Below are positions 1 to 64,000 of a DNA stretch of 64,000 nt, one piece after another. The stretch covers positions 6,882,001 to 6,946,000 of the forward strand of contig NC_135830.1 in assembly GCF_964213995.1 (NCBI RefSeq), read 5' to 3'. This stretch comes from Mustelus asterias (Eukaryota). The notes below the pieces were generated by a model. It was not told the origin of the DNA. It did not search any database and saw only the letters and a list, made by a program, of their open reading frames with translations. Positions within the stretch are counted from its first letter, which is position 1, and every line of letters begins with the position of its first letter. A program made the translations under genes and the position numbers.

Positions 1-395
1 CGGATTAAACTCCATCTACCATCTCTCCGCCCAAGTCTCCAACCGATCTATATGCTGCTGTATCCTCTGATGGTCCTCATCACTATCTGCATATCCACCA
101 ACCTTGGTGCCGTCCGCAAACTTACTAATTAAACCAGTTAAATTTTCCTCCGAATCATTTATATATGTTGCAAACCGCAAAGGTCCCGGCACTGATTCCT
201 GAGGAACGCCACTTGTCACAGCCCTCCATTCAGAAACACACCCTTCCACTGCTACACTCTGTCTTCTATGACCGAGCCAGTTCTGTATCCACCTTGCCAG
301 CTCACCACTGATCCCATGCGACTTCAGCTTCTGCACATGTCTGTCATGAGGGACCTACTGAATTCCACGTAGACTACATCCACTGCCCTACCCCA
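1..395 (-). mobile_element. CR1/HER1-type LINE RT fragment
   Basis: ORF 16..336 carries SGVPQES-VPGP and KFADGTK, degenerate CR1 RT motifs. Confidence 0.85.
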
Positions 396-680
396 TCCGA
401 CGAGGGCACTTAGCCTCAAAATAAGGGGGAACAGATTTAGGACTAAGTTGAGGAGGAACTTCTTCACCAATAGGGTTGTGAATCTGTGGAATTCCCTGCC
501 CAGTGAAGCAGTTGAGGCTACCTCATTGAATGTCTTCAAGGCAAAGGGAGATAGATTTTTGAACAGTAAAGGAATTAAGGGTGATGTTGAGCTGAGTCCA
601 CGTAAGGATCAGCCATGATCTTATTGAATGGCGGAGCAGGCTGGAGGGGCCAAATAGCCTCCTCCTGCTGCTATCTTCTA
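396..680 (+). mobile_element. CR1 LINE 3' end fragment
   Basis: Closely matches the 3' end of the LINE at 15073-16568 (RRNFF..RVVNLWNSLP region and gatcagccatgatcttattgaatggcgg 3'UTR). Confidence 0.8.
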
Positions 681-1815
681 TTTCAATTTCCAAAACCCAC
701 CAAAGTCACCACTGTGGCTTCTGTGAAACTTACAAGGTAACACACAGCAGGCATTCATCACGGAGAGCAACTGACACAAATCATTTACGAAACTCTATCA
801 TGTCGCTTCTCTTTCTGTTTCTGTCGCTGCCTTTCTTCCAGCTCCTTCTGGCTGTCCAGCTCCCAGGGCCAATTAGCTGCTTGATCCAAACACAGACAGT
901 TGGTGAACACGAGATTTACCTGGAAAGCAGGGAAAGCGAATGTATGACACACGGCATTGAGAGGAGATGGAGTTTAGAGATGACAGTACAAACAGACAAA
1001 GATATTTCATCATCCTGATCCAGTTACTTGATTGCAGGAATGTACGCAATGCGAATTATCCACTGTCACACCCTCCTTCCAGCCTTGAGCACGGAGTTAG
1101 GTTTTGAAGCGTTTGAAGTCTTGCCACAGTTACTCACCGTTTTGTTGAGACCACATTTGGAATAGTGTGTGCAGTTTGGATTTCTGCATTTTAGACAGAA
1201 TAAAAGCAAATACTGAGGATGCTGAAACCTGAATCAAAAGCAGAAAATGCTGGAAAACCTCAACAGCTTTAACGAGAAAGAATGGATAGCATTGAAAAAC
1301 TGCAGGGATTCTATCATTCTATGGGTTCGATAGGGTGGATGCTGAGACATTATTTTCCCTGGTACGGGAATCTAAAACACGGGGCACAATCTCAGGATAA
1401 GGCGCTGATGATTTCGGACTGAGATGAGGAAAAATTTCTTCACTCAAAGAGTAGTGAATATTGGGAATTCTCTACGCCAGGGGGCTGGAGATGCTCCATC
1501 ATTGAAAACATTGCAGTCTGGCTTGGACAGATTTATGATCTATCCAGGAATGAATGGAAGCAGGGATATGGAACTGGAACAAATGCTCAGCCACAAATTC
1601 ATGTTTCGATTGTAATTGTTAAGTTTAATGGTCGCATGTATATAATGTTGTATATAATTTGTTTGAAGTCAATCGTCATTAAGTAATGTTGCTAATACCA
1701 GATAACAGTACAGCCGGTAACAATTGAGAGCTATTTTTTATTGACGCCCACGGACCCATTGCCAACCCGCAACTGTTTACCTATGAATGCAGATGGTGAG
1801 AAAATCGTAAACTTC

Positions 1816-1889
1816 TGTCCCTGGGTGGTCTCGGACAACCAGCCTTTCAGTTAATAGCCGAACGCGCTGACCAATTGCGCCACAGAGAC
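1816..1889 (-). pseudogene. tRNA-Asn-like pseudogene (anticodon ATT)
   Basis: Reverse complement gtctctgtggcgcaattggtcagcgcgttcggctATTaactgaaagg...cccagggac; T-loop GTTC changed to GTCC. Confidence 0.8.
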
Positions 1890-2830
1890 TGTGACCAGAG
1901 ACCATAAATATATTCTAAACTAGCGTGTCAATGATCACAATTCTATTTCTGCAAAACCTGTTCCAGAACTGCTGCGTGACCGCACTGTTGACAATTCTAT
2001 ACAACTCACTTTGGTTCCGTTGATCCCGCAGCATCGCTGTAGCGTATTGGTTATTCCCTTTCTCCTATGAACGTGCAGGTAAAATGAATCCATGTCTCTT
2101 ATCACAGGGAGGAATTCATCGGGAGGGAAGGGAACTGACCACTCGTAGCCCAACGATCCAATACTTTCCACTCAATCATCAATAACACCATTCACATCTG
2201 CACCTCCTTCCAAATATTGTGATCCATTTCCCTCACGATTTGTTCCAAGATTTAATATTTTCCTTGTTTTCCCCTCATTTTGACACAAGATTCGCTTCAA
2301 TATATAACACAAATGGAATTGCAAACCTGAGGGCTAACCGTGGGAAACAAGTCTCTGGGTAACACAAATCCCATGGTGCTCACTTCCAGATTCACAACAC
2401 TCAGTTTTTCAACCACATGGAGGAATTTTTCAATGAAAAGTTATGGAAAGTTGGTGTGAATTCTGTTTGTGAATCACTCGGGTATTGTGTAAATGCGACT
2501 CGAAGGTTCAGTGAGCCGGACATGATCTATTTGCGTTTTGTTGAGCTTGTGTTCGGTTTATGGGGAGGTTTGAACGGAATTGGACCATGTGTCCCAGGAA
2601 TGGGCAGGAACCCGCTGATTGAAGCTGCAATCGCCGCTTTCTGCTGGCGATTGGAGACTGCGAGGTCAAATCCTGCTGCTTCTCCCTGTCTCACTCACTG
2701 TGGAGCCGGGGGAAAAAAATCAGCGATGGATTTGTTTCCCTGTTTGAAATGTGGCCTCGAATAACTGTTATTAACGGAGGTAACGCTGCTGCAGCCTTTA
2801 ATAATCTGACACAAATAAGCAAATCGCAGT

Positions 2831-2925
2831 GCTCCAGTGGCGCAATCGGTTCGCGCACGGTACTTATACAGTAGTACAGCCAGCAAGCTTTGCCGAAGTT
2901 GTGAGTTCGAGCCTCACCTCGAGCA
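2831..2925 (+). tRNA. tRNA-Ile(TAT) with 21-nt intron (2869-2889); some stem mismatches
   Basis: gctccagtggcgcaatcgg...ggtactTATa[intron]..tgccg...gttcgagcctcacc..gagca followed by a T-run terminator. Confidence 0.85.
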
Positions 2926-3275
2926 GTTGTTTTAGGTGAGACGATTGTCGAGTGGTGTGATCCCTCGACCAACGAATATTCTGGAAACGGCCAGGACAGC
3001 TGGTGGAGTTTGAATACAATAAGTAAGATTGGAATAAAAACCATGAATCAACATCCATTGTTGCTAAAAATCATGATTCACTAAAGTTCGTCGGGGAAGG
3101 AAATCTGCTGTTGTGAGATTGTCTGGACAACACATGACTCCAGAGCCAGAGCAAAGTGGTTGTCCCTCAACTGGGGATGGGCAATAAGAACATAAGAAAT
3201 AGGAGCAGGAGTAGGCCATCTAGCCCCTCGAGCCTGCCCCGCCATTCAATAAGATCATGGCTGATCTGACGTGGA

Positions 3276-6200
3276 TCAGTACCACTTACCCGCCTGATCC
3301 CCATAACCCTTAATTCCCTTACCGATCAGGAATCCATCCATCCGCGCTTTAAACATATTCAGCGAGGTAGCCTCCACCACCTCAGTGGGCAGAGAATTCC
3401 AGAGATTCACCACCCTCTGGGAGAAGAAGTTCCTCCTCAACTCTGTCTTAAACCGACCCCCCTTTATTTTGAGGCTGTGTCCTCTAGTTTTAACTTCCTG
3501 ACTAAGTGGAAAGAATCTCTCCGCCTCCACCCTATCCAGCCCCCGCATTATCTTATAAGTCTCCATAAGATCCCCCCTCATCCTTCTAAACTCCAACGAG
3601 TACAAACCCAATCTCCTCAGCCTCTCCTCATAATCCAAACCCCTCATCTCCGGTATCAACCTGGTGAACCTTCTCTGCACTCCCTCCGATGCCAATATAT
3701 CCTTCCTCATATAAGGGGACCAATACTGCACACAGTATTCCAGCTGCGGCCTCACCAATGCCCTGTACAGGTGCATCAAGACATCCCTGCTTTTATATTC
3801 TATCCCCCTCGCAATATAGGCCAACATCCCATTTGCCTTCTTGATCACCTGTTGTACCTGCAGACTGGGCTTTTGCGTCTCATGCATAAGGACCCCCAGG
3901 TCCCTTTGCACGGTAGCATGTTTTAATTTGTTTCCATTGAGATAGTAATCCCATTTGTTATTATTTCCTCCAAAGTGTATAACCTCGCATTTATCAACGT
4001 TATACTCCATTTGCCATATCCTCGCCCACTCATTCAGCCTGTCCAAATCTCTCTGCAGATCTTCTCCGTCCTCCACACGATTCACTTTTCCACTTATCTT
4101 TGTGTCGTCTGCAAACTTCGTTACCCTACACTCCGTCCCCTCCTCCAGATCATCTATATAAATGGTAAACAGTTGCGGCCCGAGTACCGATCCCTGCGGC
4201 ACGCCACTAGTTACCTTCCTCCAACCGGAAAAACACCCATTTATTCCGACTCTTTGCTTCCTGTCGGATAGCCAGTCCCCAATCCACTTTAACACACTAC
4301 CCCCAACTCCGTGTGCCCTAATCTTCTTCAGCAGCCTTTTATGGGGCACCATTTCAAACGCCTTTTGGAAATCCAAAAAAACCGCATCCACCGGTTCTCC
4401 TCCATCAACCGCCCTAGTCACATCTTCATAAAAATCCAACATGTTCGTCAAGCACGACTTTCCCCTCATGAATCCATGCTGCGTCTGATTGATCGAACCA
4501 TTTCTATCCAGATGCCCTGCTATCTCCTCTTTAATAATGGATTCCAGCATTTTCCCTACTACAGACGTTAAGCTGACCGGCCTATAGTTACCCGCCTTTT
4601 GTCTCCTTCCTTTTTTAAACAGCGGCGTAACATTAGCCGTTTTCCAATCAACCGGCACTACCCCAGAATGCAACGAGTTTTGATAAATAATCACTAACGC
4701 ATCCACTATTACCTCTGACATTTCTTTCAATACCCTGGGATGCATTCCATCCGGACCCGGGGACTTGTCCACCTTCAGTCCCATTAGTCTACCCAGCACT
4801 GCCTCTCTGGTAACATTAATTGTATTAAGTATTTCTCCTGCTGCCAACCCTCTATCGTTAATATTTGGCAAACTATTTGTGTCCTCCACCGTGAAGACCG
4901 ACACAAAAAACTTATTTAAAGACTCAGCCATATCCTCATTTCCCACTATTAACTCCCCCCTCTCGTCCTCCAAGGGTCCAACATTCACTCTAGCCACTCT
5001 ATTCCTTTTTATATATTTATAAAAACTTTTACTATCATTTTTTATATTAATTGCTAGCCTAGCTTCATAGTCTATCCTTCCTTTCTTTATCGCTTTCTTA
5101 GTCTCTCTTTGTTGTTTCTTAAATTTTTCCCAATCACTTGTTTCTCCACTATTTTTGGCCACTCTGTACGCAGCTGTTTTTATTTTAATACTCTCCTTTA
5201 TTTCCTTCATTATCCACGGCTGGTTCTCCCTTTTCTTATAATCCTTGTTTTTTGCTGGAATATATTTTTGCTGAGAACTGAAAAGGATCTCCTTAAAAAT
5301 CCTCCACTGTTCCTCAGCTATCCTACCTGCCAGCCTGCTCTCCCAGTCTACCTTAGCCAATTCATCCCTCATCCTATCATATTTCCCTCTGTTCAAACAG
5401 AGGACACTGGTTTGGGACCAAACTTTCTCCTCTTCCATCTGAATCAGAAATTCGACCATATTGTGGTCACTAGACCCAAGAGGGTCCTTCACAATAAGAT
5501 CGTTAATTCTACCTACCTCGTTACACAATACCAGATCCAAAATAGCTCGTTCCCTCGTCGGTTCCGTAACATGCTGTTCAAGGAAACTATCCCGACAGCA
5601 TTCTAAGAACTCTTCCTCCATTCCACCCTTACCGACTTGGGTCTGCCAGTCAATGTGCATGTTGAAGTCCCCCATGATTATTGCCGTTCCGTTTTTACAC
5701 GCATCCCTTATCTGCTTGTTTATAGCCCTCCCTCCCTCAACATTATTATTTGGGGGCCTATATACCACACCTACTAGTGTCTTTCTCCCTCTACTATTCC
5801 TCATCTCTACCCATAATGATTCCACGTTTTGTTCTTCAGAGCCTATGTCATCCCTCAGTACTACCCTGATATTATCTCTTATTAATAGCGCGACCCCACC
5901 ACCTTTTCCTTCCTGTCTATTCTTCCTAAACGCCTGATACCCCTGGATATTCATCTCCCAGTCCTGGTCACCTTTCAGCCACGTTTCTGTAATGGCCACT
6001 AGATCGTACCCACTTGTGCTGATTTGCACCATCAACTCATTTACCTTGTTCCGAATGCTTCGTGCATTCAGGCAAAGTGTCCTTATTCCAGCTTTTATCT
6101 GGACCCGCTTTGATGAGTCGCGAACACCCTCTCCCTCTACTCCCTTATCTAAATTACCGCCTTCATTCACTTGCACCCTCTCCTCTCCCATTAATTTTGT

Positions 6201-6281
6201 AATTCCCCTTACCCCTGCATCCTCCCCCCCATCAATTAGTTCCTTGATCCTAGTCAACTCTTCTAGCTCCCCTCCCCCCAA
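3276..6281 (-). CDS. LINE ORF2: APE endonuclease + reverse transcriptase (1001 aa)
   Basis: NARS, ITETW, GDFN, SDH endonuclease motifs; SGVPQGSVLGP and FADD RT motifs; uninterrupted. Confidence 0.95.
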   Translation of the reverse strand: MGGGELEELTRIKELIDGGEDAGVRGITKLMGEERVQVNEGGNLDKGVEGEGVRDSSKRVQIKAGIRTLCLNARSIRNKVNELMVQISTSGYDLVAITETWLKGDQDWEMNIQGYQAFRKNRQEGKGGGVALLIRDNIRVVLRDDIGSEEQNVESLWVEMRNSRGRKTLVGVVYRPPNNNVEGGRAINKQIRDACKNGTAIIMGDFNMHIDWQTQVGKGGMEEEFLECCRDSFLEQHVTEPTRERAILDLVLCNEVGRINDLIVKDPLGSSDHNMVEFLIQMEEEKVWSQTSVLCLNRGKYDRMRDELAKVDWESRLAGRIAEEQWRIFKEILFSSQQKYIPAKNKDYKKRENQPWIMKEIKESIKIKTAAYRVAKNSGETSDWEKFKKQQRETKKAIKKGRIDYEARLAINIKNDSKSFYKYIKRNRVARVNVGPLEDERGELIVGNEDMAESLNKFFVSVFTVEDTNSLPNINDRGLAAGEILNTINVTREAVLGRLMGLKVDKSPGPDGMHPRVLKEMSEVIVDALVIIYQNSLHSGVVPVDWKTANVTPLFKKGRRQKAGNYRPVSLTSVVGKMLESIIKEEIAGHLDRNGSINQTQHGFMRGKSCLTNMLDFYEDVTRAVDGGEPVDAVFLDFQKAFEMVPHKRLLKKIRAHGVGGSVLKWIGDWLSDRKQRVGINGCFSGWRKVTSGVPQGSVLGPQLFTIYIDDLEEGTECRVTKFADDTKISGKVNRVEDGEDLQRDLDRLNEWARIWQMEYNVDKCEVIHFGGNNNKWDYYLNGNKLKHATVQRDLGVLMHETQKPSLQVQQVIKKANGMLAYIARGIEYKSRDVLMHLYRALVRPQLEYCVQYWSPYMRKDILASEGVQRRFTRLIPEMRGLDYEERLRRLGLYSLEFRRMRGDLMETYKIMRGLDRVEAERFFPLSQEVKTRGHSLKIKGGRFKTELRRNFFSQRVVNLWNSLPTEVVEATSLNMFKARMDGFLIGKGIKGYGDQAGKWY

Positions 6282-6286
6282 CCTAT

Positions 6287-6872
6287 CTAGTTTAAATTCT
6301 CCCCAGTAGCCTTAGCCAACCTACCGGCCAGGATATTGGTCCCCGTGTGATTCAAGTTCCACCCGTTTTTTGTATACAGATCACCCCTGCCCCTAAAGAG
6401 GTCCCAATGGTCCAGGAACCTGAATCCCTGCCCCCTGCACCACTCCCTCAGCCACACATTCATCCTCCACCTCACTCCATTCCTGCCCTCACCTTCCCGT
6501 GGCACAGGCAGTAATCCTGAGATTACTACCTTTGCTTTCCTCTTTCTCAGCTGTCTCCCTAATTCCCTGTACTCCCTTTTCATGACCCCTTCTCCCTTCC
6601 TACCCACATCAGCGGTACCAATATGTACCGCTACCTCAGGCTCCTCTCCCTCCCACCTCAGGATTTCCGGGACGCGACTAGCGACATCCTGGATCCCGGC
6701 CCCAGGGAGGCAGACCACCATGCGAGAATCCCGCCTACTTCAGCAAAAACGCCTGGCTGTCCCCTTCACCATCGAGTCCCCGATTAATACCGCCTTCCTC
6801 CTCTTTTCCTTCGCCCTCTGAGTTACAGGGCTGGACTCCACTGCGGAGACACGGCCACTGCTGCTTCCCCCA
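6287..6872 (-). CDS. LINE ORF1 C-terminal part, SGNH/GDSL esterase-like
   Basis: VCLPGA, VHIGT, ISGLLP, FLDHW, LNHTG motifs typical of CR1 ORF1 esterase; abuts ORF2. Confidence 0.8.
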
Positions 6873-7522
6873 GGCAATAAATGTTGATCAGCGGTGCTTC
6901 AGTTCAACGAACGAAAGGAAGATCCGGAATGTGCAGGTTTGAGAGAAGCTTTCTGAACCGTCAGAGCTGGAAACGGGAGTCAGTGAAAAATATTGCGTTT
7001 GTGTGTGCACAGATGGATAGGGAAATGTAACATGCAGTGTAAAATACTCTGTTGAGTTAATTTTCAGCAATAAATCCTCACTCTGAGTTTAAAACAACGT
7101 ACAGGTGCATCTGCAGTCGCGCCTTTCTGCTGTCAGCGGGTGATTGGAGAGTGCGGGTTAAAATCCTGCTGATTGTCCCTGTCTCTCTCAATGTGGAGCC
7201 GGAGAAGAGAGAATCATTGTTGGGTTTGTTCCCCCATCTGAAACGTGGCTTCGCGTGACTGTTATTCACGGAAGTGGTGCTGCAGGAGCCTTTAATAATC
7301 ACAAACAAATCAACAGCAATCAGCCGGACTGTGCAGGTTTGAGGGAAGCTTTCTGAACATTCAGAGTTGGAAAGGAGAGTCTGCGAAAAATGTTCTGTCG
7401 GGTTTGAATACGGAACTGTGAAGGGGAAGGGGAAGTGTAACACAGTATAAGATACAGTGTTCAGTTAATATTCAGCAATAAACGTGAATTATTGCACGTT
7501 TCCTCACTCTGTGGTTAAACGT

Positions 7523-7591
7523 ATACTTCCGCCCACTTTCCCACAGGGATCTTTGATTCGGTGAATGTGGTAATCACTCCATGACAGAAAC
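7523..7591 (-). pseudogene. Highly degenerate tRNA-Val remnant
   Basis: Reverse complement starts gtttctgt...; paralogous to 28855-28915. Confidence 0.4.
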
Positions 7592-7609
7592 GATGCGTTC
7601 CCTCCACTC

Positions 7610-9165
7610 TGGGAGCCTTGGATGAAACTGTATCAGAGGTCATCATTGCAGATGTCGGAGCAGCTTTCTCGAAGTTCAACCCACGGAAAGCGACTGTCCC
7701 GGATGGGATACCCAGACGTGAACTCAGATCCTGCGTGGATCAGCTGGCGGGGGTATTCGCAGACATCTTCAACCTCTCTTTACCTCTGCTGCAAGAAGAC
7801 AACCATCATCCCAGTACCAAAGAAAATCCAAGCAGAGTGCCTTAATGAATACCGTCTGGTGGCTCTGACATCCATCATTATAAAGTGCTTCGAGAGGCTA
7901 GTCATAGCACGAATCAATTCCAGCCTCCAGGACTGCCTGGATCCACTACAGTTCGTCTACCGCCGCAACAGGTCCACAGCAGACACCATCTCCCTGGCCC
8001 TGCACTCAACCCTGGCACACCTAGATAACAAAGACGCCTGTGTCAGACACCTATTTATTGACTACAGCTCAGCCTTATTCCGACGAAACTCATCTCCAAA
8101 CTCCATGGCCTGGACCTCCGCTCCGCGACTGGATCCTCAACTTCCTAACCCACAGCACACAATCAGTAAGGAAAGGCAACAGCACCTCCTCCACGGTCAT
8201 CCTCAACACCGGTGCCCCACCAGGTTGTGTTCTCAGCCCCCTACTACAGTCCTGATATATCCATGACTGTGTGGCCAAATCCCCCTCCAAATCGATTTTC
8301 AAGTTTGCTGGCGACACCACCGCAGGGGGCCTGATCTCAAATAATGACGAGACAGAGTACAAGAATGAGATAGAGAATCTGATGAAATTGGCGCGGCGAC
8401 AATAATCATCATAGAAACCCTACAGCACAGAAAGAGGCCATTCGGCCCATCGAGTCTGCACCGACCACAATCCCACCCAGGCCCTATCCCCCATATCCCT
8501 ACATATTTACCCACTAATCCCTCTAACCTACGCATCCCAGGACACTAAGGGGCAATTTTAGCATGGCCAATCAACCTAATCTGCACATCTTTGGAAGGAA
8601 ACCGGAGCACCCGGAGGAAACCCACGCAGACACGAGGAGAATGTGCAAACTCCACACAGACAGTGACCCAAGCCGGGAATCGAACCCAGGTCCCTGGAGC
8701 TGTGAAGCAGCAATGCTAACCACTGTGCTACCGTGCCGCGAATAATCTCTCCCTCAATGTCAACAAAACGAATGAGATTGTCATCGACCTCAGGAAGCGC
8801 AGAGGAGAAATTGCCCCTGTCTACATCAACGGCGACGAAGTAGAAAGGGTCGAGAGCTTCAAGTTTTTAGGTCTCCAGATCACCAACAACCTGTCCTGGT
8901 CGCCCCATGCTGACACTATAGTGAAGAAAGCCAACCAACAATACTTTCTCAGAAGACCAAGGAAATTTGACATGTCGGCTACGACTCTCACCTACGTTTG
9001 CACATGCACCATAGAAAGCATTCTTTCTGGTTGTATCACATCTTGGTATGGCTCCTGCTCTTCCCAGGACCGCAAGGAACTACAAAGGGTCGTGAACGTA
9101 GCTCAGTTCATCACGCAACCTTGCCTCCCATCCATTGGCTCGGTCTACACTTCCCGCTGCTTGAA
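7610..9165 (+). mobile_element. Rex1/Babar-type LINE RT fragment (frameshifted), interrupted by a SINE
   Basis: [64 protein letters not shown]. Confidence 0.85.
8408..8740 (-). mobile_element. HE1-type V-SINE with TSD AATAATC
   Basis: tRNA-like head ggcacggtagcacagtggttagc, V domain, CR1-like tail; TSD 8401-8407 and 8741-8747. Confidence 0.9.
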
Positions 9166-10162
9166 AGTTCCCAGATTGTATTTCGTTGTTGAATATGAAC
9201 TGAATATGGATCCAACAAAATACTAATTTGTTTTTTTTAACCATTTATTGGAAAGAAAATGCGCTCAGTAAAATCGCCACAGTCATATTTCTGTTTTCAC
9301 TCTCTCACTCACGGTGCAGTTGATGCCGGTCAGATGGATGAGCCATGGTAAATGTGTGAGGGTAAGTGGGTTAGGATGGCGACAAGTGTCTCGGTCAGGC
9401 ACTCTGGACCTACATTCTCTGAGTCAGGTGTCAGCCATTTATGACTGAGGTAAGGAGACATTTCTTCTCCCAAAGGCTTGTGTATCTTTAGAATTCTGCA
9501 GCTGCCCAGAGGTGCGTGGATCCTCAGTCGATGAGAATATTGAAGGTTGAGTTGGAGTGATTTTGGAATCGAAGGGAATGAAGACCTATTGGGATAAGCT
9601 GGGAAATTGGGGTTGAGGTTGCGGATCTGCCTTCTTTTTGTCGTGGAGGAGGCTCAATGGGACATGTAGTCCAGTTTTCATTCATTGATTCTGTTCACTG
9701 TCAATATCAGTTCCGGTACCAATGGATTCTGCTGACAGCATTGAAGTCTCAGGTCCTGAATTCAAGGTAGTCGCGTTCCTTAAAGCGCGTGATCGAAGCC
9801 CATCACTGCTAAATGTTCAATTAATTAACTTCATGGAGTAACTTTGATTTGATTTATTATTGTCACATGCATTAACATACAGCGGAAAGTATTTTTCTTG
9901 CGCGCTACACAGCCAAAGCATATCATTCATCGAGAAGGAAACGAGAGAGTGCAGAATGTACTGTTACAGTCATAGTTTGGGTGTAGAGAACGATCAATTT
10001 AATGCAAGGTAGGTCGTGCATGTTATCACACGAATTCTACGCAGTAGAATGTATTGTTCAACATTTTAACAGGAGTTACCAGCAGACACAATACAAATAT
10101 AAATTGCTGTCGGTAATTGACGTGTTTGTGGAGCCAGTTTCCTGACATCATTGCATCGCAGC

Positions 10163-10235
10163 GTTTCTGTAGTGTGGTACTTATCACGGTCGCCGTACAC
10201 ATGCAAATTTCCTGGTTCAATCCTGAGCAGAAACT
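10163..10235 (+). pseudogene. tRNA-Val(TAC)-like pseudogene
   Basis: gtttctgtagtgtggt..ttatcacg..cgccgTACac...ggttcaatcc...gaaac. Confidence 0.65.
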
Positions 10236-10244
10236 TATTAAACA

Positions 10245-10440
10245 GGAATAGAAAATGGTGGAAAATCTCAGCAGGATTGACAGCCTCTGTGAGGAAACAA
10301 ATGTTTCAAATCTGGATGACCCTTCATCAGATTTCCTGATTCGACACACTGGCTCTGTTCTCTCTTCACAGCTGCTGCCAGACCTGCTGAGATTTTCAAG
10401 TACTTTTTTTTGTGTTTCAGGTTCCAGCCTGAGCAATATT
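10245..10440. repeat. Inverted pair of Penelope-like terminal-repeat fragments
   Basis: gaaaatctcagcagg...ccttcatcaga and its inverse cctgctgagattttc; decayed hammerhead core; same family at about 1200, 11450, 11700, 21100, 22030, 40220 and 58640. Confidence 0.6.
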
Positions 10441-11242
10441 TCACCTTTCCAGAAACATTTCCAAATGTTTTCAATTTCAGAGTAATTCAGCTTTCAGAAA
10501 TAATCACGCATTTGCCACGAAACATTAACTGACCTGCCGAGTATTTCCAACATTTTCTGATGGTAACGCCATGAATCAACCTGTGAAAAGAACAAAACGG
10601 ATGTTCTGTGATATAAAGCAAGGGAGGATGATTCAATGAAACAAGGAGTGATGGATAAGGCAAGATTTAGCTGGTGATGGTGGAGGCCAGGTGGTCAAGT
10701 CGTTCAGAGTCAATGCTTTCACCGCCAAGGCCCGGGATTGATGATAAACTGTCAACTAAACAGAACATTTTACTGAGCGTCTAATCAGTTTCTGGAGGTG
10801 AAAGTATCTGAAAGCAAAGGAAGAGAATATCATTTGCTGCAGAAGGTAGAATGACTGTGTGACGATGTCTGTAGCAACAGTGACCTGGAATGAAGCAATG
10901 GAGACAGTAATGATGAACAATGAGATACAAATCTCTGATGTTGTTCAGCAGATTTACCACAAGAAGCCACAGAAGACGCAGAAGTTACGAATGATCTATG
11001 AATGTGGTGAACAACAGTGAAATTTAGTGGAGCAGAATGCATTATTATTCATTTTGACAGGAGGAAGCAGCAAGGGGAATGTCATGAAAAATTGCCGGGG
11101 ACAATTGACGGGATTGTGCAAATGGGTTTATTTTGTTTCTCCACGGAGCTCAAACTGGCACAATGATCATTCCTGTTATCGATCAGGAAGTAATTTCAGC
11201 CCCTCCTAAATCATGCGCTGGTCGGCAGCTATAAAGTACACA

Positions 11243-11314
11243 TTCCCCGACCGGGAATCGAACCCGGGTCGCGGCGGTGAAAGCGCCAAATCCTAACCAC
11301 TAGACCACCAGGGA
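11243..11314 (-). tRNA. tRNA-Glu(TTC), likely functional
   Basis: Reverse complement tccctggtggtctagtggttaggatttggcgctTTCaccgccgcgacccgggttcgattcccggtcggggaa. Confidence 0.9.
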
Positions 11315-11767
11315 AGATGCGAGCAAACGTTTTAATCTGACCGATACATTTCAGCGTTTTTCAAATACTCGAGAAAGGTTTGGGGGGAAAAAAAACCTCA
11401 TGTTTAGATCGAACACGAATGACTCCTTCAGTCAACAGCAAATTACTGTAGATTCTGGAACTTAAAAGAAAAACTTAAAATGCTCGAAAATCTCAACAGA
11501 CATGACGGCATCTTTGGAGAGAGAATAGAGCCAACATTTCAAATCTGTATGGTCAGTCATCAAAGCTGAAGACAGGAAAAGAGGACGAGATTGATACTTT
11601 AAGTGTGAGAGATGCGGGGGGTGAGGGTGGGAGCCGTGGGTAAGAGTTGACAAAGTTGTGATGGAAAAAAAAAATCAAAGGGAATGTAAATGGTGGCGGT
11701 AAAAGCAAAATACTGCGGATGCTGGAATCTGGAACAAAAACAGGCAATGCTAGAACATCTGAGCAGT

Positions 11768-12088
11768 GGCGGCACGGTCGTACAGTGGTTGGCACTGCTG
11801 CTTCACAGCGCCAGGGACCTGGGTTCGATTCCCGGCTTGGGTCACTGTATGTGTGGAATTTGCGCGCTCTCCTCGTGTCTGCGTGGGTTTCCCCCGGGTG
11901 CTCCCGTTTCCTCCCACAGTCCAAAGATGTGCGAGTTAGGTTAGTGTCATGGGATACGTAGGCGAGAGGGATTAGTGGGCAAATATGTAGGGATAATGGG
12001 GGTAGGGCCTGGGTGTGATTGTGGTCGGTGAAGACTTGATGGGCCGACTGGCCTCTTTCTGCACTGTCGGGTTTCTAAGATTTCTATA
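11768..12088 (+). mobile_element. HE1-type V-SINE
   Basis: Same head, V domain and tail as 8408-8740. Confidence 0.9.
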
Positions 12089-12576
12089 GAGAGCGATGTT
12101 TTTGGAATCTAAGAGAATGAAGAGCCATCAGGATACGTTTGGAAATTGATGTTGATTCCTGGGATTCGTCATGATCTCCTTAAATTGTGGAGGAGACTCC
12201 ATGGGACATGGGAGCCAATCCTACTCCATTAATTCCGTTCCCTGCAGCACCAGATCTGATAGGGATCACCTCTGTTAAAAGGGTTGGTGAGTGTTCTGAG
12301 GCATTGAATTCGAGGCAGCAGCATTTGTGGGGGAAAGTGATCAAATGCCGCAAATTTCAGGTGTTCAGTTGATTTGCTTTAAACGTCATGAATACTTTTT
12401 CTCCAACATGTTATTACGAAACTTTAATGCAGTAGGAAGTATCAGGATTCAATCTGACAGGAAAAATCAGCAGAGACAATGTAATATCAATTGCTGTGGG
12501 CAAAAGATGGGCTTCTGGAGCCAGTCTAGTTGTTTCTCCAGTAAACCGGATCTGCTTGCCTTGAGGTCATCACCAT

Positions 12577-12645
12577 GTTTCTGTAGTTCGGTGGTTATCA
12601 CAAGAGCCAGGTTAATTCTGAAAATATCTGGTTCGAACGAGGAAT
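12577..12645 (+). pseudogene. Degenerate tRNA-Val remnant
   Basis: gtttctgtagt.cggtggttatcac...ggttcgaac. Confidence 0.45.
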
Positions 12646-25045: not shown

Positions 25046-27491
25046 TTACATTTGTACTTTAAAAAACTTCCATGTTTTTTGGTTTACAAAAGTGTCGATA
25101 ACAGCATGTAAATCAACAGATCGAAGCATGTCTGATTCAATGTGCATGAGTGCCAGATGACTAGGTTTCTCATCGCTCATTGTTGAGCGCAAATAGATTT
25201 TGATCCTCTTCAGTGCCGAAAATGAACACTCACCTGAACAGTTAGTGATCATTAAGGACAGATAAATTCTAAAGCAAATGTATGTATTTGGAAACACCTC
25301 GTGCAGTCGATCTCTTGCCAGAGCTCGATACATCCCAGTGACAGTGACATCATCATCGGATTGTCCTTGAATGTACTTCTGAAAGTGGACGTGCTCTTCC
25401 ACAAAGGCCAAGTCAAAGTCGTCCGGATAAACTTGTATGAGGGTATTCGCTGCCTTTTTAAGTGCGTCGACATCAATATTGCAAATACGAGAAAGAAATC
25501 CAAATCGCTTGGACACAGATTTATATGCTTCAGTGCGTTTTTTAAGCTCTGCTGATAATTTGTCTAAGATCGGTAAGTACACGTTAATTTTGAAACTCTG
25601 GCGAGGTGAAAAATCTGTTGCCTGTGCTTTGTTTTCCTGGTACTAACTTTTCGCTTCCTTTGCGTTTCTTCTTTGTGAACTGATGTCGCAGTCTTTGCAA
25701 TGCCTTCTTGCTTAAAGTTCTCAAATGAGTCATTGATCCGGAGGTCTAAGATATAGGCCTCCAAAGACTGCAAAAGTCTCACGCCTTCGTTAAGATATAT
25801 TTCTGGGTTTTGTAAATTCAAGCTAGTTTTGTGGAATCGCTTCAAAATTGTTGCCCAAACGCTGAGAAGTATTCCATACTCCAGAGATTCCATCTTGCTC
25901 ACAAGACCTCTCGCTTCTTGTCGCGTGTTTGACTTTTCATCTGCATTGTCAGCAATGCTTTCCAATTGTGATTTCACTTTCTCGTATCCCTGATTGAGGG
26001 CGGCCGCAGCACTTGCGTGAGCAGACCACCGAGTATCACTAAGTCTCTTCACAACTGCAAGATTCTTTCCAAGCTCACCCACAAGTATTTCCCATCGGTG
26101 GGTTGAAGCACTGAAGAAATTGTACAACTGTTCAACAAAATCAAAAAAAGCAGCAGCTTTCGGAACACAATCCACTGCTGAATGACCGACAAGGTCCAAC
26201 GAGTGAGCAACGCAAGGAATATAGTCAGCTACTATATTTCTCTCCTGTATTTTAGCTTGAAGACCATTACACTTGCCACTCGTGTTGCAGGCGTTGTCGT
26301 ATGATTGACCTCTGCAGTTCTCTAAGTCTATTTTATCTGTTTCTAAAAACATCAGAATACTCTCGGCAAGTTGTTCACCACTGTGACCTCTGCAATTCAG
26401 AAATATGACGCATCTTTCAATAGGACCACTCTCACGCACATATCGAAAAATGCAAGACAGCCGATCCGCGTGTGAAATATCAGGGGATGAATTCACAGAT
26501 ATTGAAAACTATTTGGCTTCTTTGAGTTCCGAAATAATTTTCTCTGACACCTTTTGTCCAAGTATTTAAATCAGCTCATCGCATACTGTGGATGAAAGGT
26601 AGGAAACAGAGCCTTTACCCTTATTTCATTCATTTCAATATGAGTTGCCAAAAAAAGGATCGAATTGCGCTAACAATTCTAGTGTCCCTAGAAAATTGCC
26701 ATTGTTTGGTGAACCACTACACTCGTTGTGTCCCCTAAAGGCTAGTCCCCGCTCAGCAAGAAATTTAATTGTAGCAACAACCCTTTCCAGAAGTGCTTTC
26801 ATGTAATCACGTTCTGACTGGTATTGTCGAGTAATCAAGCGGTTTACACATTCAATACCTCGAGACCTTGTAGTGAGGGCAATGGTCGCATCCCAATGGC
26901 TTTGGCTGTTTTCATGACTTTCGAATCTTTGACTTGCATTTTTCCAGTCAGAGAAGCCATGCTTCGAAAAAGCATGGTCTTCACTTGAAAACAGTTTGCA
27001 GTTAAAACAGAATGCCTTACCTGTGCTTGGAGATTAGCACAGCCAACTTCTCCTGATTTTCTCGCCATTTGTAAGGGAGCGGTAAAACATGGACTTACTA
27101 AAGTAACGTTTCTGTTTAGCGTCATATTTGATAGACTTCACAACACTGGCATTCATGTTCCAACAGACTTCGCTCCCTGTCTTTAACCAGTATACGGTGA
27201 TGTCTTCTGTAATTTTGTCAGGCGGCAGGCCACGTGCCCAAATCACTCTCCATCGACTTCGACGACTTGTCTGCGATTTCTTCATCATCGGATCCGGAAT
27301 GAACTTCACGTTGCGAATCTTCGCCTACTTTTCCATCGTCCACATCACCGTCCACATCATCAAGTACTGCTTCATTTGCTGGCTTAAAAACTTGTCAAGC
27401 TTGCATGTATTCCTTCGTAGACTTTCTTGTACTCTCTTGGTCTCTTTCCTTTTTTGTGCTCTGCTTTTATGTTTGTATTCAATAGTAGCCA
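25046..27491 (-). pseudogene. hAT transposase pseudogene in several frames
   Basis: LAFRGH..NNGNFLG (DUF4371-like), GQSYDNA..SG, CVAHSLDL, SDTRWSAH, C-terminal dimerization SFSALKRIK.YLRSTM. Confidence 0.9.
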
Positions 27492-27778
27492 TTTTGCAGG
27501 GGAAAAAACTGTCAACAATACAAAATACTCGTATGAACAGAGAGCTTTAGGTCCACATTTTCATTGCTAACGCCAACTCGTGATGTAATAACTTCGTCAT
27601 TGTAAACACAATCTCGCGGTTGCAGTACGATGTCCTAAAAGCATTACTTCTAAATGTTTATATGTTTGGAGCCCAATTTAGAAAACGAAATAGTATTTGT
27701 AATATTCCAGGTATGAAAAAAAGTATATGCAAAAGTAGTGGAATATCATCCAAAATACTCACGAGTACACTCAATTAA

Positions 27779-28493
27779 CCCTTTGAAGGGTAGAGCGACA
27801 TGAATGTCGTCCATCGTATTCAGTGTAAGGCGACATAAATGTCGTTTCTCGGTAGGCTGACTTTGTCATGTCTGCAGTGATTGGTCAAACATGATTAACG
27901 AACAGCTCTTGTTCCAATCAGATGCCTTCTTTCTTCAGCTTCATGATGATGTCATACACGTGTTATGAATGCATTATGATAATGAATTAGGACTCTTTGT
28001 CTGGTGAGTGGTGACAGCGAGTCATTTGTCGCGTTGTAAACAACAATGGCGGCGCGCAAACAAAGTCTGTTTTGACGTTTTCACAGGCGGTAAATGCGCT
28101 CAACAACAGTTTTGATGTTGGATTATGCAGTGATGATCGTGGGAGTGATTTAGATGCCGAGGATTTTGATGTTGATATTGGTGAATTATCAGATGATTAT
28201 CGTGAATTTGATGATACGTTGATAGTACTGGAGGCAGTGGTGACAGTCATCGTGCTGTGGTGTGGGACTAATACTATGTTAGGGTGAATGTTGAAAAAAG
28301 TACTATATGTAACTAAATATGCACTAAAATAAGTATGTATACATGTTATAGCATGAAAGTAAACTGTTGCATTTATTTTGTATTTATTTGCATGTAGTAC
28401 AAGTCCGGGGTGAAGATCCTCTATAAATAGGTATTTGTAATATTAATTCACCCACGGGGTACAGTTATGAAACTTTATTCACCCTTAAAAGGG
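27779..28493 (+). mobile_element. Internally deleted piggyBac element nested in the hAT 5' region
   Basis: TTAA TSDs at 27775-27778 and 28494-28497; TIRs CCCTTTGAAGGGT and ACCCTTAAAAGGG; acidic N-terminal coding remnant from ATG 28046. Confidence 0.85.
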
Positions 28494-28994
28494 TTAAACC
28501 AATTTTGTTTTGCTCTCGGGCCCCCCTCCCTTCCGGGCCCCGAGGCTTAAGCCTACTCAGCCTAATGGTTAATCCGCCACTGTCTTCGAGCCACTGTTAT
28601 TAACGGAGGTGGTGCTGCACGAGCCTTTAATAATCTGAGACAAATCAACAGCAATCAGCCGGAATGTGCAGGTTTGAGGGAAGCTTTCTGAACCGTCAGA
28701 GCTCGAAACGGAGTCAGTGAATGATATTCTGTCGGGTTTGAATGTGCACTGTGAAGGGGAAGGCTCAATGTAACACAGTGTAAGACACAGTATTCTGTTG
28801 ATATTCAACAGTAAACGTGAATTATTGCTCTTTTCCTCGCTCTGGGGTTAAAAAAACGTTTTCGACACGCGAAACGTTCGTGTGTCGGTGAATGTGACGG
28901 TCACTACACTACAAATGCGATGTTTTATAATCCTGGGTCCAGCTGGAATGTCGAACCGTGCAGTCTGATTGCACTTCAGATCCATGTTTTATCT

Positions 28995-29064
28995 GTTTCT
29001 GAAGTGTGGTGTTTAATACTTTCACCTAACGTGCGAAAGGTTCCCTGTTTGAAATAGGACAACA
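28995..29064 (+). pseudogene. Degenerate tRNA-Val(AAC) pseudogene
   Basis: gtttctgaagtgtggt...ttcacctAACgtgcgaaaggttccctgtttgaaa. Confidence 0.55.
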
Positions 29065-31714
29065 GTCTTCAAACTTACCCATCTCTCAGTGTCAGGAAAA
29101 GATACCTCAGCCCCATCCGTTTGTTCTTAAGCATTGACAGAAAACATTATCTCACATTTACTCTTACCCAAGTATTAGATGCTATTCTGCAAAATGTTCA
29201 GTTATGTCGACAGAGACAAGAATTGGCACAAATTTAAATTTATGATTCAAATGTTAGATCAATTTCTCTGCCGCATCAATAAGGGTTTCAGCCGAATTGG
29301 ACTTCCACAACACAGGTTCTGAAGTTCAATCAGACTGCACGGTTTGCCCTTCTAGACCATTCGTTTTTCTCCTGAGAGGACTTTGTGTACTGAATGTTAC
29401 CACATTCAGTTTATATTTGCAGAGGTCCCAGTTGGTCAACGGGGTATCAACATTATTAAAACTCAGTGTTCTGATTTTTCCGAATTCAATTTTATTGTTG
29501 AATGCGAACGGAACTGGGTATCAATCAAAATATTGAATATTTTTATCTTCACCTTTTCTGAGAAAACACACACAGCAAAATCGCCAGTGCTTTCTGCTGG
29601 CAGGAGGTATTTGGACAGTACCGGGGGGCGGGGGCGGCTGGAATATTGCTGCTCTCCCCTGTCTCATTCGCTGTAGAATGAGGAAGAGAGAATAATTACT
29701 GGGGATGTTAGAATGGAATAATTGAATGGATTTCTACTGGGTTCGAAGCAGACACAATTTAAGGCTAATCGTCGCAGAACACCCATTGCAGACACATGCA
29801 TGTCACCGGGAACCAGCTCTCCTATAATAGGTGCTGTCTCCCTTCAAGCCTTTCGGTGACTTGTCTGTAAACAAACATTCGGACTGTCCCGAAGCTGATA
29901 TTAGGTTTGAATTCCTGATGCGCTGTAACGAGAATACTTTCAATATCTCCCATCAGTTAATTTCACTGCTAACGTCAAATTCAATGTTCCAGTATCATTC
30001 AGAAGGGAAAGACCCCTTTACTGTCTCTGCTCAGTCAGACAGTCCACTCTTTGGGAACAGGAATCTTCTGTGATTCCTGTTCCCAAAGAGTTTCTAAAAA
30101 TTCACAACTTTGGCAACCATAATAATATATATCTTTGAAGCAATATAAGTTTGCAATCGATGTTAATATGATATTTCTGTTTCGATATTTATTCTTTTAG
30201 TTACATTTCCTCAATGTGGTTACTGGCCACGGTTGTGAGTCTGGACTTCGCCCCGACGCTGAACCCAACACGGTATTTCACTGCCCTCTGGTGGGGGTGA
30301 AATGGAACTACAAAGTGCAGCTTGCTCCCACTTGTGAGTCTTCGGGACTCAAGTTCTTGTTCAGCAATTTCCGATCTTGAATTCTGCTACGATTTTGTTT
30401 ATACCCTTTATTCAAATTTTAGACTGCACCTGGGTGAAGAATCTTTTTTGTTATGAGTCCATCTCCCACAGACAAATAGAATCCTTTCCCAGATATGCTA
30501 TCGCCCAGCCGCTGTGCTCAGCAGTTCAGACAGAAGAAGCGGTGAATTTGCAATATATCGATAACACGACATTTTGCTCCCTGAAAAGGGGAACATTCTA
30601 AACAAATCAATTCGGTCGCTTTCTAAGCAAAATAAACCAAATTAGTCTGTTAATCCCTGGCGCTATTCTGATTTATAACTCCCCCAATTTCTCCGACGAC
30701 TTGGTGTTCTCTCGACTTCGTTGTCTCCAGGATTTGAACAGAGACCTCGAGCAATGATTTCCGCAGATTTCGCATCGTTTTCCCAAATGCCTATCAACAG
30801 TAACAAAGTCAGTATCTAAAGAGCTCCAATTTAGATATCTGAGCTGCATTTTTGTCTTGGCATATGTTATAGTAAACCTTGAATCAACTCATCAGGAAAA
30901 TCCGAACGTGCATTGAAAACGATAGACGGTGCCAAATTCAAGCCCCAGCGTCATAAATTAAATCTGTATGTATGGTAGGCTTGTGATGACACAGAAGAGT
31001 CACCCCCCCCCCCTCCCTCACCACCCCCCCCCCATCCCACCCCCACACGCACACACACATACTGCAATCAGCTGAACAGAGCCCGTGTTCCCTCTCTCCT
31101 TCTTAATCTCTGACTCGTCCCATTCCGATTTACTGAGGGGGATTCAGTTAGAGACGTTTCTGATCATACTGGTGACGCTCTTGCATCGTAACTACTGGAA
31201 AACGGTCATCAAGCCGGATAAACATATTGATACATACAGATGGCAACTTAAGTAACAATCCGAAATATTCATAGAATAGAGAATCATAGAATCCCTACAG
31301 TTAACCGGTAAGTTCACAAGTTTCACATCTTTACCACACATTGCATTAACACATCGAGAACAATGGATTGATCGCAGCTCAGTAAATGAACCCTATCCAC
31401 TTTGCCTCCACACACCTTGTGACGAACACTGGAGTTTAAATTCGACGGACAGTTGTTTTAGGTTCCCCTTCAAATTGCAGAAAACACAGACAGGGAACTG
31501 ATCCCGATAGACGGTGCCAAATGTGCGTTCGTGAGAGTTTATTACCTCATTCAAACTCCTTCTCGGTACAGTCCCTGAGCTGTGGGAAATATGTTACACT
31601 TTTAGTGGCGCTGATTTGTTTATCGGGCTGTGATTCAGAGCAAAAAGCGGATTCTGTGAGTTAAAAGTAATTGATTGTCAGCGTTTGATTTGACGATCCT
31701 CTGGATTCTTACAG

Positions 31715-32003
31715 GACATTGTGGAGGAGACTCTGTTACACAGACAACGGCTGGAAGGAGATGATGTTCAGTTGTTCTGTAACTTTACAGATACAGCCAG
31801 CAACCCCGACCTATTTTGGTACCGTCAGTATTCCAGCGGACCCATGGAGTTTCTGCTGCAGAGGAATAGATACAGCTGAAAAACAGAGAGATTTCCAGGG
31901 GACCGATTCTCTGCCGAGTTTGATTTGTTGAAGAGCACTATCCCGCTGAAAGTGTCTAAAACAAAACTGAGAGACTCCGGGGTGTATTACTGTGCACTGA
32001 TCC
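31715..32003 (+). pseudogene. TCR alpha/delta-like V exon (V1), frameshift plus stop
   Basis: Acceptor AG 31713-31714; GDSVTQ / LEGDDVQLFCNF..LFWYRQY..EFLLQR..*..RFSAEFD..DSGVYYCAL; decayed leader (VTLLVALICLS) near 31590-31626. Confidence 0.88.
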
Positions 32004-32042
32004 CACAGAGGCATAGAGCTGCGCTGAACCTCCACAAAAACT
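32004..32042 (+). promoter_or_regulatory. 23-RSS of V1
   Basis: CACAGAG + 23 nt + ACAAAAACT. Confidence 0.9.
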
Positions 32043-34560
32043 CTCACAGCGTCACTCAGTACACTAATTTGGGAAGTTGATTGAATGATAGTTGAGTATT
32101 TATATGACGCCTTTCTTGATGTGCCACAGTGTGTTCACTGTCACTGTGTTAATGGACTGGACAAGGCACAGCAGCCAAGTTGACCCCCGCATTATCCTTC
32201 AAACAACACCATTTTAATGAATAACATGTTTTAGGACGTTTATTGTTGGGTAGTTACTGACTAGAGCAATTCCACAGCTTTTCATAGAAATAGTGTCCTT
32301 GAGATCGATAACCCCCTTCCGAAAGGGCAGTCGGTGCCCCCGATTTAACATCTTATTCGAAATCTAAGACCTCTCATAATTCACCATTACCCTCGGACTG
32401 CACTGCCGCGTATGAATGGATCCTGGGTCTGGAGTCTCTGGAGAACGACTGGAATTTTGAAAACGTCTGATTCATAGGCGATAGAACGAACAACTGAACC
32501 TCGCCTGACAATTGGTGTTTGTAGATTAACACTTGTACTGCTAATTCTGAGACACTTTCACCGTTTTGACAATGAATGTATAGTTTATATTTACACGTGC
32601 AGATAGATTAGTGTAATGAATGGCCTCCTTCTGCACTGTAGAATCCTATGATTCTATGATTCTATGGGCGTTGTGGATCTCTATCTGAGAGCGTTGTCAC
32701 ACTGAGCCTCATAGTGGAGTGAAGAGATTTGCGAGTCCCATAATTTTCTGGATACTTTGAGTTTGTGATCAATAGTAACCAAAGTCTTTCGGCATGGAAA
32801 GAACTAATGCCCCTCCCCACATCTCATTCTCTCTCTCACTCTCTTTAAACACACACATACGCATACATACACACACACAGACAGACAAAAACACACTGTT
32901 TTCTGATCAACGCTATTAATTAGAAACATTGGCTGAATATTTTCGACCAACTAACTTGTGGTATTGGACCATGGAGTACAATGGTTTATACAGGTCACTC
33001 TCTAACTCACCTGTGCTATATCGTTGGCAACTTAGAAACATAGAGATCAGAAGCAGCGGTAGGCCATTCGGCCCACAGACCAGTTGCATTATTCATTTTG
33101 AACACGGATGATCATCAAATTTAATATCCTGAACCCCTTTCCCCTATATCCCAAGATCCCTTCAGACTTAGAACCATAGAACCATAGAAAATTACAGCTC
33201 AGAAACAGGCCTTTTGGCCCTTCTTGTCTGTGCCGAACCATTTTATGCCTAGTCCGACTGACCTGCACTTGGACCATATCCCTCCACACCCCTCTCACTT
33301 CTGGAGCAATATCTAATTTCTTCGTGAAAACAGACAAAGTTATAGAAATATAAAAAGCAGAAATTTATCAGCAGTTGCTTGTCCGATATATACTGTCGTT
33401 CACAGTGCAATGTCACATCGCAAAATTATTTCCTGTAATTTATGGCTGACACCTGTGAAAGCGGTGAACTGTAGTTTCATGCAGTTTTGTTCAAACATAA
33501 TGTCTTGTAGAGCCACCTATTGGAATGTTCTCTGTAAACACATTTAGTCTCCAATATTGCATCATGATGTTACTGAAATGTTATTATGCCAGTTAATAAC
33601 GGATTTTACTGCTTTCATGTTATTATTCCTGCTGCTTATGGCTTTCTCGTTGTTTTGTTTTTGTCACGTTTCCTACTTAATATTAATTACAATATTATTT
33701 TTCCTCGTTTGCTGGCATTCCAACGTAACTAGTAGAGTACATATTGCTGTGTATGAATATATGGACGTCGCTTAATCGACTCATAGATCAACAACTGATG
33801 AGTTTGGATTATCGTGTCTCCCGTTTTCCCGAAAGTTCAGAGTGTCGAAAATCTAATTTCTCCACGTCTCGCTGCTTCAAAGTGTCAGAGACCCTGGTTC
33901 CTTCCCGGCCTTGCCTGACTGTCAGTGTGGAGTTTGCACGTTCTCCCGGTGTCTGCGTGGGTTTCCTCCAGGTGCTCATGTTTCCTTCCACAGTCTTTCA
34001 TCAGAATGGCTCGGACATTACACTAAAGAAAGAGAATCGTCAGGGTTTAAAATAAAGATGAAATTTGCTCTCTTGTATGCGTTCATTGCAGTACAATAGT
34101 AACAATATGTGCAAGAATAAAGCGACATAATCGTGCAGCAACGCCGTTCAGAACGTTGAGATTTCGATGGTTTTCCCGTAATTGGCCAGTTAGCTCAGAT
34201 CACCACCAAAAGGAGCTGCCTCACCAAGGTAGTGGGTTTACTGCAGCGGGTACGGGAACAATAGCATTGAGGTTCTGCTGCTGATCTAGTATTCCAGGGA
34301 GGCAAGCAGCTCTCCGAAATCAATGATGGATATGGATCAATACCGCGATAACACCTCCAGTGTTTTCCGTTCAGGGAATTGCTTGCAAACGATGAAAATT
34401 AGAATAAAGAGGAATTTTCCATCAAACAGCCCACATCCAGCGCCACAGAAAGAGAGAATTGGGGCTTGCTGTCCTTTGTAATATTGTCCTGTTTGTATTA
34501 ACAGTTCATAATCCATGTTACAAGTTGAATTTATTGAGAGGCAGTGGGAATGCCTTTGCT

Positions 34561-34925
34561 GGTTTTTGTACGGGCTAGGCGGCACGGTAGCACAGTGGTT
34601 AGCACTGCTGCTTCACAGCTCCAGGGACCTGGGTTCGATTCGCGGCTCGGGTCACTGTCTGTGTGGAGTTTGCACGTTCTCCTCGTGTCTGCGTGGGTTT
34701 CATCCGGGTGCTCCGGTTTCCTCCCACAGTCCAAAGATGTGCGGGTTAGGTTGATTGACCATGCTAACATTGCCCCTTAGTGTCCTGAGATGCGTAGGTT
34801 AGAGGGATTAGCGGGTAAAATATGTAGGGATACGGGGGTAGGGCTTGGGTGGGATTGTGGTCGGTGCAGGCTCTTTCTGCAATGTAGGGTTCTATGATTC
34901 TATGAACTGTGCCTCTGCAAATGTG
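34561..34925 (-). promoter_or_regulatory. Split 23-RSS of V2
   Basis: Heptamer CACATTT (34925-34919) + 15 nt | SINE | 8 nt + perfect nonamer ACAAAAACC (34569-34561). Confidence 0.8.
34578..34903 (+). mobile_element. HE1-type V-SINE inserted in the RSS spacer of V2
   Basis: Full head to ctatgatt tail, lying between heptamer and nonamer. Confidence 0.92.
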
Positions 34926-35364
34926 CGGGGATCAGCGCACAGTGATACATGGCAGAGTCAGAGACACAGACCCCGGTGATATTTAACAGAGCTGTTCTCT
35001 TGTTTTTGTCCAAATCAGCAGAAAACAGGTCAGGGAAATCTAGAGACTTATCCCCCTATCTGTTGCCGTAACTCCTCAGTCAATATCTCGGAGCTTCTCC
35101 GGGATAGTGGATGTACCAGAAGAGAGTTGGAGCAGAGTATTTTGTTGTGTAACTGCAGTTTAATATTACTACCTGTCCTTCCTGAACAGTTAATTCAAGC
35201 GGCTCCTGGGAGACTAGATATTGGCACTGGTTCCTGCAACAACATATGGAATGTGTGAGAAATCGGTGAGTAAATATAATCCGTGAAACACACACTGAGG
35301 ATTTGAGCTCAGACTCACCGGGCAGCATGTCCATTATTATCAAGAAAGCACACAGGGAACACAT
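34926..35364 (-). pseudogene. TCR alpha/delta-like V gene (V2): leader exon 35364-35319, V exon 35233-34926; frameshift and two stops
   Basis: MCSLCAFLIIMDMLP|gtgagt; VSQEP..VQEGQVVILNCSYTT..PTLFWYIHYPGEAPRY*LR..FSADLD..DSAMYHCAL. Confidence 0.9.
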
Positions 35365-36227
35365 GGTTCGTGATTGGACATGAACATGTTTCAGATGTGC
35401 TGGTGCTTCTAGTCTTATATCTAAAAATAAACTCAGATCAGAGGCATCTTGCAATTATTGCGAAATTGTTCCTCAGTGCCGCGATTGGCTTGTCTCCCTG
35501 AGATGATGTCAGCTGTTGCCCAATCATCTAAATGTTTTATACGGCTGAACCACACCAATCACATTCCACCCCTGGTTGCTTTTACCTGGCGTTCTCTCTC
35601 TTCCTCGGTTTCACTTTGTCACTCATTCTGTCTCTACCTCGGTTGAACTTGCCTTCCTTCGAACTCTTTCCTGAGGAAGATCATTCTCTCTAATGAAAGT
35701 GAAAGATCAAATAAATGTTTTTAAATCCGGTATTATTAAGGGGCATGAGCATAAATGAAAGGTTACTGTCTTAATTACACTGGGCGAACGTTGATACCCA
35801 ACTTCATGTCGAGATGCAGTTCCAGTGGGACTGCTCTTGTACCGTTAAGGTACTTAATTAACCCAGTCAATATTTTGTACCCAGAAAATGTGAAACAACT
35901 GAGTGTGCCTATGACATTATTTCACTTTAAAAACGTGTCCCCTGACAGCGAGGCATCTGATACAGAAAGGTTAAGTGTACAAATAGATGATGGCATTCAC
36001 TTGGAAGATCTGTGGGTTGTGTGAATGGCATCGCAAAATGGTTGGATTTGATCCAGAAGTAATCTGACCGCCAAAAGTCAAATTTCTCGACAGTGGCAAT
36101 CATTGACCTCAGTGAGGGAAAACCATTCAGATGAGGCACAATGTCACGTTCACTATCTGTGCATTTTTTATGAAATTCAACTCCATGTGCTTTCCTGACA
36201 CCAAACTCTTGACTATCGACCTGTGGC

Positions 36228-36266
36228 AGCATTTGTATGAGGCCCAATAGACCCTCGCTCATTGTG
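36228..36266 (-). promoter_or_regulatory. 23-RSS of V3
   Basis: CACAATG + 23 nt + ACAAATGCT. Confidence 0.85.
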
Positions 36267-37864
36267 GTTCTCAGTGCACAATAATACACGGCGCTGTCTG
36301 TCATCTTCAAATCTTTCATGGACAAGTGAAAAGTGTTTTGTGCTTGCATGTGATTCCCGCTGAAGAGCTCAAGGCCGGGGGCCGTCTTCTTGTACCCGTA
36401 ACTATCGGCTCTGAGCAGATACTGAGGAGCTTGGAGTGAAGACTGCCGATACCAGAACAGGCCATATACTCTAGCTAAACTCTGTACAGGGTAACTGCAG
36501 GGTATTGCTGAACCTTCACTCCCTGTTGCTTCAACTCTTGGTTCTGATTGGGACACTGAATCTCAATTACTCATCTCTGAATATAAACAATAGAAGTCAT
36601 GTTGTGGAGATGACGGCTTTGGACTGGGGTGAACACGGTAAGAAGTCTCACAGCACCAGGTTAAAGTCCAACAGGTTTATTTGGTAGCAAATACCATAAG
36701 CTGTCGGAGCACTGCTCCTTCGTCAGATGGAGTGGAAATGTGCTCTCAAACAGTGCAAACAGACAAAATCAAGTTGCAGAATACTGATTAGAATGCGAAT
36801 CCTACAGCCAGCCGGGTCTTAAAGGTACAGACAATGTGGGTGGAGGGAGCATTAAACACAGGTTAAAGAGATGTGTATTGCCTCCAGACAGAACAGCTAG
36901 TGAGATTCTACAAGCCCAGGAAGCAAGCTGTGGGGTTTACTGATAATGTGACATAAATCCAACATCCCGGTTTAGGCCGTCCTCATGTGTGCGGAACTTG
37001 GCTATCAGTTTCTGTTCAGCAACTCTGCGCTGTCGTGTGTCGTGAAGGCCGCCTTGGAGAACGCTTACCTGAAGATCCAAGGCTGAATGCCCGTGACTGC
37101 TGAAGTGCTCCCCACAGGAAGAGAACAGTCTTGCCTGGTGATTGTCGAGTGGTGTTCATTCATCCGTTGTCGTCGTGTCTGCATGGTTTCCCCAATGTAC
37201 CATGCCTCGGGACATCCTTTCCTGCAGCGTATCAGGTAGACAATGTTGGCCGAGTTGCAGGTACTGTGTACCTGGTAGATGGTGTTCTCACGTGAGATGA
37301 TGGCATCCATGTCGATGATCCGGCACGTCTTGCAGAGGTTACTGTGGCAGGGTTGTGTGGTGTCGTGGTCACTGTTCTCCTGAAGGCTGGGTAGTATGAG
37401 GTTGCGTGGTTGTTTGAAGGCAAGAAGTGGGGGTGTGGGGATGGCGTTGGCGAGATGTTCGTCTTCATCAATGAAATGTTGAAGGCTCCGGAGGAGATGC
37501 CGTAGCTTCTCCGCTCTGGGGAAGTACTGGACGACGAAGGATTCGCATTCTAATCAGTATTCTGCAACTTGATTTTGTCTGTTTGCACTGTTTGAGAGCA
37601 CATTTCCACTCCATCTGACGAAGGAGCAGTGCTCCGAAAGCTTGTGGTATTTGCTGCCAAATAAACCTGTTGGACTTTAACCTGGTGTTGTGAGACTTCT
37701 TACCGTATAAACAATAGACACAGGATGGATTAGAAGTAGGATGAAGATGATAATCACGCAGAGACAGGAAGGGCGAATTGCACAAAGATCGCAATACTTT
37801 TTAGGAAGTTTGATTGACTTTTAACCAGGGTAAAAAGCAAAATGAAGAACATTTTCACTACCAT
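36267..37864 (-). pseudogene. TCR alpha/delta-like V gene (V3): V exon 36576-36267 with one TGA in the leader part; putative leader exon from 37864; Penelope in intron
   Basis: MSN*DSVSQSEP...IPCSY..LFWYRQSSLQAPQYLLR...FHLSMKDLKMTDSAVYYCALR; leader MVVKMFFILLFTL. Confidence 0.88.
36595..37705 (-). mobile_element. Penelope-like retroelement fragment with GIY-YIG endonuclease remnant and inverted terminal repeats; 13-bp TSD
   Basis: NIVYLIRC..C..WYIGET.Q..RQRMNEH; TSD TATAAACAATAGA 36582-36594 and 37706-37718; hammerhead at 37611-37647. Confidence 0.9.
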
Positions 37865-38084
37865 GATTCCACTACCATTAGCTCCTGAAACAGAAACAGC
37901 GATAATTGTGTGTGCCTGACCTGGAATGCGAGAATTTGAAAGAGCCAGGAGAATATAATGCGATTGGCTGGGGTTTATTTTCCCCGCCCATTTTGATACC
38001 TGCAAATCAATCACTTTCGACAGAAGGGGCCGTGATGTATTGTACACGGCATTCCAAATGTTATCCTATCAATGTCCTGTACAA

Positions 38085-40090
38085 ATGAAGCATCGCCTGC
38101 CTATTTTTGTTATAAAATCCCTCACAAAATTGAGAACGGTATGATTTTAATTAATTGTTGTACATGTAGACTAGTCCCCTGTGATTCATGAACTACGAGA
38201 TCCAGGTCTCTATGTGCCTCAGAGTTCTGCAATCTCTCATCATTTAGATTGCTAACTTTATTTTTTATTCTTCCTGACAGTTGCACATTTGCCCACACGA
38301 TATTCCATTTACTGGAGCTTCTCTCACTCACTTAATGTGTCCATTTCGCTTTATAGTCCCCTGGCTTTCTCTTTACAGTTTATTTTCTTATCTACCTTTG
38401 TGACATCAGCGAATTTAGTCCCTGCATGCAAGTAATTTATATGAGAAGAAAAAAGTTGATTCCCCAACACTGAGCTCTGTGGCACACTGCTCATCACCTC
38501 CTGCTATCCTGAAAAAGACTAATTAATTCCAATTCTCTGTGTTCTGTTAGCCAACTTCGATTCATGCTGATTTCGTACCCCGTTACTCCATGAGATTTAA
38601 TTCATGTAAGAATCTTCGATATGGCACCTTATTAAAAGCCTTCTGGAAATCTAAGTACATTATATCCCTTCATCCACAGCACATGTGACTCCTTCAAGGA
38701 ACTCCAATAAATTGTTTTCATGTGATTTTCCTTTCACAAAATCATGTTGACTCTGCCTAATTACCTTGAACGGTGCCCTGCTATAACATCATTAATAATC
38801 TCTTCGACTGTTTTTCCTCCGACAGATATAATGCTAATTGTACTACGGCGTAACTCGCTATTCAAAAAAAAAGTTACATTTGCGATCTTCCACTCCAATA
38901 GATTTTTCACCGAAACTCGAGAGTTTTGGGAACTTGAAAACAATCAACAATCTGATCAGCGACTACTTTAAGAACCTGCCACTGAGGGCCATTCAGACCC
39001 CAGAATTTGTCAGCCCATAGACCCAAAAATTTGCTCAATACCATTTGCTGCTTACACTGACTTTCCTGAGTTCTTCCCTCCCTTTCATTTCCTGATTTAC
39101 AGCTATTTCTGGGATGTTACTTGTGCCCACTATAGTGAAGCCCAATGTAAATACCTGTTTTAGTAATCCGCCACAGCCCAACTATCCATTACCGATTTCC
39201 CAGATGTACTTTTTATTGGACCATCGCTCACGTTGTTAACTCTATTCTTTCCTAAATCTCGATAGAAATTCTTACTTTTCATACTTAAGTTAATGGCTAG
39301 CTGCCGCTGGTACTCCAGTGTTTTTCTCCCTTTTCTATAATTTTGCCATTCTTTTACGTGCTTTATAACTTTTCCAATCTTCTGATATGCTACTCATCTT
39401 TGCACAAGTTTGATTTTTTCTTCAATTTAATGGTGTCTTTACTTTCTAAGATGCCATCTGAGATTAGGTCCCCATCTGAATTTTCCTTTCTAATTGGAAT
39501 GTATCTGTTTTGTGTTCTGAAGTGTCTATTCAAATGTCTTTCATTGAACCTCTATTGATTTATCCTTTAAAGACATTTTACTGTTCTCTCTCGCGAGCTC
39601 CACTTTCATGCCCCCATAGTAACCCATATTTATGTTTAAAATAATAGTCTTTTCTCCCTCAAACTAAATGCAAAATTCAATCTTATTATTATGAACGCTG
39701 CTACCAAGCAGTGCCTTCACCAAAAGTTTCAATGAATCCCATCCCGTTGTACAATACCAAGTCTAGTATAACGTACACACTGGTTGGCTGCAAAACGTGT
39801 AATTCTATGAAACTACCCAGAAAACATATCTATTATGTCCTCTTCTATGCTACGTTTACCCATCTGATTTTTGCTTTCAATATGTAGATTAAAATCATCC
39901 ATGATTAGTGCCGTACCATTCCGACAAGCACCCATTATCTCTTGCTTTATCATCTGTCCTACCATATAGCTGCAGTTAGGGCCCACAAGTGACTTCTTAC
40001 TTTTATCATTTCTTACCTCAACCCAAACTGCTTCCATATCATGCTTTCCTGTTCTTAGGTCATTCCTCTCTAAAGTGCTAATGTCATCAT
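38085..40090 (-). mobile_element. Old degenerate CR1 LINE (endonuclease and RT remnants)
   Basis: EAVWVEVRN, DFNLHI, WKIANVT.F, fragments in many frames. Confidence 0.8.
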
Positions 40091-41757
40091 TAATTGTCAG
40101 AAACACACAACATAGAGAAAAAAAATATTGTAGAAGTCGGGAGACATTTGGAGCACAATGGACATCGGGGGCAGTCCATTCTTGGTTTTGACTCAATGGT
40201 CACAGTCACTACGTTGTGAGACCTGAAATAAAAATCGAAAATGCTGGATAAACTCAGCAGGTCTGGAACTTTCTGTAGAGATAGACAGAATTAACCTTTA
40301 AGATATAAATGATCTGTTTATAGAACTGAGGAAAGGTAAAAAAAAACTACATAGTAAGAGATGGGGCAGAATAAAATAACATGGATAGGTCGGCACCAAA
40401 GAAATATGGCAGTTTTATCCTGAACATAAGAGAAAGAGGAGTGTTAATGGTTCCATGGAGGGACGAAGAATGTTAGTAGTTGCAAAAGGTCAGATATTGG
40501 AATGATGGAACTGAACAAACAGTGACAGGTGGTCAAATGGGTGGATGTTGTCTCTTGTGTTGGGGCAGGCCATGAGAGCGGAAAAACAACTAACAGCAAT
40601 CTACAAATGTGGGGTGGGGGGGGGCGGTACAAATGTGGGTGGGGGGGAGCGGGGTGGTAAAATTAATAGGGATGGGGGGAGGGGTTACTATCCATAGTTC
40701 TTGAATTCAACGTTGTATCCAGCAGCCTGTAATGTTCTGAAAGGGAATATGAAGTTTTGTTATTCAAATCATTTGGGCATCAGCAAAGCACTACAGTAGG
40801 TCTACGAAGGGCATGTGAGCATGAGGTGAATTATCTGACATGTTTCCCTGTTAATATTATACTCGGCCCTCGCTCATTTACAGAACGATCATTTGCTCCT
40901 GAGAAGCTGGATGCTAATTAATTCTATCGACTGCATTTGTACTTCACTCTGCCCTGTCTCCGATGTACGAGGACAATATTTATTTATATATTCCAAGTAT
41001 TCTATAACGCCTTGGTGCTGCTCGCATTTCATGAGGTTTTGTCTCAGTTATTATTACACCAACAATTTATATTTCTATTTAATGTCGATACTGTCTTCAT
41101 TTTCACTGCACTTGGTGCTATTAGTTCTAAACCACGTCTCGGCAATTACTTGCCCCAACGATATATCAATTTATACACAGCAGGACATGCGTCAATTGTT
41201 CCTTCACTAGAAATTCTAAATTCATTCTTGATCATTTGAAGGCACTTTCAACAGGTGTGGTTTATCAGAACAACCGAAGTGGTGTGGTGTTTCCACAGAG
41301 CGCAGTATTTGCAAGCGATGGGTTCCACCTCATACATCCCCCCATATTCGCGAATAGTTATTTCAAATAGTTGCATCATAAATCTGTTCAAATATTTGTA
41401 CAGCAATAGAGCACTAAACACCAGAAAGTTACCAAGTAAGCCAAACACATTAACTCATCCACCAACTATAACCACATCATGGTGGGATGGGAAGAGATGG
41501 TTTTTCCATTAGAGGTGGGACCTCAGTTCAGTATACAAAACATGGGTTCTGATTGATGGAGATGCTAGGACATGGTGTGAGCCGAGGAGGGACGGTAAAT
41601 TTGTGGACAGCAATTCACAAACATCGGCAATGCATTCATCTCCCTTACAAATGTAACAAATGAAATATATGAGATCATCCTTTAATCTGTTTGTTCTCTG
41701 ACCTGTTAATAAAGTGGATGTTGTAACTTAACTGTCCCTCTGGAGGCTCTCACCTGG

Positions 41758-41763
41758 TATAAA
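41758..41763 (+). promoter_or_regulatory. Candidate TATA box of GPR139-like gene
   Basis: TATAAA about 75 bp upstream of ATG 41834. Confidence 0.5.
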
Positions 41764-41833
41764 GGAGAGTGTATTTTGCTCTTGCGCAGATAGTGTGCGC
41801 AACTTGCAGAATTCAATTAGTTTCTGAAAGGCG

Positions 41834-44245
41834 ATGCATGGGCCAGCGAATGGACCATTTTATGCTATTTATTATCCGATGCTCGCTGCTATTGGTGTCC
41901 CAGGTAAGAAAGGAATCCCCGTTAAATTATTCATTTGTACGGTGGTGAAAAGGCCTCATTGTATTTTCGTGTGTTCGGGTGCATTGCTTCCATTTGCATT
42001 ATGGTGTGTGGCAATACGCAGTTCAGTATGTTGCACTTCACACTTTTTGAACAACAGTTTATTAGAATGCAGGAATATGAATTATAACTGTAACATTGTA
42101 CACACGCTATATTATTCAACAGTTCTACTGAACCAGAGAAATGTACATCAAGCAGAATTACGAAATGTTTGGTCAAAGAGGTACGTTAATTCAATAAATC
42201 GTAGATAAGGTAAGAGAGAGGAAAAATGAGAATTTGAAGATGGGAATTCCAGGCAAAAGAGTGTAGGCAGCTAAAATGATCACTGAAAGCGATGGATCGT
42301 TAATGTCTGGAATTGACAAGAGGGCAGATTTAGATGTACGATAGCCTCTCAGATTGCTTTAGGGCTGCAGCATATTACAAGGATAGGGAGTGGCGAGGCT
42401 GACGAGGCTAACGACTTAATGGATCATTGTGGAGGGAATACTGAAACTGAGCTGTAACTAGGCAATTGTCCAAAATAGATCAGCAAGCGTAGTGATGATG
42501 GCTGAATGGGTGTGGCATGAGTATAAGCATTGGGAACAAATCTTTTGGGTCGGTTAGAGTTCACTGAGGCTGCAGGAACCTATTCCTATGGTCGTGAGCC
42601 GAGATATAATAAAGGATTTTAATCGAAGTTACGCTAAGGCACAGGCGACACCATGGACTGTATTAGAAAGTAAATGTAAGTTGCGTTCGTGCTTATTTTT
42701 ATTTATTGGTCACAAAGTAGACCTACATTAACACAACAACGAAGTTATTGTGAAAATCCCCAGTCCCCATACTCTGGCGCCTGTTTTGATACACAGAGGA
42801 AGCATTTGGCATGGCCAATGCACCCAAGCAGCACATCTTTCGGATTGAGCGAGGGAGCCAGAGCACCCAGAGCAAACCACGCAGCCACGGGGAGAACGTG
42901 CAGACTCCACACAGACAGTGACTCAAGCCTGTAATCAAACCCAGGTCCCTGACGCTGTGAGGTAGCAGTACTAACCACTGTGCCACCTGCCACTTATGGT
43001 CAACTTAGGAACGTGGCATCTGCAATTTCAGCCCACTGTCAAAACATCGATATTGTAAACAGTTTCCAGCCTCAGATGATGGTTAGCCACAAGAATTGAA
43101 TCAGTTGTCAGAGAGTGGTGTTTGTGACAGGGACTGATTAGTATATTCTATGAATTGACAAATGTTTGATCCAGCAGTGGCTGTGGAACAAGTAGCAATG
43201 GCTTTGGAATAATTGAAATCTGGAGGTGGCAAATAGACGGATCAGGAGGGTTTCAGCAACTGATTGGATCAGGGAGTAGTTGTTTTTTGCTGTCCACTTG
43301 GTAACGTCTTTCTCCTTTTATTCTCTTACAGCTAACTTGGTGGCGATCATCATCCTATCCCGTGGACGGTGTGGACTCTCCCAGTGCATCACTTACTATC
43401 TAGTGGCGATAGCGGTGACTGATTTTCTTGTCATGGTTACTGCTGTTATCCTCAACCGGATAGGTGGCATTTATTTTCGGTACAGTGTCCTATCTACCAC
43501 CCCCGGATGCGCTGTCAGCACTGTGCTGGTGTATGCAACCCGGGATGGTTCAGTCTGGCTGACAGTGGCTTTCACCTTAGACCGTTATGTGGCCATCTGC
43601 TGTCAGAGACTAAAGGCCAGATACTGCACTGAGAAAACAGCATTGCTGGTTATAGGACTTGTCTGTACTCTAAGCTACGTGAAGAACATTCCTTTCTATT
43701 TCACCTATCAGCCCTTGTACATACTGGACGGGGTACCCTGGTTCTGTGATATTATGTCCAGCTATTACTCTTTGCCCACCTGGCAGGCCTATGACTGGCT
43801 GGACCATATATTAACGCCCTTTCTCCCATTCCTCCTCATTCTGATTCTCAACGCCCTAACCGTGAAGCACATTTTAGTGGCCAGCAGAGCCCGCAGGAGG
43901 CTCCGGAGCGCCGAGAATCATGGAGATGCAGAGATGGCAAACCGCAAGAGATCCATTGTGTTGCTGTTCACTATCTCGCTCAGTTTCCTCCTCCTGTGGG
44001 TCACATACGTCGGACATTTCCTCTACGTGCGGATTACGGGTGAGGCCTACTTCACCGGCCTGGATTTCAATGACCCGCACTTCATGCTTCAAGAAACTAC
44101 AAACATGCTGCAGTTACTCAGTTCCTGCAACAATACCTTTATCTATGCAGTATCCCAAACCAAGTTCCGAAATGAACTGAAGAAGGTTCTGCTTTTTCCC
44201 TTCTCCATTTTCACCAGTTGTTTTAAGTTGCACGGTATTGTATGA
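41834..44245 (+). CDS. GPR139-like class A GPCR, 2 exons (41834-41903, 43332-44245), 327 aa, intact
   Basis: GT..AG phase-1 intron joins YYPMLAAIGVP to ANLVAIIILSR; SVWLTVAFTLDRYVAIC, 7 hydrophobic segments, NTFIY; AATAAA at 44351. Confidence 0.9.
42700..42990 (-). mobile_element. V-SINE variant with a different 3' tail, intronic
   Basis: Head ggcacagtggttagtactgc and V domain shared with HE1; tail ends ...gtgaccaataaataaa. Confidence 0.75.
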
Positions 44246-45282
44246 TCCAGTTAATGGCTAGTAATGGTTTGTTTACAGAAGTCAAGTTTGAACCTTTATT
44301 TGTTTATTAACAGGATACCGTCACAATATTTCCCGTTCTTACACAAAGAAAATAAACGTTGCCATGTAAAGTCAGAAACATAAAGCCATTTACAACACCA
44401 ACCTCGGACAGCAGCATTCAGAATTAACATGTGGTATATGAGGAGTAACAAAATAAATGTTATCTACTAAACAATATTGCATATTAAATGGCAGATGGGA
44501 ACAAGGCAGATCCCATGGGTTTTCCGTGATTTCAGATGGATGGTAACAGAGAGAACAGAACAGGGAGAGAGGGTCCCTGGGGTTATGCTCAGTGTCAGGG
44601 GGAATGGATCTGATCAGGGAGAAATGCATACTAGAAAGAGAAGGCAGTGGGAGATGTTTAATGGTTATGATAATCTCAAATTACTCTATATCAGGCTTGG
44701 TTCGACAACAAATCGATTCAACTCCAGGTGTTTAATCAACCTCTTTATTTCATTATTTAACGACGTCGGGTCAGTCTTCCTTAATGATGCAGGCTAACAA
44801 AGCCTGCAGTCCTCAGGGGATACTGAACACACCTCTTTGTTTTGGTACAATACAAATACTTTTTTTCATAGCACATGCAAGCGACCCGATAGCCTACCAG
44901 CTATAGCCCCAATATACTTGTTACCAATCAGAGGATAATATTATTTCGTGCACTCCTCGTGCGAGTCACATTCTGTGCACGTATGCTGCAACACAGAACA
45001 CTTGTGTGATAACAAGTGATCGCAGCTGCATTCAGCTTATCTTCGGCAGTTGTCTGCAGAACAAGGCTATACCATCACATGACCTCACCCAACTGCCAGG
45101 AGCCAGGCAATAGTTTATACTCACTTATACTATAATACTGTAAGCATTAGATTATTAATAGTTTCTACAATTAAGGAAGACATCACTATCCAAGTATCAC
45201 TACACATATATCCACATCCACATTCCCCACTTTTATCATTCTGTTATAACCACTGACATTGTCGTGGCTTGTTCAATTCAGG

Positions 45283-46614
45283 TTACAATTGTATTTTCAT
45301 CAAGTCCAATATTACTTTATCTCTCTCATCCTCCGCATACAATTCTGCCTCCACTTCTCGTCGGGTTTCCTCCAGCACCTCGTCGTCCAGTATGGGTTGG
45401 TATTCCTTGTCCTTTTCCTCCTCACTCGCGGCGAACATCATCGGTTGAGTCGGTCGTGACCCTATCGATTCCAAGGTGGTCATCACCCGTGCGATGAGAC
45501 ACTTTACAATGCCAATTCCAATACTTATACACAGAACCAAGAGTATGGCATATAATCCCACATTCATTAACCAACCAAGCCATCCTGACAGGTCCCATTC
45601 CCCTAATCCTTTGCCCTCTCTCATCGACCCTAGTTGCTGGTCAATTTGGTTCAGGTAATTAGTGAGATTAGTAGTGACCTCATCTAGTCCCAGTATGCAG
45701 TGATCCTTCACTATGGCACACAGGCCTCCTTGTCGAGCCAGCAGGTAATCCAAGGCATATCTATTCTGCTGGGCATACAGCCTGAGTTTCTCTAGTTGGG
45801 CGGTGATGACCTGGAGGGCCCCTCTTGTAGCGTTCCCCAAGGCGGTAAGGCCGCAAGCAATGTAATTACGATTATCTGCAGCCGTTCGCCCTGGGACGGC
45901 TCCAAAGGAAAAGAAACCCGCCGCTCCATAGCCAGCAGCCTGACCAGGAGTGGGGGCAGTTATTTCCTTGTAGTCAGTGCAAACCTCCTCCGATAACTGC
46001 CGCTCTGGCCTTCTATGGCGATGACGTGGAGGCCCCCAATGGCTCGGACAAGGAACCACGCTGGGAAGTGGTCCCTGTTGCCACTGAACGGGGGTAAGGG
46101 TAGGACAAATAATTGATGGCCGTACCATTGAAAAAGAAGAAATACCCTGTTTCAGTGTACATGGTCTCTGAACACTTTTGCTATGTCCCGTTGGCTCGAA
46201 CCTGGTGATAGGTATCATCGGTTCCCAAGAACAGGGATCTGGAACCTATACAGGATGGTACCGTCAGTCTTCCTTCTGCATTAATCTGTACTATCGTAAA
46301 GTCCCTACCGTAAGCATGAAGGTGGGTGCCATTCATATAGCCACAAATTAGATTTTCCCCTTTTCGCAAAGCTATGCAGGTCGAATTCAAACACTTACAG
46401 ATTACCTAATCTCTCTGGGCTTCGTACCTACATTTATGCTGATGGCAATACTTACTCAGGCAGAGGTGATCCTGGCACACATAAACTGTGGAGCATCCCC
46501 AACCCCTCCCTTCTTACAACACGGAACACCAAGCCGATGAGCTTGACACTTGACCACCACCTGGAGGGGACAAAAACATAACGACAAGCATAACAACCAC
46601 AGAGTAAAGAGCAT
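45283..46614 (-). pseudogene. env: broken SU, open TM region
   Basis: Signal MLFTLWLLCLSLCF from 46614; basic cluster RHRHRR; ISD QNRYALDYLLARQGGLC; membrane anchor; acidic tail. Confidence 0.88.
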
Positions 46615-46680
46615 GTCACCCGGTACCGCCTCTCATACTAATCATCCGTAAAATCCTCCTCCCTGTCATCCTCAATTCTT

Positions 46681-48010
46681 TTAGGCTTCGGCTTGCCCGA
46701 TCAATTTACAGTGGTGGAGGTGGACCCAGGCATCGCGAACCGCCACCTTAGCCGCTGTAGGGGTGGTTAACAAGACTTGGAATGGGCCCTCCCACCGCGG
46801 CTCTAAATGCTTGCGACTCCAATTGTTGATAAGGACAAATGAGCCCGGTTTTACTTTAGTGGGAGTGGTTAAGGTAGGTGGCTTACCGTGAGCAGCCCGG
46901 ACTTGTGAGTGGAGATGGCGCAAAGAGTGGGTAAGGGAGAGGATATATGAGGTCATTTCATCCGTCATATGATGGAAATGAACGGGCGTCGTTGCCCATC
47001 ATCCCAAGGGTTCTGCAGGGGTCGACCATACAAGACCTCCGCGGGCGAGAGATGGGACGGTCCTGCAGGGGTGGTTCATATTTGAAATAAAGCTACAGGG
47101 AGTAGTCTGACCCAAGACAGATCTGAAGTTTCTACAAGTTTAGCCAGCTTGGTTTTGAGCGTTTGATTGGAACGTTCGACTACATCAGCAGCTTGGGGAT
47201 GGTGAGCGCAATGGAGCTGTTGCCGAATATTCAGCTGGGTGCACAGCTCCTTATTGACCGATGCAATAAAATGTGGGCCATTGTCAGAACTCAGGCAGGT
47301 CGGGACGCCAAATCGAGGCACAATTTCGCGCAGTAAAATCCTGACGACAGTTGTCACTTTGTTATCCGATGTAGGATACGCGTCAAACCACTTGCTAAGG
47401 ACATCCACGATTACTGAGACATATTTATACCCCTGACATCTCTGCAACTCAATGTAGTCCATCTGCTGGGTGTCAAAGGGGCCTGCCGGCAGGGGAGTCT
47501 TACCCAGATCACAGGGCGCACTCTTGCCCGGATTATGCTGTTGGCATATCAAACAGCGGAGGCTTAGACTTTGTGCCATGTCCTGTAGGCGAGGATGCCA
47601 CCAGGAAGTGAGGAGCAAATCACTAAGAGACCTTGCACCACAGTGAGTTGCAAAGTGTACGCAATCAATTACCCAGAGAGCCAAAGTATCAGACATACAG
47701 TTTGGTTGGCAGGGGTGATCCAGACTCCGGAGTCTGGGTCCACCCTACAGCCCAATACATTCCATAAATCTTCATCGCGAGGCAAGGCTTGCTGCTGCAA
47801 TCGAAGATCATCATCGATGGTTGGCATGGATTTCTCAGAGGCAGGGCCATCTGCGTCCAGACTTTTCTCCTGCATCATCATTCGGGGCACAATCATCTGA
47901 CAAGTTTTAAAAACCAATTTGGCCGCCTCATCTGCCCTATGGTTACCTAAAGTGACAGGGTCTTTACCAGCGGTATGGGCGGCGCACTTAATCACTGCAA
48001 GGGCTGCTCT
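46681..48010 (-). pseudogene. pol 3' part: RNase H C-terminus and integrase
   Basis: KCAAH..GNHRADEAAK; H..H..C..C zinc finger; QMDYI, SDNGPHF, VERSN (DDE); EPRWEGPFQVLLTTPTA. Confidence 0.9.
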
Positions 48011-48526
48011 TGAGGCGGGTGAGGCGGAAGAGGTGTAGTTGCCCCCGTCATCCAATGGTGTAGATCCTTATCTGTATCATTATCAGTGACCTTAATGCCA
48101 TCCATCATGTTCCCTATCTCAGAAGCCTCACAATCCTCAAGAGACAGTTTCTTATGTAAGCATTCCCTTTTCAACACCTCAACTGGTTTTGGAGTCCCTC
48201 CCTCCATTAATTCTATTCCCAACTTAACAGCATTGTCCTGCCAGCTGGATAGGAGACTCTGCTCCTTTAACTCCTGACAATGTTGTAACCATAACCCTAT
48301 AAGCTCCTTCGTCTTCCTTCCCATATTCTTTGAGCCAAATTTGTTGCTGCGCAGCTTTAACAAGGTGGATATTTCTGGTCCCTCCTGGGGGCCATTCAGA
48401 TGGCCCTAATTTATGGGTCAATGCCCCCGACAATTGTCTCAATTTGGTGGCTTTATCCGGATATTTCTCGCAAAACATTTGTAAGGCTGAATTTGTCTGA
48501 TTGGTTGTATCCAAATAGTTCCCCAT
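48010..48526 (-). pseudogene. gag N-terminus (matrix-like), frameshifted
   Basis: MGNYL start after the leader, WPPGGT motif; fuses directly to RNase H end. Confidence 0.7.
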
Positions 48527-49537
48527 TTTAAAACAAGCTGTTGTATTCACTCAATACCACGGTAAATTCAATTCGAGCTCTAACAATTTTATGACCACCT
48601 CACCAGTTCCCTGGTGATCCTCGCCGATCAACAGCGACCCTCAGTGAATTACGGTTCTGCTCAATTATTCACTGACTACTTATTTTCTACCTCACCGTTT
48701 TCACAGTGACCCAAATAACAACCGACCTGGAGTTGCACAAGCTGATTAAATCACGGGTTATTCCGTCTGGGCGGCTGGTGACAACAAACGAAAGGTCAAC
48801 AAACACCAGAATGACAGGGCAGAGGAAAACCAAGTGGTTGTATCAATGGTACTCACGCACTTGGATGGCCAATTCCTCAGTCCCGGACTCGGTGCTGCTC
48901 ACTCTAATGCCGTTTTCTGCCGTCTGCCGACCGTTGGAATCCCACTTCTGACACCAAATGATAATCTCAATTTACACTCTATCCAGCTTGGTTCGACAAC
49001 AAATTGTTTCAACTCCAGATGTTGAATCAACATCTTTATTTCACTTAGTTCATTATGTTACGACGGCGGGTCAGTCTTCCTTAATGATGCAGCCTAAAAA
49101 AGCCTGCAGCCCTCAGGGGAGACTGAACACACTTCTTTGTTTTGGTACAACACAAATACATTTTTCCAAAAAAAGCAAGCGACCCGATAGCCTACCAGCT
49201 ATAGCCCCAATATACTCATTACCAATCAGAGGATAATAATCCTTCATGCACTCCTCGTGCTGACCTTCACTGGCCAGTCACATTCTCTGCACGTATGCTG
49301 CAACACAGAACACTTGTGTGGTGATAAGTGATCGCAGCTGCATTCAGCTTATCATAGCAGGCAGTTGTTTGCAGAACAAGGCCATACCATCACATGATCT
49401 CACCCAACCGCCAGGAGCCAGGCAGTAGTTTATACTCACTTATACTATAATACTGTAAGCATTAGATTATTAATAGTTTCTACAATCAAGGAAGACATCA
49501 CTATCCAAGCATCACTACACATGTATCCACATCCACA

Positions 49538-52500
49538 AAGGTGCTCTGTTAAGTAGGGTCAGTCTGTCAGCACACAGGGATAGGGCCTGGGTAAATGTAC
49601 TCTGTTGATTAGTGGAATCAGTATGTCAGGGTACAGGGATCGGGCCTGGGTAAAGGTGCCCTGTTGATTAGTGGGGTCAGTATGTCAGGGTACAGGGATA
49701 GGGCATGGGTAAAAGTGCTCTGTTGATTAGTGGGGTCAGCATGTCAGGGTACAGGGATAGAGCGTGGTAAAATATGCTCTGCTGTGTGGTGGGGTCAGTA
49801 TACCAGGGTACAGGGATAGGGCCTGCAGAAAGGTGCTCCATTGATTTGTGGGGTCAGTATTTCAGGATATAGGGATTGGGCCTGGGTAAAGATGCTCTGT
49901 TTATTAGTGGGTCAGTATGTCAGGGCACAGGGATCGGACCTCGGAAAAGGTGCTCTGTTGAATTGTGGGGTCAGTATGTCAGGGGACAGGGATAGGGCCC
50001 GGGTAAAGGCGCTCTGTTGATTAATGGGGTCAGAATGCCAGTGTACAGGGTTAGGGCCTGGGGAAAGTTGCTCTGTTGATTTGTGGGTCATTATGTCAGG
50101 GTATAGGGATTGGGCCTGAGTAAAGATGCTCTGTTTATTAGTGGGGTCAGTATGTCAGGGTACAGGGATAGGACATGGGAAAAGGTGCTCTTTTGGTTCT
50201 TGAGGTCATTATGTCAGGGGACAGGGATAGGGCCTGGGGAATGTTGCTCTGATTAGTGGGGTCAGTATATCAGGGTACAGGGATAGGGCTTGGGTGAAGG
50301 TACTCTGTTGATTAGTTGGGTCAGTGTGTCAGGGTACAGGGATAGGGCGTGGGGAATGTTGCTCTGATTAGTGGGGTCAGTATGTCAGGGTACAGAGATA
50401 GGGCCTGCGTAAAGGTGCTCTGTTGATTAGTGAGGTCAGTATGTCAGGGGACAGGGATCGGGCCTGGGGAATGTTGCTCTGATTAGTGGGGTCGGTTTGT
50501 CAGGACACAGGGATAGGGCCTGGGTTAAGGTACTCTGTTGATTAGTGGGGTCAGTATGTCACGGTATAGGGATAGGGTCTGGGTAAAGGTGCTCTGTTAA
50601 TTAGTGGGGTCAGTATGTCAGGCTACAGGGATCGGGCCTGCGTAAAGGTGCTCTGTTGATTAGTGGGGTCATTATGTCAGGACACAGGGATAGGGTTTGG
50701 GCAAAAGTGCTCTGTTGATTAGTGGGGACAGTATGTCAGGTTTCACGGATCGGGCCTTGGTAAATGTGCTCTGTTGATTAATAGACTCAGTTTGTCAGGG
50801 TACAGGGATAGGTCCTGTGTAAAGTTGCTCTGTTGATTCGTGGGGTCAGTGTGTCAGGGTCCAGGGATAGGGCCTGGGTAAAAGTGCTCTGTTGGTTCGT
50901 GGGGTCAGTGTGTGAGAGCACAGGGATACGGCCTGGGGAAAGGTTCTCTGTTGATTATTGGGGTCAGTATTCAAGGGTACAGGGATAGGGCCTGCGTAAA
51001 GGTACTCTGCTGGTGGGTGGAGTCAGTATGTCAGGGGACAGGGATAGGACCTGGGAAAAGGTGCTCTGTTCGTTCGTGAGGTCAGTATGTCAGGGCACAC
51101 GGATAGAGCCTGGGTGAAGGCGCGCTGTTGATTAGTGGGGTCAGTATGTCAGGGTACAGGGATAGGTCCTGGGGAATATTGCTCTGATTCGTGGGATCAG
51201 TATGACAGGGAAAAGGTATAGGGCCTGGGTAAAGGTGCTCTGTTGACTAGTGGGTTGCATATGTCAGGGCACAGGGATAGGGCCTGGGGAATGTTGCTCT
51301 GATAAGTGGGGTCAGTATGTCAGGGTACAGGGATCGGGCCTGGGTGAAGGTGCTCTGTTGATTAGAGGGGTCAGTATGTCAGGGTACAGAGATAAGGCCG
51401 GGGTAAAGGTGCTCTGTTTATAAGTGGGGTCAGTATGTCAGGGTACAAGGATCGGGCCTGGATAAAGGTGCTCTGTTGATTAGTGGAGTCTGTATGTCAG
51501 GGGACAGGAATGTGGCCTGCGCAGAGTTGTTCTGTTGATTTGTGGGGTCAGTATGTCAGGGTACATGGATAGGGCCTGGGAAAAGGTGCTCTGTTTATTA
51601 GTGGGGTCGGTCTGTCAGGGTACAGGGATAGGGCCTGGGTAAAGGTGCTCTGTTTATTAGTGGCGTCAGTATGTCAGGGTACAGGGATAGGGCCTGTGTA
51701 AAGATACTCTGCTGATTGGTGGTGTCTGTATGTCAGGGGACAGGGATAGGGCCTTGGGAATGTTGCTCTGATTAGTGCGGTCGGTGTGGCATTGTACAGG
51801 GATCGGGCCTGGGTGAAGGTTCTCTGATTAGTGGGGTCAGTATGTCAGGGTACAGGGATAGGGCCTGGGTAAAAGTGCTCTGTTGATTAGTGGCGTCAGT
51901 ATGTTAAGGTTCATGTTTCGGGCCTGGGTCAAGGTGCTCGTTGATTAATAGGTTCAGTATGTCAGGGATAGGGCCTGGGGAATGTTGCTCTGACTAGTGG
52001 GGTCAGTATGTCAGGGTACCGTGATTGGGCCTGTTAAAAGTGGTCTGTTGATTAGTGGGGTCAGTATGTCAGGGTACAGGGATACGGCCTGGGAAAAGGT
52101 TTTCTGTTGATTATTGGGGTCAGTATTCAAGGGTACAGGGATAGGGCCAGCGTAAAGATACTCTGCTAATGGGTGGTGTCAGTATGTCAGGGGACAGGGA
52201 TAGGACCTGGGAAAAGGTGCTCTGTTCGTTCGTGAGGTCAGTATGTCAGGGGACAGGGATAGGGCATTGGTCAAGGTGCTCTTTTGATCAGTCACGTCAG
52301 TATGTCAGGGCACACGGATAGGGCCTGGGTAAAAGGGCTCGGTTGATTAGTGGGGTCAGTTTGTCAGGGTAAAGGGATAGGGCCTGGGTAAAGGTGTTTT
52401 ATTGATTAGTGGGTTGAGTATCTCAGGGCACAGGTACAGGGCCTGGGGAATGTTGCTCTGATTAGTGGGGTCAGTACATCAAGGTACAGGGATCGGGCCT

Positions 52501-54045
52501 GGGTAAAGGTGCTCTGTTGATTAATGGGGTCAGTATGTCAGGGCACAGGGATAGGGCCTCTGTAAAAGTGCTCTGTTTATTAGTTGGGTCAGTATGTCAG
52601 GGTACAGGAATAGGGCCTGGGTAAAGGTGCCCTGTTAATTAATGGGGTCAGTATGTCAGGGCACAGGGATAGGGTCTGTGTAAAAGTGCTCTGTTGATTA
52701 GTTGGGTCAATATGTCAGGGTACAGGACTAGGGCCTGGGGAAAGATGCCCTGATTAGTGGGGTCAGTATGTCAGGGTACAGGGAAAGAGCCTGGGTAAAG
52801 GTGCTCTGTTTATTAGTGGGGTCATTATGTCAGGGTACAGGGATCGGGCCTGGGTAATGGTGCTCTGTTGATTAGTGGTGTCTGTATGTCAGGGTACATC
52901 GATAGGGCCTGGGCAAAGTTGCTCAGTTTATTAGTGGGGTCAATATGTCAGGGGACAGGGATAGGGCCTGAGGTAAGGATCTCTGTTGAATACTGTGTTT
53001 AGTATGTCAGGGTACATACAGGGATAGGGCCCGGGTAAAGTTGCTCTGTTGATTAACGGGGTCAGAATGCCAGGGTAGAGGGATAGGGCCTGGGGAAAGG
53101 TGCTCTGTTGATTTGTGGGGTCATTATGTCAGGGTATAGGGATTGGGCCTGAGTAAAGATCCTCTGTTTATTAGTGGCATCAGGATGTCAGGGCACAGGG
53201 ATAGGGCCAGCGTAAAGATACTCTGCTGATGGGTGGTGTCAGTATGTCAGGGGACAGGGATAGGGCCTGGGAATATTGCTCTGATTAGTGGAATCAGTAG
53301 GGCATGGTACAGGGATTGGGCCTGGGTGAAGGTGTTCTGATGAGTGGGGTCTGTCCGTCACGGGACAGGGATAGGGCCTGGGGAATGTTGCTCTGATTAG
53401 TGGGGTCAGTATGTTAGGGGACAGGGATAGGGCCTGGGTACAGGTGCTCTGTGATTAGTAGGGTCAGTATGTCAGGGCACAGCGATAGGGCCTGGGCAAT
53501 GTTGCTCTGATTAGTGGGGTCTGTAAGTGAAGGTACAGTGATAGCGCCTGGGGAAAGGTGCTCTGTTGATTAGTGGGGTTAGTATGTCAGGGGACAGGGA
53601 TGGGGCCTGGGTCAAGGTTTTATGTTGATTATTGGGGTGAGTATGCCAGGGTACATGGATAGGGCCTGGGGAAATGTGCTCTGTTTATTAGTGGGGTCAG
53701 TCTGTCAGGGTACAGGGATAGGGCCTGCGTACATGTACTCTGCAGATGGGTGCTGTCAGTATGTCAGGGTACAGGGATAGGACCTGAGAAAAGGTGCTCT
53801 GTTCATTAGTGAGGTCAGTATGTCAGGGTACAGGGATAGGGCCTGGGTAAAGGTGCTCTGTTGATTAGTGGGGTCAGTATGTCAGGGTACAAGGATCGGG
53901 CCTGGGTAAATGTGCTCTGTTGATTCGTGGAGTCAGTATGTCAGGGGACAAGGATAGGGTCTGGGTAGATGTGCTCTGTTGATTAGTGGGGTCAGTATGT
54001 CAGGGTACCGGGATAAGACCTGGGTAACGGTGCTCTGTTGATTAG
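49538..54045 (+). repeat. Satellite of about 60-bp unit, roughly 75 copies (remnant continues 55315-55362)
   Basis: Consensus aaggtgctctgttgattagtggggtcagtatgtcagggtacagggatagggcctgggta. Confidence 0.97.
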
Positions 54046-55314
54046 AACATAGAACATAGAACAGTACAGCACAGAACAGGCCCTTCGGCCCACGATGTTG
54101 TGCCGAGCTTTATCTGAAACCAAGATCAAGCTATCCCACTCCCTATCATCCTGGTGTGCTCCATGTGCCTATCCAATAACCGCTTAAATGTTTCTAAAGT
54201 GTCTGACTCCACTATCACTGCAGGCAGTCCATTCCACACCCCAACCACTCTCTGCGTAAAGAACCTACCTCTGATATCCGTCCTGTATCTCCCACCACGA
54301 ACCCTATAGTTATGCCCCCTTGTAATAGCTCCATCCACCCGAGGAAATAGTCTTTGAACGTTCACTCTATCTATCCCCTTCATCATTTTATACACCTCTA
54401 TTAAGTCTCCCCTCAGCCTCCTCCGCTCCAGAGAGAATAGCCCTAGCTCCCTCAACCTTTCCTCATATGACCTACCCTCCAAACCAGGCAGCATCCTGGT
54501 AAATCTCCTCTGCACTCCTTCCAGCGCTTCCACATCCTTCCTATAGTGAGGTGACCAGAACTGCACACAATATTCCAAATGTGGTCTCACCAAGGTCCTG
54601 TACAGTTGCAGCATAACCCCACGGCTCTTAAACTCCAACCCCCTGTTAATAAAAGCTAACACACTACAGGCCTTCTTCACAGCTCTATCCACTTGAGTGG
54701 CAACCTTTAGAGATCTGTGGATATGGACCCCAAGATCTCTCTGTTCCTCCACAGTCTTCAGAACCCTACCTTTGACCCTGTAATCCACATTTAAATTTGT
54801 CCTACCAAAATGAATCACCTCACATTTATCAGGGTTAAACTCCATTTGCCATTTTTCAGCCCAGCTTTGCATCCTATCTATGTCTCTTTGCAGCCTACAA
54901 CAGCCCTCCACCTCATCCACTACTCCACCAATCTTGGTGTCATCAGCAAATTTACTGATCCACCCTTCAGCCCCCTCCTCTAAGTCATTAATAAAAATCA
55001 CAAAGAGCAGAGGACCAAGCACTGATCCCTGCGGCACACCGCTAGCAACCTGCCTCCAATCCGAAAATTTTCCATCGACCACCACCCTCTGTCTTCGGTC
55101 AGACAGCCAGTTGCCTATCCAATCGGCCAACTTTCCCTCTATCCCACACCTCCTCACTTTCATCATAAGCCGACCATGGGGGACCTTATCAAACGCCTTA
55201 CTAAAATCCATGTATATGACATCAACTGCCCTATCTTCATCAACACACTTAGTTACCTCCTCAAAAAATTCTATCAAATTTGTGAGGCACGACTTGCCCT
55301 TCACGAATCCGTGC
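54046..55314 (-). mobile_element. Young 5'-truncated CR1/HER1 LINE inserted in the satellite
   Basis: Uninterrupted 392-aa RT ORF 54126-55304; (CTATGTT)n tail; flanked by TGATTAG. Confidence 0.93.
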
Positions 55315-55869
55315 TGATTAGTGGGGTCTGGACTCAGTATGTCAGGGGATTAGTGGGGTCTGGAGCGAAAGTGATCTGAGATGACGCAACAGAAACAGAG
55401 AGGGTGACCAGCGAATTAAAAATCCCTGATATCTATTCTGGAAGTCTCATGGTCAGGATTCGACACCACGGAGTGAATAACTTCTTATCTAATTCTTCAT
55501 TAAATCAAAATACGCCTCACAGTGTCTGTTCAGGGAGAAACAACGTTGATCTTTCAGCTGGTTGAACTTGTATCAGACTGGAAAAGTCAGAGATGAAACA
55601 TCAGCAATGAACTCTGAAGAAGAATCACACGGCAGACACACGGCAGACATTTATCACAAAAGGGGCTGACACATGTCAAATTCTGCCTCTTTCAAGTCGC
55701 ATCTATCTCGTCCTTCTCCATTCAGACATTTCCACATCCGTCAGATATCACCCACCTGAAAATCCAGCCTGTTCCTCATTCCGCTGATGATGATACAGTA
55801 ACTCCGTGCTGAACCCAGCAATTGGCTCCATAGCTCAGTGGGTGGAGGAGATTGGGTGTAATGTTGGAA

Positions 55870-56420
55870 AGTGACTAGATGTTCTCTTGTTCGTAAACGA
55901 GGAAAGAGCAAAGCACGTTTGGAAATGTGAGCTGATTTATCAGTGTTGATGTTCAAAATGACTTGGGTGCTTTTGTAAAAGGAACGCGGGACATTAGCGT
56001 GCAGGTGCAGCCGATAATTAGGAAGGCAAATGGAAGTTTGGTCTTTCATGCAAGCAGATTGGAATAGAAGAATAAGAAAAAAACTTGCTACAGTTTTATG
56101 GGGTTTCACTGGGAGCACATGTGGCACAGTGTGTGCAATTTTGATATCCACATTTAAGAAAGAATATCATTGCACTGGAAACAGTGCACTAAAGGTTCAC
56201 CAGATTTAGTCTCTGGGATGAGAGAGTTCTGCTGGGCTGAGAGCGTTCTCCTGGGATGAGAGAGTTCACCTGGGCTGAGAGGTGATGTAAATTGCGTTGA
56301 AATTACCTGCAGCTAAAAAAAAGTGAGAGGATATCTCATTGAATCCTGCTGAATACGGAGACATTGTTTGCACTGGTCGGGAAATCTAAAACACGGGGCC
56401 CAGTCTCAAGATGAGCACCC
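55870..56420 (+). mobile_element. Old CR1 LINE fragment
   Basis: Degenerate DLGV..QVQ..RKANG and RFTRL coding. Confidence 0.65.
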
Positions 56421-56669
56421 CGCGGAGAACTGACACAAAAGCACTTACAGACATGACTCTTATTAGATTCTAATTCTTAACTTTCATGACATATTTGAAA
56501 TAAATATATTGATGCATGTATTATGTATGGAATTAATATTTATTACATAAATAATGTTGGTGACACCGGATAACAGTAGAGACGACAACACTTGAGAAAT
56601 ATTTTTCGTTTTGCCCAAGGTCCCAGGCACTCTGTGACAATGAGTGCTGATGGGGAAAAATAGAAAACT

Positions 56670-56743
56670 GTTAGTGGATTCGTGTCGAACCACCAACCTA
56701 TCTGTTAATAGTCGAATGCGCTGACCAATTGCGCCAGATAGAC
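56670..56743 (-). pseudogene. tRNA-Asn-like pseudogene (ATT)
   Basis: Reverse complement gtc..tctggcgcaattggtcagcgcattcgactATTaac..ggttggtggttcga. Confidence 0.6.
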
Positions 56744-57839
56744 TGGCATAAACAGTGCCGACACTATATTAGAGTGTCAGCGAGTGCTGGATCTAATATA
56801 ACGTAATTCTGTTTTGTATAAAACAAGAGTTTAGTGTTTAATTCAGCGAGACATTTCCTTTTAATTTGACCAAAATTTTGATCCAGATCTTGGAGATATC
56901 TGTGTCAGTGGAAATAATAAAACCAACCCCATTGCCACACAGATTTCATCTTGTGTCACAATCTTTACCATCAGCTCTTTGCAGCCTATTGCTCAACTTC
57001 ACCATCTGTGTTTGTTCTTGGCCTATTGCCCATACGACGTTTCCAATACGGATAGAAATCGAGAAAGCTCATTCCACTGATTCTGACAGAGCTGTTTTCG
57101 ATCAGGTTTGTTAAACGGATTCTCAAAAAGATTAAATCTTAGTGCATCGAAGCCGTGACCCTGAAAACTCAGAATTGTAACCACTTGACCATCAGAATCT
57201 CATCTTCCTGATTCTCCCAGATATTCATTACAGGAATGAGCACAGTGTCAATTACCCACAGTGACACTCTTCTTTCTGTCCTATGCACGCTATTAAGCTT
57301 TAAAATTATTTGTATTTCCACACGAGTTTCCAGCGTGACGAACGCCGAACTGTGATCAGCTGATGTTGTTCAACAGATTTACAGCAGTAAGGTTTATAAC
57401 AGGTCGATGCTCACATTGTTCTTTGAATGTAGTGAATTACAGTGAAACTTTGACAGGAGAAACCAGCCGGACAATGCAAATGTGAATTGCTGTGGGTAAT
57501 TGAGGGGATTGTGGAATGGGTCTGGTTATTCTCCCTGCTGTTTGGACTGGCACAAGTACCAGTACCGTTAAGGAAGTAATTTCAGCTTCTCTTAATTCCA
57601 GCGCTGTACGAGAGCAAAAAACGATCATTCCCTGACAGGGAATCGATCCCTCGTCAACCTGCGATAATTATTTCACCTCACTGTCGATTTCATGTTGCAG
57701 CTGACATAATCAGTGCTCTCCTGAGCTGAAGGAGGGTTGGCGTTCCAGCTCAACATGGCATTTTGTCCGACAAACATGTCTTAGATACTTTAAAAACTGT
57801 TGACGTTGAGAGATGAGGTTGGAATCCTTGCAACTATCT

Positions 57840-57910
57840 TCCTTGGTAGTCCAGTGGTTAGGTTTCAGCGCTTTGACCGCCGCAGCCCGGGTTCTTTTCC
57901 AATCAGGGAA
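57840..57910 (+). pseudogene. tRNA-Glu-body pseudogene (anticodon TTG)
   Basis: tccttggtagtccagtggttagg..cagcgctTTGaccgccgcagcccgggttc...cagggaa. Confidence 0.7.
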
Positions 57911-58854
57911 TCAAAATTGATTTCTCTGGCACGGGGCATGAATTAAGAGGAGCTGAAATAACTTCCTGATAGGACACGGGAGATTTTCAAAAACACGGAG
58001 AAAATATCCGTCCCTTTCCACAACCACGTCAATTTCCCGCATCAATTTATATTAACCTTGCCTCTGCTGGTCCCTCCTGTCAAATTAGACAACCATACAT
58101 TCTATTGCATTGAGTCTGAACCCAAATAAAGTGTTCGATCGAAAGTATTTCATGAAGATTAAATTAAATCAAAAGTTTTAACAACGAACCCACGTCCTCC
58201 AAAAAGCTGCCAGCTTGCATGAAGTGCCTTAGGCCAGTGATCAACCTTACTGACATAAACATTTGTTGACAGATCTGGATTGCCATTCAACAGAATCAAT
58301 GGAGTAGGATTGGATCACATGTCCCATTGAGCCTCCTCTACCACTGAATAAGTTCAAGGTGGGTCTATAGACTAAGTACCGATTTCCAACACGACCCAAT
58401 AGCCCTTCATTCTCTCAGAGTCTCGAGATCTCTTCATCTCATCCGTCAAATATCTCCATCGACTGAGAGTCCATAGACATCTGTCGTATGGAGTTACACA
58501 GATTCACAAGCCTTTGAGTGAAGAAATGTCTCCTCACCTCAGTCCTAAATGGCTGACGTTATCCGGAGAATGCGAACCGTTCCAGACGCTTCTGCCAGGA
58601 AACAAACAGCCTCCAGCATGTAGATAAAAACACATTACTCTGAGTGCTGAAATCTGAACCAAAAAAGGAAACTGCTGGATAAAGGCCGCAGGTCTGACAG
58701 CAACGGTGGAGCGAGAAGGGAACTACGGCTTCGCGTCTGGATGTATCTAACAATGACACTTGTCCATGAAAAACAGGTCTATTGTGTTTGTGAACTGAAG
58801 TGAGGCAGTGTGTAAACTCATGATAGTCAGCTAATTGCAGCAGCGAATGTCAGC

Positions 58855-58925
58855 TACCTTGGTCGTCGAGTGATTATGATTAAGTGTTTTCGCCGTTGCG
58901 GCCTGGAATCGAATTTCGGGCAGTT
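58855..58925 (+). pseudogene. Very degenerate tRNA-Glu remnant
   Basis: ccttggtcgtcgagtgatta..ttttcgccgttgcggcctgg..tcga. Confidence 0.4.
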
Positions 58926-60459
58926 GTATCATACTGGTTTGTACACTATCACAATAAGCTTTTTCAGCGTCTGTGGCGTGAGAGACAAACTTAATCTTCC
59001 AACTAATTGATCTTTCAGCAGAGCTCGAAAATCGGAGATAAAACAGGTGGAAAACAAACCCTTGGCTATGATCACGAGTGATTCCAGAATAAATGTGCTT
59101 TTTGTCACGTTCTAACTCTGTCCCAGTACCACTCAGGACAATAGTTCGCTTATATCATCCATGTCAATGATTCCTGCTGTTACTGAATACTCTCAGGTTA
59201 GGGCGGTCTCTATAAATATAAAGACTCTGTGTTCAAGCCGTAAACCATGTCCCCTCCCCATGTTATCTTTAGATCATTTAGTTCTCCAAGCAGTTTCACA
59301 TTGGTTTACAATCTGTGAGGATTGACATCTATGATGTTTCTGCCTGAGAACTAGCAGCCAGTTTTGTGTCCTTGAGTACTGTCCCGCAGCTAGCAGTGTA
59401 CAGGACTTTTTTGCTGAACTACGTCTTTTAACACTTTTACTGCAGATGGTTATTAGTGTGGCGACTAACCCCCTTTACGCTGTATCACTGTAACCTTTTC
59501 TCTTCTTTTCTCGTCAAGCACGGACACAATGTGTATAAAGACGGCAAAGATTAAGAAAAAATAAACTCTATGCCGTAATAGGTTTGTGTTTTCAATATTC
59601 ATAGAATCAGAGTGAAATTTGGTCAATTGTTTTGGGCAATTTAAATTTATTTTTAGCATGTTCCAGTATGTAAGATTAATGTCTGGCAGCGGAATTACGG
59701 AGTGCAAAAAAGTTTACACCCTCCCATTCTGAATGGGGTTAGTGTCTGATAACTGCACCAGATGTACAAATTACAGTTTGATAGAACACCAATTTCAATC
59801 TCCATGTGGTATCCCGCGTGCTGAATGAGGAACAAAGTTCCCGTAAAGTATTTGCTAATAAAACGGGCGAATGCACCAGCCGAACTCCTGTTGCAAGCTT
59901 GAAATGCTGGTAATATTGTTCAGTAGTCACACCTCAGCAACCGGTTCCCAAGCGCAGTTACTGAGACTCATGACGTCAAACGCATGCAGTAGCTGTGGGT
60001 CGCCAACAGTTGGGAATATTGTATCACTTCAACAGTACGACAGTGAAACAGATCTGAGGAGACTTTTTAGGGGAAATGAAAGCACTGACATCCATATCTA
60101 TGAAAGTGGAATTCAAAGGGAAATATTGTCCGAGGGTTGTGAATTCATCACTTTCATTGATAGTTGCATTCCTACTGATGGAATTGAATGTTTGCAAGTA
60201 ATGATTTCATTACATTCCATTCTCGTTGCTTTTATGAATTCACTGTTTTTATCACCAAGACTTTGGTAAATATTATTAATCATAGTTGTACAGATATGAA
60301 ACTGTCCCTCAGATTTCCACACTTCAGCCATTTTTGTTCGAAGTCCCATCTCAAATCCAGTCCAGTTCTGCCTCGATTCTGGTCGGCGTATGTTAAAAAT
60401 GTGTTTGCTTATTTGAAATTTCCACGCTCAGGACATTTAGTGCCCGAACTCATTCTGAC

Positions 60460-61200
60460 ACATAGAACAAAGAAAAGAACAAAGAAAATTATAGCACAGG
60501 AACAGGCCCTCCAAGCCCGCCCCGACCATGCTGCCTAACTTAACAAAAACCCCTCACCTTTCCGGGGACCATATCCCTCTCTTCCCATTCTATTTATGTA
60601 TTTGTCAAGACTCCCCTTAAAAGCCACTACAGTATCCACTTCCACTACCTCCCCGGCAGCGAGTTCCAGGCACCCACCACCCTCTGTGTGTAAACATCTG
60701 CCTCGTACATCTTCTTTAAATCTTGCCCCTCGCACCTTAAACCTATGCCCCCTAGTAATCGACTCTCCCACACTGGGAAAAATGCTTCTGTCTACCCACT
60801 CTGTCCATGCCTTTCATAATCTTATAGACTTCTAACGGGTCGCCCCTCAACCTCCGTCGCTCCAGTGGGAACAAACCAAGTTTCTCCCAACTCTCTTCAT
60901 AGCTAATGCCCTCCATACCAGGCAACATCCTGGTAAATCTTTTCTGTACCCTCTCCAAAGACTCCATATTCTTCTGGCAGACTGGCGACCAGAATTCAAC
61001 ACTATGTTCCAACTGCGGCCTAACTAAAGTTATATAAAGCTGCAACATTACTTGCCAATTGTTAAACTCAATGCTGAGGCCGATGAAGGCAAGCATGCCA
61101 TATGCCTTCTTGACTACCTTCTCCACCTGCGTTGCCACTTTCAGTGACCTGTGCACCCACATCCCAATGCCTACCGATACACGGAAGGGTTCTGCCATTT
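60460..61200 (-). mobile_element. CR1/HER1 LINE 3' fragment
   Basis: QVEKVVKKAYGMLAFI..LVRPQLE..RFTRMLPG; tail at 60460. Confidence 0.88.
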
Positions 61201-61454
61201 ACTGTAGAATCCTAGAAATTCCATGGGAGTTTTCGAATGATTTACTGGCCACTTCTTTGCATTGTTAGCAAATTGTACCAAATGCATTGTCGAAAAGAAG
61301 AGAACAATATTTCCATTCTGAAAACCCTGCCTTCAAATCGTATTTGCTGAATTATAATCGGACATAAACGTTCAATTGGAAAACCTTATCGGTATAATAT
61401 TAGAGGCAGAAATAATCAACTTAAATTTTCCAAGTGTAAAGTCATCAGGAGTCT

Positions 61455-62835
61455 GTGTTGGGATGGGGCGGCGGTGGAGGGTTCGGGTTGGGTGGATGGT
61501 AAAGAGTGGGATGTTGGAGTGGATGGTGGAGGTTTGTTGTTGATTAGAATGGTGGGAGTTTGGGGAAGGAGTTGCCTGAATGGTGGGGAGATGCAGTGGA
61601 TGGTGGGAGGGGCGGTGTTGAGTGGGATGGTGGGGGTTTGTGGGAGGAGTTGGAGAGGATGGTGAATGTTGGGGAGTTGGAGCGGATGGTGGAGGTGTGA
61701 TTTGGGTTTGAATGGTGGGTGATTCCGGGAGGTGTTAAGGTGGATAGTGAAGGGTGGGAAGATGGAATGCATGGTGGGACTTGCGGGGTTGTCTTGGATG
61801 GTGGGAGTTTCATGGAGGAGTTGGAGTGGATCGTGATGGATGGGGAGTTCGAGTGAATGATGGGAGTTGTGGGGTTGGGTTGGATGGTGGGGGTTTGCGG
61901 GAGCAGTTGTGATGAATGGTGAAGTGTGGGAATGTGGATTGGATGTTGGGAGGTGTGGGGTCCGGTTGGATGTTGGGAGTTTGGGGGATGAATTGGGGTG
62001 GATGGTGAATTGTGGGGAGTTGGAGTGGATGGTGTGTGGTTGGGTTGGATGGTACTAGTTTGGTGACGGGTTCGGGTGAATGGTGAAGGATGTGGAGGTG
62101 GAGGGGATGGTTGAAGGTGTGGGGTTAGGTTGGATGATGGGGGCTTGGTGGAGGAGTTGGGGTGGATGGTGAATGGTGAGGATTTGGAGTGGATGGTGGA
62201 AGGTGTGGGGTTGTGTTTGATGGTGTGAGTTTGGTGTAAGAGTTGGTGTGGATGGTGGAGAGTGTCGAGTTGGAGTAGATGGCGTGAGGTGTGCGTTGGG
62301 TTGGATTGTGGCTTTTGAGTGGAGGAGCTGAGGTGGAAAGTGAAGGGTAGAGAGGTGGACTGGGTAGTGTGGAGGGTGTGGAGTTGGAGTGCAAGATTGG
62401 ATTTGTGCGATTGGGTTGGATGAAGGCTGTTGAGTGGAGGAGTGGGGGGTGATAGAGAAGGGTGGGGAGTTGGAGTGAATGGTAGGAGGCCGTGGGGGTG
62501 CGTTGGATGGTGGGCGTTTGGGGGATGAGTTGGGCTGGGTGGTGAAGGGTGGAGAGTTGGGGTCGATGGAGGAGGGCGTGGATATGGCATGAATGGTGGA
62601 TGGTGTCTGGATGGGTTGGATGGTATGAGTTTTTGGCAGGAGTTGGGGTGGATGGTGAAGGGTGGGGAGCTCGAGTGGAAGGTAGGAGGTGTGAGGTTGG
62701 GTTGGATTGGAGGAGTTTAGGGGATGAGTTGGGGTGCATGGTGAATAGCGAGGATTTTGTGTGGATGTTGGGGTTTGTGGTATTGTTTGGATGGTAGTTG
62801 TTTGGGGGAGGAGTTGGGCTGGATGATGAAGCGTT
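61455..62835 (+). repeat. G-rich, C-poor degenerate tandem repeat (about 80-bp unit)
   Basis: Recurring ggttggatggtggg / gaggagttggggtggatggtgaa / ggagttggagtggatggtg. Confidence 0.85.
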
Positions 62836-63136
62836 GATGGGACTGAGGCCAAAACAGAGTTCTCTTTCTTTTGGAGCATGGAGATTAGGTTGGAGCTGAA
62901 GTAAAATGCTGCATCCAGTGTCCCCCTTCCAAACGAAGAGGGGAATCGATTCTAGAAATCAATGTGTCCAGTCCGTGCTGAATGCGAGGATCTACCTGAC
63001 TGAAATCCAGATTAAAATGTTTGGACATTCTTTTTCAAATTTTAAATCCGTCTCCATCGCTTAATCTGGTTGATGAATGGAAAAGTGACCCCACTGCGAG
63101 ATGGTTTTATTCAGTTAAGCGAGTTATAATGACTGA

Positions 63137-64000
63137 CTACCAGATCACTGTTTTAATGAACTGCACAATTCCAGTAAATGGAAGTTTCACCACATTCTTC
63201 AGATCCTCTCTGAATTGTGCCTGGGTCACGGCATAAATGCATGTGTTGGTGCAGCAACTCAGGAGTTGCAGCATAAATCCCAGTTCCTGCACAAATTGGG
63301 GCAAAATTGTACTAATTAATCTGATATGCTCCAATCGGTTACAAAACGAATAGATGAGGAACACTGACCATAACAAGATGAAATTTCCCGATATTGCAAA
63401 CAGTAAGATAATGGATTTCCTTCTCTTTTCTATCTCTGGGTCACTTTGACTTACCCCACTCTTGTGGCTCCGAAGTCTCCTGCGGACTTTGCTCGACACT
63501 GAAATGTGTTTAACGGTTATAACATTGAGCAGCAGAATCAACAAGAATGGAACAAATGGAGTTAAAATATAGTGTACAGTTTCAACTGCTGCCCACACTC
63601 CTGATGCTCTAACATCAGAATGTACATAACAAAACCAAGGATTATTTGTGAAATAATATGTACCCCCACACATGAAGTACCAGAAAGTGTTCTTTACACT
63701 GAACACCACACTCACTGTTCCGAGAACCACAGCTGCCGTTTTCTCGGTGCAGTGTTTTATTTTCAGTTTCTGACAAGCAATGGCCACGAAACGATCAAAG
63801 GTGAAAGCGACAGTGAACCAGACAGAACAATCAGTGATTGCGTAAAGTAGGACAGCATGGATATTACACACTCTCATGTGAGCCATGAACAGAAATTGAT
63901 GAAGAAAACGGATAGGAATTTGTCTCAATATGAGATCCATTATAACGACCAGTAGATCTGCCGTTGACATGGAAATTAAGTAACGTGTGACACATTTGGA
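63137..64000 (-). CDS. Second GPR139-like GPCR, exon 2, partial (continues beyond window)
   Basis: Open frame SKCVTRYLISMSTADLLV..SVWFTVAFTFDRFVAIAC..NPWFC..ILTPFVPF..QLLSCCTNTCIY. Confidence 0.9.
   Translation of the reverse strand, partial: SKCVTRYLISMSTADLLVVIMDLILRQIPIRFLHQFLFMAHMRVCNIHAVLLYAITDCSVWFTVAFTFDRFVAIACQKLKIKHCTEKTAAVVLGTVSVVFSVKNTFWYFMCGGTYYFTNNPWFCYVHSDVRASGVWAAVETVHYILTPFVPFLLILLLNVITVKHISVSSKVRRRLRSHKSGVSQSDPEIEKRRKSIILLFAISGNFILLWSVFLIYSFCNRLEHIRLISTILPQFVQELGFMLQLLSCCTNTCIYAVTQAQFREDLKNVVKLPFTGIVQFIKTVIW

What the first reader, a model, noticed from the sequence alone, without database searches (positions are those of the whole stretch)
31590..37864. Three disabled TCR alpha/delta-like V segments in opposite orientations, each retaining a 23-RSS
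Seen: V1 (+) faces V2 and V3 (-). They are mutually divergent, all have stops or frameshifts, and no D, J or C is recognisable in the window. The ORF track captures them only partly. Inference: an orphon or the degenerating edge of the TRA/TRD locus; they could still be RAG targets or gene-conversion donors.
Basis: partly seen in the sequence, partly recalled or inferred. Interest (0 to 1): 0.7.

Follow-up and report, generated by a model that had tools for sequence, protein, structure and literature searches.

The report
Dead TCR segments beside TCR-delta cassette
Three broken shark T-cell-receptor gene pieces, copied several times along one scaffold, lie about 200 kb in front of one of 19 T-cell-receptor delta gene cassettes in this assembly; none can make a protein and one has lost its cut signal, but another keeps a normal signal, and an equally broken relative stands joined to such a cassette, likely by the immune recombinase, so dead pieces are likely still cut now and then to no use.

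Summary
The three V segments are real TCR alpha/delta-type pseudogenes, but only V1 keeps a normal 23-RSS: V2's heptamer is mutated and a SINE splits its spacer, and V3's RSS is drifting. They are not an orphon. They lie on a 20-Mb scaffold among IgM clusters, 203 kb upstream (no gap) of a TCR-delta D-J-C cassette and 11.5 Mb from a TCR-alpha J-C; this scattered, mixed-orientation layout is published for sharks (PMC12227049). The block occurs five times (96-99.9%), shares old lesions and shows no sign of selection, so it is most likely duplication debris. Two wider points: the assembly holds 19 open TCR-delta C exons with their own J segments (this scan noted that before on other DNA), and one cassette carries a V1-family pseudogene joined to D-delta with a RAG-type junction, while an unjoined 98% sibling has the same two lesions and V1's heptamer and nonamer. 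So dead V segments can be RAG substrates; gene-conversion use has no support. Expression and germline versus somatic origin of the join are untested.

The parts
31270..31299 (.). SINE-type simple tail where the V1 leader exon and promoter should be
   Evidence: alignment with 5 relatives, which carry the leader exon here; SINE label by likeness to the tail at 34880-34904, family name not tested
31300..31309 (+). V1: last 8 nt of the leader exon and GT donor
31715..32003 (+). V1 V exon (TRAV/TRDV type), 14-nt deletion after 31753, TGA at 31877-31879
   Evidence: 60% identical over 78 aa to the V of white shark LOC121270132
32004..32042 (+). V1 23-RSS, CACAGAG-23-ACAAAAACT, the family's usual heptamer and nonamer
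34561..34577 (-). V2 displaced nonamer and end of spacer
34578..34904 (+). SINE inserted into the V2 RSS spacer
   Evidence: repeated elsewhere in the window
34905..34927 (-). V2 mutated heptamer (CGCACAT) and first part of spacer
34928..35233 (-). V2 V exon, 1-nt deletion 9 nt after the acceptor, TGA 35080-35082, TAG 35056-35058
35319..35364 (-). V2 leader exon, intact, donor GTGAGT
36228..36266 (-). V3 23-RSS, weakened (CACAATG-23-ACAAATGCT)
36267..36576 (-). V3 exon 2: open V domain, TGA at 36563-36565 in the second leader part
36582..37718 (.). 1.1-kb retroelement-like insert in the V3 leader intron, 13-nt target-site duplication, 169-nt inverted ends
   Evidence: Penelope-type label is by eye (GIY-YIG-like motif recalled), Pfam gave no match
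37819..37864 (-). V3 leader exon, donor weakened

Best explanation
V1-V3 are three broken TCR alpha/delta V segments inside a shark antigen-receptor complex, present in five copies of a duplicated block and likely decaying without selection; only V1 keeps a normal RSS and would likely be an occasional, unproductive RAG substrate for the TCR-delta D segment 203 kb downstream. Mechanism: V arrays, IgM clusters and TCR-delta D-J-C cassettes were multiplied together by segmental duplication with inversion (shown: copies and orientations), spare V copies took indels, stops and retroelement insertions (shown), and the RSS survive or decay at about the neutral rate (inferred from small counts). A 23-RSS in front of a D-delta 12-RSS can still be joined whatever the state of the V (inferred from one joined dead relative and from the 12/23 rule, established knowledge); for V1 this would delete the IgM cluster and NAR-TCR V in between and give an out-of-frame, leaderless product. 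Loss of V1's promoter side would likely lower its accessibility (inference).
For: Lesions mapped against open relatives. Open relatives with RSS among fetched non-copy loci: 12 of 25 for V1, 18 of 25 for V2, 17 of 26 for V3. Four copies 99.5-99.9% alike over about 10 kb and a fifth at 96% that already has V1's 14-nt deletion, V2's frameshift, SINE and CAC loss, and V3's TGA and insert. Window versus fifth copy, three exons pooled: 9 of 207 synonymous and 24 of 645 non-synonymous sites differ, plus 3 changes to stop; V3's RSS differs at 2 of 16 positions, the fifth copy being closer to the family. IgM VH-D-D-J-C, NAR-TCR V, D-delta, 4 J and C-delta follow with no N gap in 6.852-7.198 Mb. Joined relative at C71:11,023,770: V trimmed 4 nt, D trimmed 3-4 nt, 1-nt overlap, both RSS gone; its unjoined sibling at C71:4.704 Mb (98.4% over 2,020 nt) has the same TAG and 1-nt deletion and the RSS CACAGAG-23-ACAAAAACT. 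Same scattered layout in white shark chr27, 8.2-17.1 Mb, with pseudo and mixed-orientation V rows (PMC12227049 Table S1).
Against: No join of V1, V2 or V3 themselves was seen. The neutrality test rests on 36 differences, and V1 alone shows 6 of 67 synonymous against 7 of 209 non-synonymous, which looks constrained. V1's RSS is unchanged in all 5 copies, though that is expected about half the time at 4% divergence. The joined relative kept its leader, V1 did not, so the analogy is imperfect. Two copies (4.80 and 10.91 Mb) are 99.8-99.9% alike over several 10-kb samples and may be two haplotypes of one place.
Confidence: 0.8

Rival explanations
1. V1 is a retained decoy or deleting signal (like human delta-Rec, recalled) whose joining removes or inactivates the neighbouring IgM and TCR-delta cassette.
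For: V1's RSS is the family consensus, faces D-delta in deletional orientation and is unchanged in 5 copies; a dead relative has been joined to D-delta.
Against: For the three other near-identical copies and the fifth copy no C-delta lies on the side V1 faces: C-delta hits on C71 are only at 7.14, 11.04 and 12.27 Mb. No 12-RSS J-like acceptor was found in 56 kb behind C-delta. Retention is compatible with neutrality.
Confidence: 0.08
2. V1-V3 serve as donors for somatic gene conversion of rearranged TCR V genes.
For: Exons stay 76-86% identical to open relatives, with exact runs of up to 41 nt; AID acts on shark TCR alpha (PMC5931798, passages).
Against: No sign of selection; many open V segments already exist; the passages seen in PMC5931798 describe point and tandem mutation, and mention gene conversion only for birds, some mammals and lampreys.
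Confidence: 0.04
3. The segments are an orphon, outside the TCR/Ig region.
For: No D, J or C in 64 kb; neighbours are tRNA genes, GPCR genes and retroelements; the nearest TCR-alpha J is 11.5 Mb away.
Against: IgM and TCR-delta D-J-C within 230 kb, TCR-alpha J-C on the same scaffold, V-type segments over 15 Mb.
Confidence: 0.03
4. The copy numbers and the V-D join are assembly products (haplotypes laid side by side; a junction read from one lymphocyte).
For: Some pairs are 99.6-99.9% alike; the D side of the join is 100% identical to the C90 cassette over 661 nt, and no unjoined V-to-D precursor was found in 150 kb behind the sibling; 4 of 7 joins are single.
Against: 19 C-delta exons fall into 14 distinct sequences and their 10-kb flanks differ by up to 14%; one junction is shared by three cassettes 96-99% alike; contigs of public runs show several C-exon variants, three states at one codon in one run (that run may be the assembly's own sample). 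A somatic origin would still mean RAG joined a dead V.
Confidence: 0.12

Closest known systems
Elasmobranch antigen-receptor complex, AgRC (Flajnik et al. 2025, PMC12227049; read: main text parts 1-2 of 8, Table S1 whole, reference passages; supplementary PDF not read)
   Same: TCR alpha/delta V exons, some pseudo and in both orientations, scattered between IgM clusters over many Mb, with NAR-TCR V and TCR-alpha C on the same chromosome. V1's best named match is the V of LOC121270132, which Table S1 labels 'TCRa VVCtm'.
   Different: The paper describes TCR alpha/delta as a translocon, and Table S1 shows no species with more than one TCR-delta C model; here 19 C-delta exons with their own J, and two TCR-alpha J-C sets (32 J on C71, over 110 J on C546), neither with a C-delta in the stretch read upstream.
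TCR-mu locus of marsupials and monotremes (PMC7615758; read: abstract and Introduction)
   Same: A TCR-delta-derived chain kept in repeated V-D-J-C clusters, with a germline-joined part.
   Different: TCR-mu is a separate unlinked locus with VH-like V and a fully joined, used V exon; here the cassettes are TCR-delta among IgM clusters and the joined V is broken.
Germline-joined shark Ig clusters (recalled; no paper read here)
   Same: Coding-joint-like V-D fusions in inherited DNA.
   Different: Here the partners are TCR V and D-delta, and the V was already disabled.
Human delta-Rec / psi-J-alpha deleting elements (recalled)
   Same: Non-coding element with an intact 23-RSS upstream of TCR-delta D-J-C.
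   Different: No downstream acceptor found, and no sign of selection.

Membership tests
TRAV/TRDV gene segment | V-set domain with both cysteines and the conserved tryptophan, ending at Y(Y/H)CAL | tested here: met
   read directly in all three; V3 matches PF07686 at 8e-12
TRAV/TRDV gene segment | Closer to TCR alpha/delta V than to IgH or NAR V | tested here: met
   V1 92 bits to the white shark TCR-alpha model V against 37 to VH; V2 56-57 against 33; V3 48 against 45, so V3 is weak by score, though its full-length single-domain PDB matches are TCR alpha chains. No tree was built.
TRAV/TRDV gene segment | Split leader exon and phase-1 intron | tested here: met
   V2 and V3 leaders present, V1 remnant with donor; relatives complete
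TRAV/TRDV gene segment | 23-spacer RSS at the 3' end | tested here: met
   present by descent in all three; normal only in V1
TRAV/TRDV gene segment | Linked 12-RSS J (or D) and C of TCR alpha or delta | tested here: met
   D-delta, 4 J and C-delta at 7.117-7.142 Mb; 32 J and C-alpha at 18.37-18.43 Mb of C71
Functional V gene | Open frame from leader ATG to RSS with intact splice sites | tested here: not met
   all three broken
Functional V gene | Found rearranged in transcripts | not testable with these tools
   no RNA holder listed
Orphon | Outside the main locus, no D/J/C in cis | tested here: not met
Non-rearranging VJ-type Ig gene (UrIg-like) | V and J (FGxG) in one exon, no RSS | tested here: not met
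   exons end at CAL and an RSS, no J motif
NAR-TCR V or supporting V-delta | NAR-like V with D and J, or leaderless supporting V | tested here: not met
   27-39% identity only to such V; families carry leaders
Elasmobranch AgRC | IgH clusters and TCR alpha/delta on one chromosome | tested here: met
Elasmobranch AgRC | PSMB5 and UrIg2 linked; IgW and IgNAR present | not tested
   no search made
RAG coding joint (C71:11,023,770) | Breakpoints within a few nt of both coding ends, both inner RSS lost | tested here: met
RAG coding joint (C71:11,023,770) | Present in germline DNA | not tested

The most novel reading that the evidence does not exclude
This shark keeps TCR-delta as many Ig-style D-J-C cassettes, and RAG acting in the germ line joins whatever 23-RSS lies upstream, dead V segments included, so pseudogenes such as V1 are active agents that delete and retire cassettes and neighbouring IgM clusters over evolutionary time.
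Probability: 0.35. Interest if true: 0.72.

Novelty: new variant of a known kind. Interest (0 to 1): 0.4.

Why it matters
The three segments alone are ordinary debris of a published layout. Their setting matters more: a TCR-delta locus split into many cassettes departs from the single-translocon picture for conventional TCR genes, and a coding joint on an already dead V shows that RSS-bearing pseudogenes are not inert. If germline, such joins give a dated record of RAG activity at a TCR locus and a mechanism for birth and death of cassettes that PCR on sperm or muscle DNA can test.

Tried and rejected
Pattern search for a J with a strict 12-RSS in the genome: 0 matches (too strict, J were later found by script). 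Pfam DUF1968 for C-alpha: 0 of 17 candidates. Protein searches with V3: none among 49 longer candidates, 1 weak turtle hit; no shark repertoire sequence reached. Sequencing runs: no RNA holder listed, so nothing on expression. Contig depth is no copy number and was not used. My first C-exon regex caught only 5 of 19; redid it by tblastn. The 44-54 kb pairwise identities are spoiled by simple repeats and were dropped; one search gives 95.5-95.7% there. One of 19 cassettes (C3311) ends before its D and is left out of the 18. Deiss 2019 and Ott 2021 (nurse shark TCR-delta locus) are not held, so I could not check whether they report extra C-delta genes or germline joins. Paper searches listed nothing on multiplied shark C-delta; only listings were seen for most hits.
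Full report
Observation. Six-frame reading shows three V-set exons at the stated places, V1 on + and V2, V3 on -, and no D, J or C in the window. V3 matches Pfam V-set and, among full-length single-domain matches, TCR alpha chains in the PDB. V1 is 60% identical over 78 aa to the V of white shark LOC121270132, labelled 'TCRa VVCtm' in Table S1 of PMC12227049. The organism is taken to be a shark or ray from these matches and from the Ig cluster layout.

Lesions. Its RSS equals that of 12 of 25 fetched relatives with open exons and is the only strict 23-RSS in the window (1 against 0 in 30 shuffles). V2: 1-nt deletion, two stops, heptamer CAC changed to CGC and a 327-nt SINE in the spacer; 18 of 25 fetched relatives are open with a good RSS. 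V3: open V exon, TGA two codons before it where relatives have a glycine codon, a 1.1-kb insert with a 13-nt target duplication in the leader intron, a weakened donor and a weakened RSS; 17 of 26 fetched relatives have no stop in the matched exon. So 'each retaining a 23-RSS' holds for V1, weakly for V3, not for V2.

Place. The window is G000:C71:6,882,001-6,946,000 of a 20.4-Mb scaffold. A V3 query gave 1,513 first-look candidates, 150 scored, from 4.5 to 19.4 Mb of C71 and on many smaller contigs; C1-set exons lie on the same pieces and those read on C71 are IgM (by likeness of layout and recalled motifs). Downstream of the window, with no N gap in 6.852-7.198 Mb, come an IgM VH-D-D-J-C cluster (7.061-7.077 Mb), a NAR-TCR V with D, a supporting V-delta, VH-like V segments, D-delta (7.117 Mb), four J and C-delta (7.138-7.142 Mb). 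TCR-alpha J-C lies at 18.37-18.43 Mb (32 J) and a second set on C546 (over 110 J in the 90 kb read). The block is therefore inside the antigen-receptor complex. PMC12227049 states that TCR alpha/delta V exons occur between IgH clusters and its table shows pseudo and mixed-orientation rows in white shark.

Duplication and drift. The V1-V3 block recurs at 4.80, 10.91 (inverted) and 13.76 Mb at 99.5-99.9% and at 14.68 Mb at 96%. Flanks are mosaic, 94-99.8% to the window, which fits real duplication; the 4.80 and 10.91 Mb blocks are 99.8-99.9% alike in four of six sampled stretches that could be scored (98.1% and 93.3% in the others) and could be haplotypes. The 96% copy shares V1's deletion, V2's frameshift, SINE and CAC loss, and V3's TGA and insert, but lacks V1's TGA and V2's stops and keeps V1's leader region. 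Between it and the window 9 of 207 synonymous and 24 of 645 non-synonymous sites differ, with 3 changes to stop: near neutral pooled, though V1 alone (6 of 67, 7 of 209) looks constrained and counts are small. V3's RSS changed at 2 of 16 positions in that time. An unchanged 16-nt RSS is expected with probability 0.5-0.7 at 2-4% divergence.

TCR-delta cassettes. A C-delta query found 19 C exons, three on C71. All 19 first exons are open with splice sites, in 14 distinct sequences; each has at least one J with 12-RSS within 10 kb, and flanks differ by up to 14%. Public contigs show several exon variants, with three states at one codon in run X1, which may be the assembly's own sample. Earlier notes of this scan report the same 19; I had the count before reading them. 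Six paper searches listed nothing on this, but the two key nurse shark papers are not held.

A joined dead relative. Of 18 cassettes whose D was reached, 11 keep both RSS and 7 have something joined to D: a supporting V-delta in 5 (three junction types, one shared by three cassettes), an IgM D in 1, and a V1-family V in 1. In the last, at C71:11,023,770, the V ends 4 nt short, D starts 3-4 nt in, with a 1-nt overlap. Its unjoined sibling at 4.704 Mb (98.4% over 2,020 nt) has the same TAG and 1-nt deletion and the RSS CACAGAG-23-ACAAAAACT, so the V was broken before the join (inference from shared lesions). The three sister cassettes (C90, C110, C111) are unjoined and the D side is 97-100% identical to them, so the event is recent. 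No D-delta or C-delta lies in 150 kb behind the sibling. Germline origin is likely, not shown; either way RAG is the likely cause.

Mechanism and verdict. Shown: identity, lesions, position, copies, the state of each RSS, the joined relative. Inferred: neutral decay, and occasional unproductive joining of V1 to the D-delta 203 kb away, dampened by loss of its promoter. Not supported: orphon, conversion donor. Untested: any use in lymphocytes. The three segments are ordinary members of a published arrangement; the multiplied cassettes (noted before by this scan) and the coding joint on a dead V make the setting a new variant. Interest 0.4. Papers seen: PMC12227049 (parts 1-2 of 8, Table S1, reference passages; supplementary PDF not read and may bear on C-delta counts), PMC5931798 and PMC10322711 (passages), PMC7615758 (abstract, Introduction); others as search listings only.

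Noticed in passing
L214:9420-9900 (G000:C71:11,023,470-11,023,950): V1-family pseudogene joined to D-delta with a RAG-type junction; unjoined sibling with the same lesions at C71:4.704 Mb (L244).
   Followed up: yes
L224, L225, L239, L231, L232: Supporting V-delta joined to D-delta in 5 cassettes: one junction shared by C119, C96 and C436, separate ones in C850 and C401; C850's J-C side is 99.9% like the unjoined C71 12.27-Mb cassette.
   Followed up: partly
L228 (G000:C138:213,324-223,323): IgM VH and first D joined to TCR D-delta, upstream of J-delta and C-delta.
   Followed up: partly
L095-L101 and L122, L205-L212: Two different TCR-alpha J-C sets (32 J on C71; over 110 J on C546); no C-delta or V found in 124 kb upstream of the C71 J cluster.
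   Followed up: partly
window 43280-44245 (+) and 63173-64000 (-): Single-exon rhodopsin-family GPCR genes (Pfam 7tm_1); many more, some broken, at C71:4.57-4.66 Mb.
   Followed up: no
window about 45283-48550 (-): Endogenous retrovirus remnant in several broken frames (Pfam integrase rve and ENV coat matches); the stretch recurs in the duplicate blocks at about 95.5%.
   Followed up: partly
window 1816-23058 and 57839-57912: Eight tRNA or tRNA-like genes (Asn, Tyr, Glu, Leu, Gln) scattered among repeats.
   Followed up: no
window 25046-27324 (-): Broken hAT-like transposase frames (weak DUF4371 match; family label recalled).
   Followed up: no
L214 region, G000:C71:10,998,799-10,999,230: IgM VH exon with an in-frame insert of about 40 codons in FR1.
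   Followed up: no
L274 (G000:C90:1,131,315-1,131,556): Several 23-RSS in a row behind a supporting V-delta.
   Followed up: no
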